Assembly: GCA_963813335.1 (NCBI GenBank)
Contig: CAWEYL010000003.1
Coordinates: 96,001 to 160,000, forward strand
Origin: an uncultured Chloroflexia bacterium
GTDB taxonomy: Bacteria > Chloroflexota > Limnocylindria > Limnocylindrales > CSP1-4
Length of the DNA stretch: 64,000 bases
Direction: 5' to 3'
The position numbers and the translations under genes are program-made. Position 1 is the stretch's first letter. Each line of letters begins with the position of its first letter. Shown here piece after piece: positions 1-64,000 of this stretch. Below the pieces are notes generated by a model. That model had not been told where the DNA came from and ran no database searches. It was given only the letters and a program-made list of their open reading frames with translations.

Positions 1-354
1 TCCGTGACGGTCACGGCCGTCCTGCGGATCGCCGAGAGCGACGCCTACGGCCAGCTTTCCCTCGACCCGCTCACGGGCCGGACCGTCAACCTCCAGCGGC
101 GGGTCACCGGCACGACCGCCTGGGTCGCGGCCGGGACCATGTCGGCGGGTCCCGCGTCGGGCACGTACGTGTCGACCGCACGCCTCGTGACGGGCTCCGA
201 GTTCCGCGCGGTCTTCGCCGCCCCCGCCGACGAAGGCCTCAAGGGGGCCACGTCGGCCACGTTCCGGGTCGTGGTCGGCGGATGCGCCGGGTCGACCTGC
301 CCACTGGCACCGCCGGCCGCCGTCGACCCGGCCGGTGAAGGGAGCGCGTCGTGA
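1..354 (+). CDS. C-terminal part of a probable secreted/surface protein (Ig-like beta-rich tail); 5' end lies outside the window
   Basis: Open frame from the window edge to TGA at 352-354 with GC3-rich codons; Thr/Gly/Val-rich beta-type sequence; GTGA overlap with the next gene. Confidence 0.6.
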   Translation, partial: SVTVTAVLRIAESDAYGQLSLDPLTGRTVNLQRRVTGTTAWVAAGTMSAGPASGTYVSTARLVTGSEFRAVFAAPADEGLKGATSATFRVVVGGCAGSTCPLAPPAAVDPAGEGSAS

Positions 355-963
355 CGTTCGCCATCCTGCGCCGCACCGTCCACCATCGCGGGCTCGCCCT
401 CGCGGCGGCCCTCGTCGTACCCGTCGTGGCCGCGTCGTGCTCCCTCGCTCCGCCCGGCTCGCCCGGCGGCCGGGTCGAGGCGAGCGGCGTCCCGGCTGGG
501 ACGTCGACCCCGGTCGCGTCGCCACCGACCGCCCGACCGAGCCAGGCGACCCCGCGCACCGTCCACGCCGACGCCCGGACCGACGGCGACCTTGCCCGGG
601 GAGGGGCCGCCGACGGCCTCGCTCGCGGCCGAGGGCGGCGACCCGGTCGTCGGGCAGCTCGGGACGTTCACCTGGGGCGACGGCGGATCCGACAGCCCGT
701 GGCTTCCCGGCGCGCCCGTGGCCGTCGGTTCGCGCGAGCCGCTCACGGTCACGCTGGCCGACGGCCCGCCGGTGTCGGGCTGGACGGCGCGCCGGGTACG
801 TGCCGGGGCCACCAGCCCGGCCGGGGCGGTCGCGGTCGGGAGCGGATCCGGACCGATCGCGTTCGATGCTCCGGCGACCGGCTCATGGACCGTCGAGGTC
901 GCGGTGACCTTCGCCGACGGGCTGGGATCGGCGGCCTACTTCTGGCGGCTCGACATCCGGTGA
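351..963 (+). CDS. Putative lipoprotein (Pro/Thr linker plus beta-sandwich domain), interrupted by one +1 frameshift near 550-560
   Basis: Signal peptide with lipobox VAASC in the 351 frame; protein-like sequence continues as PSTPTPGPTATLPGEGPP...FWRLDIR in the 592..963 frame. Confidence 0.6.
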
Positions 964-984
964 CAGTGGCACACTGCGTGGGCG

Positions 985-1935
985 ATGGCCGCACCACCGA
1001 GGATCCGCCGACGGCTCCCGCCGCTCGTCGCCGTGGCGATCGCGGCGGCCCTCGCCATGTCGGCCTGCGCGTCGCCGTCGGTCACGTCGGGGCCGCCGTC
1101 GCTCGACGGCCTGCTCCTGCTCACGGGCGACCTGCGCGCCACGACGACGCTCGAGACGTGCGTGGGCACGCCGTGCCGGATGGAGGCCGTCGAGTCGCCG
1201 GACGGCACGACCTGGATCGCCTCCGGCGACGGCGGATCGCTGGCCGCGACGCTCGTGGACGCGACCCTGCGGACCAGCGACCCGCTCCATCCTGGCGGCC
1301 ATCAGACCTGGCACACGCTCGACCTCGTCGATGCCGAGGGGGCCGCGGTCGAGGGCCCGTTCATGTTCCCGGGGTGGGACCCGGGCGGCTTCCGGTTCGC
1401 GGCCCTGGCGGGCCAGCTCGACACGGCCCCGCGGCTGGTCATCGTCGACCCGGAGACCGGGATCGCGGCCGACGACGCCCTCGACGCCCCGGTCGTGCCG
1501 GCCCCGCCGGCCTGGCTCGGCGATGACCGGATCGCCGTGGTCACGGGCACGGACGAGGCGCTCACGACGGCGATCGTCGCGACCGCGACCGGCGACGCGG
1601 TCCCGGGGCCGGACGGGGCCCGGCTGTTGGCCACCTCGGCGGACGCCCGCACGATCGCGGTCGCCCGGCCCGGACGCGAGCCGGTGACGGTGCGCGTGAC
1701 ATCCGACTGGCTCGCGGGTGGCGGTCCGACGCTGGCCTCCATCGACCCGCCCGACAAGGCGGTCGCGGTGACGGCGCTCGCGCTCGATGCCGACGGCTCG
1801 CGCCTGGCGGTGGCGTGGCTGACCGAGGGCGGGACGGTCCGCGTGCTGGCCTACACCCGCGCCGACCGCTGGCGGGCGGTCGACGTCACGGGCGCGCGGA
1901 ACCCGCCGGCTGCCGTGGTGGCGTGGTCGCGCTGA
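985..1935 (+). CDS. Putative lipoprotein, beta-propeller (TolB/WD40-like)
   Basis: Arg-rich n-region, hydrophobic h-region, lipobox MSAC; propeller-type segments (WDPGGFRFAAL, LALDADGSRLAVAW). Confidence 0.65.
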   Translation: MAAPPRIRRRLPPLVAVAIAAALAMSACASPSVTSGPPSLDGLLLLTGDLRATTTLETCVGTPCRMEAVESPDGTTWIASGDGGSLAATLVDATLRTSDPLHPGGHQTWHTLDLVDAEGAAVEGPFMFPGWDPGGFRFAALAGQLDTAPRLVIVDPETGIAADDALDAPVVPAPPAWLGDDRIAVVTGTDEALTTAIVATATGDAVPGPDGARLLATSADARTIAVARPGREPVTVRVTSDWLAGGGPTLASIDPPDKAVAVTALALDADGSRLAVAWLTEGGTVRVLAYTRADRWRAVDVTGARNPPAAVVAWSR

Positions 1936-1968
1936 TCCAGGGCGCGGGCCCGCCCGGGCCCGCCGGGC

Positions 1969-2247
1969 TCAGGCGGTGGCGACGGCCTCGGTCGCGGACA
2001 GGATCGAGACCTGGGCGTCCTCGGGCAGCATGACCCCGAAGACCTTCTGGAGCGTGAGGAGGTGGACGCACGAACCCCAGCTCTCGAAGTAGTGGCAGGT
2101 GCATCGCCACTGACCGGCATCGAGACCGACGTGATGGGTGTCGTTGTCGCCACGGAACGTGAGTGAGAGCCGATCGATGGTGATCCGGTCAAGCTCTCGC
2201 GCGTAGCGATTCGCCTTCTCGATCTTGCCGATCAGGGAGCTGTGCAT
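1969..2247 (-). CDS. Small SWIM-type zinc-finger protein
   Basis: WRCTC...CVH (CxC-Xn-CxH) motif; GGAGGT RBS upstream of ATG. Confidence 0.75.
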   Translation of the reverse strand: MHSSLIGKIEKANRYARELDRITIDRLSLTFRGDNDTHHVGLDAGQWRCTCHYFESWGSCVHLLTLQKVFGVMLPEDAQVSILSATEAVATA

Positions 2248-2387
2248 CGCTCGACTACCTCCGTCGCCCGCGGGGGCGCTCCCGAGGCCGCCGTCCGGTC
2301 ATGCACCTCGACCGGTGATGGCGGTCGCGTTGTCCGAAGGGTACACCCGCACCATCGGCCGGTCACCCCGGAATCGTACCGGTCGGG

Positions 2388-2771
2388 TCAGGGGGCGTTG
2401 GTCCCCTCGCGGCCGAAATCGTCCTCGAGGCGCACGACGTCGTCGAGCTCGGGGGTCGACACCTCGACGAGCTCGCAGCGCTCGATCGATTCGTAGCGAT
2501 GGATCCGGCCGGTGCGCACGCGGCGCGACGCGCCGGGGCCGAGCTCCTCGGTCCGGACCGTCCCGTCGTCGTCCTCGAGGAAGAGCCGGAGACGGCCGGA
2601 CAGCACCAGGATCGCCTCGTCCTTGACCTCGTGGCGCTGGAGCGACAGCCGCTTCCCGGTCTCGATCACGAGGATCTTGCCGACGTACCGGTCGGTCTCG
2701 GCCCAGATGCGCTCGTGGCCCCAGGGCTTGTCGACGCGCCGACCGCCGACGTCGCCGGCGCCGTCGGTCAT
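2388..2771 (-). CDS. Stand-alone cupin, mannose-6-phosphate isomerase type II C-terminal-like
   Basis: VDKPWGHE, LSLQRHEVKDE, IHR, ELVEVSTPELDDVVRLEDDFGR motifs; ATG at 2771 overlaps the stop of the upstream mutase (ATGA). Confidence 0.85.
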   Translation of the reverse strand: MTDGAGDVGGRRVDKPWGHERIWAETDRYVGKILVIETGKRLSLQRHEVKDEAILVLSGRLRLFLEDDDGTVRTEELGPGASRRVRTGRIHRYESIERCELVEVSTPELDDVVRLEDDFGREGTNAP

Positions 2772-4246
2772 CCGCGGACCAGCTTCTCGCCGGCGACCAG
2801 CATCGCCGCGCGCGTGTCGGCCGAGGTGGCCTCGACGTAGACGCGCACGAGCGGCTCCGTCCCGGAGGTCCGCACGAGCAGCCACGAGCCGTCGGCGACG
2901 TAGAACTTGAAGCCGTCGTTCGTGTCGAGCGGGATCGTCCGGGTCACGGCCTGGCCGGCCAGCTCGGCCGGGGCCTGCTCGCGCAGGTCGACGAGCAGCC
3001 GGCGCTTGGTCTCGGCGTACAGGTTGCGCGCGATGTGGACGTCGACGCGCTGGTAGAACGACGCGCCGGCGATCTCGTGGAAGTGCTCGATGGCCTTCGA
3101 GACGGGCCAGCGCCCGGCGGCCTTCTCGCGCAGGAACAGGTCGAGCAGCATCAGGTCGGCGTAGATGCCGTCCCGCTCGGGCAGGTGCATCCCGAACCCG
3201 AAGCCGCCGGACTCCTCGGCCCCCATCATCGCCCCGGTCTCGATCATCTTGGGGCCGATGAACTTGAAGCCGACGGCCGTCTCGTAGACCTTGATCCCGT
3301 AGTGCTCCCCGAGGCGCCCGGCCATCGAGGTGTTGTTCACGCTGATGACCACCGGGTCGCGCAGGCCGCGGTGCTCGGCGAGGTAGTACATCAGCAGGCC
3401 CGTGACCTGGAGCTGGTGGATGAACGTGCCGCGCTCGTCGGCCGCGCCGGCGCGGTCGGCGTCGCCGTCGAGGAGCAGGCCGAGATCGAAGCCGCCGCCG
3501 GCCAGCATCCCGAGCGCCTCGTCGACGTTGGGCCGGATCGGCTCGGGGTTGACGCCGCCGAAGTACGGGTTGCGCTCCTGGTGGATCTCGGTCACGCGGA
3601 TCTTCCCGCCGCCGAGCAGACGGCTGATCCAGCCCGCGCCGGCGCCCCACATCGGGTCGACCAGGACGTGGACGTCGGCGGCCTTCAGGGCATCGATGTC
3701 GATGGTCGTCCGGGCGAACCGCTCATAGCCCTCGAACGGGTCGTAGTAGTCCACGAGACCGGCCGCCTCGGCGTCGGCGAGCGGCCGCCGGTCGACGGCA
3801 TGCCCGCCGTTCTCGGCGAGGCGCTCCTCGATCGCCTTGAGGATCTCCGGGCCGGCGGCGGAGCCGGTCGGCGCCTTGACCTTGAAGCCGTTGTCGATCC
3901 ATGGGTTGTGGCTGGCGGTGATGACGATGCCGGCCGCCGAGCCGCGCTGGACGACCTCGTACGAGCTCATCTGGGTCGGGACGGCGTGCTGCGCCAGCGC
4001 CACCGGGATGCCGTGGGCGAGCACGACCTCGGCGGCCGCGGCGGCGAAGTGCTCGGAGGCGAACCGCCGGTCGAAGGCGATCACCACGCCCTTCGCCTGC
4101 TCGCCGCGGCTCTCCACGTAGTGGGCGACGCCGTCGGCGCAGCGGCGCACGTTCTCGAACGTGTAGTCGTCGGCGATCCGCGCCCGCCAGCCGTCGGTGC
4201 CGAAGACGATCGTCGTCGGGGACGGCGCCTCCGTCGTGCTCGTCAC
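2768..4246 (-). CDS. manB: Phosphomannomutase/phosphoglucomutase (alpha-D-phosphohexomutase)
   Basis: FGTDGWR, catalytic TASHNP, metal-binding DGDADR, GAEESGG, RTSGTEP. Confidence 0.92.
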   Translation of the reverse strand: MTSTTEAPSPTTIVFGTDGWRARIADDYTFENVRRCADGVAHYVESRGEQAKGVVIAFDRRFASEHFAAAAAEVVLAHGIPVALAQHAVPTQMSSYEVVQRGSAAGIVITASHNPWIDNGFKVKAPTGSAAGPEILKAIEERLAENGGHAVDRRPLADAEAAGLVDYYDPFEGYERFARTTIDIDALKAADVHVLVDPMWGAGAGWISRLLGGGKIRVTEIHQERNPYFGGVNPEPIRPNVDEALGMLAGGGFDLGLLLDGDADRAGAADERGTFIHQLQVTGLLMYYLAEHRGLRDPVVISVNNTSMAGRLGEHYGIKVYETAVGFKFIGPKMIETGAMMGAEESGGFGFGMHLPERDGIYADLMLLDLFLREKAAGRWPVSKAIEHFHEIAGASFYQRVDVHIARNLYAETKRRLLVDLREQAPAELAGQAVTRTIPLDTNDGFKFYVADGSWLLVRTSGTEPLVRVYVEATSADTRAAMLVAGEKLVRG

Positions 4247-4247
4247 G

Positions 4248-5306
4248 TCAGCCTCCCGGTTCGGCGCAGCGATCGATCAGCTCGCGGACCCGCTCGATGT
4301 CGGGGAGGGTCCCGCGCAGGACGGCGATGGGCTGCGTGGCGGTCATGCTACCGCGCCCGAGCGGGGCGATGACCCCCAGGCGGCCGTCCACTCGCCGCAC
4401 GACGAGGTCCTCGTCGCCGACCTCGACGGTCTCACCCGGCTTCACGACCGCGCCCTCTCCCCGCGAGCCGAGGGCCGTGAGGAGCGCCGTCCACGAGCCC
4501 AGGTCGGACCAGCCGACATCCATGGCACCCATGACGACCCGCCCGTCACGGGCGGCGCCTTCCATCACCGCGTAGTCGATCGAGAGCGCCTTGCGGATCG
4601 ATTCGTAGGCGCGCTCGAGCATCGAGGGCGAGCCGACCATCGGTCCCAGCGTCTGGACGAGCCCGGTGTAGCGCTCCAGTGCCGAGCGGATCGCCCGGCG
4701 CCGCCACAGGAACATGCCCGCGTTCCAGGCGACGCCGTCCTCGCGCCCGAGCTGCTCCGCCCGGGCCGGGGTGGGCTTCTCCTCGAACGCCCGCAGCGGG
4801 TACGCCCGCAGGGCGCCGTGCGCCTCGCTGCGAGCGGCGTCGGGCAGGAGGTAGCCGTACTCCGTCGCGGGCCGGTCGACGCGCACGCCGAGCGTCACGA
4901 GCGGATCGTCGATGCCGAAGATCCCGGTCGCCAGGTCGTCGGCGGCCGTCCGCAGTACGTCGCGGAAGGCGTCGTCGCGGTCGATCGTCTGGTCCGCGGG
5001 GAGCACGACCATGACCTCGTCGTCGGGCCGCTCGATGGCCAGGGTCGCGAGGGCGATGGCCGCCGCCGTGTTCCGGCCGAGCGGCTCCAGCAGGAGCTGG
5101 ACACCGGGCAGCTGCTCGCGGACGAGGTGCTCGTAGCGCCGGTCGGTCACGACCGTGATGTCGTCGGTCAGCGGACGGATGCGGTCGCCCGTGGCCTCGA
5201 GCAGCGACCGCTCCCCGAGGAGGGGCAGGAACGGCTTCGGTCGCTCGGGACGGCTGAGCGGGTGGAGCCGGGTCCCGCCTCCGCCGGCCATGATGACGGC
5301 ATACAT
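4248..5306 (-). CDS. manC: Mannose-1-phosphate guanylyltransferase
   Basis: IMAGGGGTRLHPLSR...PKPFL, EPLGRNTAAA, FEEKP, WNAGMF, SIDYAVME, WSDLGSW. Confidence 0.92.
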   Translation of the reverse strand: MYAVIMAGGGGTRLHPLSRPERPKPFLPLLGERSLLEATGDRIRPLTDDITVVTDRRYEHLVREQLPGVQLLLEPLGRNTAAAIALATLAIERPDDEVMVVLPADQTIDRDDAFRDVLRTAADDLATGIFGIDDPLVTLGVRVDRPATEYGYLLPDAARSEAHGALRAYPLRAFEEKPTPARAEQLGREDGVAWNAGMFLWRRRAIRSALERYTGLVQTLGPMVGSPSMLERAYESIRKALSIDYAVMEGAARDGRVVMGAMDVGWSDLGSWTALLTALGSRGEGAVVKPGETVEVGDEDLVVRRVDGRLGVIAPLGRGSMTATQPIAVLRGTLPDIERVRELIDRCAEPGG

Positions 5307-5326
5307 GCGCCGCCATCATAGGGACG

Positions 5327-6256
5327 TCAGTCGGCCACGATCACGTAGCGGCCTTCCCAGACGACGTGGTGCTGCCACTCGTGGTAGGCGGTGTAGACCC
5401 TCGCGAAGCTCGCGAGGTTGTAGTACTTGTACGGATACGGGTCGCTCGACCCGGGCCCAAGCGGACCGAAGACGTAGACCCCGAGGATCGTCCGCTTGGT
5501 CGGGTCGTCCACCTGGACCCTGGCCTTGTAGCCGAGGACGACCCAGGCGTGGGTCCCGCGCTTGATGGTGACCCCGACCGGGTGGTGGGTGCGGTCGATC
5601 GCCTCGACCATCGCGTTGATCGCCCACGCCCGCGACGTGAAGGACTTGGCCTTGTAGGGCTGCCCGGTCCAGTGGCGGAGCGCCCAGGCCCAGCCGGCGA
5701 TGTCGTTCCCGGCCGTGGCGTAGGTGTAGCGGTTGTTCATCCGGATCTGGCGGTACAGCAGGTACTGTCGCGAGTAGGTCCGGATCTTCTGGCGCAGGAT
5801 GATGTTCATCATCGTCTGCGTGGCCGCAGGCACGCACCACGTGTTCCGGTACTGGCGCACGGCCGCGGCGGAGCGGTAGAGCACGACCGATGTCAGGGTG
5901 GTCCCGGGCGGCGTCGGGGCGGGGGTCGGGGTCGGGCCGGGGGTCGGGGTCGCGGTCGGCTCGGGGGTGGGCGTGGGCGTCGGCTCGGGGGTCGGGGTCG
6001 GGGTCGCGGTCGGCTCCGGGGTCGGGGTGGGCGTGGGCGTGGGGTTCGCGTCCGCGGCCGGCGGGTCGGTCGGCAGGTCGGCGGCCACGTCGATCACGAC
6101 CGTCGGCGTCGGTGTCGGGGTAGGCGTCGGGGACGCCCCGTCGTCGGCGAAGGCCGGCAGCGGCACCACGATCAGGGCGGCGGCGGCCAGGGCCACCGCA
6201 CGGAGGCCGGTGGCCAGGCGCAAGCGCTTGGCGATGGACGCTGGGACGTTGGGCAT
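5327..6256 (-). CDS. Secreted protein with a Pro/Thr linker and a C-terminal papain-like (C39-like) cysteine peptidase domain
   Basis: Signal peptide ending AFA|DD, long (PT)n tract, [17 protein letters not shown] (Q...C) and HAWVVLGY (His). Confidence 0.65.
5911..6135 (-). repeat. Coding low-complexity repeat (Pro-Thr, PTPTPEPTA units)
   Basis: Imperfect tandem GGGGTC/GGGCGT hexamers encoding PTPTP. Confidence 0.85.
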
Positions 6257-6414
6257 GATCGATCCCGGTGAGCAGGACCGCGTCGAGCGGCGAAGACCAA
6301 GTCTGACCGCCTGCGGAGACGGTGTGACCGGGCCGATGGTCCGCGACCCGACGCGTCGGATGGTCCGGTGCGTCGGCGCACAACCCTAGCAGCCGCGTCG
6401 CGGCCGGGAAGGCC

Positions 6415-6969
6415 TCAGAAGCTCGGTGGCGTCAGGCAGAACAGGACCGTCGCCGGCGTGTCGCCGCGGTTCATGTTCCAGTGCGGCAGGCGCGACGGGA
6501 ACGTGATCGCATCGCCCTCGCGCAGGACGTAGTGCTCGTCGCCGACCCACAGGTCGAGGACGCCGGCCAGCACGACCACGACCTCCTCGTCCGAATCGTG
6601 CGTGTAGGCCTCCTCGCCGGTCCCGCCGCCCGGCTCGATCGTGGACAGGATCACCTGGAGCCGGCCGGCCATGTCGGACGTGAGGAACTCGTCCACCGAG
6701 CGCAGCCCCGGGTAGGCCACCCGTCGGCGCGCCTCCCGCCGGACGACGCGGCCGCTGACCTGCTCCGCGGCGAAGAGCTGGGCGATCGAGAGGTCCAGCG
6801 CCCGCGCGATGCGGCCGACGGTCGCGATCGACGGGCTGGCGACGTCCCGCTCGACCTGCGAGAGGAAGCTCTCGGTGACGCCCGACCGGGCCGCGACGTC
6901 TCGCAGGGTGAGCCGCCGCGCCTGGCGCAGCGCGCGGATCCGCGGGCCCAACTGGAGCTCGGTCGCCAT
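6415..6969 (-). CDS. XRE-family HTH plus cupin transcriptional regulator (PuuR/PauR-like)
   Basis: LGPRIRALRQARRLTLRDVAARSGVTESFLSQVERD HTH; cupin HDSDEE...GDAITFPSRLPH; divergent from polyamine ABC genes; GGAGG RBS. Confidence 0.88.
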   Translation of the reverse strand: MATELQLGPRIRALRQARRLTLRDVAARSGVTESFLSQVERDVASPSIATVGRIARALDLSIAQLFAAEQVSGRVVRREARRRVAYPGLRSVDEFLTSDMAGRLQVILSTIEPGGGTGEEAYTHDSDEEVVVVLAGVLDLWVGDEHYVLREGDAITFPSRLPHWNMNRGDTPATVLFCLTPPSF

Positions 6970-6983
6970 CGGCCTCCCCGGTG

Positions 6984-7025
6984 TGAACGCCATCCACGTT
7001 CAGAGGCCTGAAGTATAGGTTCAGG
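6984..7025. promoter_or_regulatory. Inverted repeats (TGAACG-N7-CGTTCA; CCTGAA-N7-TTCAGG) overlapping a minus-strand TATACT -10 element; candidate operator
   Basis: Two adjacent palindromes at 6984-7002 and 7007-7025 in the divergent intergenic region. Confidence 0.55.
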
Positions 7026-7220
7026 TCGACACCGTCTGACGGTGGCCGCGCGGCCGAGCGACGCGAGATTCGCACGTCCAGCGCGTTGACGCCGAGGGGA
7101 GTCGCCCGTACCATCGCCCAACCTGTAGCGAGGCTACAGGGACGCCGCTCAGCGCCGATCGTCCGCCCCCGAGGACACCCGTTGACCGCATCCCTGACAC
7201 CCGACACCGGCTCTGCTCCG

Positions 7221-8366
7221 ATGCCCGCCCCGGCCGCGCCGGCCGACCGCCGGGCTGCAGGCAGCCCGGACGTGGAGATCATCGACGTCACGAAGCGGTT
7301 CGGCGCCGTCACCGCAGTCGACCACATGCACCTGCGCATCGAGCGCGGCGAGTTCTACAGCCTCCTCGGGCCGTCCGGCTGCGGCAAGACCACGACCCTC
7401 CGGATGATCGCCGGCTTCGAGCAGCCGACCGAGGGCGAGATCCTGCTGGCCGGCCAGCCGATCGCCGGCGTCCCGCCGTACAGGCGCAACGTCAACACGG
7501 TCTTCCAGCACTACGCGCTGTTCCCGCACATGGACGTGGCCCGCAACGTCGGCTACGGCCTGCGCCAGACGAAGGTCGGCAAGGCCGAGGAGGCGCGCCG
7601 CGTCAGCGAGACGCTGGCGATGGTCCGCCTCGTGGGCTATGAGCGGCGGCGGACCTGGGAGATGTCGGGCGGCCAGCAGCAGCGTGTCGCGCTCGCCCGC
7701 GCCCTGGTCAACCACCCCACCGTGCTCCTCCTCGACGAGCCGCTCGGGGCGCTCGACCTCAAGCTGCGCAAGGAGATGCAGCTCGAGCTCAAGGCGCTCC
7801 AGCGCGAGGTCGGGATCACCTTCGTGTACGTGACCCACGACCAGGAGGAGGCGCTCACGATGAGCGACGTCATCGTGGTCATGCGCGACGGGTTGATCCA
7901 GCAGATGGGCTCGCCGCAGGTCCTCTACGAGCGGCCGGTCAATCGCTTCGTGGCCGGCTTCATCGGCAACTCCAATTTCGTCGAGGCGACCCTGCGGTCG
8001 CACGACCCCGCCACCGGCGGGGCAGCCATCGAGATCGCCGACGGCCGACGCCTCGGCGGCCACGTCACCGACGACAGCGCGCGGCCGGTCACCAATTCGG
8101 CCGTGACCATCGCGATCCGGCCCGAGCGCCTCGTCATCCGCGAGGGTGGCCAGAGGGACGGCCCGGGCTGGACGAGGATCCCAGGACGCGTGGTCCAGGG
8201 CACCTACCTGGGGGACCAGACGGAGTATCGGGTGGCCACCGACGCCCTCGGCGAGGTGGTCGTCCGTCGGCCCGTGACGACCGGCCAGGAGGCCCGGACG
8301 TACGGACCCGGCGAAGGAGTGGACATCGCCTGGCACGAGGATGCCGTCCTCGTGCTGGTCGGCTAG
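7221..8366 (+). CDS. potA: Spermidine/putrescine ABC transporter ATP-binding protein
   Basis: Walker A GPSGCGKTT, RNVNTVFQHYALFPHM, MSGGQQQR, LLLDEPLGALDLKLR, C-terminal TOBE; start could be TTG at 7182. Confidence 0.9.
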   Translation: MPAPAAPADRRAAGSPDVEIIDVTKRFGAVTAVDHMHLRIERGEFYSLLGPSGCGKTTTLRMIAGFEQPTEGEILLAGQPIAGVPPYRRNVNTVFQHYALFPHMDVARNVGYGLRQTKVGKAEEARRVSETLAMVRLVGYERRRTWEMSGGQQQRVALARALVNHPTVLLLDEPLGALDLKLRKEMQLELKALQREVGITFVYVTHDQEEALTMSDVIVVMRDGLIQQMGSPQVLYERPVNRFVAGFIGNSNFVEATLRSHDPATGGAAIEIADGRRLGGHVTDDSARPVTNSAVTIAIRPERLVIREGGQRDGPGWTRIPGRVVQGTYLGDQTEYRVATDALGEVVVRRPVTTGQEARTYGPGEGVDIAWHEDAVLVLVG

Positions 8367-8448
8367 CGAGCGATCGATAGCGACACGGGACAGGACGACG
8401 GACGGACCCAGCACCGCCGGCGCGGCCGGCACGCGGAGGAGGATGACG

Positions 8449-9705
8449 ATGGCAGAACGCGATCTCGACCGGATCATCGACCGGGTGGACACGGCCAGGG
8501 TGAGCCGGCGCGGCTTCCTGGCAGCGTCCGGTCTGACCGGCATGGCGGCCTTCCTGGCGGCGTGCGGCGCGAGCGGCTCGTCGAGCGCCCCGTCGGCGGC
8601 GGCATCGGCCTCCGCGGCGGCATCGGCCGCGGCATCGGCCGCGCCATCGCTCGCAGAATCGGCGGCGCCGTCCGGCCCGATCGGCGGGACCGGGACGACC
8701 GAAGGCGCCTTCTACCTCTACAACTGGGCGGACTACACCGACCTCAACAACATCGAGACGTTCAAGAAGAACTACGGCATCACCGACTGGTCGTACGACA
8801 CGTTCGGCTCGAACGACGAGATGATCACGACCCTGCAGGGCGGCAAGATCGGCCAGTTCGACGTGTCGGCGCCGACCTCCGACCTCGTCCCGACCCTCGT
8901 CGCCGACAAGTTCATCCAGAAGATCGACTGGTCGAAGGTTCCGAACGTCAAGTACATCAATCCGGCGTTCAGGAAGCAGTGGTGGGACCCGAACGACGAG
9001 TACAGCCTGCCGAAGGACTGGGGCACGACCGGGATCACCGTCCGCACGAAGGACGTCAAGGAGCCGCTCACCACCTGGAAGCAGTTCTTCGACCTTGGTG
9101 AGAAGTACTCCGGGCGGATCATCGCGGTGAACTCGCAGGTCGACGTCTTCGCTGCCGCGCTGAAGGCACTCGGCTATTCGGTCAACACCGAGGACAGCAC
9201 CCAGCTCGACGAGATGAAGAAGCTCCTCCTCGGCTGGTCGCCGCATCTCCTCGCCCTCAACTCGGACACCTATGAGGTCCCCCTGGGGAACGAGGAGGCC
9301 GTCCTCGGCCTGACCTGGACGGGTGGCGTATCGGACCTGAAGAAGGCCGCGGCCACGGCGGACACGCAGTACATCATCCCGGACGACGGGACCCTGTACT
9401 GGGTGGACACCTGGGTCATCCTCGCGGAGGCGCCGCATCCGCAAGCGGCCCACGCCTGGCTCAACTTCATGCAGGACCCGCAGATCAACGCGATCGAGAC
9501 CGAGACGAACCAGTACGCCACGCCGAACGACGAGGCGAAGAAGTACATCTCGCCGGAGACGCTCAACGACCCGGTGATCTTCATCCCCGAAGACGTGGTC
9601 AAGGCGGGCATCGGCTCGGGCAAGTGGGAGGTCTCGAAGGACTGGTCCGGGAGCACCCAGCGCAGCGATATCTGGGCGGAGTTCTCGGCCAAGATCGGCA
9701 AGTAG
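8449..9705 (+). CDS. potD: Polyamine ABC substrate-binding protein, Tat-exported lipoprotein
   Basis: SRRGFL twin-Arg motif, lipobox LAAC, YNWADY, WGTTGI, YIIPDDGTLYWVD; GGAGGAGG RBS. Confidence 0.88.
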   Translation: MAERDLDRIIDRVDTARVSRRGFLAASGLTGMAAFLAACGASGSSSAPSAAASASAAASAAASAAPSLAESAAPSGPIGGTGTTEGAFYLYNWADYTDLNNIETFKKNYGITDWSYDTFGSNDEMITTLQGGKIGQFDVSAPTSDLVPTLVADKFIQKIDWSKVPNVKYINPAFRKQWWDPNDEYSLPKDWGTTGITVRTKDVKEPLTTWKQFFDLGEKYSGRIIAVNSQVDVFAAALKALGYSVNTEDSTQLDEMKKLLLGWSPHLLALNSDTYEVPLGNEEAVLGLTWTGGVSDLKKAAATADTQYIIPDDGTLYWVDTWVILAEAPHPQAAHAWLNFMQDPQINAIETETNQYATPNDEAKKYISPETLNDPVIFIPEDVVKAGIGSGKWEVSKDWSGSTQRSDIWAEFSAKIGK

Positions 9706-9724
9706 CCGCCGCGCGCGAGTCCCC

Positions 9725-10624
9725 ATGGCCACGGTGACGGCGCCCGCCCCGAAGCGGGCGTCGTCCGCGCCACGGTTCCGGTCCGGGCTGCTGACCGGCC
9801 TGCTCATCCTGCCCGCGGGCCTGTGGTACCTGATCCTGCTCGTCGCGCCGATCGCGATCGTCATCCTGTTCAGCTTCGGCCGCCGCGGGGCTACCGGCGG
9901 CTACGGCGGCGGCTTCACGCTCGACAACTACGCCGGGGTCCTGAACCAGCCGGACCCGATCATGACCAGCCTCTTCCTCGCGACCGCGGGGACGATCCTG
10001 TGCCTCCTCATCGGCCTTCCCCTCGCCTACTACATCGCGACCCGGGCCGGCACCCGCAAGTCGCTCTACCTGATCCTCCTGGTCATCCCCTTCTGGACGA
10101 GCTTCCTCATCCGGACCTATGCCTGGCTGATGATCCTGGGGCCGGATGGGGCGGCCGGGTTCATCGGCGACCTGACCGGCAACCCGAGCTTCCGGATCCT
10201 CGGGACGGAGCAGGCGGTGCTGATGGGGCTCGTCTACGGCTACCTGCCGCTGATGGTGTTCCCGCTCTACGTGACCCTCGAGCGGATGGACCGGACCCTC
10301 GTCGAGGCGTCCAAGGACCTCGGCGCCGGACGCTGGGCGACCTTCCGCCAGATCACCCTGCCGGTGATGATGCCGGGCCTCATCTCGGGCAGCATCCTCG
10401 TCTTCATCCCGATGATGGGCGAGTACGTCATCCCCCAGATCCTGGGCTACGGCCAGGTCTTCACGATGGGGAACGCGCTCGTCCTGCGCTTCCTCGAATC
10501 GCGCAACTGGCCCGCCGGCGCCGCCCAGGCCGTGGCGCTCATCGTGGTCATGCTCATCACGATCACGGTCTACCTGTGGTACCTGAACCGCGGCCGGCGT
10601 GACCGCGACGTGAGCATCCTGTGA
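9725..10624 (+). CDS. potB: Polyamine ABC permease
   Basis: PFWTSFLIRTYAW, YGYLPLMVFPLY, EAA motif EASKDLGA. Confidence 0.9.
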   Translation: MATVTAPAPKRASSAPRFRSGLLTGLLILPAGLWYLILLVAPIAIVILFSFGRRGATGGYGGGFTLDNYAGVLNQPDPIMTSLFLATAGTILCLLIGLPLAYYIATRAGTRKSLYLILLVIPFWTSFLIRTYAWLMILGPDGAAGFIGDLTGNPSFRILGTEQAVLMGLVYGYLPLMVFPLYVTLERMDRTLVEASKDLGAGRWATFRQITLPVMMPGLISGSILVFIPMMGEYVIPQILGYGQVFTMGNALVLRFLESRNWPAGAAQAVALIVVMLITITVYLWYLNRGRRDRDVSIL

Positions 10625-11580
10625 CCGCGCCGTCGATCCCGGCCGCCGCGGCCCGGCCGACCCGTGGCCGCGCGCGCCGGCGGGTGGACCGCGGCGCCCA
10701 GGCCGTCGAGGTCTGGCTGCGCGCGCACACCGCCCTGGTCCTGCTGTTCCTGTACCTGCCGATCGTCGTCGTCGTCGTGTTCAGCTTCAACGGCACCGCG
10801 CGCCGCGTGACCCAATGGGACGGCCTCAGCCTGCGCTGGTACGAGTTCGTCCTCGCCAGCGCGGAGATCCAGAAATACCTGTGGAACAGCCTGATCGTCG
10901 GGTTGGCGACCGGCATCATCGCCACCGTCGCCGGGACCATGGCCGCCCTCGGCCTGCAGCGCGCGCCGAAGTGGTTCCGCATCCCGTTCGACGGCCTGAC
11001 CTACGTCAGCATCATCGTCCCCGAGCTCGTGATCGCCCTGGCCACGCTGGTGTTCTTCGCGAGCACCATCGGCCGCGACGGCGTGATCACCAACGCGACC
11101 GGCGTGGAGCTCGGGTTCGGGTACCACACCATCGTGGGCGCCCTGACGCTCTTCAACATCAGCCTCGTGATCCTCCTCGTCCGGGCGCGCATGGCCGGGA
11201 TGGACCGCAACCACGTCGAGGCCAGCTTCGACCTGTACGCGACGCCGTGGCGGACGTTCTGGCAGATCACCTTCCCCCAGCTGCTGCCCGCGATCGTGGC
11301 CGGGTTCCTGTTGTCGTTCACGTTCGCCTTCGACGACTACCTCATCACGACGTTCGTCAACGGGCGCGGGACGTCGACCCTGCCGCTGTACGTCTTCGGC
11401 CAGATCAAGCGCGGCGTCACGCCGGCGACCAACGCGGTCGCCTCGCTGATGCTGCTCGTGACCCTGGCGCTGCTCATCGGCGGCCAGTTCCTGCTGACCC
11501 GCAACAGCCGCCGGCGCGGCGGCGAGGGCGGCCAGGTCGGCGGCGTCGTGGGGATGGTCACCGAGCAGTCGGGCGGCTGA
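10621..11580 (+). CDS. potC: Polyamine ABC permease
   Basis: FLYLPIVVVVVFSFN, EASFDLYA, FTFAFDDY, TLPLYVF; GTGA overlap with potB. Confidence 0.9.
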   Translation: MTAPSIPAAAARPTRGRARRRVDRGAQAVEVWLRAHTALVLLFLYLPIVVVVVFSFNGTARRVTQWDGLSLRWYEFVLASAEIQKYLWNSLIVGLATGIIATVAGTMAALGLQRAPKWFRIPFDGLTYVSIIVPELVIALATLVFFASTIGRDGVITNATGVELGFGYHTIVGALTLFNISLVILLVRARMAGMDRNHVEASFDLYATPWRTFWQITFPQLLPAIVAGFLLSFTFAFDDYLITTFVNGRGTSTLPLYVFGQIKRGVTPATNAVASLMLLVTLALLIGGQFLLTRNSRRRGGEGGQVGGVVGMVTEQSGG

Positions 11581-11613
11581 CCGCGCGGTCCGGAAGACGC
11601 GCTCAGGCGGGGG

Positions 11614-12873
11614 TCAGGGCGGGCTGAGCCAGACGGTCGGGATCGCGGCGTCCGGGGCGCCGAAGGTGCCCACGGCGGCGAACCCGCCGCCGACCGCGGT
11701 GATGCCCTCGATCTTGCCCTGGCTGAGCGCGGCCGACTCGTTCGCGCGTTCCCAGGTCAGCGCGTCCGTCGAGACCCACGCGACGCCGGTCGGATACTGC
11801 GTCCCGAACAGCCGATGGCCGACAGCGACCAGCCGCGTGCCATCCCAGGCGACGTCGTGCATCTCGATCCCGAGCCCGAAGTTGTCGAGGCTCGGGGCAT
11901 CGGGCGCGATCGTCCAGGCGGCGCCGTCCGTCGAGCGCCAGACGACGGCCCGCGTGCTGTCCGCCGAGTTCCCGACGGCGACCAGCCCCAGCGCGCCGGC
12001 CGGTGCCAGCTCGCGCATCACCCCGGCCCGCAGGGCGGGCTGGTCGGCGACCCGGGTCCAGGTCCGGCCATCGCGCGAGGTCCAGGCCGCCGACCCGTCT
12101 GCCGTCCGGGCGTCCCCGGTCGCCCCGACCGCGACGAACCCGGTCCCGGGCATGGCCTCGACGGCCGCCACCCGCGTGCCGGCGGGAGTCCCGTCCAGCG
12201 TGCCGCGGGTCCACGCGCGGCCGTCCGGGCTCCACCAGAAGCGGGCCTCGATCGGGCCGGCCAGCCCGCCGAGGTAGCCGACGGCGACGTAGCCCGCGGG
12301 CGAGCTCGCGACGCCGGTCATGCGCACCTGGGTCGAGTCATGGAGGTCGGGGGCGTCCGGCGCGGCCGACCAGGAGCGGCCATCGGTCGAGGACCACGCG
12401 GCCGCATGGTCGCCCGCGGACCCGACGGCCACCACGCCCGCCGGGCCGTCGCTCACCGCCACCGCCTGCGAACCGTCCGCTGCCGGGAAGGCGGCGATCC
12501 TGCCCCACCGCCGGGCATCCGTGGACAGCCAGGCGCTGGCCGTCACCGCCCGGTCGTCGTAGCCCACCGCCACGAGGCCGACCGACGTCAGCGCGACGTC
12601 GAGGAGGTCGGCCTGACCGCCCTGGTAGTGCTCGGGGTGGCCGAGCGAACCCGGGTTGATGTAGGGCGGGGTGGACGCCGTCGCATCACCGGGCGGCGCA
12701 TCGACCACGTCGGCCTTGCCCCAGTCGAGCCCCAGGACGTGCGTGGTCGGCTCGGGCGTGGGGACCGCCGTCGGTGACCCGGCAGGCTGGACCGGGGCCG
12801 TCCCGCAGCCGGCCGCGAGGACGCCGGCGACCAGCAGGCCCGCCGCCCGGCCGCGCGATGAACGGGGGCTCAC
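11614..12873 (-). CDS. Lipoprotein with Asp-box/BNR repeats (sialidase-like propeller)
   Basis: Lipobox LAAGC; six W-x-S-x-D-(G/A)-x-x-W repeats. Confidence 0.75.
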   Translation of the reverse strand: MSPRSSRGRAAGLLVAGVLAAGCGTAPVQPAGSPTAVPTPEPTTHVLGLDWGKADVVDAPPGDATASTPPYINPGSLGHPEHYQGGQADLLDVALTSVGLVAVGYDDRAVTASAWLSTDARRWGRIAAFPAADGSQAVAVSDGPAGVVAVGSAGDHAAAWSSTDGRSWSAAPDAPDLHDSTQVRMTGVASSPAGYVAVGYLGGLAGPIEARFWWSPDGRAWTRGTLDGTPAGTRVAAVEAMPGTGFVAVGATGDARTADGSAAWTSRDGRTWTRVADQPALRAGVMRELAPAGALGLVAVGNSADSTRAVVWRSTDGAAWTIAPDAPSLDNFGLGIEMHDVAWDGTRLVAVGHRLFGTQYPTGVAWVSTDALTWERANESAALSQGKIEGITAVGGGFAAVGTFGAPDAAIPTVWLSPP

Positions 12874-12889
12874 CCCAGGGCGATCGCGG

Positions 12890-14110
<1,221 letters not shown>

Positions 14111-14170
14111 CGGGTGGGGACGGCCTCCTGGGCGTGGTTCGGTCGGACGGAGGGTAGCACGCGACGCCCG

Positions 14171-15745
14171 TCAGACCCCCGTGCGGACCGCCTCGAGGTC
14201 GAGATCCCGTTCGACGCGGCGGAGCGCCTCGTCGCCGATCGCGCCGTCGTCGCGCAGGCGGATGACGGCCTCGCGCTGGGCCGCCACGATCGACAGCCGG
14301 ATGGCCTGGTGGTCCAGCCGTTCCTGGTCCTCCTCGTCGGGCGCCCCCTCCGCCCCGTTCGTCGCGTGGCTCGCCTCGTGCTCGTAGCGCTCGCGCAGCT
14401 GGACCACCAGGGGGAGGTGGTCGGGGAATTCCTCGGCCAGCCCGTCGAGGCGGAGCAGCGCCGCGTCGACGGCCGCCTGGCGGGCGACGGCCTCCTCGCG
14501 CTCGGCGCTCGTGCCGGCCACGATGCCCAGCCGGCGGATGACCCACGGCAGCGAGAGGCCCTGCCCGACGAGCGTGGCCAGGATGACGCAGTAGGCCAGG
14601 TAGATGATCAGGTCGCGGCCGGGTACCGCCAGCGGGAGCGACAGCGCGGCGGCCAGCGAGACCACGCCGCGCATCCCGGCCCACGACACCACGAAGACCG
14701 AGGCCGCCGGGGCCGGCGCGCCCGCCCGGACCTTCGCGCTGAGCCAGCGCGGCACGTAGGTCGCCGGGAACACCCAGACGATGCGGGCCAGGATCACGGT
14801 CAGGCTGATCGCGACCCCGAGCCCGATCAGCTCCGCGGTGCTGCGCTGGAGCCCGACCAGGATCGCCGGCAGCTGCAGGCCCACGAGCAGGAACGCGAAG
14901 CCGTTGATCACGAAGATCAGGACGTTCCAGACGCCGCGGCCCGCGAGCCGCCCATCGGGTGACAGGGCGCGCGCGGCCTTGCGGCCGGCGATGACGCCCG
15001 CCGTGACGGTGGCGAGCACGCCGCTCAGACCGAGGGTCTCGGCCGACAGGTAGGCGATCAGCGGCGCCAGCAGCGAGAGGGCGATCTCGAGGGTGGCGTC
15101 GGTCGTCCGTCGCCACGCCGCCACGACCGCCGTCCCCACGACGATCCCGACGAGCACGCCACCCACCCCGACGACGACGAACGACGCGCCCGCCCCGACC
15201 AGGGAGAAGGACCCGGTCGCGATCGCCAGCACCGCGACGCGGAACAGGATGAGGGCGGATGCGTCGTTGATCAGGCTCTCCCCCTCCAGGATCGTCACGA
15301 CCCGCGACGGCACGCCGAGGCGGCGGAAGATCGCCGTCGCGGCGACCGCGTCGGGCGGCGCGACGATGGCCCCGAGCGCGACGGCCGGCCACCAGCCGAG
15401 ATCGGGGATCAGCGCGTTGGCGACGAGCGCGACGGCGATGGTGGTGAACAGGACGAGCCCGATCGCCAGGAGCCCGATGGGGCGCAGGTTCGCCTTGAAA
15501 TCGCGGATGGGCGTGTCGAACCCGGCCCCGAACAGGATCGGTGGCAGGAAGAGCAGGAAGACGACATCCGGCGGCAGCTCGATCACCTGGATGTCGCCGA
15601 TCCGCGAGAAGACGAACCCGAGGGCGAGGCCGCCCAGGACGAGGGCGATCGGATACGGGATGCCGATGCGCCTGGCCAGGTAGGCGAGCCCGAGGGCCAC
15701 CACCAGCAGCAGCAGGACGAGTTCGATCGCGGTCTGGGCGTCCAT
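14171..15745 (-). CDS. Na+/H+ antiporter, CPA1 family
   Basis: FLPPILF, PPDAVAA, LEGESLINDA, WAGMRGVVSLAAAL, C-terminal ERDLDLE. Confidence 0.92.
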   Translation of the reverse strand: MDAQTAIELVLLLLVVALGLAYLARRIGIPYPIALVLGGLALGFVFSRIGDIQVIELPPDVVFLLFLPPILFGAGFDTPIRDFKANLRPIGLLAIGLVLFTTIAVALVANALIPDLGWWPAVALGAIVAPPDAVAATAIFRRLGVPSRVVTILEGESLINDASALILFRVAVLAIATGSFSLVGAGASFVVVGVGGVLVGIVVGTAVVAAWRRTTDATLEIALSLLAPLIAYLSAETLGLSGVLATVTAGVIAGRKAARALSPDGRLAGRGVWNVLIFVINGFAFLLVGLQLPAILVGLQRSTAELIGLGVAISLTVILARIVWVFPATYVPRWLSAKVRAGAPAPAASVFVVSWAGMRGVVSLAAALSLPLAVPGRDLIIYLAYCVILATLVGQGLSLPWVIRRLGIVAGTSAEREEAVARQAAVDAALLRLDGLAEEFPDHLPLVVQLRERYEHEASHATNGAEGAPDEEDQERLDHQAIRLSIVAAQREAVIRLRDDGAIGDEALRRVERDLDLEAVRTGV

Positions 15746-15760
15746 CGGTCGCGACCCGGG

Positions 15761-17758
15761 TCAGTCGGTGGCGGACGGCGCGGCGGTCGCCGCCGTGGCC
15801 GCGGCGGATCGTGCCCGCCACGCGTCGAGGCCCGCGAGCTCCACCGGCTCGACCGCGTCGGCGGGCTCGAAGCCGAAGACCTGGCCGAGGAACGAGATCT
15901 CGGCCTCGAGCGAGCGGCGGATGGCGGCCGCGCCGCGGAACCCGTGGCCCTCGCCCGCGAAGGCGAGGTACGCGTACGGGATGCCGTTCGCGGCCAGCGC
16001 CGCGACGATCGCCTCGGCCTCGGCCGGGACGACCACCCGGTCCTCGAGGCCCTGCAGGACCAGGACCGGGACGGCGATCCGGTCGAAGGCGTGGACCGGC
16101 GAACGGCTCCGATAGCGCTCGATGGCCGCCGGGTACGGGCCGACCAGGCGGTCCGTGTAGCGCGACTCGAACTTGTGCGTGTCGCGGGCCAGCGTCGCGA
16201 GGTCGCCGACGCCGTAGGCGCTGATCCCGGCGGCGAACCGGTCGCGGAACGCGAGCGCCGCGAGCGTGGTGAACCCGCCGGCGCTGCCGCCGGAGATCAC
16301 CATCCGGCGCGGATCCACGACGCCGCGCTCGACCAGGGCGTCGGCCGCGGCCACGCAGTCGTCGACGTCGACGACGCCCCACGCCCCGTCGAGCTGGCGG
16401 CGGACGTCGCGGCCATAGCCGGTGCTGCCGCCGTAGTCGACGTCGACGATCGCGACCCCTCGGCTCGTCCACAGCTGGATGGCCAGGTTGAGGCTGGTGG
16501 AGGCGTTCGAGGTCGGCCCGCCGTGCACGAGCACCCGCAGGGGCGGCAGCTCGCCGGGCGGGCCGACGAACGCGGGGTTGCGGGGTGCGTAGTAGAGCGC
16601 GTGCGCCGTCCGGCCGCCGCTCGTGGCGAACTCGATCGGCTCGGGGATGGAGATGACCGTCGCATCGAGGGTCAGCGAGCTCGCCCTGCGCAGGACCCCG
16701 GCCGGCGCGAGGGTCTCGGTGTCCAGCCGGACCACGACGGCGGGACTGCCAGGGGCGCCGGCAAGCGTGATGACCCCGGCGGGCCCTGCCTGGAGGCCCT
16801 CGAACTCCGTGAACCCGCTCTCGACCTCGCCCACGAAATCGCCCGGGGCGATGTGGAACAGCCGGTCCCGGCCGGCGCGGCGACCGACCGCGACCAGCGA
16901 CCCGTCGGGCAGGAACGCGTACGACGAGCGGCCGAAGATCCAGGCCGGGTCGGCGAACTCCGCCTCCATCGGGGCCAGCGGCTCGAGCCGCGGGCCGTCC
17001 ACGAGCCGATACAGGTTCCACCAGCCGCTCCGGTCCGAGACGAGGTGCAGCGTGCCGTCCGGGGCGAACTCGGGCTGGACGATCGATTCGTCCGGTCCGC
17101 CCGCGGCCAGGACCGGCTCGCCGAGGGTCCCGTCCGGCCCGATCGACGCGACCCGCAGGCGGGTCGCGTCCCAGGGCATGTCGGGGTGGTCCCACTCGAG
17201 CCAGGCGAGCCGCGACCCGTCCGGGGAGACGCGCGGCGACGAGACGAAGTCGGGCCCCGAGACGAGGACGCGCGGGTCGCGGTCGCCGTCGAGCGGCACG
17301 TCGACGATCTCGTTGACCGCCTCGCCCTCGCCGCCGTGATCCTCGCGGACCGCGATGAAGCGACGGCGCGCGGCGTCGAACCGGAGATCGGCGTAGCGCC
17401 ACGGGCCGGGCGGCGTGATCGCGACGGGGGTCGTGACCCCGGGGTCGAGCCGGTAGAGCCGGCTGTCGGCGCCGTCGGAGAAGGCCACGACCCCGCCGGC
17501 GACCGCATAGGCGCCGCCGCCGTACTCGTGGACCCCGGTCCGGACCGAGATCGGCGCGTCGGTCAGGTCCGCGATCGAGCCGTCCGCGGCCGCCCGGACC
17601 AGGACCCGCCGGCCCGCCTCGGCCGGGCGGCCTTCCAGCCAGTAGACGTCGTCCCCGTCGAGCCATGGCTCGGCAAGGGTGACCAGGTCGCCGACGAGGT
17701 CGTCCACCCGGACCGGGCTGCGCCACGATCCGTACGGCGCGACCTCCGGTTCGGTCAT
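15761..17758 (-). CDS. S9 family peptidase (acylaminoacyl/dipeptidyl peptidase)
   Basis: APYGSWRSP N-terminus, HGGPT, GGSAGG nucleophile, QGLEDRVV, GEGHGF. Confidence 0.92.
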   Translation of the reverse strand: MTEPEVAPYGSWRSPVRVDDLVGDLVTLAEPWLDGDDVYWLEGRPAEAGRRVLVRAAADGSIADLTDAPISVRTGVHEYGGGAYAVAGGVVAFSDGADSRLYRLDPGVTTPVAITPPGPWRYADLRFDAARRRFIAVREDHGGEGEAVNEIVDVPLDGDRDPRVLVSGPDFVSSPRVSPDGSRLAWLEWDHPDMPWDATRLRVASIGPDGTLGEPVLAAGGPDESIVQPEFAPDGTLHLVSDRSGWWNLYRLVDGPRLEPLAPMEAEFADPAWIFGRSSYAFLPDGSLVAVGRRAGRDRLFHIAPGDFVGEVESGFTEFEGLQAGPAGVITLAGAPGSPAVVVRLDTETLAPAGVLRRASSLTLDATVISIPEPIEFATSGGRTAHALYYAPRNPAFVGPPGELPPLRVLVHGGPTSNASTSLNLAIQLWTSRGVAIVDVDYGGSTGYGRDVRRQLDGAWGVVDVDDCVAAADALVERGVVDPRRMVISGGSAGGFTTLAALAFRDRFAAGISAYGVGDLATLARDTHKFESRYTDRLVGPYPAAIERYRSRSPVHAFDRIAVPVLVLQGLEDRVVVPAEAEAIVAALAANGIPYAYLAFAGEGHGFRGAAAIRRSLEAEISFLGQVFGFEPADAVEPVELAGLDAWRARSAAATAATAAPSATD

Positions 17759-17765
17759 CCGCGGA

Positions 17766-19040
17766 TCAAGTGCCGTGCTGCCACGAGGACACGTAGGCGG
17801 CCTGCTCGGCGGTCATCGGCTCGAGCACGATGCCCAGCGCGGCCAGCTTGAGCCGTGCGACCTCGGCGTCGATCGCCTCGGGGACGACGTAGACCTTGGC
17901 CTCCAGCTCGCCGTGGTGCAGCGCCACGTACTCGGCCGACAGCGCCTGGTTAGCGAAGCTCATGTCCATCACCGCGGCCGGGTGGCCCTCGGCGGCACCG
18001 AGGTTGACCAGGCGACCCTCGGCGATGAGGTGCAGCTTCTTCCCGCCCAGGTCGAACTCCTGGACGTTGTCGCGGACCTCGCGGACGTGGCCCTCGGCCA
18101 GCTCGCGCAGGGCGGCCAGGTCGAGCTCGGCGTCGAAGTGGCCCGAGTTCGCCATGATCGCGCCGTCGCGCATGGCCTCGAAGTGCTCGCGGCGGAAGAC
18201 GTTGAGGTTGCCGGTCGCGGTCACGAAGAGCTCGCCCCAGCGGGCGGCCTCGCTGTGGGTCATCACCGAGAAGCCGTCCATCAGCGCCTCGAGCGCGCGG
18301 ACGGGGTCGACCTCGACGACCGCGACATGGGCGCCGTGGCCGTCCATCCGCGAGGCGATCCCCTTGCCTACCCAGCCATAGCCGGCGACGACGACCTTGC
18401 GGCCGGCGATGAGGATGTTGGTCGCGCGCAGGATCCCGTCGACCGTGCTCTGGCCGGTGCCGTAGCGGTTGTCGAAGAGGTGCTTGGTCTGGGCCTCGTT
18501 GACCGCGACGACCGGGAAGCCGAGCGCGCCGTCCGCGGCCATCGCCTTGAGGCGGATCACGCCGGTCGTGGTCTCCTCGGTCCCGGCGAGGACCTCCTTG
18601 ACCTGCCCCGGGCGCTCGCTGTGGAGCAGCGAGACCAGGTCGCAGCCATCGTCCATGGTGATCTGCGGCCGCGCGTCCGCGACGGCGTTGAGATGCGCGT
18701 AGTAGGTGTCGCGGTCCTCGCCTCGGCGCGCGTACGTCGCGATCCCGTATTCGGCGACGAGCGCCGCGGCCACGTCGTCCTTGGTCGACAGCGGGTTCGA
18801 GGCCGCGAGGAACACCTCCGCGCCGCCGGCCTTGAGGGTTCGCATCAGATTGGCGGTCTCGGTGGTGACGTGGAGGCAGGCGCCGATGCGCAGCCCGTCG
18901 AGCGGGCGGTCGCGCTCGAAGCGCTCGCGGATCAGGCGCAGGACGGGCATCTCCCGCTCGGCCCATTCGATACGTCGGACGCCTTCGGCCGCGAGGCCGA
19001 GGTCCGTGACGTCGTGGGCGGGGGCCGTGGTGGCGGTCAT
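17766..19040 (-). CDS. ahcY: Adenosylhomocysteinase
   Basis: [63 protein letters not shown]; TGATG coupling at 19040. Confidence 0.97.
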
Positions 19041-19903
19041 CAGGTGTCGGTCTCCTTGCGGGCGAAGAGGCGGCGCAGCGGCGCCGCGAGGTCGGGCCAG
19101 GGCGAGCCCAGGCGATGGATGAGGCGTTCCTCGAAGCGGGTGTGCTCGGCAAACCCGAGCCTGCGGTAGGCGTTCAGGGCGGGCGGGTTGTCGGCTCGCA
19201 CGTTGAGCACGACCTGGTCGCACGAGCGGAGGAGCTCGGCGGTGACCGCCCCGGTCACCGCGGTCGCGAACCCGCGTCCACGATAGTCGATGTGGGTCAG
19301 GACGTTGCCGATGACGGCGAGCCGCGCCGTCGGGCTGATGACGTGCGTGCCGGCCGCGGCGACCAGCATGCCGTTCGCGCGGACGCCGTAGTAGACGCCC
19401 TCGGTGATCGCCCCGGTCGGCAGCCACGAGGCGAAGCCGAGCTGGTAGAGCCGGTTCAGGTCCCCGATGTCGACCGGCAGGATGCGCTGGACCGTGGCCG
19501 GGTACGGGCGGAAATGGGCCCGGTCGACCCACATCCGGACCATCTCGGGCCCTGGGTCGACGCGGTAGAAGGCCGCGACCGCGGCCATGACGTCGGGGCG
19601 CATCGCCGCGTACGCCGCGCGCGGGCGGATGACGTCGCGGAGGATCGTGGCGATGCCGTCGGGGCGGCCCATGACGAAGAGCGGCTGCGGGGTGGGGCCG
19701 TTGTACTCGAGGACCAGCGAGACCGGCGAATCGCCGGCCCACGCCACGCCCCAGCGCGTCCGGGCGAACTCGCGCTCCTCAAGGTCGCAGAGCGCGTAGG
19801 CGCTGTACAGCCGGTCTCCCTCGAGGAACGAGCGCAGGAGCGCCCGGTCCGTGGTGGTGCGGGCCACCAGGTCGTCGCGTCGCCCCATCGCGACCGTGAC
19901 CAT
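19040..19903 (-). CDS. GNAT acetyltransferase (FR47-like C-terminal domain)
   Basis: [19 protein letters not shown] acetyl-CoA motif [20 protein letters not shown]. Confidence 0.88.
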
Positions 19904-21348
19904 CAGCCGGCGGCCACGACGGGTTCGGGCGGGATGCGGGCGGGACGATCGTGGCCGGGCAGCGCCGTCCAGCGCGCGATCGCGGCGGCCGTGGCGGCCC
20001 GCAGGCCCTCCTCGAACGGGGCGCGGACCACGCCCTCCTCGGTGACGATCCCGGTGATGAGCTCGGCGGGCGTGACGTCGAACGCCGGGTTGCGGACCTC
20101 CGTCGCGGGCGGCGCGATGGCCACGCCGCGGATGGCCGTGACCTCGACGGCGGCGCGCTCCTCGATCGGGATTGCCGCGCCGTCCGGGGTGTCGAGGTCG
20201 ATCGACGTGGTCGGCGCGCAGACGTAGAACGGGATCCCGTGCCGTGCCGCGAGGACGGCCAGCGTGTACGTGCCGATCTTGTTGGCCGTGTCGCCGTTGG
20301 CGGCGACGCGGTCCGCCCCGACGATGACCACGTCGACCTCACCGCGGGCCATGAGGTGGCCCGCGGCCATGTCCGGGATCAGGGCATGCGGGACGCCGGC
20401 CTGGGCGAGCTCCCAGGCGGTGAGCCGGGCGCCCTGCAGGTAGGGCCGCGTCTCGTCCACCCAGACATGGACCGGGCGGCCGGCATGGTGGGCGGCCTGC
20501 ACGATGCCCAGGGCCGTCCCGAACTGGCCGCAGGCCAGCGGCCCGGTGTTGCAGTGGGTCAGGATGCGGACCGGCCGGTCCTCGGGCTGGGGAAGCTCGG
20601 CCAGGCCGAACTCGGCCATCCGGCCGTGGTCGGTGGTCGCCTCCATGACGATCCGGTCGGCCTCCGCGCGCAGAGCGTCGGCGATGATGCCGCCGTCGTC
20701 CGAGAGGTCGCCGATCTGCTCGTAACGGGCCATCATCCGGTCGATCGCCCAGCGGACGTTGACCGCGGTCGGGCGGGACTGGACGAGGGCGTTGGCGCCG
20801 CCGCGGAGCGTCGCCCGGCGGGCGTAGGGCCGGGAGTCGCGCACGCGTTCGGCCGACAGGGCCAGGCCGATGGCGGCCGCCTGACCCATCGCGGGCGCGC
20901 CGCGGATGATCATCTCGCGCAGCGAGAAGGCGACCTCGCCGGCAGTGCGGTTCTCGACCTCGACGAGCGCGTCCGGCAGACGGCGCTGGTCGATCAGGTA
21001 GAGCACGCCCGGGCCCTCGCGGAACGGCGTCCGGAAGCCGGTCGGGCCGGTCGGCGCGGTCGGCTCCTCCTCGACGAAGCCGGCGAGCATGCCCGCCCCG
21101 GTGGCCGGGTCGAGGATGCCGGCGGCCGCCTCGGCCGACGCCCGCTGCAGTGCCTGGGCGGCACCGGCCATGGTGGCGGCGGTCTGGACGATCTCCCCGG
21201 CGAACTGGCGGAAGAAGCGGCGCCGGCCGAGGTCCACGCCCTCGGGCGCCGGCGGCGCGTCAGGCGGGGGCGTCGCCGGATCGGCGGCGGTATCCGTGGG
21301 CGGCGACCCGCCCGGCGACTCCGCGGATGTCCCGCGCGTGGGGTCCAC
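19903..21348 (-). CDS. mtnA: S-methyl-5-thioribose-1-phosphate isomerase with an ~100-aa N-terminal extension
   Basis: LIDQRRLP, IRGAPAMG, RPTAVN, LTHCNTGPLA, DETRPYLQGARLTAWEL, GDTANKIGTY, NPAFDVTP. Confidence 0.93.
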   Translation of the reverse strand: MDPTRGTSAESPGGSPPTDTAADPATPPPDAPPAPEGVDLGRRRFFRQFAGEIVQTAATMAGAAQALQRASAEAAAGILDPATGAGMLAGFVEEEPTAPTGPTGFRTPFREGPGVLYLIDQRRLPDALVEVENRTAGEVAFSLREMIIRGAPAMGQAAAIGLALSAERVRDSRPYARRATLRGGANALVQSRPTAVNVRWAIDRMMARYEQIGDLSDDGGIIADALRAEADRIVMEATTDHGRMAEFGLAELPQPEDRPVRILTHCNTGPLACGQFGTALGIVQAAHHAGRPVHVWVDETRPYLQGARLTAWELAQAGVPHALIPDMAAGHLMARGEVDVVIVGADRVAANGDTANKIGTYTLAVLAARHGIPFYVCAPTTSIDLDTPDGAAIPIEERAAVEVTAIRGVAIAPPATEVRNPAFDVTPAELITGIVTEEGVVRAPFEEGLRAATAAAIARWTALPGHDRPARIPPEPVVAAG

Positions 21349-21375
21349 CGATGGCCTGCCTCGACCGCGTCCGGG

Positions 21376-21897
21376 TCAGTACTGGACGACGCTGGTGACC
21401 CGGCGCCCTTCCAGTCGATCGCGGCCCTTGAGGAAGTCCAGCTCGACGAGGAACGCGAGGCCCGTCACGTCGCCACGCAGCCGCTCGACGAGCTCGATCG
21501 TGCCCTTGACGGTGCCGCCGGTGGCCAGCAGGTCGTCGACGATCAGGACCTTCTGCCCAGGCTGGATCGCGTCGCGGTGGATCTCGAGGGTGTTCGACCC
21601 GTACTCGAGCGCGTACTCGACGGTGATGGTCTCGGCCGGCAGCTTGCCCAGCTTGCGGACCGGGACGAGCCCGGCGCCCAGCTGGTAGGCCATCGGCGCG
21701 CTGAAGATGAACCCCCGCGATTCCATGCCGACGACCAGGTCGATCTTCTCGCCGAGGTACGGGGCGAGCATCAGGTCGATGGCTTCCTTGTAGGCGGCCG
21801 GATCCTTCAGGAGCGTCGTGATGTCGTAGAAGAGGATGCCGGGCTTGGGGAAATCGGGGATCTCGCGGATCTTCGCGCGGAGCTCCTCGGCGGACAT
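21376..21897 (-). CDS. apt: Adenine phosphoribosyltransferase
   Basis: IPDFPKPGILFYDITT, ESRGF, RKLGKLP, YALEYG, IVDDLLATGGT. Confidence 0.97.
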   Translation of the reverse strand: MSAEELRAKIREIPDFPKPGILFYDITTLLKDPAAYKEAIDLMLAPYLGEKIDLVVGMESRGFIFSAPMAYQLGAGLVPVRKLGKLPAETITVEYALEYGSNTLEIHRDAIQPGQKVLIVDDLLATGGTVKGTIELVERLRGDVTGLAFLVELDFLKGRDRLEGRRVTSVVQY

Positions 21898-22025
21898 CGG
21901 TATCGGGGCCTCCACGGTGGGGACGGCGGGCGCCGGTGGGGCGGGCGCGGACCGGCCAGAAGTCTACCGCAGGCGAGCGGGCCGGCCCAGCCGGGTGCGG
22001 GCCCCGGTGCGGGCGCCCGCGCGGG

Positions 22026-23483
22026 TCAGGCGGAGGTCGCCCGCGTCGCGACGGCGATGGCCGGCGTGGCCGCGGATCGCCCGTGCAGCCGGCTCGTCAG
22101 GAGGACGCCGCCGATCCCGACCAGGATCGCGACCGCGAAGGCGCCGACCAGGCCGTCGACCGGTCCGCCGGTCGAGCGGATGCTGGCCGCGACGATCGCG
22201 CCGGAGACCCCGGTCCCGAGCGCCGTGCCGAGCGTGTCGGAGAGGCTGAGCGCGCTCGTGGCGGCGCCCTGCGTCTCGGGTGGCGCCTCGCGCAGCACGA
22301 TCAGCGAGAGCGGCGCATAGCCGAGCCCCATCCCGAGGCCCGCCAGCGCGAAGGTGGGCACCGCCAGGGCGACCGGCACCGATGGCGCGAGGATCGTCGA
22401 GAAGGCGATGAGGCCGATCACCGTGACCACCAGGCCCGCCCGGACGAAGCGGGCAGTCGGCCAGCGACCCGCATAGCGAGCCTGGATCCACGAGCCGGCG
22501 GTCCACGAGACGGTGGCGGCGGTCAGCACGATCCCCGCGGCGATCGCCGAGAGGCCCCGCCACGACTCGAGGGTCAGGGTGGCGTAGGCGTCGACGGCGA
22601 AGAAGGTGAACGTCATCACGCCGCGCAGGAGGACCGCGGCGGGCAGGACCGGCCGCGCCGTCAGCGTGCCCGGCGGGGTCAGGCGGCGAAGCGCCGGGAT
22701 CCCCACCACGAGACCGGCCGCGATGAGTCCGAGCGTGACGCCCGGCTCCGAGTCGAGCGGCACGATGCCGCCGTGTCCTGGCGTCAGCCCGACCATGACC
22801 AGGCCGGCGCCGAGCGCGACCAGCAGGGCGTTCGGGAAGCGGTGGCGCTCGGCGGTCGCGGCGGCGGCCTCGGCATCGGCCGCCGGGCCGCTCGGGACGA
22901 CCCGCGAGACCGCCCGATAGGTGAGCAGGCCGGCGACCGCGATCAGCGGCAGCAGCCCGAGGAAGACGTAGCGCCAGCCGAGCGTCTCGCCGACGACGCC
23001 GGCGATGGCCGGGCCGATCACGCCGGGCAGGACCCAGGCGGTCGACAGCGTCGCGAACATCCGCGGTCGGAGCGATTCCGGCAGGCTTCGGCCGATGGCG
23101 ACATAGGCGATCGGCGGGATCGCCCCGGCACCAAGGCCCTGGATGAACCGGGCGCCGATCAGCATCGGCATCGAGACCGCCAGACCGCCGATGAGCAGCC
23201 CGATCGCGAAGAGGCCCAGGCCGATCGCGAGCGGGCGCCCCAGGCCGCCCTGGTTGATGACGCCGCCGACGACCGCGATGCCGATCAGCGAGCCGAGGAA
23301 GAACGAGGTGAAGACCCAGCCGTAGTGCTCGAGGTCGCCCAGGTCCCGCGCGACGATCGGCAGCACCGTCGAGATCGCGAGGGCCTCGAACGCCACCAGG
23401 GTGATCGTGAGGACCAGCCCGATGGTCAGGCCACGTCGGGCCGGCGACCAGAGGCTGTCAGGGCCGGAGCCTGGGCGTTGCAT
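22026..23483 (-). CDS. MFS transporter (14-TMS drug:H+ antiporter-like)
   Basis: TLVAFEALAISTVLP, GARFIQGLGAG, WVLPGVIGPAIAG, GWRYVF. Confidence 0.88.
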   Translation of the reverse strand: MQRPGSGPDSLWSPARRGLTIGLVLTITLVAFEALAISTVLPIVARDLGDLEHYGWVFTSFFLGSLIGIAVVGGVINQGGLGRPLAIGLGLFAIGLLIGGLAVSMPMLIGARFIQGLGAGAIPPIAYVAIGRSLPESLRPRMFATLSTAWVLPGVIGPAIAGVVGETLGWRYVFLGLLPLIAVAGLLTYRAVSRVVPSGPAADAEAAAATAERHRFPNALLVALGAGLVMVGLTPGHGGIVPLDSEPGVTLGLIAAGLVVGIPALRRLTPPGTLTARPVLPAAVLLRGVMTFTFFAVDAYATLTLESWRGLSAIAAGIVLTAATVSWTAGSWIQARYAGRWPTARFVRAGLVVTVIGLIAFSTILAPSVPVALAVPTFALAGLGMGLGYAPLSLIVLREAPPETQGAATSALSLSDTLGTALGTGVSGAIVAASIRSTGGPVDGLVGAFAVAILVGIGGVLLTSRLHGRSAATPAIAVATRATSA

Positions 23484-23572
23484 GACCGGAAGCATGCCGT
23501 CCCGGCGACGACGCCGCCACGGGCAAGCGTCGCGGGCCGCGACGGACGTTCGTCGCGGTCGCGGGCTGCGGG

Positions 23573-24608
23573 TCAGTCCCCGCCGAGCGAGGCAGCCGCC
23601 ACCTCGGTGCGCAGCCTGGCCTCCGCCGCGGACCGTTCCGCCGCGCTCCGGCCAGGAAGCCGGTCGAGGCCGAGCAGGGCGGCCCCGAGCACCGGCGGGG
23701 CGTCAAGCCGGTGGATCGTCGCGCGCGGCGCGACCGCGTGGACACCGGTGGCGATGCGCGCTTCGAGCGTCGCGTCCCGCGCCCGGAAGACACCGCCGGC
23801 GAGGACGACGACAGGGTCCCGGCGCGTCAGGTGCAGCCGCCGGATCATCGCGTTCGCCATCGTCGCGAGCTCGTCCGCGAGGCGGTCGAGGATCGCCCGG
23901 GCGACACCATCCCCGTCGCCGGCCGCGGCGAAGACGACCGGGGACAGGCCGTAGAGCGCGGTCTCGGGCATCCGCCCGTACTCGATCGCCCAGGTCACGT
24001 CGATCGGCCTCTTGAGCCCGAAGAACGCGGGCACGGTCCGCTCGAGGACGGTCCGCGGGCCGCGGCCATCGCGGGCGCGGACCGCGGCGCCCAGTGCGGC
24101 GAGGCCGATGGCGCCACCACCGCCCCAGTCGCCCGAGATCGGGCCGAGGGCCGCCAGCCTGGCGGTCCGCCCGTCCGGGCCGATGCCGGCGGCGTTCACG
24201 CCGGCGCCGCAGATGATCCCGACCCCCCAGCCCCGCGCCGTTCCGGCGCGGATCGGGGCGATGGCATCGTTGACGATGATCGAGGTCGCGGCGAGTCGCC
24301 GGGCGGCGAAGGCGGCCGCCAGCCGGCGGACGTCGGCAGGCGTGTCCGCGCCGGCCAGCGCGTACGACCCGATGGTCGCGGTCGGGCGCTCGCCGGACGG
24401 CGCGAGACCCGCGGCCGCCCAGGTGGCGTCCGCCTGCTCGACGAGACGGTCGGCACCGGCGTCCATGCCGACCTTCTGGTGCGAGCTCGTCGGGCCCGCG
24501 CCCGGCGGCCAGCAGGCGACCGTCACGCCCGACGAGGAGGAGATCCGTCTTCGAGTTCCCCCCGTCGACGGCCAGGACCGCGACCTCGGGTTGCCGCCCG
24601 GGACTCAC
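23573..24608 (-). CDS. BadF/BadG/BcrA/BcrD-family sugar kinase (N-acetylglucosamine kinase-like); one +1 frameshift near 24495
   Basis: LAVDGGNSKTD phosphate-1 motif in one frame, then LAGAD, IVNDA, ICGAGVNAAG, SGDWGGG, VVLAGGV in the 23573..24526 frame; GTGA overlap with the deacetylase. Confidence 0.85.
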
Positions 24609-25251
24609 GTGACGCCGCTCGGGACCTCGCCGAGCGCATCGATCGTGACGAAGGTCGCCCCGGCATCGCGCAGCCGGGACACGATCGGCGCGAGCGCCTC
24701 GCGCGTCGCCGTCGGCCAGGCGTGCAGCAGGACGACCGCGCCGTCGCCATGGGCGATGGCGCCATCGACCACCGCTCGCTCGATGGTGGCTGGGGACCTG
24801 GCCGGGTCCCAGTCCTCGACGCCGACGTGCCAGCCGACGTGCCGGTAGCCCGCGGCCCGCAGCGCGGCCTGGACCCGCGGGTCGTCCGCGCCCGCGCCGA
24901 ACGGGCAGCGGAACCACGGGCGCGGGTCCTCGTCGGTCGTCTCGAGGATCACCCGGCCCGCCTCGGTCAGGTCCTCCAGCAGGCCCGCGTCGGTGAACAG
25001 CGGCATCCGGGCATGGTAGTAGGAGTGGTTGCCGACGAGATGGCCGGCGGCCGCGATCGAGCGTGCCGTCGTCGGGTACGCCTCGGCCCAACGGCCCTGG
25101 ACGAAGCACGTGGTCCGCAGCCCCAGGCCGGCCAGCAGGCCGAGCATCGTCTCGGTCGCGTCTGCGGTCGCGGGCCGGTCGTGGTGCTCGACGTCGAACG
25201 TCAGCGCGACCCGGAACGGATCCGCGGCCCGCGGCGCGTCGCCACCCGCCA

Positions 25252-25252
<1 letters not shown>
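24605..25252 (-). CDS. Polysaccharide/oligosaccharide deacetylase (CE4, NodB-like)
   Basis: VALTFDVEH, GNHSYYH, FRCPFG, DW, VVLLH motifs; no signal peptide. Confidence 0.88.
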
Positions 25253-26379
<1,127 letters not shown>

Positions 26380-26382
26380 CGC

Positions 26383-27330
26383 CTAGCGACCATCGCCCGC
26401 GTAGTAGACCCAGCGGCGCGACAGGCGGAAGAGGATCAGGGTGATGACCAGCGAGATCGCGAACAGGAGCCACGCCAGCGTCGCCCCATACGACATGTTC
26501 TGGAACGTGAAGAAGTTCTTGTAGATGTAGAGGTTGAAGAACAGCGTCGACCCGCCAGGCTCGCCGGTACCGTTCTTCAGGACCAGCGGCACGAGGAAGT
26601 ATTGGAGCACCTCGACCACGCCCAGCACGAGCGTGTAGAAGATGACCGGCGACATCATCGGGATGGTCACGTGGCGGAGCGACGCCCAGGCGCCGGCGCC
26701 ATCGATGCGGGCCGCGTCGTAGAGCTCGGTCGGGATGCCGCGGAGCCCGGCCAGGTAGACGATCATGCCCGCCCCGATGCCCCACAGGCCCATGATCACC
26801 AGGCCGGAGTAGATCCAGGTGGGGTCCTGCAGCCAGTCGGGCGGGTGGGCGATCCCGATGGCCTCGAGCGCCCCGTTGAGCCAGCCGGAATCGGCGCTGA
26901 GCATCTCGCGCCAGATGAAGACGCCGGCGACGAACGGGATGACGTACGGCAGGAAGAAGAGCACGCGGAAGCCGCCCGAGCCGCGCAAGTGGCGGGAGTG
27001 GAGCATGAGCGCCACGAGGAACGGCAGGCCGACGGCCACCGGCAGGGCGATCAACGCGTACTTGAATGTGACGATCAGCGCGTCCCAGGTCCGCTGGTCC
27101 GCGACGAGGTTGGCCCAGTTGTCCAGGCCGACGAACCTGAGCGGCTCGGCCTGGAGCAGGTTGATGTTGGTGAAGGTGAAGACGAATGTCGCCACCATCG
27201 GGAACAGCGTGAACGCGAAGAACCCGATGATCCACGGCGCGATGAAGAGGTACCCCCAGCGCGCGCGTCGCCAGGCGAGCCCGCTGAACGGGCGTCGGCG
27301 GGGACGCGCGACGCTGGTGGTGGCCGCCAT
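26383..27330 (-). CDS. Carbohydrate ABC permease (MalF-like)
   Basis: YLFIAPWIIGF, FRVLFFLPY, LYDAARIDGA, MSYGATLAW. Confidence 0.9.
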   Translation of the reverse strand: MAATTSVARPRRRPFSGLAWRRARWGYLFIAPWIIGFFAFTLFPMVATFVFTFTNINLLQAEPLRFVGLDNWANLVADQRTWDALIVTFKYALIALPVAVGLPFLVALMLHSRHLRGSGGFRVLFFLPYVIPFVAGVFIWREMLSADSGWLNGALEAIGIAHPPDWLQDPTWIYSGLVIMGLWGIGAGMIVYLAGLRGIPTELYDAARIDGAGAWASLRHVTIPMMSPVIFYTLVLGVVEVLQYFLVPLVLKNGTGEPGGSTLFFNLYIYKNFFTFQNMSYGATLAWLLFAISLVITLILFRLSRRWVYYAGDGR

Positions 27331-27333
27331 GGG

Positions 27334-28839
27334 TCAGTTGCCGCCCTTGTCCCAGATGGCCTGCATCTGCGACTTCATGTCGGCGATCTCCTTGTCGAGG
27401 TCGAGCCCGGGCGTCGCCTGCCACTTGGTGCCGAACGTGTTGATCAGGTCCAGCGTCTGGTTGTAGGCGGGCACATAGGACTCGAAGTTCGGGACGTCAG
27501 CGAAGGCGATGCCCTGCTTGGCCACGTTCCAGTCGATCGTCTGCGTGTAGTCGGCCTGGAGGCTCTGCAGGAAGGCATCCTGCTTCGACTCGACCGCCGG
27601 CATGGCACCGTAGGTCTTGAGCAGCTCGTCGGATTGGAGCAGGTACTGGAGGACCGTGAACGCCTCGTCGGGGTGCTTGCTGCTCTTGAGGATCCGGAAC
27701 GTGTCGGCGTTGAACGCCGCCGTCGTCTGGCCCTGATAGGACGGGGTCGCCCCGAGGTTCCAGTCGTCACCGGCGCCGGACACGCCGTACGTCGACCACA
27801 GGTAGTTCTCGCTCATCGCGACCTTGCCGGTGAAGAACGGATAGCCCTCGGGGTTGAAGTTCGTGTCGAGGAACTTCGGCCCGGTGACGCTGAAGTGGTC
27901 CTTCCAGATGCCATCGTAGAAGTAGTGCCAGGACGCCGCCCACGCGTCCGGGATCTGGACGGTCTTGCCGTCGCTCGCGGCGAACGAGCCGGCCTTCCAA
28001 TAGGCGCCCACCTGGCGGATGTCGTCGCGCTGCGGCTCGAAGCCCCACTGGACGATGTTGTCGGGATCGAACCCGGCCTCGGTCGCGTCCTTCCCGTTCT
28101 TGTCGACGGTCAGCATCAGCGCGAGCTTGTGGACGGTGTCGTAGTCCCATGGGACGGTCGAGCCGTCGGGCATCTTGTAGGTGCTGTTCCACTGGTGCGG
28201 CGGCTCGGCGAGGCCGGCCTCCTTGAAGAGGCTCGCCTTGTAGAAGAGCGCCGACGGGTAGATGGCGTACGGGATCCCGGCCTGGCCCTCGCCCGCCACG
28301 TTGTACAGCTGGACGGTGTTCGCCGGGTACTGGGTCATGTCGTAATGGTTCTTGTCGATGAGCGGCTGGAGGTCCAGCCACTGCCCGTGGAACGCGTTCG
28401 CGCCGCCGATGCCGACCGGCCCGACGATGTCAGGTCCGGCGCCCGACCCGAGCTGGACGGCCAGCGAGTCGCGCGCCAGCTGGTACGGGTAGCCCTCGAA
28501 GCGCAGGTGGATGCCGGGGTGCGAGGCGTTGAAGTCCTCGGCGACCTTCTGCTCCACGTCAACCTGCTCGGGCGCGTCGCCCGTGCCCAGGCAGCAGTAC
28601 CAGCGGATCTCGACGTCGCCGGGCTTGGCGCTCGACTGGTTGCCCGGGATCGCGGTGGGCGGCGGGGTGACGCTCGTGTCCGCGGACGCCTCGGCCGATG
28701 CCGCGGCGGATGTCCCCGGCGAGGCACCGGCCGCCGTCGAGGCCGCCGGTGACGGGGTCGTGGTGGTGCTCGAGCACGCGACGGCCATGAGCGCCGCCGA
28801 TGCGAGGAGCGCAGCGAGGCGCCCCAGCCGTTGGTCCAT
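27334..28839 (-). CDS. Carbohydrate ABC substrate-binding lipoprotein
   Basis: Lipobox AVAC plus Ser/Thr/Ala linker; FNASHPGI, PDIVGP, LDLQPLI, LFYKASLFKEAGL; GGAGG RBS. Confidence 0.88.
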   Translation of the reverse strand: MDQRLGRLAALLASAALMAVACSSTTTTPSPAASTAAGASPGTSAAASAEASADTSVTPPPTAIPGNQSSAKPGDVEIRWYCCLGTGDAPEQVDVEQKVAEDFNASHPGIHLRFEGYPYQLARDSLAVQLGSGAGPDIVGPVGIGGANAFHGQWLDLQPLIDKNHYDMTQYPANTVQLYNVAGEGQAGIPYAIYPSALFYKASLFKEAGLAEPPHQWNSTYKMPDGSTVPWDYDTVHKLALMLTVDKNGKDATEAGFDPDNIVQWGFEPQRDDIRQVGAYWKAGSFAASDGKTVQIPDAWAASWHYFYDGIWKDHFSVTGPKFLDTNFNPEGYPFFTGKVAMSENYLWSTYGVSGAGDDWNLGATPSYQGQTTAAFNADTFRILKSSKHPDEAFTVLQYLLQSDELLKTYGAMPAVESKQDAFLQSLQADYTQTIDWNVAKQGIAFADVPNFESYVPAYNQTLDLINTFGTKWQATPGLDLDKEIADMKSQMQAIWDKGGN

Positions 28840-28867
28840 CTCGTTCCTCCGGTGGTGTTGACGTTCG

Positions 28868-29692
28868 CTACCGGGCGACCCGGCGACCTGCGATCTCACC
28901 GATCCGTTCCTCCTCCTTCGATCCCTGGGCCTCCGGCGCGTGCATCCACCGCGGCCGGACGACCACTCGTTCCACGTAGTAGCGCGTGCGATCGCCGCGC
29001 ACGAACGTCCGGCCGAGCTCGACCGGGGTCCCGTCGTCCGTGGAGGCGATGCCTTCGATCAGGAGTGCCGGCGTGCCCGGCTTGCGGTCCAGCAGGCGGG
29101 CCTCGCGAGCCCGCAGCAGGACCGGTTCGAGGACCTCGCGGGCCCTGGCGATGCGCACGCCGTAGCGCTCGGTGAGCAGGTCGTACAGCGAGCCGTGTTC
29201 GAGGTCCGAGGCGAGCAGCCCCGGGAAGCGCTCGGCCGGCAGGTGGACCTGCTCGAGCAGCAGCGGCTCGCCGTCGGCCAGCCGGAGGCGCTCCAGGTAG
29301 AGCGTCGGCGAGCCCGGTTCCAGTCCCAACGCCGTGGCGACCGCCTCGCCCGCGGATTCAGGTCGCGCGGCGATCAGCCGGGTCGCCGGGTCGAGGCCGC
29401 GGGTCTGCATCTCCTCCGAGAACGACAGGTCCCCGGCGAAGTCGCGGTCGATGCGCGGATGCAGGACGAAGGTGCCGCGGCCGCGGGTCCGCTCGAGGCG
29501 CTGCTCGCGGACCAGCTCGCTCAGCGCCCGCCGGACCGTGATGAGGCTGCACCCGTAGCGCTGCGCCAGGTCGCGTTCGGTGGGAAGCCGGTCGCCGGGG
29601 CGCCATTCGCGCTCGTCGAGGGCGGCCTTCAGGTCCAGGTAGACCTGGTGGTGCAGCGGGATCGGGCCGAGTTCGAGTCGAAAACGTGCCAT
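28868..29692 (-). CDS. GntR-family regulator, HutC/UTRA subfamily (DasR/NagR-like)
   Basis: PLHHQVY, GDRLPTERDLAQRYGCSLITVRRAL, RGRGTFV, UTRA SFSEEM...SLYDLL. Confidence 0.92.
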   Translation of the reverse strand: MARFRLELGPIPLHHQVYLDLKAALDEREWRPGDRLPTERDLAQRYGCSLITVRRALSELVREQRLERTRGRGTFVLHPRIDRDFAGDLSFSEEMQTRGLDPATRLIAARPESAGEAVATALGLEPGSPTLYLERLRLADGEPLLLEQVHLPAERFPGLLASDLEHGSLYDLLTERYGVRIARAREVLEPVLLRAREARLLDRKPGTPALLIEGIASTDDGTPVELGRTFVRGDRTRYYVERVVVRPRWMHAPEAQGSKEEERIGEIAGRRVAR

Positions 29693-29784
29693 CGGGCGGG
29701 GCGGACCTCGGGCGACGGGTGCAGACTCTCTGGAGCGCTGGCGGCGATCGATGCTCGGGCCATCGCGGGGACTTGAAGCCGCCG

Positions 29785-29812
29785 CGATTGCTGATAACGT
29801 TATAAGCAATCG
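29785..29812. promoter_or_regulatory. 28-bp near-perfect palindrome CGATTGCT-G-ATAACGTTAT-A-AGCAATCG; probable GntR operator, abutting a minus-strand TTGACA (29813-29818)
   Basis: AT-rich inverted repeat (one mismatched pair) between the divergent gntR and GH4 genes. Confidence 0.75.
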
Positions 29813-29853
29813 TGTCAAGCCCCGGTGGCTGACGGCGCGTGGAGTGAGGGGCG

Positions 29854-31123
29854 ATGGGCGTCAAGATCGCCGTGGTCGGCGGCGGCAGCACCTACACACC
29901 GGAACTCGTCGAGGGCTTCGAGGCACGCCGTGACCGCATGCCCATCGACGAGCTGGTCCTGCTCGACACGGATCCGCGCCGCCTCGAGATCGTCGGCGGC
30001 CTGGCCCAGCGGATGCTCGACCGGCTCGACTGGACCGGCCGACTCCGCTGCACCGGCGACCGCGACACGGCCATCGACGGCGCCGACTTCGTCCTGATCC
30101 AGCTCCGCGTCGGCGGCCAGGCCGGCCAGGCTCGTCGACGAGACGCTGCCGCCGACGTTCGGCGTGGTCGGCCAGGAGACCACTGGGGCAGGCGGCTTCG
30201 CCAAGGCGCTGCGGACCGTGCCGCTGGTGCTGGAGCTCGCCGAGCTGACCGCGAAGCGCGGCGCACCCGGCGCGTGGATCGTGGATTTCACCAACCCGGT
30301 CGGGATCGTCAGCCAGGCGCTGCTCGACGCCGGGCACCGCGCGATCGGGCTGTGCAACGTCGCCATCAACATCCAGCGCGGGATGGCGGAGCGGTTCGGG
30401 GTCTCGCCCGAGCGGGTCGAGCTCGAGCACGTCGGGCTCAATCACCTGAGCTGGGAGCGCGCGGTCCGGATCGACGGCGTCGACCGTCTGCCCGAGCTGA
30501 TCGACGGCGATGCCGAGGCGCTCGCGTCGATGGTCGGCGTCCCGGCCGATCTGGTCCGGGCCGCTCCGCGCGATCCCCTCGTACTACCTGCGCTACTACT
30601 ACCAGACCCGACCAGGTCGTCGACGACCAGCGCGCCGGCCATACCCGGGCGCAGGAGGTCATCGACATCGAGAGCCAGCTCCTCGACCTCTACCAGGACC
30701 AGGGCCTGGCCGAGAAGCCGGCCCTGCTCGCGACCCGCGGCGGCGCGTACTACAGCGAGGCCGCGGCCCAGCTGATCGCGTCGCTCCATGACGGAGCCGG
30801 TGACATCCAGGTCGTCGACGTGCGCAACGACGGGGCACTGCCCCGACCTGCCCGACGCGGCCGTGGTCGAGATCCCGGCGCAGGATCGACCGCGACGGCG
30901 CGCATCCCCTCCCCCTCGGGCCGCTGTCCTCGGACATGCTCGGCCTCGTCGAGGCGGTGAAGGCCTACGAGATGCTCACCATCGAGGCGGCGATGACCGG
31001 CGACCGGCGGACCGCGCTGCGCGCCCTGCTGGCCAATCCGCTGGTCGCCGACTACGACATCGCGGCGCCACTGCTCGACGCGCTGCTCGAGGCCAACCGC
31101 TCACACCTGCCGCGCTTCTTCGG

Positions 31124-31127
<4 letters not shown>
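29854..31127 (+). CDS. GH4 NAD+-dependent 6-phospho-beta-glucosidase (ChbF/LicH-like); five +1 frameshifts (~30125, 30560, 30608, 30843, 30881)
   Basis: KIAVVGGGSTYTPELV, QLRVGGQ, GQETTGAGG, DFTNPVG, GLCN, GLNHLSW, IPSYYLRYY, RGGAYYSEAA, VKAYE, ALLANPLV spread over three frames; removing 5 nt gives 423 codons. Confidence 0.88.
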
Positions 31128-34962
<3,835 letters not shown>

Positions 34963-34970
<8 letters not shown>

Positions 34971-35658
34971 CGGCGCCGCCCTCCTCGGACGGGCGGACCT
35001 TGCGCCAGCCGGTCTTCGTGCGGCGGACGCCGTCCGCACCGGGTGGCCCGTCGACCTCGCCGGGTGCGGCGAGCCGGTCGGTGTCGGCCGGCCGGAGCTC
35101 GAACTTGTTGAAGTGGTTGGCGGCCTTGCTGGTCCCCTCGCGAGCCCACGCCTCCACGGCATCCGCGGCCGCATCGAGCAGCTCGTCGAGCCGCTGCTGC
35201 TCGTCGGGCGCGAACTTCGACAGCACGTGGTCGATCGCCGTCCGGTCCGGCTCGCCGATCCCGACGCGAAGGCGACTGAACTTCTCGGTGCCGAGCTCGT
35301 CGACGATGGAGCGCAGGCCGTTGTGGCCGCCCGGGCCGCCGCCCTCGCGGAAGCGGAGCTTGCCGAACGGCAGGGCGAAATCGTCGGCGACGACCAGGAG
35401 GTCGACCAGCGGGGCGTGCTCGCGCTGCAGGACCTTGCGGACCGCGCGGCCCGAGTCGTTCATGTACGTCAGCGGCTTGACCAGCGTCAGGTCCAGGCTG
35501 CGGTAGCGGCCGCCGACGACATTGGAGGCGTCGCGCTGGCGGCCCTTGCCGGTCCAGCCGGCCCGCTCCGCGATGCGGTCCATCACGAGCCAGCCGACGT
35601 TGTGGCGCGTCCCCGCGTACTGCGACCCGGGGTTCCCGAGCCCGACCACCACCTTCAA
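34963..35658 (-). CDS. pth: Peptidyl-tRNA hydrolase
   Basis: KVVVGLGNPG, TRHNVG, KPLTYMNDSG, GGHNGLRS, RLRVGIG; TTG start with GGAGG RBS. Confidence 0.96.
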
Positions 35659-35785
35659 GATCCAGGACCTCCGCGGACAGCACGACAGGGCCCGAATCCC
35701 GTCCGACGCGGTCGGCGGGAGGGCCTGTCGCGATGGTACCGGACGCGGTCGAGCGGCGCGTCGGCCCGGTCGCCCGCGGTCCGGG

Positions 35786-36340
35786 CTAGTCGCGGTCGAG
35801 CAGCTCCCGCTCCAGCGCCCGCATCGCGTCGCCCTCCCCCGGATCCGCGTGGTCCCAGCCGCAGACGTGGAGCGTCCCGTGCGTGACGAGGAGGCGCAGC
35901 TCGTCGCCGGCCGACCAGCGGACGTCGCCGGTCTGGCCGCCACGGCCGGCGGTCGCCTGCTCGATCGCCCGCTCCACCGACACGACGATGTCCCCGAGGT
36001 GGACGCGCGCACCCGGTGGGAGCGCGAAGGCGGGCTCGGCGGCCGAGGCGTCCGACCGGTCCGGCCCGCCCCGGTGCGTGGGGAACGCGGACGGTGGCAG
36101 CAGCGGGAACGACAGCACGTCCGTCGGCCCGGTCGCGCCCATGTGCGTCGCGTTGAGCCCGGCCAGCTCGGCGTCGTCGGTGAGGATCAGGCCGATGGAT
36201 GCGGGTCCCGGCGCGCCGCCCGCGGCGAGCGCCGCCGCGACCGCTCGCGCCAGCCGCACGGACGCGATCGGGACCGCGACGCCGTCGCGGATCTCGAGGT
36301 CCAGGCGCCACGGCGCGAGATAGAGCGCCCGGCGGCTCAC
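35786..36340 (-). CDS. ybeY: rRNA maturation endoribonuclease YbeY
   Basis: PTDVLSFP, LGDIVVS, HGTLHVCGWDH zinc motif; GTGA overlap with the upstream HD gene. Confidence 0.92.
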   Translation of the reverse strand: MSRRALYLAPWRLDLEIRDGVAVPIASVRLARAVAAALAAGGAPGPASIGLILTDDAELAGLNATHMGATGPTDVLSFPLLPPSAFPTHRGGPDRSDASAAEPAFALPPGARVHLGDIVVSVERAIEQATAGRGGQTGDVRWSAGDELRLLVTHGTLHVCGWDHADPGEGDAMRALERELLDRD

Positions 36341-38481
36341 GAGACCTGGTTTCGCCTCGACTCGATCTCGACGACCTTGCTCTGCGGGTAGGCGATCCGG
36401 GTGTGGTACATGCCCAGCAGCTGGGCCACGAACGCCTCGCGGATGCGCTCCAGGTCGCGCAGGGTGAGGTCGCACTCGTCGAACTGGCCGTCGGCGATGC
36501 GCTCCTCGATGATCCGGGTGACCATCGCCCGGATCGCCGGCTCGTCGCGCAATTCGAGGGAGCGGACCGAGGCCTCGACGCTGTCGGCCAGCATGATGAT
36601 CGCGGCCTCGCGCGACTGCGGCTTGGGGCCGCTATGGCGGAACGGCCGCTCGTCGACGGCATCGGCCGCCTGGCGGCCCTCCGCGGTGGCCAGGCCGCCG
36701 TACGGCTCTGCCGCGCGCTCGCGGGCGCGGCCGTAGAAGTAGCCCATGATCGCGGTCCCGTGGTGCTGCGGGATGTAGGCGATGAGCGCCTTCGGCAGCC
36801 GGCTCTTGTAGGCGAGGTCGATGCCGTCGGCCACGTGCTGTTTGACGATCGCCGCGCTGACCTCGGGGTCCAGCGTGTCGTGGACGTTGTCGCCGCCGGC
36901 CTGGTTCTCGATGAACCCGAGCGGGTTGGCCAGCTTGCCGATGTCGTGGTAGTACGCCGCGACGCGGGTGACCAGTGGGTCGCCGCCGATCGACTCGGCC
37001 GCCCGCTCCGCGAGATTGCCGACCATCAGCGAGTGGTGGTAGGTCCCGGGCGTCTCGACCAGCAGGCGGCGGAGCAGGGGCTGCGACGGGTTCGCCAGCT
37101 CGAGCAGCTGGAAGACGGTCAGGATCCCGAAGACCGAGCCGAGGACCGCGAACGTGCCGACCGCCGCGACGCCCGAGCCGAGCGCCGAGGCCGCCGACGC
37201 GAACCACAGCTGGATCACGCCCTGGACGTCGCGCGCGCCGAGCAGCGAGAAGGTCGTGACGACCATGGCGTTGACCACGAAGACCGCGAACGCCGCCTGG
37301 ACGAACACCTGCAGCCGGTCGCCCTTGCGGATCATCACGATGCCCGTCAGGCCGCCGAGGAGGACGTACGACGTCAGCTCGAGGGAACCGCCGTTGACGG
37401 CCCCGGCGATGACCGCGATGAGCCCGATGACGACCGTTGCCAGCGACGCGTCGAGCAGAATGGCCAGGAGCATCCCGATCGCGGCCGTGGGCAGGAAGAA
37501 CTGGAGGATCGACCGACCGGCAGTGATCTTGAGCGCGAGGGTCGCCCCCACGACCAGCAGCCCGGTCAGCACCAGGACGTTGTCGCGATGCCAGAGCGTC
37601 GGGCGGAAGCGCCAGAGCCAGCCGAGCAGCAGGCCGACGATCAGGACGGACAGCAGGAACCAGCCGAAGAAGCTCGCGACGTCGGGCCTCGAGGTCTTGA
37701 GCCCGAGCGCGACGATCTTCTCCAGGGCATCCGCCGAGACCCGTTCACCGGCCGGGACGATCTTCTCGCCCTGCAGGACGGAGACCATCACCGGCTGCAC
37801 GGCGGCCGTCGCCTTGGCGATCTCCTGGTCGGTCAGCTCCTGGCTGAACGACGAGTTGGGGACCACGAGCGGGCCGATCAGCTCCGCCGCCAGCGCGCGC
37901 TCCTTCTCGTTGAGCCCCCCGGCCATCAGCCCGGCCAGCCTCGTCCGGGTCTCGGCGACCTCCGTGTCCTTCAGCGGCGCCCGCAGGAGCGCATCGAGGA
38001 CGCGCGCCGACTCGGTGCGGATCACCGACCAGCGGCCGGGGTCCATCGCGAGCAGGGTCGCCTGGGCGGAATCGGTGAGACCGGAGATGGCCACCTGCAG
38101 GAGCGAGGTGCGCTGGTCGGGCGTGATCTCCGCGGAGAACGCGGTATCGACCCGCTGCACGCGCTGCTCGAAGGCGACCTGCTGCTCGTCCGCGAGCGCG
38201 ATGGCCTTCTCGGTCGTGAAGTCGTACTGCGGCGCGACGTTCTTGGCGGCGTCGGCCCGGGCGGCGGCCGTGCGGCTGTCGCTCTGGAACTCGAGCGTCT
38301 TGGGCGCGACGATGTCGCGCGGCGCCAGGTCGCCGGCGGCGACCGTCAGCGTCGGCTGCGGCAGGATGTCGGACCCCAGGATCGCGGTGAGGACCGCGAT
38401 CAGGATCCCGGCCGCGATCGCGAGCCGGACGGCGTCCTTGCGGGTGAACCGGGCGATCGCCTCGGCGCGCTGGGTCAGCAT
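36337..38481 (-). CDS. 7TM-HD (HDIG) membrane phosphohydrolase, PgpH/YqfF-like (candidate c-di-AMP phosphodiesterase)
   Basis: N-terminal TM, extracellular domain, 7 TMs, LLELANP, PGTYHHS, YYHDIGK, QHHGT, GPKPQSRE, MLADSVEA. Confidence 0.88.
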   Translation of the reverse strand: MLTQRAEAIARFTRKDAVRLAIAAGILIAVLTAILGSDILPQPTLTVAAGDLAPRDIVAPKTLEFQSDSRTAAARADAAKNVAPQYDFTTEKAIALADEQQVAFEQRVQRVDTAFSAEITPDQRTSLLQVAISGLTDSAQATLLAMDPGRWSVIRTESARVLDALLRAPLKDTEVAETRTRLAGLMAGGLNEKERALAAELIGPLVVPNSSFSQELTDQEIAKATAAVQPVMVSVLQGEKIVPAGERVSADALEKIVALGLKTSRPDVASFFGWFLLSVLIVGLLLGWLWRFRPTLWHRDNVLVLTGLLVVGATLALKITAGRSILQFFLPTAAIGMLLAILLDASLATVVIGLIAVIAGAVNGGSLELTSYVLLGGLTGIVMIRKGDRLQVFVQAAFAVFVVNAMVVTTFSLLGARDVQGVIQLWFASAASALGSGVAAVGTFAVLGSVFGILTVFQLLELANPSQPLLRRLLVETPGTYHHSLMVGNLAERAAESIGGDPLVTRVAAYYHDIGKLANPLGFIENQAGGDNVHDTLDPEVSAAIVKQHVADGIDLAYKSRLPKALIAYIPQHHGTAIMGYFYGRARERAAEPYGGLATAEGRQAADAVDERPFRHSGPKPQSREAAIIMLADSVEASVRSLELRDEPAIRAMVTRIIEERIADGQFDECDLTLRDLERIREAFVAQLLGMYHTRIAYPQSKVVEIESRRNQVS

Positions 38482-38507
38482 GGGTCGGTCATCGGACGGT
38501 CGGGAGG

Positions 38508-38987
38508 CTAGTGCGTGCCGCCGTCGTGGGCGACGAGGTCGGCTTCCGCGAGGGCCTTGGCGACCAGGCCGCTGACGACCTTGCCGTCGGCGCGGCCGCG
38601 GATCCTCGGCGAGAGCCAGCCCATGACCTTGCCCATGTCGCGGGCGGAGGTGGCCCCGGTCGCGGCGACGGCCTCGTCGACGAGAGCGGCGATCTCCGCC
38701 TCGCCCAGGGCCTGCGGCAGGTACTCGGTCAGGATGGCGATCTCGGCCTCCTCCTTGGTCGCGAGGTCCTCGCGGCCGGCGCCACGGAACGCCTCGACCG
38801 ACTCACGGCGGGTCTTCACCTCGCGCGCGAGCACGCCGACGAGCTCGTCGTCGGTGAGCGGCCGCTGGTTCTTCTTCTCCAGGTTGTAGGCGGCGTTCGT
38901 CGCCATGCGCAGCACGTCGCGGCGCAGCGTATCGCCACCGCGCATCGCGGCGGTGATGTCGTCCTGGAGTCGGTCTCGAAGGGACAC
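38508..38987 (-). CDS. yqeY: GatB/YqeY domain protein
   Basis: SLRDRLQDDITAAMR, KTRRESVEAF, YLPQAL, DMGKVMG, GRADGK. Confidence 0.9.
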   Translation of the reverse strand: MSLRDRLQDDITAAMRGGDTLRRDVLRMATNAAYNLEKKNQRPLTDDELVGVLAREVKTRRESVEAFRGAGREDLATKEEAEIAILTEYLPQALGEAEIAALVDEAVAATGATSARDMGKVMGWLSPRIRGRADGKVVSGLVAKALAEADLVAHDGGTH

Positions 38988-39097
38988 CGGTACTGGCTAC
39001 CTCGGGCGGGCGGTTCGGCCGTGGTTCACGGCGTGGCGCCGGGACGCCCGTGGGGCGCGGGTGGCATCGGGAGGGCGCGCGCGGCGCGCGTCCCGGG

Positions 39098-39283
39098 TCA
39101 GCCGACCTGCGTTCGGGCGTTCTTCTTGCGCTTCGCTTCCTTGCGCTTGCGCTTCACGGACGGCTTCTCGTAGTGCTCGCGTCGGCGAGCCTCCGCGAGG
39201 ATGCCGCTCTGCTGGATCTTCTTGTTGAAGCGGCGCAGGGCGCTTTCGAACGTCTCGTTCTCTCCCACTCGGACTTCAGCCAA
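39098..39283 (-). CDS. rpsU: 30S ribosomal protein S21
   Basis: [17 protein letters not shown]...[14 protein letters not shown]; TTG start with GGAGGTG RBS. Confidence 0.95.
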
Positions 39284-39408
39284 TCGGTGTTCACCTCCCC
39301 AGGCCTGGAGTTCGTGGCTCTCGCGCGGGCTCGTGGCCAGCCGGCCCGACGCGTGCTCAGCGGTCCCCCGCCGAAGCCGCCGGAGTGTAGCCGAGCCCCC
39401 GGGGTCGG

Positions 39409-39720
39409 TCAAACGGTCGGAAGGTGCTGTCCGAGCACGAAGATCCAGTACGCGTCGAGCGCCGCGACCACCGCCCAGAACCCGACGATGAGCGTCGGAC
39501 GACGCAGGAAGCACTTGCTCCACGACACGCCGAGCGAGATCGAGCGCAGATACAGCCCGATCGCCACGATCGCGACGACCAGCACGAAGACCGCGGGCGT
39601 CACCAGCCACGCGATCAGACCGATCGTCCCCATGCGGCAGAACGTGAAGGCCAGCCGCTCGTACTTCTCCGGGCGGGTGAGCGGCGGGCGGGCGTAGCTG
39701 GTCGGTCCGACGGTGGTCAT
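39409..39720 (-). CDS. Small integral membrane protein (~3 TM), last gene of the lgt-like/radical SAM operon
   Basis: Hydrophobic segments; ATGA overlap with the radical SAM stop. Confidence 0.75.
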
Positions 39721-41285
39721 GCGGGTGCCTCGCTCGAGAGCGGCCGCAGGTCATCGAGGGCGATGAGCTCGCGAGCCGGGACCATGCCCGCCGACGTGTG
39801 CCGTCGCAGGCCGCCGAAGATCTGTCGGGCGCAGAACGGGACCCGGACAGGGTTCGCCTCGCCATCGGTCGAGCCGACGTGCACGCAGCACTGCTGCAGG
39901 CGCTCGATGTTCAGGGTCCAGGGGTCCATGAACGTCTTGATCGAGACCCGTTTGACCCGCAGCGCGATGTCGGTCATCGGGGCCTGGCCGCGGTCGGTGA
40001 TCCAGCGGCCGAGGCTCTTGATGAAGCCCGAGACGCCGAGGTCGCAGACCTCGCAGATGTCGAGCAGGTAGTCGATGACCTCCTTGCGGCTGACCATCGC
40101 CGTCTCCGACAGCAGGCCCGTGAGCGACTCCCAGAGCGCGTCGTCCGGGGCCAGCCGGTTCCCGAACACCGCCATCCGCTCGGCCAGCCGGTCGCGGCCG
40201 ATCAACTGCACGATCGAGCGGTGCGAGCCGTCGTCGCCGCGGACGAAGTAGGTCAACGACGAGCAGTCGGGATGGCTGCACGGGAGCGCGATGAAGTCGT
40301 CCGGCCCGACGCGGCCGGCGGTCTGCTCGCCCAGCCGGCGGATGGTCCCGGTCGTCGTCGAGCGGTCCATCGGGTCGATGGCGTGCGCCCGGCCGGTCGT
40401 GAACATGGGCTGGATCGCGACGCCGGCGACGTAGTCGGTGGCGAAGGCGTGCTCGACGACCGCGCCCACCTCGTGGTCGTTCACCCCCTTGGCGACCGCC
40501 ATCGCGAGCGTGGTGAAGATCCGCTCGCCGGTCAGGCGCTCGATGGCGAGCCGCTTCACCTCGCGCAGGTCCTCGCCGCGGTGGTACAGGTGCGTCGCGA
40601 GCTCGAAGCCGTCGAACTGGAGGTACACCTCGACGCGGTCGCGGAGGCTGGCGAGCTCGGCGAGGAAGCGGTCGTCGCGGGCGACGCGGATCCCGTTGGT
40701 GTTGAGCACGACGCGGGTCACGGGCGATCTGGTCGCCTCCCGGATGATCTCGACGATCTCGGGATGGACGGTCGGCTCGCCGCCGGACAGCATCAGGGCG
40801 TCGATCCGCCCGCCCTCCCGCTCGATCGCGGTGTCGAGCGAGCGGACGATGTGGGGCAGCCGCGCGTGGCGATTGATCCCGGGCCCGCTGCCGGCGAAGC
40901 ACGTCGGGCAGTGGAGGTTGCAGTTCTCCGTGACGTCGATCAGCAGGATGCAGCTGTGCTGCGTCTGGAGGTCGCCCAGGCCGTCCATGTAGCCCATCGG
41001 GATCGGGCGCAGGTTACCGGGCGTATCCGGGGTGATCTCACGGGTAGGGATGCGCCAGTGCTGGAGCTCCTCCCAGAGGTCGCGGTCCTCCTCGTAGAGG
41101 CTCACCACCTCGCCGTGCCCGCGGCGGCAGATCCGGCGCAGGTAGACGGCGCCGTCCATCGCCACGAGGTTGCCCTGGAGGATGTCCGTCTCGTAGTCGA
41201 TCTCGCGGTCGGGATCCTCGCTGAAGCAGCGCCCGCAGATGGTCAGGACCATCCGCAGCGGGAGATAGGGTCGGAGGGCGAGCAT
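39717..41285 (-). CDS. Radical SAM enzyme of the Tes/GDGT-MAS (MJ0619, COG1964-like) family
   Basis: N-terminal CGRC...[74 protein letters not shown]. Confidence 0.85.
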
Positions 41286-41290
41286 CGGAT

Positions 41291-41844
41291 CTAGATCGAG
41301 CCGGCGACCGGCAGGCACAGCCCGCTGATCCCGAGCAGGACGATGACCGGCACGACCAGGAGGAGTCGTGAGCGCGCGGCCGGGGCGCGCGGGATCGGGA
41401 TGCAGGGTGCGCATGACCAGGAACGAGCAGAGCAGCCCGAAGAGCAGCACGACCGTAAGGATCACCTGCGCGAACGGGCCGTAGCCGTATCGTCGACGTG
41501 CGGAGGAGGAACGGGATCGCGAAGAGGAGCCAGACGATGCCATAGGCGCCGAGGACGATCCGCCTCGCGGTCGATCGGACCGGGGCGATCGCCTCGTCCT
41601 GTCGCTGACGGGAATTGGCGAGCGCGAGAGCCTCGCGCACCTCCTCGGCGGTGAACCCGCCGGCGATCGCCGACCGCTCGATCGCGGCATCCGTGAACCC
41701 CGGCCGGATCGCCTGGATCCAGGTGACCAGCTGCTCCACGCGCGTCCCCGTCTGCCACGGCCCGCCGGGCGTGATCGGCGGTGGATCGGCGCTTCCCGGG
41801 TCGGCCGGGCCTTGGGCGCCTGCTGGCGTGCCGTCGTCGGTCAT
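41291..41844 (-). CDS. Membrane protein (soluble N-domain plus 3 TM, C-terminal ...LLGISGLCLPVAGSI); two +1 frameshifts (~41490, ~41365)
   Basis: ATG at 41844 overlaps the lgt-like stop (ATGA); hydrophobic helices join across frames into 184 codons ending at TAG 41291-41293. Confidence 0.65.
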
Positions 41845-42665
41845 GACAGTCCCTCCATCCGTACGGGGATCGGCGTGGGCGGCGCGGGGATGCGGTAGGC
41901 GTCGCGGCGGACCTGCCGGGCGAAATGCAGCAGGAGCAGGCCGACCATCGGGATGAGGACCCACTGGGGTCCGCTGAGACCGAGCGCCTGGGGCTCGTTG
42001 CCTCGGACGAACTCGACGAGGAATCGGAAGACCCCGGCCGCGAGCAGGTAGAGCTTCACGGCGTCGCCCGGGACCACGACCCGGTCCCGGTAGCGGAGGA
42101 TCACCGCGATGGCGACCAGGTTGAAGAGGATCTCGTACAGCATCGAGGGATGCATCGGGACATCGCAGCCGGGACAGCGGGCGAACGCCGCGGCGGCCGC
42201 CGGGCTGACCGAGATGCCCCACGGCAGGTCGGTCGGCGTGCCCAGCGGCAGCTCGGACAGGAAGCAGCCGATCCGCCCGATGACGGTCGCGACGGGGATC
42301 GCCAGGAGATAGCAGTCGCCGGTCGAGCGGGTGTAGCCGAAGGCCCGCTTCGAGAGCACGATCGCGATGTAGCCGCCGGCGATCGCGCCCAGGATGCTCT
42401 TGCCGCTGTGCTCGATCACCTCGCTGAACGGCTGGGTCGCGAGCGCGTCGTAGACCTCGAGGTGCTCCCAGGACGTGATCACCCGGGCGCCGATCGCGCC
42501 GCCGAGGACCGCCGCGAGCGAGATCCACACGATCGGTCCGCCGAGCCAGTCCCGCCGCCGCAGCTCCCGGTAGTAGATCGCGAGCCCGACCGTCAGCGCC
42601 AGCACCGTGAACGCGTCGTGCGTCATCACGGTCAGCGGGCCGAGCTGGAACAGGACGGGATGCAT
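41841..42665 (-). CDS. Prolipoprotein diacylglyceryl transferase (Lgt)-family paralogue
   Basis: MHPVLFQLGP, GGAIGAR, IGRIGCFL, GTPTDLPWG, HPSMLYE, FRFLVEFVR; canonical HGG replaced by SILGA. Confidence 0.88.
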   Translation of the reverse strand: MHPVLFQLGPLTVMTHDAFTVLALTVGLAIYYRELRRRDWLGGPIVWISLAAVLGGAIGARVITSWEHLEVYDALATQPFSEVIEHSGKSILGAIAGGYIAIVLSKRAFGYTRSTGDCYLLAIPVATVIGRIGCFLSELPLGTPTDLPWGISVSPAAAAAFARCPGCDVPMHPSMLYEILFNLVAIAVILRYRDRVVVPGDAVKLYLLAAGVFRFLVEFVRGNEPQALGLSGPQWVLIPMVGLLLLHFARQVRRDAYRIPAPPTPIPVRMEGLS

Positions 42666-42810
42666 CGGCGCTATCCAGTAGCCGGCATGACGACGGATCG
42701 GTCGCGGGCTCGACCGATGGACGCCGCTCCGGTCCGCACGTTACACGCACCGGCAAGGCGTCACATCTCGGCTGTTCGGGCCCGCGCCCGCGCGCTACCC
42801 TCGTTCCGCG

Positions 42811-44469
42811 ATGTCCACCCTGCTCGACCTTCTCGATCACGCGGTCACCCGCTATGGCGAGCGCGGCGCGCTCGCGCTGCGGCTTGACGACGGCTCGACG
42901 ACCGAGTGGACCTACCGCGAGCTCGCCCGGCGGGCGCGGATCGCCGCGTGGCGGCTCCGGGCGATGGACCTGGAGCCTGGCGACCGGATCCTGACCTGGT
43001 CGCCGTCGACGCCCGAGCTCCCGGCCGCCTACTACGGGGCGATGGCCGCGCGGCTGGTCCTCGTGCCGCTCGACCTGCGGATGTCGCCCGCCGCGGTGGA
43101 AGGGATCGTCGCGGCGTCGGGGGCCCGGCACCTCATCCTGGGCACGGGACGCGACGCGCCTGACCCGCGCGAGGCCGGCCTCGACCATTTCCCGACCACG
43201 ACCGTCGAGGCGCTCTGCGCCGAGCCGGCGCCCCACGACCCGGCCTTCCCGCCGGACTGGGAGTCGCGCCAGGCCGCATGGGCGCGCCCGGCCGCGGACG
43301 AGGTCTTCGAGCTCGTCTTCACGTCCGGCACCACCGGCACCCCCAAGGGCGTGACGTTGACCCACGACAACGTGGTCGCCTCGATCGAGTCGTTCCACCG
43401 GATCGTCCCGCCCATGGAGCACCGCCTGGTGTCGCTGCTCCCGCTCTCGCACCTGCTCGAGCAGGCCGTGGGGCTCTACTACGCGCTGGATGTCGGGGCC
43501 GACATCCTCTACGTGCGCAGCCGGAACCCGCGCGTCATCTTCGATGCGCTGCGCGACCAGCGCGTGACCTCGATGGTGGTGGTCCCGCAGGTCCTCGACC
43601 TGTTCTGGAGCGCCATCGAGCGCGAGGTCGCCAAGCGCGGCCGCACGGCGGCCTTCGACCGGCTCCGCTGGATCGCGCGCCACCTGCCGATGCGGTTGCG
43701 CCCGCGGCTGTTCGGTGCCATCCACGGGCAGCTCGGCGGGCATTTCCGCCTGTTCCTCTCGTCCGGGGCGTTCCTGCCGCCGTCGCTGCAGCAGGCGTGG
43801 GAGGACATCGGCGTCACGGTCCTGCAGGGCTACGGCGCGACCGAGACCGGGACCGGGACGTGCACGACGCTCGCCGACCACGGGCCGGGGACCGTCGGGC
43901 GCGCGCCCGCGGGGATCGAGATGCGCCTCGCACCCGACGGGGAGATCCAGTTCCGCGGCCGGACCGTGTTCGACGGCTATTGGCAGAACCCCGAGGCCAC
44001 CACGGCCGCGTTCACCGACGACGGCTGGTATCGCACCGGGGACGTCGGCCACCTCGACCCGGACGGCCGGCTCATCCTGTCGGGCCGGAGCCGCGACATG
44101 ATCGTGCTGCCGAACGGGTTCAACGTGTATCCGGAGGACATCGAGAACGCCCTGCGCATCGCCGGGATCCGCGACGCGATCGCGGTCGAGACGAGACCCG
44201 GCCGGATCGAGGCGATCGTCCTGACCGGCAGCGCCAGCCCGCTGCCGGGCGCCGCAAGCGCGTCCGGCGGGGTGCACCCCGACCACCCTGCCGAGATCCG
44301 GGCAAGCATCGACGCGGCGGTGAAGGCGGCGAACGCGACGCTCGGCCCGAACCAGCGGATCGTGGGCTGGCGGCTCTGGCCGGAGGACGACTTCCCGCGA
44401 ACGCACACCCTCAAGATCAAGCGCGGACCGATCCAGGCCTGGGCCGCGGTCGAGGGCGAGCGCGCCTGA
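42811..44469 (+). CDS. AMP-dependent long-chain acyl-CoA synthetase
   Basis: FTSGTTGTPKG, LLPLSHLLE, QGYGATE, YRTGDVG, GRSRDMIV...NVYPEDIE, PRTHTLKIKR. Confidence 0.92.
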   Translation: MSTLLDLLDHAVTRYGERGALALRLDDGSTTEWTYRELARRARIAAWRLRAMDLEPGDRILTWSPSTPELPAAYYGAMAARLVLVPLDLRMSPAAVEGIVAASGARHLILGTGRDAPDPREAGLDHFPTTTVEALCAEPAPHDPAFPPDWESRQAAWARPAADEVFELVFTSGTTGTPKGVTLTHDNVVASIESFHRIVPPMEHRLVSLLPLSHLLEQAVGLYYALDVGADILYVRSRNPRVIFDALRDQRVTSMVVVPQVLDLFWSAIEREVAKRGRTAAFDRLRWIARHLPMRLRPRLFGAIHGQLGGHFRLFLSSGAFLPPSLQQAWEDIGVTVLQGYGATETGTGTCTTLADHGPGTVGRAPAGIEMRLAPDGEIQFRGRTVFDGYWQNPEATTAAFTDDGWYRTGDVGHLDPDGRLILSGRSRDMIVLPNGFNVYPEDIENALRIAGIRDAIAVETRPGRIEAIVLTGSASPLPGAASASGGVHPDHPAEIRASIDAAVKAANATLGPNQRIVGWRLWPEDDFPRTHTLKIKRGPIQAWAAVEGERA

Positions 44470-44479
44470 GGGCGAGGGA

Positions 44480-45022
44480 CTAGTTGCCGACCGGGTACGG
44501 GATGCCGATGGTCTCGAGCGCGGCCTGGACGTCCGGTGCGGACGGATCGGTCGAGGCGCCGGGCAGCCAGTCGTAGACGATGACCGTCGTGCCGACGCCG
44601 CGGATCACGTGGACCGTGCCGAGCGGGGTCTGGACGCGGCCGGGGCCGGTCTCCAAGTACAGCCGCTGTTCCGCGGCGGCCTCGGCCGCTCGCGACGTAT
44701 CGCGCAGCTCATAGACGACGATGTAGCCGTGGGTCGGGTCGGCCGGGAGGGCCGCCTGGTAGACGGCCCGTGGCGCGTTGGCCAGGATCGGGCCCTCGGC
44801 CGGCCGGTACGGGACCTGCGAGTCGAGGAGCTGGATCTGGTGCTGGGCGAGCGCGGCCGCGATCTCGGCGCGGGTCTGGCCGACGGCGGGACTGACGTCG
44901 AGGTTCGGCGCCGTGGACGGCGGCGGGTAGGTGGTCGTGCCGCCCGTGCTCGGGGCCGCGCAGGCGGCGGCCGCCACCGCGAGGCATGCGGCGAGGACGA
45001 TCGCGCGAGCGCGGCTCGTCAT
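44480..45022 (-). CDS. Putative lipoprotein
   Basis: Lipobox AAAC after a hydrophobic core; ATGA overlap with hit. Confidence 0.7.
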   Translation of the reverse strand: MTSRARAIVLAACLAVAAAACAAPSTGGTTTYPPPSTAPNLDVSPAVGQTRAEIAAALAQHQIQLLDSQVPYRPAEGPILANAPRAVYQAALPADPTHGYIVVYELRDTSRAAEAAAEQRLYLETGPGRVQTPLGTVHVIRGVGTTVIVYDWLPGASTDPSAPDVQAALETIGIPYPVGN

Positions 45023-45366
45023 CCCGGCGGCCATTCGAAGGGGCGGCCGCCCATCAGGTGGAGGTGCAGGTGGTCGACCGTCTGGCCGCCCCACCGTCCG
45101 ACGTTCGTCACCAGCCGATAGCCCGAGTCGGCGATGCCCTGCTCCCGGGCGACGGCGGCCGCGACCGCGAACAGCCGACCCAGCAGCGGGCCGTCCGCCT
45201 CGGTCAGGTCTGCCGCCGACGCGATGTGCTCGCGGGGGATCACCAGGATGTGCGTCGGGGCGCGCGGCGCGACGTCGCGGAACGCGATCACGTGCTCGTC
45301 CTCGTGGACGCGCGTGGACGGGATCTCGTCAGCGACGATCCGGCAGAACAGGCACGCGTCGGGCAC
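45019..45366 (-). CDS. hit: Histidine triad nucleotide-binding protein
   Basis: CLFCRIV, AFRDVAPRAPTHILVIP, GQTVDHLHLHLMGG; GGAGG RBS. Confidence 0.93.
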   Translation of the reverse strand: MPDACLFCRIVADEIPSTRVHEDEHVIAFRDVAPRAPTHILVIPREHIASAADLTEADGPLLGRLFAVAAAVAREQGIADSGYRLVTNVGRWGGQTVDHLHLHLMGGRPFEWPPG

Positions 45367-45383
45367 GGCTCCTCCTTGCTCGC

Positions 45384-45842
45384 TCACCACAGTATCGGCT
45401 TGGAGCTCATCAGGAAGCCGATCGTGCCGACGAGGCCGGCCATCAGGTACGACACGTAGCGCTGCCGGCGGGCGCGGTCCTTCCAGACCTCGTCGTCCGC
45501 CGCGGCCGTCACGCCGACCAGCCGCCGGAGGTTCGGTCGCTGGACGAAGAACGCGATGGCCAGGTTCGCGAAGTAGATCGTGAGCGCCAGCAGCAGCCAC
45601 GGCTGCTGGAGCATCGTCGAGCCGAGGACGGCGACGAGCCCGAGCCCGGTCAGCGCCAGCCCGAGCCCGATGACGAGCGTGCCATGGCTCTGGCCCCAGA
45701 GCAGGACGTGCACCACCCGGTTGTCCGAGTCGACGGTCGCGCGCCGCGTCCGCAGCGCGAACGGCAGCAGGATCGACGGCAGGAACAGGCTGATCGCGAG
45801 CGTGATGTGCGTCACGAGCAGGATCGGGAAGAGGTTCGGCAT
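45384..45842 (-). CDS. 4-TM membrane protein (DUF2269-like)
   Basis: His in TM1, four hydrophobic helices, C-terminal FLMSSKP. Confidence 0.7.
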   Translation of the reverse strand: MPNLFPILLVTHITLAISLFLPSILLPFALRTRRATVDSDNRVVHVLLWGQSHGTLVIGLGLALTGLGLVAVLGSTMLQQPWLLLALTIYFANLAIAFFVQRPNLRRLVGVTAAADDEVWKDRARRQRYVSYLMAGLVGTIGFLMSSKPILW

Positions 45843-45870
45843 GGAGCGCGATTGTAGGGTGGCGGACCGC

Positions 45871-46821
45871 TCAGGCCGGTCGGTGCGCCTCCAGCGCGAC
45901 CCAGTCACCTTCGTCGAGACGGCGGTCGACGACCAGCCCCGCCGCCTCGAAGGCGGCGCGGACCTCGGCCTCGCGGTCGATGAAGATCCCCGACGCGACG
46001 AGGATCCCGCCGGGCCGCAGCTCGTCGTGCAGCGGCGCGGCCAGCGGCACGAGCACGCCGGCGATCAGGTTGGCCACGACGACGTCGAACGCCGGTTCGC
46101 CGCTCGGCAGGCTGCCCACGCGAGCGCGGATCCGCCGCGCGATGCCGTTCCGCTTCGCGTTGGCCGCGGTGGCCTCGATCGCGATCGGGTCGATGTCGAC
46201 GCCGACGGCCCGTGCCGCCCCGAGCCGGATCGCCGCGATGGCCAGGATCCCGGAGCCGCACCCGACATCGAGGACGCGGGCGCCGCCGAGGGCCGTGCCG
46301 CGGTCGGCGACCGCCTCGAGTGCCGCGAGGCACAGCCGCGTCGTCGGGTGGAGCCCGGTCCCGAACGCCATCCCCGGGTCCAGCGCGAGCACGAGCTCGT
46401 CCGCCACGGCCTTGTGGCGTCGCCAGGTCGGGCGGATGACCAGTCGCCGACCGACGCGCAGCACCGGGAAGTACGCCTTCCAGGCATTAGCCCAGTCGGC
46501 CTCGTGGACGATCCGCGTGCGGAGCTCGCCGATGGGCCGCAGCCCGAACGCCTGGAGGTGGCCGAGCGCGTCGGCGATCGACGCCGCCTGGGCCTCGGCC
46601 GCCGCGGGGTCACGGGCCGGGAGATAGGCGCGGATCGTGGCCGGTCGGGTCGGGTCGATCCGCGCGCCGAGGCCCTCCTCGACGAGCTCGAAGGCGGGCT
46701 CCACGGCCACGCCGCCGGGTGCCGCCCGTCCCAGGATCTCGCTGATCGCCTCGACCGCCTCGACGTCCGCCTCGACCGAGAGCTCGAGCCAGGCGCCCTG
46801 TCCGTCCGCCGCCGCGCTCAC
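45871..46821 (-). CDS. prmA: 50S ribosomal protein L11 methyltransferase
   Basis: DWANAWKAYF, LDPGMAFGTGLHPTTRLC, VLDVGCGSGILAI, VVANL, SGI. Confidence 0.95.
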   Translation of the reverse strand: MSAAADGQGAWLELSVEADVEAVEAISEILGRAAPGGVAVEPAFELVEEGLGARIDPTRPATIRAYLPARDPAAAEAQAASIADALGHLQAFGLRPIGELRTRIVHEADWANAWKAYFPVLRVGRRLVIRPTWRRHKAVADELVLALDPGMAFGTGLHPTTRLCLAALEAVADRGTALGGARVLDVGCGSGILAIAAIRLGAARAVGVDIDPIAIEATAANAKRNGIARRIRARVGSLPSGEPAFDVVVANLIAGVLVPLAAPLHDELRPGGILVASGIFIDREAEVRAAFEAAGLVVDRRLDEGDWVALEAHRPA

Positions 46822-47930
46822 CCCAGCCCGAGCTTCTCGCGGATGCCGCCGGCGCCGTGGACCTCTTCCCCGCCCTCGGCGGCCAGCTCGGTCAGCAGCT
46901 CGCGCTGGCGTTTCGTGAGCTTCGTCGGCACGACCACGTCGACGAGCACGTGGAGGTCGCCCTTCGAGCCCGCCCGACGGAGATGGGCGACGCCCTTGCC
47001 GCGGAGGCGGATCTCCGTGTCGGGCTGGGTGCCCGGCTTGATCTCGACCTCCTCCTCGCCGTCGACGGTCGGGACCTTGATCTTCGTCCCGAGGGCGGCC
47101 TGGGCGATCGTCACGGTCGCCTCGAAGTAGAGCTCGGTGCCGTCGCGCTTGAGGGTCGGGTGCTCGGCGACATGGACGGCGACGTAGAGGCTGCCGGGCG
47201 GCCCGCCACGCGGCCCCACCTCACCCTCGCCCGAGAGGCGGATCTGGTGGCCCTCGTCGATGCCGGCGGGGATCGTGACGCGCAGCGTCCGCTTGCGCTC
47301 GGTGCGGCCGTCGCCCTTGCACGTCTCGCATGGCGTCTCGACGATCTTGCCTTCGCCGCGACAGCGCGGGCACGCCGCCACGTTGACCATCTGGCCGAGC
47401 ATCGTCTGGCGGACGCTGCGGACCTCGCCGCGGCCGTTGCACTGCGGACAGGTCGCCGCCTCGGTGCCCTCCTTCGCGCCCGTGCCATGGCAGGTCTCGC
47501 AGGACTGGAGGGCGCGGAACTCGATCTCGCGCTCGACGCCCCTGACCGCCTCCTCGAAGGTGATCCGCAGGTCGTAGCGCAGGTCCGCGCCGGGCTGCGG
47601 GCGTCCGCGCCGGGCCGCGCCGGCCGCCTGCCCGCCACCGAAGAACGCGTCGAAGATGTCGGAGAAGCCGCCGAAGCCCTCGAAGCCGGGCCCTGGACCG
47701 CCGCCGACGCCCGCCTTGCCGAAGGTGTCGTAGCGCTGGCGCTGTTCCGGGTCGGACAGGACCTGGTAGGCCTCGTTGATCTCCTTGAAGCGCTCGTGTG
47801 CCGCCGGGTCCTGGCTGACGTCCGGGTGCCACTGCTGGGCGAGCTTGCGGAAGGCGCGCTTGATCTCGGCGTCGGACGCGTTGCGCGCGACGCCGAGGAG
47901 GGCGTAGTAGTCCTGTTCGGTGGTGGCCAT
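46818..47930 (-). CDS. dnaJ: Chaperone DnaJ
   Basis: J-domain with HPD, G/F region, four CxxCxGxG repeats. Confidence 0.97.
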   Translation of the reverse strand: MATTEQDYYALLGVARNASDAEIKRAFRKLAQQWHPDVSQDPAAHERFKEINEAYQVLSDPEQRQRYDTFGKAGVGGGPGPGFEGFGGFSDIFDAFFGGGQAAGAARRGRPQPGADLRYDLRITFEEAVRGVEREIEFRALQSCETCHGTGAKEGTEAATCPQCNGRGEVRSVRQTMLGQMVNVAACPRCRGEGKIVETPCETCKGDGRTERKRTLRVTIPAGIDEGHQIRLSGEGEVGPRGGPPGSLYVAVHVAEHPTLKRDGTELYFEATVTIAQAALGTKIKVPTVDGEEEVEIKPGTQPDTEIRLRGKGVAHLRRAGSKGDLHVLVDVVVPTKLTKRQRELLTELAAEGGEEVHGAGGIREKLGLG

Positions 47931-48022
47931 CGAGCGCCAAGGATACGGGAGGTCGCGGTCGCGCCCCGGACGGTCCGGTCGGCGCGCTACGCTGCGCGGG
48001 TCGACCGCCCGCCGGAGGACCG

Positions 48023-48853
48023 ATGACCGAGGCGCCCCGCCTGTCCGTCGCCATCACCGTCGACCACGACGCCATGTCCGATTCGATCCGCCGCGGCGAC
48101 CCGCCGGTGAAGCTGAGCCACGCCGAGTTCGGGCCGCGCGTGGGGTCGAAGCGGCTGCTCGAGCTGTTCGCTCGGCGCGGCATCCCGACGACGTGGTTCG
48201 TGCCCGGCCACACGCTGACGACCTTCACCGATGACACCGAGGCGCTGGTGGCCGGCGGCCACGAGATCGCCTGCCACGGCTGGTTCCACGAGGACTTCGC
48301 GACGCTCGCGAGCGACGAGGCGACCGAGATCCTGGAGCGCGGGGTCGAGGCGGTCTGGGCCGTGACGGGCGCGGCGCCGGCCGGGTTCCGGGCGCCGTAC
48401 TGGTCGATGGGGGCGAGGACGGCCGAGCTGGTCGAGCGGGCCGGGTTCGCCTACGACAGCTCGCTGATGGCCGGCGACTACGCGCCGTACCGCGTACGTC
48501 ACGGCGACCGGCACTCCCCGGCAGACGGGAGCTCTTGGGGCCGGCCCGGTTCGCTGGTCGAGGTGCCGGTCTACTGGGCGATGGACGACTGGCCGCACTT
48601 CGAGCCGCGCGAGGGCGGCGGCGGGCTGTCGGCGCCGTCGGCGGTGCTGGAGATCTGGACCGAGGAGCTGCGCTACGCCTCGGAGCACGCGCCCGGCGGC
48701 CTGGTCATGGTGACGGTGCATCCCGAGTGCATCGGGCGCGGCCACCGGATGGCCATGCTGGAGCGCTTCATCGACGCGGCCGAGGCGATCCCGGGCGCGA
48801 CCTTCGAACGGCTGGATGCCGTCGTCAGCCGGTGGTCGGCCGCGAATCCGTGA
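48023..48853 (+). CDS. Polysaccharide deacetylase family protein (PgdA/PuuE-like CE4)
   Basis: ITVDHD, TTWFVPG, HEIACHGWFHE, GFRAPYW, YDSSLM, VTVHP. Confidence 0.85.
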   Translation: MTEAPRLSVAITVDHDAMSDSIRRGDPPVKLSHAEFGPRVGSKRLLELFARRGIPTTWFVPGHTLTTFTDDTEALVAGGHEIACHGWFHEDFATLASDEATEILERGVEAVWAVTGAAPAGFRAPYWSMGARTAELVERAGFAYDSSLMAGDYAPYRVRHGDRHSPADGSSWGRPGSLVEVPVYWAMDDWPHFEPREGGGGLSAPSAVLEIWTEELRYASEHAPGGLVMVTVHPECIGRGHRMAMLERFIDAAEAIPGATFERLDAVVSRWSAANP

Positions 48854-49413
48854 CCGCGGGTCGGACGCGGTCGGGCTTCCTGCTGACGATCGTGGCCGGC
48901 CTGTTGGCAGCCTGTACGTCCGTGACGCCCACGCTGCGTCCGACGCCTCTGCCGTCGATCGCGTCCGCCAGCCCCGCGGCCGTCGGCGTTCCCGTCTCGG
49001 TGCGGTTCGCCGGCAAGATCAACTGTGCGACATTTCCGTATTCCTGCTCCGGGATCCTGAGCGTGCTTGAGCCTGGCGTCGCGGTCGACGAGACCTGGCG
49101 GCCGCCGGCGTCCGACGTCAGGTGGCTCCCCAGGTCCGGCGGATACGACAAGGACACGGACCACCTCGACCCGACCGCGGTCGGTGCCGTTCCGACCCTG
49201 GCGGTCGGGACCCATCAGGTCGTCATCTCGCTCCTCGGATCGTCCGACGCGATCTCCTTCGCGCCGGATGGCACGATCGCCACCGACCTGCTTTCCCGCT
49301 GCTCCGCCGACGTGGATGTCACGCCGTCCACCAGTCAGGTCTCGATCCTGGTCACCTTCACGCCCGACGGGCAGACCTACGGCGGGACCTGCACCGTCAA
49401 GGTCGAACCTTGA
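48850..49413 (+). CDS. Putative lipoprotein
   Basis: Lipobox LAAC; GTGA overlap with the deacetylase; two Cys pairs in the mature part. Confidence 0.6.
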   Translation: MTAGRTRSGFLLTIVAGLLAACTSVTPTLRPTPLPSIASASPAAVGVPVSVRFAGKINCATFPYSCSGILSVLEPGVAVDETWRPPASDVRWLPRSGGYDKDTDHLDPTAVGAVPTLAVGTHQVVISLLGSSDAISFAPDGTIATDLLSRCSADVDVTPSTSQVSILVTFTPDGQTYGGTCTVKVEP

Positions 49414-49414
49414 G

Positions 49415-49972
49415 CTAGCTCGGGCATTCGAAGACGGTCCCGGTCACGTCCATCGTGCCCTTGAGATGGATGACGCCGTCCGTGCCGGTCACGTCGTTGT
49501 CGAGCGTCCAGCCGCACGGGAGCTGCGTCCCGCTGGCGTCCTTCATGTGCACCTGCGCGCCCGTGCCCTTGTACGAGCCCGACTTGAGCTCCGGTGCGCC
49601 ACTCGTGAACGTGATCGTCCCGTCGGCGAGGACCGAGATGCTGCCGAACGTCCCCTTGTCCGAATTCAAGGTGACGCCGCCGGTGCCGATATCCGCGGCG
49701 TTCCCCGGCTGCCAGGTCCAGGTCGCGTCGTAGAGTCCGGAGCTGACCAGGCTGCCGGTGACGTTGGTCCCGCCCGGCGAGCCAGCGCCGCCACTGTCCA
49801 CCGATGCGCCTGCACCCCCGGCTCCCGCGCCAGCGCCCGCGTCGGACGCCGTCGGGCCGCCACCGGCCCCGGCGGACGGACTCGAGGCATTGCCGCATGC
49901 GGCAAGCCCGAGCGCAACGGCAAGGAGGATGGGGGCGGATCTCCAAGCCGAAGGACTGACCGACTGGTGCAT
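49415..49972 (-). CDS. Putative lipoprotein (Gly/Ala linker plus small beta domain)
   Basis: Lipobox LAAC; GGAGG RBS. Confidence 0.65.
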   Translation of the reverse strand: MHQSVSPSAWRSAPILLAVALGLAACGNASSPSAGAGGGPTASDAGAGAGAGGAGASVDSGGAGSPGGTNVTGSLVSSGLYDATWTWQPGNAADIGTGGVTLNSDKGTFGSISVLADGTITFTSGAPELKSGSYKGTGAQVHMKDASGTQLPCGWTLDNDVTGTDGVIHLKGTMDVTGTVFECPS

Positions 49973-50164
49973 CTCAGGCCCTCCCGGCTCGCGGGGGGCT
50001 CAGCGCAGTGGTGAGACCACGCCGCGGCCGCGAATCCTAGGCTTGCCGGGTCTCGCGGTCAACGAGGTCAGTGCGGCAATCCCAGCATGGGAATGAGCGG
50101 GTGCCCCTCGCCAGGAGCAGGAGTTTCGTCGCGACCAGCAGGTCGGCTCTCTACGATGTGGGAC

Positions 50165-50695
50165 GTGGCAACGACGTACCGCTACCTTGCCGTGGGGTAT
50201 GAGGACGCGAGTATCCGGTCCTGGTTCGCGAACCTCGGTGCTGCCCCGTTCGTGGTCGACGCTGGGCGAGGCGCGTGGCTGCACTTTCGCGAGCTCGGTC
50301 CGCTTCTTCAGGACGACACGGGCAGCGTGGATGTCGAGGGGTCGCCCTTGGTCTCGCTCTTCTCGGCGATGGAGAGGCGTGGAGTCGTGTGGGCGGCCGG
50401 TGAAGTCCATTTCCTGACAAAGGGGCTTCCCCGTGCCTTTCCCGCCCTGGAGCGGGTGCGGCTCCAGTTCGAACGATGGATCCGATCGTTCGACCTCGTT
50501 TCGGATGGGAGACCTGGCGAATGGGATTACTTCCTGGAGGGCTCCCTACGCAATCACAGCGGGCCTATCTATGCCCTTCCTGATGCGATGGCCGCGCTTC
50601 GCGAAGGCATGTACTTCGTCTCGGAGGGCGATGGCGATGAGGTCCTCGATGTGCTTTGTCGCTCGCTGTCATTGCGAGGCATGGTCTGCAAGTAG
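50165..50695 (+). CDS. Hypothetical protein with atypical (lower-GC) codon usage
   Basis: Protein-like 176-aa ORF; TACGAT -10 lies 7 nt before GTG 50165 (ATG 50156 is an alternative start). Confidence 0.55.
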   Translation: MATTYRYLAVGYEDASIRSWFANLGAAPFVVDAGRGAWLHFRELGPLLQDDTGSVDVEGSPLVSLFSAMERRGVVWAAGEVHFLTKGLPRAFPALERVRLQFERWIRSFDLVSDGRPGEWDYFLEGSLRNHSGPIYALPDAMAALREGMYFVSEGDGDEVLDVLCRSLSLRGMVCK

Positions 50696-51367
50696 TCGCG
50701 CTCGGCCGAGAACCGCGTCGAACATCGACGGCGTGAGCCTCCCGGTGAAGGTGTTCTGCTGGCTTGGGTGGTAGGAGGCGAGCAGCGCGTACGGGCCGAC
50801 CCGAGCCTCCGCCATGTGACCGAACCTTGGCCGCGGCGCGACGACATGCCCCAGCTCCGCGAACGCTCGGATCGCCGCGTCCCAACCGAACTGGCCGAGC
50901 GCCACCACCACCCTCACCGACTCGAGCAGCGCCAGCTCGCGGACCAGGAACGGCGAGCAGGCGTCACGCTCGTCGGGCGTCGGCTTGTTGGCCGGCGGCG
51001 CGCAGCGGACGGCCGCGGCGATGTAGACATCGGTCAGCGTCAGCCCGTCGTCCGCGTGCCGGCTCGACGGCCGGTCCGCCAACCCCGACTCGAACAGCCG
51101 CGCCCACAGGAAGTCGCCCGACGCATCGCCCGTGAACACCCGCCCCGTCCGGTTGCCGCCGTGCGCCGCGGGCGCCAGCCCCAGCAGCAGGATCCGCGCG
51201 TCCGGATCGCCGAACCCGGGCAGCGGCCGGCCCCAGTACGTCTCGTCGCGGAACCGCGCGACCTTCTCGGCCGCGACCCGCTCGCGCCATTCGACCAGCC
51301 GCGGACAGCGCCGGCACGCGACGATCTCGCCGGACAGCGCCGCGAGGGCCGCCCGGTCGGTGCTCAC
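50669..51367 (-). CDS. Uracil-DNA glycosylase family 5 (UdgB-like, Fe-S)
   Basis: CRRCPRL, GLAPAAHGGNRTGRVFTGD, RCAPPANKP, YHPSQQNT. Confidence 0.92.
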   Translation of the reverse strand: MSTDRAALAALSGEIVACRRCPRLVEWRERVAAEKVARFRDETYWGRPLPGFGDPDARILLLGLAPAAHGGNRTGRVFTGDASGDFLWARLFESGLADRPSSRHADDGLTLTDVYIAAAVRCAPPANKPTPDERDACSPFLVRELALLESVRVVVALGQFGWDAAIRAFAELGHVVAPRPRFGHMAEARVGPYALLASYHPSQQNTFTGRLTPSMFDAVLGRARLLADHASQ

Positions 51368-52164
51368 TTGAGCAGCAGCTTGTCGAGCCGCCGTGAGGTC
51401 ACCGCCAGGCCGACCAGCCCCATCACGCTCAGGTATGCCACGTGGACCAGCAGGACCGGGCTGATGGCCCCGACCGTCAGCGACCGGATGAGGTCGACGC
51501 CCTGGTACAGCGGCGTCAGGCGGACGAATACCTGCAGGCCGGGCGGATAGGTCTCGATCGGGTAGAACGTCGCCGAGAACAGGAACATCGGCAGGATCAC
51601 CAGCTGGATCAGGTCGAAGTCCTGCCATGTCTTCATGAACGAGGTGGCGGCCATGCCGACCGCGCCGAACGCGAACCCGACGAGCAACGCCGCGGGGCCG
51701 GCGAGGATCACCCACGGCGAGACGACCAGCCCGAGCAGCGCCATCACGACCATGAACCCGATCGCGTACAGCCCGCCACGGATGAGCGCCCAGCCCAGCT
51801 CGCCGGTCGCGACATCGCCCGGCGACAGCGGCGTCGCGAGGATCGACGTGAAGGTCTTGTTGTAGTTGAGTTTGAAGAAGAAGTTGAACGTGCTCTCGGC
51901 GATCGCGCCGTTCATCGCGGCCGTGGCAAGCAGCGCCGGTGCCACGAAGAGCTGGTAGCTGATCGGCTGGCCATCGGGCCCCGGCACGGTCCCGATGAGC
52001 GCCCCGAGCCCGAACCCGATGCTGAGCAGGTAGAACAGCGGCTCGAAGAACCCCGAGAAGATGACCATCCAGCCGTGCCGGTAGACGTAGAGGTTGCGCT
52101 CGATCAGGCGCAGCGAGCGGCGGCTGCCGATGAGGAAGGTCGAGGTGATCGGGAGCGCCGTCAC
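51364..52164 (-). CDS. ABC-2 type exporter permease (NodJ-like)
   Basis: FEPLFYL, FVAPALLA, PMFLFSATFYP, TPLYQGV. Confidence 0.88.
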   Translation of the reverse strand: MTALPITSTFLIGSRRSLRLIERNLYVYRHGWMVIFSGFFEPLFYLLSIGFGLGALIGTVPGPDGQPISYQLFVAPALLATAAMNGAIAESTFNFFFKLNYNKTFTSILATPLSPGDVATGELGWALIRGGLYAIGFMVVMALLGLVVSPWVILAGPAALLVGFAFGAVGMAATSFMKTWQDFDLIQLVILPMFLFSATFYPIETYPPGLQVFVRLTPLYQGVDLIRSLTVGAISPVLLVHVAYLSVMGLVGLAVTSRRLDKLLLK

Positions 52165-52985
52165 CTGGGCACCATCCGCTTCTCGAGGAGCCGGAGGAGC
52201 GCGACGACCCCGATCGCGAACATGATCGACAGGTAGGCCACGTCGATGACCGCGGCGAGCGGGTCGGCCGACACGGTCCCCAGCGACAGCGCCCGGGTCA
52301 GCTCGACGCCGTGGAACAGCGGCGTCAGCCAGGCGACGACCTGGAGCGGCTCCGGCAGCGAGGAGATCGGGTAGAAGGTGCCGGAGAACAGGAAGAGCGG
52401 CAGGATCCCGAACCGGAAGATCGCGTTGAACTTGTTGGGGTTGTACTGGGTCGTGGCGAAGGCCGCGATCGGGGCCGCGAACGCCATGCCGGTCAGGACC
52501 GCGGCGGGGATGGCGAGGACGATCGTCGGAGCGGCGGCGGCTCCGAAGGCGATGATGACGAGCGTGAAGACGGTCGAGATCATCGTCAGTCGCGCCGCGA
52601 TCCAGGCGAGGTTGCCGGCCGCGATGTCACGGACCGAGATGGGCGTCGCGGCCATCGCGTGGAAGACCTTGTTCCACATGATCCCGGCCATGATCGGGAA
52701 GGTCGCCTCGAAGGCCGCGGACTGCATCGCCGTGGCCGCCAGCAGGCCCGGTGCCAGGAACTGGATGTAGGTGACGCCGCCGAGGGCGGCGTTGCTGCCG
52801 GCGTCGACGTACGTGCCCAGGCCGAGGCCCATCGCGGTGAGGAACAGCACCGGCGACAGGAACGAGCTGAACACGCTCGCGCGGAACGTGCGCTTGTACG
52901 AGAGCCAGCGATGCTCGAAGACGTGGACCGCCGGCGAGTCGGATCGCGGGTCGGCCGAGGGGCGCGCGGGCGCAGCGGCGGTCAT
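52161..52985 (-). CDS. ABC-2 type exporter permease (NodJ-like)
   Basis: FLSPVLFL, FLAPGLLA, PLFLFSGTFYP, TPLFHGVEL. Confidence 0.88.
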   Translation of the reverse strand: MTAAAPARPSADPRSDSPAVHVFEHRWLSYKRTFRASVFSSFLSPVLFLTAMGLGLGTYVDAGSNAALGGVTYIQFLAPGLLAATAMQSAAFEATFPIMAGIMWNKVFHAMAATPISVRDIAAGNLAWIAARLTMISTVFTLVIIAFGAAAAPTIVLAIPAAVLTGMAFAAPIAAFATTQYNPNKFNAIFRFGILPLFLFSGTFYPISSLPEPLQVVAWLTPLFHGVELTRALSLGTVSADPLAAVIDVAYLSIMFAIGVVALLRLLEKRMVPR

Positions 52986-52997
52986 CGGTCCGTCCGC

Positions 52998-53933
52998 CTA
53001 CTCGATGAGCGAGCGGCCGGTGAGCCGGAGGAACACGTCCTCGAGCGACGACCGGCGGACGAGGACGGCCTCGGGTCGAAGCCCGCGCTCGTGGACGGCC
53101 GCGACGGCGGCCTCGCCGTCGTCGGTGTACAGCAGCACCCGGTCTGCCAGGTGCTCGATCCGCTGGGCGATCCCGTCGAGCCGGCCGTCCAGCGTCTCGG
53201 CGAAGCCCGGCTCGAAGCGGAGCTCCGTGACCTCACGGGTCGAGTACTGCTCGATCAGCGATCGCGGGCTGCCCTCGGCGACGATCCTCGCCTTGTCCAT
53301 CACGACCAGCCGGTCGCACAGCTGCTCGGCCTCGTCCATGTAGTGGGTGGTCAGGACCAGGGTCACGCCACGCTGCTTGAGGCGGTACAGGCGGTCCCAC
53401 AGGAGGTGGCGTGCCTGGGGGTCGAGGCCCGTCGTCGGCTCGTCGAGGAGGAGCAGGCTCGGCTCGTTGATGAGCGCCCGGGCGATCGTCAGGCGCCGCT
53501 TCATGCCACCCGACAGCGGCTCGACCTCGTCCTTCGCGCGCTCCGTGAGCTGGGCGAAATCGAGGAGCTCGTCGGCCCGCCGGCCGATCTCCTTCCAGTC
53601 GAGCCCGAAGTAGCGCCCGTAGATGAGCAGGTTCTCGCGCACCGTCAGCTCGGTGTCGAGCGTGTCCTGCTGCGGCACCACGCCGAGCCGGGCGCGGATC
53701 CGCGGACCGTCGGTGGTCGGGTCCATGCCCATGACCGTGAGCTCGCCCGACGTCATCGGCGAGACGCAGCCGATCATCCGCATCGTCGAGGTCTTGCCCG
53801 CGCCATTCGGCCCGAGGAATCCGAAGGATTCGCCGGGGGCGACATCGAAGTCGACGGCGTCCACCGCGGTGAAGTCGCCGAAGCGCTTGGTCAGGCGGCG
53901 GGCATGGATGAGCGCGGGGTCGGGATCGGGCAT
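52998..53933 (-). CDS. ABC-2 exporter ATP-binding protein (NodI/DrrA-like)
   Basis: GPNGAGKTS, LSGGMKRR, LLDEPTTGLDPQAR, TTHYMDEAE, SLEDVFL. Confidence 0.92.
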   Translation of the reverse strand: MPDPDPALIHARRLTKRFGDFTAVDAVDFDVAPGESFGFLGPNGAGKTSTMRMIGCVSPMTSGELTVMGMDPTTDGPRIRARLGVVPQQDTLDTELTVRENLLIYGRYFGLDWKEIGRRADELLDFAQLTERAKDEVEPLSGGMKRRLTIARALINEPSLLLLDEPTTGLDPQARHLLWDRLYRLKQRGVTLVLTTHYMDEAEQLCDRLVVMDKARIVAEGSPRSLIEQYSTREVTELRFEPGFAETLDGRLDGIAQRIEHLADRVLLYTDDGEAAVAAVHERGLRPEAVLVRRSSLEDVFLRLTGRSLIE

Positions 53934-54031
53934 CGGACGGGGCATGGTACCGCGTCGCGACGCTGGACAAAACGTGCTACGCTGCGGTAGCACGGAATCA
54001 GAAGACCCCGCGCGACATGCAGGAGTCCCTC

Positions 54032-54517
54032 ATGGCCGAGATCCCGAAGCCGGTCGCGGAGCTGCTCGATGCGGCGCTCGTGGGCGAGCTCACCGTCGTC
54101 GACGGCGACGGCCGACCCGTCACCTACCCGCTCATCCCGCTGTGGGACGGGGAGCGCGTGTACATGACCTCGTCGATCCTCTTCAGCCGGAAGCTCGAGC
54201 ACATCAACAGCAATGCCAAGGTGTCGGTCTCGATCACCGACCCCATCGCGGTCGGCGGCCGGCGCGACCGCGCGCTGATCCAGGGAGACGCCCGCGTCAT
54301 CGACGACGACCCGCACGGCGGATGGGAGCGCCTCCTCCCGATCTGGGAGGCCAAGGAGCCGGCGATCGTCGCGTTCCTGAAGGTCCGGGTCGCCCTGCCG
54401 CTGTTCTTCGAGCGCGCGCTCATCGAGGTCACCCCGCGGCGCGTCCTGTACTGGTCGGACGGCGACGCCGCGACGGCACCGCAGGAGACCCTGGTCTCCG
54501 TCGGGGAGGCGGCGTGA
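54032..54517 (+). CDS. Pyridoxamine 5'-phosphate oxidase-like split-barrel flavin/F420-binding protein
   Basis: LTVVDGDGRPVTYP, RKLEHINSNAKVSVS, LIQGDARV, IEVTPRRV; AGGAG RBS. Confidence 0.82.
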   Translation: MAEIPKPVAELLDAALVGELTVVDGDGRPVTYPLIPLWDGERVYMTSSILFSRKLEHINSNAKVSVSITDPIAVGGRRDRALIQGDARVIDDDPHGGWERLLPIWEAKEPAIVAFLKVRVALPLFFERALIEVTPRRVLYWSDGDAATAPQETLVSVGEAA

Positions 54518-55899
54518 TGCGCAGCACCGACGGTCTCGACGCCCGCGCCGGGCTCGACAAGCTGGCCACCTTCCCCTACCAGATCGCCACGTGGGTCGGC
54601 GACGACGGGTACCCGGTCAGCGTCGCCGTCGACGCCCGGGTCAGCCCGACCGAGCTGGTCGCCAGGTTCCCCCGCCCGGCGGGCCTGGTCGTCCCGACCG
54701 ACCGTCCCGTGTCGCTGACCGGGTCGCACATCCGCCCGCAGCCTGGCTACGGCTACGACGAGCGCCGGCACGTCACGGTGTGGGGTAGCGCGACCGCGTC
54801 CGACGGCGGGTTCGCCGTGACCGCCACCCGGGCGTGGGGCTGGGACGAGAGCGAGGTCCCGTTCTTCGAGTACTCGGAGCGTTCGGTCGGCCAGTCGCGC
54901 AAGTACTTCGACGCGCTCTCGGTCGAGCGCGGGACGCCGGTCCGCCCGAAGCTGTCGCTCGGGTTCCTGACGCTCCGGGCCACGCGGCTGCCGTTCCTCA
55001 CCGCGACCATCGTGCCGGTCGTGCTGGGCATCCTGATCGCGGCGACGCACGGCTCGTTCGACCTGGTCGCGGCGCTGCTCACGATCATCGGCGCGTCGTT
55101 CGTCCAGCTCGGGCTCAACGTCGCCAACGACGTCTTCGACACGGCGCTTGGTGCCGATGACGCGAACGTCACGCCGACCCAGTTCAGCGGCGGCTCGCGG
55201 GTCATCCAGTACGGGCTGGTGAGCTTCCGCCGGATGGCGACGATCGCGACGCTCTGCTACGTGGCGGCTGGCGCGATCGGGCTGATCCTGCTCGCGACCC
55301 ATGGCTCGACGGCGCTGCTCGTCATCGGGGTGCTGGGGTTCGTCTTCAGCATCGGGTACACGGCGCCGCCGCTGAAGTTCGTCTATCGCGGCCTCGGCGA
55401 GATCGTGGTCGCGGTCGGATTCGGGCCGATGATGCTGCTCGGCGCGTACGTCGTGCAGACCGGCGGGACCCTCGCCTGGGAGCCGTTCGTGGCGTCCATC
55501 CCGGTCGCTCTGCTCGTGGCGCTGATCCTGTACGTCAACGAGATCCCGGACCGTCGCGGCGACGCGCTCGCGGGCAAGCGCACCCTGCCGGTGCGGTTCT
55601 CCCGGACCACGGTCATCGCCGGGTACGACATGGCCGTCGCGGCCGCGTATGTCGTCGTGGTGCTCGCCGTCGTGGCCGGCATCCTGCCCGTGCCCGTCCT
55701 GCTGATGCTCCTGACGATCCCGCTCGCGCTCAAGGTGTCGCGCGGCCTGCTGCCGTACTACGACAACCCGTACGGGCTGATGTCGATCATGGGCGTCAAC
55801 GTCCAGCTCCACCTGCGGGCGGGCCTGCTCCTGTTCGCGGGCTACGCGATCGTGCTCATCGTCGGGGCCGTCGCGCCGGAGGTCCGCCTCTTCATCTGA
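54517..55899 (+). CDS. menA: Fusion of an N-terminal split-barrel-like domain and a MenA-type (UbiA family) prenyltransferase
   Basis: N-domain ATWVGDDGYPVSV; MenA motifs RATRLPFLTAT, NVANDVFD, SGGSRVI, YTAPPLKFVYRGLGE, VNEIPDRRGDALAGKRTLPVR; TGATG coupling. Confidence 0.8.
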   Translation: MRSTDGLDARAGLDKLATFPYQIATWVGDDGYPVSVAVDARVSPTELVARFPRPAGLVVPTDRPVSLTGSHIRPQPGYGYDERRHVTVWGSATASDGGFAVTATRAWGWDESEVPFFEYSERSVGQSRKYFDALSVERGTPVRPKLSLGFLTLRATRLPFLTATIVPVVLGILIAATHGSFDLVAALLTIIGASFVQLGLNVANDVFDTALGADDANVTPTQFSGGSRVIQYGLVSFRRMATIATLCYVAAGAIGLILLATHGSTALLVIGVLGFVFSIGYTAPPLKFVYRGLGEIVVAVGFGPMMLLGAYVVQTGGTLAWEPFVASIPVALLVALILYVNEIPDRRGDALAGKRTLPVRFSRTTVIAGYDMAVAAAYVVVVLAVVAGILPVPVLLMLLTIPLALKVSRGLLPYYDNPYGLMSIMGVNVQLHLRAGLLLFAGYAIVLIVGAVAPEVRLFI

Positions 55900-55926
55900 G
55901 CCGTCGGGCGAGCCCGCCGGGCCTCG

Positions 55927-56685
55927 TCAGGCGAGGCCGCGGGCGGCCCAGGCCCTGGCCGGGATCACGAACGGCCCGGCTGGCAGGCGCTCGCGGAGCC
56001 GCTCCCGAAGCTGGGCTTGGGCGTCCGAGGAGAGCCCGGCGGTGTAGGCGCCGGCCGGGCCGGCGCCGCCGGCGAACGGCGCCCACCAAGCCTCGAAGTC
56101 GGGGTGCTCGAGGTCCGCGGCGAAAGCGGTCTCGGCGACCTCGCGGAGCCCGGCCGACCGGAACAGCCGCCCGAGATCGCCCTCGGTCACGCCGGCGAGC
56201 TCGGATTCATCGTCCACATCCGGGTCAAGTTCTCGGGCGACCTCCCAGAAGAGGCCCAACGGTCCCGTCCCGCCGCCGTGGTCCCAGACGCATGCGACGA
56301 CCGCGCCGCCAGGGCGGGTGACGCGGCGCATCTCCGCCAAGCCAAGGATCGGGTCGGCCATGAAGTGCACCACCAGCTGGGCGAGGGCGGCGTCGAACGT
56401 GTCGTCCTCGAACGGGAGGTCCTCCGCGGATGCCTGGCGGACGTCGACGCCGGGGTAGCGCGCCCGGACGGCCTCGACGAAGGAGACCGACGGGTCGACC
56501 GCGGCGACCGACCCCGGGCCGAGCCGCCCGACCAGTTCGCGGGTGAGCGCGCCCGGGCCACAGCCGACATCGATCGCGCGCTGGGGCGGCGCGATCCCCG
56601 CCAGGTCGGCGAGCTGCGCCGACAGCAGCATGGAGTACCGTCCCATGAACCGGTCGTAGGCGTCCGCGGCGACATCGAAGCTCAT
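55927..56685 (-). CDS. Class I SAM-dependent methyltransferase (type 11/UbiE-like)
   Basis: YDRFMGRYS, IDVGCGPGAL, SAEDLPFEDDTFD, EMRRVTRPGG. Confidence 0.88.
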   Translation of the reverse strand: MSFDVAADAYDRFMGRYSMLLSAQLADLAGIAPPQRAIDVGCGPGALTRELVGRLGPGSVAAVDPSVSFVEAVRARYPGVDVRQASAEDLPFEDDTFDAALAQLVVHFMADPILGLAEMRRVTRPGGAVVACVWDHGGGTGPLGLFWEVARELDPDVDDESELAGVTEGDLGRLFRSAGLREVAETAFAADLEHPDFEAWWAPFAGGAGPAGAYTAGLSSDAQAQLRERLRERLPAGPFVIPARAWAARGLA

Positions 56686-56742
56686 GGGGTCACGGTACCG
56701 CGCGATAAGCCATCGATGGGCGCCGATCCGGAACATGGCGCG

Positions 56743-57526
56743 GTGGATGTGGTGCGGTTCGGGCTTGGGATCCGGGCGCTGCGGCGCAAGCGAGCCTGGA
56801 CGCAGAAGCGGCTGGCTGCTGAAGCGTGCGTCTCGAGGTCCGTCATCGTGCGGATCGAACGCGGTCGCGCCGATCGCGTCGCGGTCCACACCCTGGTTCG
56901 GGTCGCTGCCGCTCTCGGGTCATCGATCTCGGTGAGGCTCCTCTGGCAGGGTGAGGGTCTCGACCGCCTGCTCGACGCGTCGCATGCCGACATCGTCGAG
57001 CGCGTGGTCCGCCTGCTGTCGAGTGACGGCTGGGAGGTGACGACCGAGGCGTCCTTCAACGTCGACGGCGAGCGTGGGTCGATCGATGTGCTCGCGTTCC
57101 ACGCTGCGACGGGCGCGCTGCTCGTCATCGAGGTCAAGTCGGTCGTGCCGGACATCCAGGCGACGCTCCACGGCCTGGATCGCAAGTTCCGCGTCGCGCG
57201 GCGGGTTGCCGCCCAGCGGGGCTGGGAGGTCCGAACGGTATCGCGCGTCCTCGTCCTGCCCGACGATCGGACCTCGCGGCGACGCGTCCAGGCACACCGA
57301 GGCGACGTTCGACGCGGTCGTGCCGGCCAGAACCGTCGAGATCAAGCGGTGGCTTCGGGCGCCGGCCGATGCCGTCGCGGGGATCCTGTTCCTGTCAGAT
57401 GACCTTCACCCGGTCACTCGTCACCGCGTCAGCTCACCACGGGTCCGGCCCGTGGCAAGCCCACGCACGGATCGTGGACGGGAAGAGGTCGGAATGAGTC
57501 AGATGGATCCTCAAGCGGTCATCTGA
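56743..57526 (+). CDS. XRE HTH fused to a PD-(D/E)xK restriction-endonuclease-like domain; one +1 frameshift near 57297
   Basis: IRALRRKRAWTQKRLAAEACVSRSVIVRIERG HTH; EASF...GERGSIDVL...LLVIEVKS nuclease-type motif. Confidence 0.7.
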
Positions 57527-57681
57527 CCGCGTGCCGGTGACCAACGACCGCCTGAAGGACATGCGCCGGAAACCCGGGCGTGAGGGAGTCCGCAGGCGGG
57601 TCTGCGGGACCTGGGCGGAAGCGGGGCAGCGGGGAGTCCGGGCCGCGGCCGGAACCCGCGGCCGGAACCCGCGCGAATCGA

Positions 57682-57706
57682 AGAGCCCGGCCGGAGGCCG
57701 GGCTCT
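57682..57706 (-). terminator. Hairpin downstream of dnaK (probable intrinsic terminator)
   Basis: 11-bp perfect stem AGAGCCCGGCC/GGCCGGGCTCT with a 3-nt loop, 25 nt after the dnaK stop; weak U-tract. Confidence 0.6.
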
Positions 57707-57731
57707 GTGTGTCAGCGAGTGCCCTGAAGGC

Positions 57732-59669
<1,938 letters not shown>

Positions 59670-59702
59670 GGGTGGGTGCTCCTTGATGAGTGCTGGGAAG
59701 GA

Positions 59703-60338
59703 CTAGTTGGGACGTTGCTTGTGGGTGCCGCGGGCGGGCTCGCCAGCCCCGGTCGGCGGTGCCGGGGCGGCTGCGGGCTCGAGGGGAGCGTCGGGTGGCG
59801 GCGCCGCCACGGCGACGAGTGCCGCGCGCAGGACCCGGTCGCGCAGTCGATAGCCGCGACGCAGCTCGTCGACGATCTCGCCCTCGGGCCGGCCGGTGCC
59901 GGGCACGTTGACGATGGCCTCGTGCTCGCGCGGGTCGAACGGGCGGCCCGGCATCGCGTCGATCGGGGTCACGCCTTCGGACTCGAGCAGGACGCGCAGC
60001 TTGCGGTCGATGGCCGCGATCCCGTCGAACCACGGGTCGGTCGAGATCGACTCCGGTCGCGCCTCGATGGCGAGGTCGAAGTCGTCGGCGACGGTCAGGA
60101 CCTTGCGCAGGAGATCCTCGCCGGCCAGGCCGAGGTCGCGCTGCCGCTCCTCCTGGCTGCGGCGGCGAAAGTTCTGGAACTCGGCCCGCTCGCGCTGGAG
60201 GGCGTTGAGGTACTCCTCGCCGCTCGCGCGGGCGTCGGCCAGCTCGGTCTTCAGGCTCTCGATGTCGGCAAGCAGCTTGGCCGGGGAGATGTCGATCTCC
60301 TCCACGCGCTGCTGCCCGCGGGTCTTCCCGCTAGGCAT
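59703..60338 (-). CDS. grpE: Nucleotide exchange factor GrpE
   Basis: RERAEFQNFRRR, FDPREHEA, RGYRLRDRVLRAALVAV. Confidence 0.95.
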   Translation of the reverse strand: MPSGKTRGQQRVEEIDISPAKLLADIESLKTELADARASGEEYLNALQRERAEFQNFRRRSQEERQRDLGLAGEDLLRKVLTVADDFDLAIEARPESISTDPWFDGIAAIDRKLRVLLESEGVTPIDAMPGRPFDPREHEAIVNVPGTGRPEGEIVDELRRGYRLRDRVLRAALVAVAAPPPDAPLEPAAAPAPPTGAGEPARGTHKQRPN

Positions 60339-61398
60339 ACAGGTGGTCCACCAGTTCGTTCATCAGGCCGGACACGAAGCGGACCGTGCCGATCGCCTGG
60401 GAGTAGCTCATGCGCGTCGGGCCGAGGACGCCGACGACGCCGATCGCCCGGCCCGCCCGCCCGTAGGGGGCGAGGACCAGCGAGACGTCGCGCATCTCGA
60501 TCGGCCCGTTCTCATGGCCGATGTAGACCCGGATCCGGCCCGCGTCGGCCACGTCGCCGACCAGCTGGCCGAGATAGGTCCGGTTCTCGAGCGCCGAGAA
60601 GACCCGTCGGAGCTTGTCGCTCTGGGCGAACTCGGGGGCGTCCATCACGTTGAGCAGGCCGTCGCTGAAGACCTCCTCGATCGCCTCGGCGTCGTAGTCG
60701 CGGACGATGCGGACGATCCGGTCGCCGATCCGCTTCGCCAGCGCGTCGACGCGGTCGGTCTCGCCGAGGCGAGCGAGGACCGTCTCCGCGTTGCCCGCCG
60801 TCTGGTTCGCCAGCTTGTCGTTGAGCAGCGCGGCGACGCGGTTGAGCGTCGGCTGGTCGATGTGGTCGTCGTCCGCGAGCGTGACGAGCGCCTGCTTGAT
60901 CGCCCCTTCGCGCAGGACGAGGATCAGGCTGGCCATCCGCTCGTTGATCGCGACCAGGTCGACGCGCCGGATGTGCGCGGCGCGGGGCTTGGCCGGCGTG
61001 GCCAGGCCGGCCGAGCGGGTGACGCTCGCGAGCGTGGTGGCCGCGAGGCGGAACCAGTGCTCGCTGGCGAACTCGACCTGCCCGAACTGGTGGCGGATCA
61101 TCAGCTGCTCGACGGCCGGCAGCGGCACCGCATCGACGATCGATTCGACATAGAAGCGGTATCCGGCGTCGGTGGGGACGCGACCGGCCGAGGTGTACGG
61201 GTGGGTCAGGAGCCCGGCGCCCTCGAGCTCGGCGAGGATGCTGCGCACGGTCGCGCTCGACACACCGAGGCCGTAGCGCTCGACGAGCGCCTGCGAGCCG
61301 ACGGGGGTCGCGGTGGTGACGTATTCCTCGATGACGGCCCGAAGGATCGCCTGTGTGCGGAGGTCCAGGGGGCCGATGGGGCGGGTCCGTCGCGCCAA
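60331..61398 (-). CDS. hrcA: Heat-inducible transcription repressor HrcA
   Basis: ILRAVIEEYV...PVGS, SSATVR, PYTSAGRVPTDAGYRFYV, GVLGPTRMSY; TTG start with AGGAG. Confidence 0.96.
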   Translation of the reverse strand: MARRTRPIGPLDLRTQAILRAVIEEYVTTATPVGSQALVERYGLGVSSATVRSILAELEGAGLLTHPYTSAGRVPTDAGYRFYVESIVDAVPLPAVEQLMIRHQFGQVEFASEHWFRLAATTLASVTRSAGLATPAKPRAAHIRRVDLVAINERMASLILVLREGAIKQALVTLADDDHIDQPTLNRVAALLNDKLANQTAGNAETVLARLGETDRVDALAKRIGDRIVRIVRDYDAEAIEEVFSDGLLNVMDAPEFAQSDKLRRVFSALENRTYLGQLVGDVADAGRIRVYIGHENGPIEMRDVSLVLAPYGRAGRAIGVVGVLGPTRMSYSQAIGTVRFVSGLMNELVDHLYA

Positions 61399-61416
61399 GG
61401 CCGGTCTCCTACGTGG

Positions 61417-61443
61417 TTAGCACTCTAACGGTGAGAGTGCTAA
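61417..61443. promoter_or_regulatory. CIRCE element (HrcA operator)
   Basis: Perfect TTAGCACTC-N9-GAGTGCTAA upstream of hrcA. Confidence 0.97.
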
Positions 61444-61455
61444 CGAGGTGCGGGC

Positions 61456-61485
61456 ATCGTAGCAGTCGCGTGGCGTGAGTGTCAA
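61456..61485 (-). promoter_or_regulatory. Sigma70-type promoter of hrcA-grpE-dnaK
   Basis: Minus strand TTGACA (61485-61480), N18 including TGn, TACGAT (61461-61456), just upstream of CIRCE. Confidence 0.75.
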
Positions 61486-61532
61486 CGCGCCGAGGCGGTC
61501 TCGCGCGGCGGTCTCGCGCAGCCGGACCGGGC

Positions 61533-62798
61533 TCAGACCAGGCGCTCGAAGAGCTCGTTCGAGAGGAGCCGGCCGCGGGTCGTCAGCACGACCCGGTCGT
61601 CCGGCGTGACATCGATCAGCTCGGCGGTGAGCGCCCAGCCGAAGGCGTCCCCCAGCGGCGGCTCGTGGGCCGTCGCGAGCGGGATGCCGGTGTCGAGCCG
61701 GAGCCCGAGGATGACCCGCTCCGCGGCCGCGGTCTCCGCGTCGATCTCCTCGGCGCCGCCGGGCGGCAGCGCCGGGGGCGACCCGTCGGCCGGCGTGAGC
61801 GCGGCCACGTAGCCGTCGAGGCGGGCCGCGTTCCAGCGGCGGGTCGCGCCGTCGAACGCGTGCGCGCCGGGGCCGACCGCCTCGTACGGGAGGCGGCCCC
61901 AGTACGTCAGGTTGTGGCGGCTCTCGTGACCCGGGCGCGCCCAGTTGCTGATCTCGTAGCCGTGGAACCCGGCTTCCGCGAGGCGGACCACCGCGTGGTG
62001 GTACTGCGCGGCCGCGCGGTCCTCGTCCTGCCCAGGCCGGGCGATCTCGCGCCAGCGGCGGGCGCCGCGCGTCGTGGGCAGGTGGTCGCCGTCAGGGCCG
62101 GTCAGGCCCTCCGCATCGGGGTCGTCGAGCGTCAGCCCGTACAGCGAGAGGTGGTCGGGATCCAGCTCGAGCGCGGCGTCCAGCGTCGTCATCCAGGTCG
62201 CGACCGAGCCGTCGGGCAGGTCGTAGAGGAGGTCGAGGCTGACCGAGCCGATGCCCGCCGCCCGGGCCTCGGCCACCGCGTCGACGACGTCCGCGGCGCG
62301 ATGGCGCCGGCCGATCCGCTTGAGCTCGCGGTCGTCGAGCGACTGCGCGCCCAGCGACAGGCGGTTGATCCCGGCGGCCGCCCACGCGGCCGCGTCGCCG
62401 CGCTCGTCCGGACCGGGGTTGGCCTCGAGCGTGACCTCGGCGTCGGGTGCGAGGCCGAACCGGTCGCCGACCAGCGAGACCAGGCCGCCGATCGTCTCGG
62501 GCGGCATCAGCGACGGCGTGCCGCCCCCGAGATAGAGCGTCTGGAGCGGCGGCCGTCCGGCCGATCCGGATCCGCCGAACGCCGCGTCGAGGGCGTCGGC
62601 GCGGAGGCCGATCTCGGCCCTGAGGGCCGGCACGAAGGCGTCGATCCTGGCGGTCGGCCCGCGCGCCGCGGCCCCGGCGTAGACGACGAAGTCGCAGTAC
62701 GGGCAGAGCGAGACGCAGAACGGGACGTGGACGTAGAGCGCGACGGGCGGCCCGGCGGCAGGCGCGTCGGTGCTCGACGCTGCCCCGGCCGCGGTCAT
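61533..62798 (-). CDS. hemW: Radical SAM heme chaperone HemW (HemN-like)
   Basis: LYVHVPFCVSLCPYCDF, YLGGGTPS, TLEANP, YEISNW, HNLTYW signature; lepA-hemW-hrcA synteny. Confidence 0.9.
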   Translation of the reverse strand: MTAAGAASSTDAPAAGPPVALYVHVPFCVSLCPYCDFVVYAGAAARGPTARIDAFVPALRAEIGLRADALDAAFGGSGSAGRPPLQTLYLGGGTPSLMPPETIGGLVSLVGDRFGLAPDAEVTLEANPGPDERGDAAAWAAAGINRLSLGAQSLDDRELKRIGRRHRAADVVDAVAEARAAGIGSVSLDLLYDLPDGSVATWMTTLDAALELDPDHLSLYGLTLDDPDAEGLTGPDGDHLPTTRGARRWREIARPGQDEDRAAAQYHHAVVRLAEAGFHGYEISNWARPGHESRHNLTYWGRLPYEAVGPGAHAFDGATRRWNAARLDGYVAALTPADGSPPALPPGGAEEIDAETAAAERVILGLRLDTGIPLATAHEPPLGDAFGWALTAELIDVTPDDRVVLTTRGRLLSNELFERLV

Positions 62799-62802
62799 GG
62801 CA

Positions 62803-63558
62803 TCAGCGCTCCCGGGACCCGATGACCCGCCAGCCCTCGGGGACGCGGCGGCGCTTCTCGATCTCCTCGACCTCGCGGCCGCGCGGCTTCGTCTGACCGG
62901 TATGGCCGGTGCACAGGAAGACCGCGAAGCGGGTGATCGCATGGCCCAGGAAGGCGGCGGCGATCCCGCCGGTCCAGGCCGTCAACCAGCCGCCGACCAG
63001 GCCCATGCCGAGAGCCAGGATCAGCAGGTAGCGGTCGCGGCCGGGCGCCCCCAGCCGGGTCGTCAGCGCGTACAGGAGCGCCTGGATCAGGTTCGCGACC
63101 GTCGGCTCGAGGCCGGTCGCGAGCAGGAGCCCGAAGAGCGCGCCGCGGAAGGCGACCTCGTCGATGAAGGCCGTGGCGACCGAGTTGAGCAGGGCGCCCG
63201 GGTAGGACCACGGCTCCGGGAAGCGGATGCGGTGGTAGCGGACCGTCGCGAAGGCGACCGCGATCCCGACGCCCGCAAGTCCATAGATGAGCCCGCCGAA
63301 GAGCGCGCCGAGCCGGTCGCCCGAGCCCAGGAACAGCGTCTGCTGCGGGGACGGATGGACCAGCACGATCCCCACGGCGAGCGCCGCGCCGATCCCGTAC
63401 CAGGCCAGCCGGCGCCGCGCGCGCGGCCGCTCCCCGTTCTGCTCCGCCTCGTAATACTCGGCGGTACCGAAGCGCTCGGCGTCCAGCCGCAGCATGACCA
63501 GCAGCAGGGCCAGGCCGATGACGATGAGGGTCCGGGCGATCTCGACGAGGTCGTCCAC
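62803..63558 (-). CDS. CPBP (Abi/CAAX) family intramembrane protease-like protein
   Basis: Multi-TM; FIDEVAFRG and AFLGHA motifs. Confidence 0.72.
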   Translation of the reverse strand: MDDLVEIARTLIVIGLALLLVMLRLDAERFGTAEYYEAEQNGERPRARRRLAWYGIGAALAVGIVLVHPSPQQTLFLGSGDRLGALFGGLIYGLAGVGIAVAFATVRYHRIRFPEPWSYPGALLNSVATAFIDEVAFRGALFGLLLATGLEPTVANLIQALLYALTTRLGAPGRDRYLLILALGMGLVGGWLTAWTGGIAAAFLGHAITRFAVFLCTGHTGQTKPRGREVEEIEKRRRVPEGWRVIGSRER

Positions 63559-63567
63559 GTCGGTCGT

Positions 63568-64000
63568 CTAGCCCTCGTCCATGCGGAGCATCGCCAGGAA
63601 CGCCTCCTGGGGGATCTCCACCGAGCCGACCCGCTTCATCCGCTGCTTGCCCTCTTTCTGCTTCTCGAGGAGCTTGCGCTTGCGCGTGATATCGCCACCG
63701 TAGCACTTGGCGAGCACGTTCTTCCGCATGGCGCGGACCGTTTCACGCGCAACCACGTTGGAGCCGATGGCCGCCTGGATCGGGATCTCGAACATCTGGC
63801 GCGGGATCAGCTGCTTGAGCCGCTCGGCCAGCTGGCGCCCGACCGACTGGGCGCGGTCGCGGTGGACGATGAGCGACAGGGCATCGACCGGCTCGCCGTT
63901 GACGAGGATGTCGACCTTGGCGAGGTTGGCCGGCCGGTAGCCCAGCTCTTCGTAGTCCATCGACGCGTAGCCCTGGCTGCGGCTCTTGAGCTGGTCGAAG
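63568..64000 (-). CDS. lepA: Elongation factor 4 (LepA), C-terminal part
   Basis: [57 protein letters not shown]. Confidence 0.97.

Follow-up and report, generated by a model that had tools for sequence, protein, structure and literature searches.

Among described systems, those closest to the locus analysed here involve Lgt and the radical SAM enzyme Tes (GDGT-MAS). The active site of Lgt faces the periplasm, and in the E. coli enzyme R143, R239 and E243 are assigned to the binding of phosphatidylglycerol, while Y26, N146 and H103 are residues that matter, according to the roles given in PMC4728403. Tes joins the ends of lipid tails by means of a C-terminal cluster, the first radical being stabilised on a sulfur atom, as set out in PMC13459092. 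Fatty-acyl tails are also joined by the radical SAM enzyme Mss of Thermotoga (PMC13159169, PMC13459092), a separate family that was found because Thermotoga is described as lacking a Tes homologue (PMC13159169), and TrsS is listed as a selenoprotein family (PMC13188914). Finally, Tes homologues of Acidobacteriota and other bacteria have been proposed as brGDGT enzymes, with a function described as unproven (PMC8941075, PMC13459092).

The window, a stretch of 64,000 nucleotides of genomic DNA, holds a cassette of four genes (Table 1). In Candidatus Limnocylindria this cassette forms an accessory membrane module, with rpsU on one side and an acyl-CoA ligase gene on the other. Three parts make up the conserved core: an Lgt-like enzyme of divergent sequence, a membrane protein that has a single invariant Cys immediately beyond its last transmembrane helix, and a radical SAM enzyme of Tes fold, which is cytoplasmic. 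The gene arrangement given in the first-pass annotation was borne out by reading the sequence, with ATGA overlaps at 41841-41844 (lgt-like gene and gene 2) and 39717-39720 (radical SAM stop and 103-aa start), and a gap of 5 nt between the gene 2 stop and the radical SAM ATG at 41285. This undescribed, conserved cassette of soil Chloroflexota points to a protein or lipid modification of unknown kind. The organisms that host it are uncultured.

Table 1. Features of the cassette, in window coordinates
Feature	Position	Strand	Description
lgt-like gene	41841-42665	-	274 aa, module-specific Lgt-like integral membrane protein
gene 2, membrane protein	41291-41844	-	554 nt; Cys codon 41315-41317, stop TAG 41291-41293
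Tes/TrsS-superfamily radical SAM enzyme	39717-41285	-	522 aa; RS motif 40899-40922
103-aa membrane protein	39409-39720	-	two hydrophobic segments

The recurrence of this gene order is more than chance. Of 242 related loci, the best 80 were compared: 75 of these have the Lgt-like gene upstream, four of the five loci that miss it having less than 1.4 kb of upstream flank, and the 103-aa gene is present downstream in 77. Sampling of 301 Limnocylindria genomes located the enzyme in 33 (at least 57% identity), 31 of which hold the Lgt type of the cassette, on the same contig in 30, with the two misses at contig ends; the same Lgt type occurs in 0 of the 268 genomes that do not have the enzyme. The suggestion of a dedicated module is thus upheld by tight co-inheritance. 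The module is patchy, occurring in about a tenth of the sampled genomes, and is therefore accessory rather than a core membrane-lipid pathway. The linkage of Tes-like, Lgt-like and small TM genes also recurs independently in a second, distant Tes-like clade from Chloroflexota and Dormibacterota, 33-38% identical to the enzyme of the window and not its sister in the tree, where the order is Lgt-like gene, small membrane protein ending in TM-Cys, and radical SAM. Of 37 loci of this clade (at least 60% identity), 29 have an Lgt-like gene upstream of the enzyme. A small membrane protein ending in TM-Cys stands between the two genes in 25 of those 29, and in three others the small protein is without this Cys. 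The clade of the window sits on a long, separate stem, and the second Lgt-linked clade falls within the bacterial Tes homologues; those of Acidobacteriota/Pseudomonadota type have an Lgt-family gene within 5 kb in only 1 of 43 loci, which lends no support to the earlier idea of a link to brGDGT or diabolic-acid lipids. The divergent acyl-CoA ligase, initially noted alongside the operon, belongs to the conserved backbone and not to the cassette: orthologs are found in four of five same-genus genomes that lack the cassette, and rpsU and the ligase gene are adjacent and divergent in both of the cassette-free loci (of the four with the ligase) that show the two genes. Its link to the cassette is one of synteny, not of function.

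The Lgt-like protein matches PF01790 with 116.2 bits (cut-off 24.9), covering 235 of 240 profile positions, and reaches 64.1 bits against TIGR00544, under the cut-off of 118.9. Column counts in an alignment to E. coli Lgt (5AZB) reveal that equivalents of R143, R239, E243 and the HPSxLYE motif are retained, as are those of G154, E202 (within HPSxLYE) and R246. In 70/70 orthologs, T-H-D replaces W-Y-G (Y26 to His) and G-R-x-G-C-F-L-S-E-L-P-L-G replaces the Lgt signature (N146 to Cys), the signature being one residue out of register and N149 changed to Ser/Thr; the H103 column is missing, and the head region, shorter than that of Lgt, carries a nearly invariant C-P-G-C (alignment A2). The protein lacks Y26, N146 and the H103 column, and transferase activity may be absent altogether. 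It is the sole PF01790 match, with no second Lgt, in the assembly, which comprises 7 contigs and is 81% complete, as would be expected of an ordinary housekeeping lgt that lies beside unrelated genes by chance. That explanation is nevertheless highly improbable and already contradicted by the TIGR00544 score, by the invariant signature changes and by the relatives: an Lgt-family match is present in 20 of 24 same-genus genomes, at a canonical-type 198-219 bits in 19 of them (that of G011 is partial, with 146 bits), and the cassette type, of 110-116 bits, is restricted to exactly the 6 of 25 genus genomes that bear the enzyme. Most of these same-genus genomes carry an additional paralogue of 56-80 bits, and the gene of the cassette is a third, cassette-specific one. 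Its description as an Lgt paralogue thus stands for the relatives, in which the separate canonical lgt was found, but not for this incomplete assembly, where no canonical copy was seen.

Gene 2 was correctly placed in the first-pass annotation, but it does not form a single open frame. Its length is not a multiple of three, no one frame leads from its start to its stop, and the homologous protein is spread over three frames, with two single-base insertions relative to the intact, close ortholog of locus L019 (near 41490-41492 and near 41365). These insertions could signify that the module is decaying in this genome, gene 2 being a true pseudogene with two frameshifts and the function of the module being absent; a 98%-identical relative (G017) likewise shifts frame in the same stretch, the enzyme is in pieces in G124 and G270, and the Lgt-like gene of G124 holds an in-frame TGA. 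We consider such decay improbable, since the shifted frames continue to encode both the conserved helices and the tail with G-x-C, the remaining three genes are intact, and an independent short-read contig from run X1, with 1 mismatch over 246 nt, does not have the T at 41490, although outside data contradict only this one of the two breaks. The few-contig genomes of the genus are 59-92% complete, which would fit indel errors.

The protein encoded by gene 2 begins with a small soluble domain, continues through three hydrophobic segments and carries the motif P...G-x-C at its C-terminus; it matches no Pfam family. Its mean column identity is 20% (alignment A3), and the Cys on which the proposed role of partner protein depends is invariant alongside only M1, G75 in the N-terminal domain, and G180 (L046 numbering, in which the Cys is C182), with Gly at -2 in 50 of 51 sequences. 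The positive-inside pattern predicts this Cys to be outside the membrane, at a position accessible to the active site of an Lgt. In 11 loci it is followed by a Pro-rich linker and a lipoprotein-like domain of ~150 aa with two Cys. The motif itself has a bulky residue at -1 and is not a lipobox.

The radical SAM enzyme carries the RS motif as C122-x3-C126-x2-C129, further conserved Cys at C336, C341, C411 and C414, and a C-terminal cluster site of C466, C467 and C485 with M453, the Cys columns being kept in 71-73 of 73 sequences. The YLQFDG, GVND(H)E and C-terminal CC..PFC blocks reported earlier were recovered, the last of them as QQCC...PFC; a rubredoxin-like metal site is also present at the N-terminus, but with C17-x2-C20...C53-x3-H57 in place of the CxxH spacing first given. 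An AF2 model (pLDDT 79.7, pTM 0.85) matches 7tom/7tol by Foldseek with TMq 0.74/0.73 and TMt 0.77 over 529-535 aligned columns, and comparison with 7TOL covers residues 39-486 (E 7.6e-36). The enzyme is thereby predicted to adopt the whole four-domain GDGT-MAS/Tes fold, with the Cys and Met ligands of [Fe4S4]C. Its assignment to the Tes family holds for the fold, but not at the NCBIfam cut-offs (TrsS 218.2 against 490, Tes 182.7 against 450), nor for the [Fe4S4]N Cys triad: in 73/73 clade members, this enzyme included, a 13-residue stretch stands in place of the C73/C77/C80-type triad, which nearly all relatives keep. The chemistry could also be directed at protein, the enzyme modifying the Cys-tailed partner. 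It might, for instance, introduce a C-S or C-C link on the Cys or close to it, or attach the end of a lipid tail to the Cys sulfur, which would then take the part that the cluster sulfide plays in Tes; the Lgt-like protein would act as scaffold or lipid supplier. Stabilisation of the first Tes radical on sulfur (PMC13459092) speaks for this, as do the many invariant Cys at the membrane interface (C134 and C164-x2-C167 of the Lgt-like protein, that of gene 2, and C28 and C70 of the 103-aa protein) and the next-best folds, SkfB and other peptide maturases. These folds are far weaker matches, however (TM 0.34 against 0.74), the whole-length match being to the lipid enzyme only; Pfam detects just Radical_SAM and a sub-threshold Fer4_12, with no SPASM or peptide-recognition domain, and the Cys is predicted to lie across the membrane from the enzyme, so that we regard protein-directed chemistry as distinctly improbable.

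The best reading, which we hold tentatively and with less than even confidence, is that the invariant Cys is S-lipidated by a dedicated system and that this modification is coupled to radical chemistry on lipid tails. As to the steps, their order, the topology, and what is joined to what, we infer that the Tes-like enzyme would act on a phosphatidylglycerol-type lipid in the inner leaflet, where 5'-deoxyadenosyl radicals, together with the auxiliary cluster near the enzyme's C-terminus, would allow the inert acyl-chain ends to be functionalised or coupled, the 103-aa protein serving as membrane subunit of this step. The Lgt-like enzyme, with an outward-facing active site as in Lgt, would transfer a diacylglyceryl-type group from either the radical-modified or an ordinary lipid to the thiol of the gene 2 Cys, generating a non-canonical, uncleaved membrane protein lipidated internally or at its C-terminus. 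The radical SAM enzyme is cytoplasmic and the Cys is predicted outside, and therefore both steps cannot act simultaneously on the same end of one molecule; the residue losses of the Lgt-like protein, the lack of a lipobox, the missing [Fe4S4]N triad, the broken frame of gene 2, the three second-clade loci whose small protein is without the Cys, and a segment count of three or four by a crude hydropathy script also weigh against S-lipidation. Alternatively, the module could generate only a tail-coupled glycerolipid, membrane-spanning or macrocyclic, with the small Cys proteins as structural or redox subunits rather than substrates, and the Lgt-like protein binding or handing over phosphatidylglycerol or shifting the diacylglyceryl group between lipids. 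The retained Tes fold and [Fe4S4]C ligands would agree with this, and the conservation of the phosphatidylglycerol-binding Arg alongside loss of Y26, N146 and the H103 column suits an acceptor that has changed and is perhaps not a protein. The 103-aa protein, with its two invariant Cys (alignment A4), is also much better conserved than gene 2 (48% against 20% mean column identity); it matches no Pfam or NCBIfam family and was not found beside the second radical SAM clade, nor in L089. A purely lipid product is nonetheless somewhat unlikely, as it leaves unexplained both the Cys just past the last helix, the sole invariant feature in two sets of small proteins that look unrelated, and the lipoprotein-like external domain that follows it in some, and as presence in about a tenth of the genomes of the class would be odd for a bulk membrane lipid.

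Compared with Lgt (PF01790, TIGR00544; 5AZB), the cassette protein is thus alike in its Pfam match and in six residue equivalents, and unlike in its equivalog score, its replaced Y26, N146 and N149, and its shorter head with C-P-G-C; in addition, neither a lipobox nor an N-terminal signal peptide is present in the protein that probably serves as its acceptor, and the cassette contains no LspA or Lnt gene. With Tes/GDGT-MAS (MJ0619; 7TOL, 7TOM; NF045702) the radical SAM enzyme shares the whole-length fold, CX3CX2C, the rubredoxin-like Cys/His site, YLQFDG, GVND(H)E, the C-terminal CC...C ligands and an equivalent of Met439, but it is only 22% identical, scores far under the model cut-off, reads Cx3H where Tes has Cx2H, carries 12 inserted residues in its rubredoxin domain, does not have the [Fe4S4]N triad, and is bacterial, with an Lgt-like neighbour gene. 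TrsS (NF045646), a member of the Tes superfamily, is the top NCBIfam model and is matched over nearly its full length, yet the score is far below its cut-off and the cassette enzyme has no in-frame TGA. Mss resembles it as a bacterial tail-joining radical SAM enzyme, and is set apart, by description only, as a separate family. The bacterial Tes homologues differ in that they keep the [Fe4S4]N motif, are rarely Lgt-linked and branch apart from the stem of the window's clade; they belong to the same superfamily, and it is among them that the second Lgt-linked clade is nested.

The four genes of the cassette occupy the minus strand of a window with a G+C content of about 72%, which the names of close homologues assign to Candidatus Limnocylindria (Chloroflexota). 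Their arrangement is as the first-pass annotation described it: ATGA overlaps join the Lgt-like gene to gene 2 and the radical SAM gene to the 103-aa gene, and gene 2 stops 5 bases short of the radical SAM start codon. The same annotation had listed the divergent acyl-CoA ligase with the operon; a place for the ligase in the system was not borne out. Ligase orthologs of 73-82% identity are present in four of five same-genus genomes that lack the module, and in the two of four module-less loci where both genes fall inside the available sequence, rpsU and the ligase stand side by side in divergent orientation, with about 200 nt between them; the ligase is thus a backbone gene, and was ruled out as a member of the system. 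With rpsU and the ligase neighbors in these two module-less loci, the cassette amounts in the source genus to four genes cleanly gained or lost at one fixed position between them. Within the region 39000-43000, the lone sigma-70-like match (39384-39412, minus strand, TTGACC-17-TACACT) lies over the stop codon of the 103-aa gene and points to rpsU, and no intrinsic-terminator-like site was found.

Positions of the cassette genes and of the genes that flank them
Feature	Position	Strand	Remark
Lgt-like gene	41841-42665	-	first gene of cassette
Gene 2	41291-41844	-	554 nt
Radical SAM gene	39717-41285	-	third gene of cassette
103-aa gene	39409-39720	-	fourth gene of cassette
Acyl-CoA ligase gene	42811-44469	+	flanks cassette
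rpsU	about 39098-39298	-	flanks cassette

A pattern scan returned 242 genomes with relatives, and in the best 80 of these 242 related loci the Lgt-like gene lies upstream in 75, the 103-aa gene downstream in 77, a relative of gene 2 is found in 67 and the ligase in 41. In four of the five loci without the Lgt-like gene the upstream flank is shorter than 1.4 kb; the fifth, L086 (labelled Actinomycetes), truly lacks it in its flank, and carries the enzyme together with a small protein 43% identical to the 103-aa protein. Among 301 sampled genomes of the class, a count that takes in the unpublished genomes G131 and G319, the enzyme is present at an identity of at least 57% in 33, so that the module is accessory, occurring in roughly one in ten of the class genomes sampled. 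The module-type Lgt is found in 31 of these 33 carriers, in 30 of them on the same contig, with the two misses at contig ends, and in none of the other 268 sampled genomes. The co-occurrence of the Tes-like and Lgt-like genes is upheld by both sets of counts, and that of the small transmembrane genes by the counts in related loci. It is of note that a more distant locus (L089, 5429-9527, 55% identity) has an Lgt-like gene with the motif G-R-I-G-C abutting the radical SAM gene, preceded by a zinc-ribbon two-helix protein, with a polyprenyl synthase-like gene nearby and no 103-aa gene. The radical SAM gene is in pieces in two genomes of few contigs (G124:C3:486051-488948 and G270:C1:806664-809514), and the Lgt-like gene of G124 holds two in-frame TGA codons; these broken genes may reflect either module decay or indel errors.

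The radical SAM enzyme has the scaffold of Tes (GDGT-MAS, the archaeal tetraether lipid synthase), yet by the tests applied it is not Tes, because the fold and metal sites are kept while the curated cut-offs are failed and the [Fe4S4]N triad is lost. The Tes hallmarks claimed for it at first pass stand in part. The protein matches GDGT-MAS 7TOL over residues 39-486 (E 7.6e-36), and its AlphaFold model (pLDDT 79.7, pTM 0.85, with residues 372-435 of low confidence) retrieves in Foldseek 7tom (E 4.6e-35, TMq 0.74) and 7tol (E 1.3e-34, TMq 0.73), the predicted structure containing the four domains of the GDGT-MAS fold, namely rubredoxin-like, N-terminal, RS core and C-terminal. The next-best fold is that of SkfB, at 0.34. 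No Pfam match to a SPASM, twitch or peptide-recognition domain was obtained, and the NCBIfam SPASM families cover the RS core alone, at 25-43 bits. The absence of a SPASM or peptide-recognition match in Pfam and the SkfB score of 0.34 against 0.74 for 7tom speak against the suggestion that the radical chemistry is performed on the protein itself, which is considered very unlikely. The whole-protein scores fall short of the curated cut-offs both for Tes (NF045702, 182.7 against 450 bits) and for TrsS (NF045646, 218.2 against 490 bits), and both cut-offs are likewise missed by the ten closest 50%-cluster representatives that were scanned, with Tes scores of 147-361 bits.

Four metal sites of Tes are defined in the available portions of Lloyd et al. 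(PMC9433317) and of section 2.1 of PMC13459092, with the rubredoxin-type motif C-x2-C...C-x2-H in the former, and the [Fe4S4]N cluster is held by C73, C77 and C80 plus a conserved His. The N-terminal rubredoxin-type site is indeed present, as C17-x2-C20...C53-x3-H57, its His spacing being one residue longer than in Tes and than the CxxH first proposed; its Cys residues occur in 71 of 73 clade rows and are invariant in the alignment of the enzyme. The CX3CX2C motif (C122, C126, C129) and the [Fe4S4]C ligands C466, C467 and C485, with M453, are each found in 73 of 73 rows. The C-x3-C-x2-C block of [Fe4S4]N is missing from the window enzyme, from all clade rows shown and from P0126 and P0127, the homologue clusters nearest outside the clade, while Q109-H110-x-C112 is retained; the [Fe4S4]N motif is present in a second, Lgt-linked clade (see below), in unlinked paralogues and in nearly all other superfamily representatives.

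The 103-aa protein was found solely with the enzyme clade that lacks [Fe4S4]N, and one may speculate that it stands in for the lost cluster. Its mean column identity of 48% is much above that of gene 2, and two of its Cys residues, C28 and C70, are invariant. It matched no family in Pfam or NCBIfam; in the ESM Atlas it falls into unnamed clusters, one of them with 478 members and commonest in Actinomycetota, and of the 1216 matches to a profile search with its alignment, the 120 listed are all from the same clade. A complex prediction between the radical SAM enzyme and the 103-aa protein, run without controls, gave 0.00 against a mark of 0.32 and carries no weight either way.

The Lgt-like protein belongs to the Lgt family by Pfam PF01790 (116.2 bits, cut-off 24.9), and falls below the Lgt equivalog TIGR00544 (64.1 against 118.9 bits) and far under the cut-offs of the other Lgt equivalogs. 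The roles of Lgt residues and the outward-facing active site are described in the available text of Mao et al. (PMC4728403), in which R143, R239 and E243 are PG-binding and catalytic residues. In the alignment to 5AZB these are retained in the module type, as R131 in 70 of 70 orthologs and as R214 and E218 in 69 of 70. The signature G142-R-L-G-N-F-I-N-G-E-L-W-G154, with N146, and Y26 are altered: the equivalent of N146 is Cys in 70 of 70 module-type orthologs, within G-R-x-G-C-F-L-S-E-L-P-L-G, and T-H-D replaces W-Y-G, placing His at the Y26 position, in 68 of 70. N and Y are kept at these two positions in all of the 11 other Lgt-family genes that the alignment includes from relatives. The column of H103 (HGGL) holds I, L or V in the module type, and does not discriminate within the lineage, since the canonical His is absent from the relatives' other Lgt-family genes as well (Y in 10, P in 1). 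A nearly invariant C-P-G-C at residues 164-167, in the external head region of the module type, has no counterpart in the Lgt-like proteins of the second clade or in the relatives' other Lgt-family genes.

The view of this gene as a paralogue, with a separate canonical lgt, holds in same-genus relatives and finds no counterpart in the source assembly. An Lgt-family match is present in 20 of 24 same-genus genomes, of which 19 have one of the canonical type at 198-219 bits (that of G011 is partial, at 146 bits); most of the genomes with the canonical type have a further paralogue of 56-80 bits, and a class of 110-116 bits occurs in exactly those six genus genomes with a radical SAM ortholog. In the source genome (7 contigs, 2.54 Mb, 81% complete) the Lgt-like gene is the sole Lgt-family gene, which could suggest that it is simply the housekeeping lgt; this reading was dropped as extremely improbable in view of the canonical type in relatives, the tie between the 110-116-bit class and the radical SAM carriers, and the altered signature. 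Three Lgt-family genes are present in the 98%-related G017 (3.3 Mb), and part of the source genome is probably unassembled.

Gene 2, first noted as a gene for a membrane protein, has the expected coordinates, and its tail of a transmembrane segment followed by Cys is seen in relatives; in the window, it is not one open frame, the protein of the relatives being spread over three frames. Comparison with the intact ortholog in a relative of 94% identity (L019) shows one extra base in the window near 41490-41492 and another near 41365. These insertions, and the change of frame within the same stretch in G017, the closest relative, could indicate that the module is decaying in the source genome and that gene 2 is a true pseudogene, a scenario that is quite unlikely, although compatible with the other alternatives. 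Against it, a contig from an independent short-read run (X1), with 1 mismatch over 246 nt, is without the T at 41490, a difference that would heal the first break, the only one reached by this check, given that the contigs of the four runs (X1, X2, X3 and X5) are without 41379-41471. The frame breaks are probably assembly indels. An antisense open frame of 1122 aa (41038-44406, minus strand), which crosses the ligase gene and gene 2, is a high-G+C artefact that masks the true gene 2 in ORF lists.

Gene 2 orthologs share a mean column identity of 20%, their invariant columns being the start Met, one Gly in the small N-terminal domain and a G-x-C pair, with a nearly invariant Pro 11 residues ahead of the Cys. 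An ORF ends at the radical SAM start in 74 loci; in 51 of them it passed a filter for Cys after a hydrophobic stretch, and 50 of these 51 have Gly at -2, although the filter made no demand for Gly; the -1 residue is I, L, T, V, A or F. In eleven loci an extended form continues from I-G-G-S/T-C through a Pro-rich linker into a domain of about 150 residues ending W-x-C-E/D/Q/R. The protein does not have the lipobox as defined in the available text of PMC12462473 ([LVI][ASTVI][GAS]C, here sought at the end of an N-terminal signal peptide): the Cys follows the third hydrophobic segment, 5-13 residues from the C-terminus. Hydropathy counts give three or four helices, according to the way in which long segments are divided. 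An N-in, C-out topology is suggested by basic residues ahead of helix 1 and in the stretch between helices 2 and 3; the Cys would then be at the outer face, on the same side as the Lgt active site. No Pfam or NCBIfam family was assigned, with scattered single weak matches among 35 orthologs.

Six sampled genomes of the class carry a different Tes-like gene (33-38% identity, [Fe4S4]N present), beside a different Lgt-like gene (36-43% identity, with His for Y26 and Asp for N146) and with a small membrane protein encoded between the two. A scan with this second-clade enzyme returned 571 relatives; among the best 80 loci, an Lgt-like gene lies upstream in 29 of 37 at an identity of at least 60% (Limnocylindria, Anaerolineae, Dormibacterota), and in 25 of these 29 the intervening protein closes with a helix and has a Cys 6-12 residues before its C-terminus. 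Of the 43 loci among the same 80 that show 55-60% identity (Acidobacteriota, Pseudomonadota, Ktedonobacterales and others), only one has any Lgt-family gene within a distance of 5 kb. A quick maximum-likelihood tree of 75 bacterial superfamily members, whose reading is limited by long branches and a lack of archaeal references, recovers the window clade as one group (SH-aLRT 93) with a long stem, and places the second clade inside the unlinked bacterial homologues and not as its sister; the rows include L116, from the unpublished genome G145, and L086 is grouped by clade though it lacks a flanking Lgt-like gene. Further Limnocylindria paralogues (L113-L117, from G061, G130, G106, G145 and G068) have no Lgt-like neighbor; L113, L114, L116 and L117 adjoin genes for CcdA/DsbD-like membrane proteins and lie close to DsbA- or thioredoxin-like genes, which hints at a thiol-redox context for these paralogues.

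The reading tentatively preferred here is a two-part pathway, in which radical lipid-tail chemistry would be combined with S-lipidation of the invariant Cys. At the inner face, the Tes-like enzyme would functionalise the acyl chains of a phosphatidylglycerol-type lipid at their ends, or couple those ends, with tail-to-tail C-C coupling of glycerolipids as a putative activity by analogy with Tes; at the outer face, the Lgt-like enzyme would transfer a diacylglyceryl-type group to the Cys of gene 2, to yield a non-canonical lipidated membrane protein. A pathway that acts on lipids only is rather unlikely. A more specific proposal, itself unlikely, is a new protein lipidation in which a macrocyclic or membrane-spanning glycerolipid, remodelled by the radical SAM enzyme, would be loaded by a dedicated Lgt-like transferase onto an internal Cys of a polytopic membrane protein, as a bolaform anchor; the Tes-like enzyme would then have given up its N-terminal cluster and taken on a two-Cys membrane subunit in its place, and the protein, in some lineages with an external domain after the Cys, would be stapled to the membrane.

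No Lgt-Tes pairing was found in the literature searched, and the supplements of PMC8941075 and PMC13159169 may list Chloroflexota homologues. Among the matches listed for 'prolipoprotein diacylglyceryl transferase' with 'radical SAM', none was on topic by title and start of abstract, and no Limnocylindria lipid study was among the matches listed. Bacterial Tes homologues have been without a proven role since 2022, and are treated as unassigned in the available portions of Zeng et al. (PMC8941075), Sahonero-Canavesi et al. (PMC13159169) and a 2026 review (PMC13459092). The locking of two separate Tes-like clades to an Lgt-like enzyme and a Cys-tailed membrane protein provides a concrete, testable hypothesis as to what some of these homologues act on. 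It also narrows the brGDGT question, to which the first-pass annotation had seen possible relevance: the module is not common to the Acidobacteriota-type homologues, and Limnocylindria should consequently not be ranked among brGDGT candidates on this gene alone. If the preferred pathway is true, it would bring to light a modification of proteins or lipids among the abundant, uncultured Chloroflexota of soil and freshwater, and would extend Lgt chemistry past the classical lipobox pathway.
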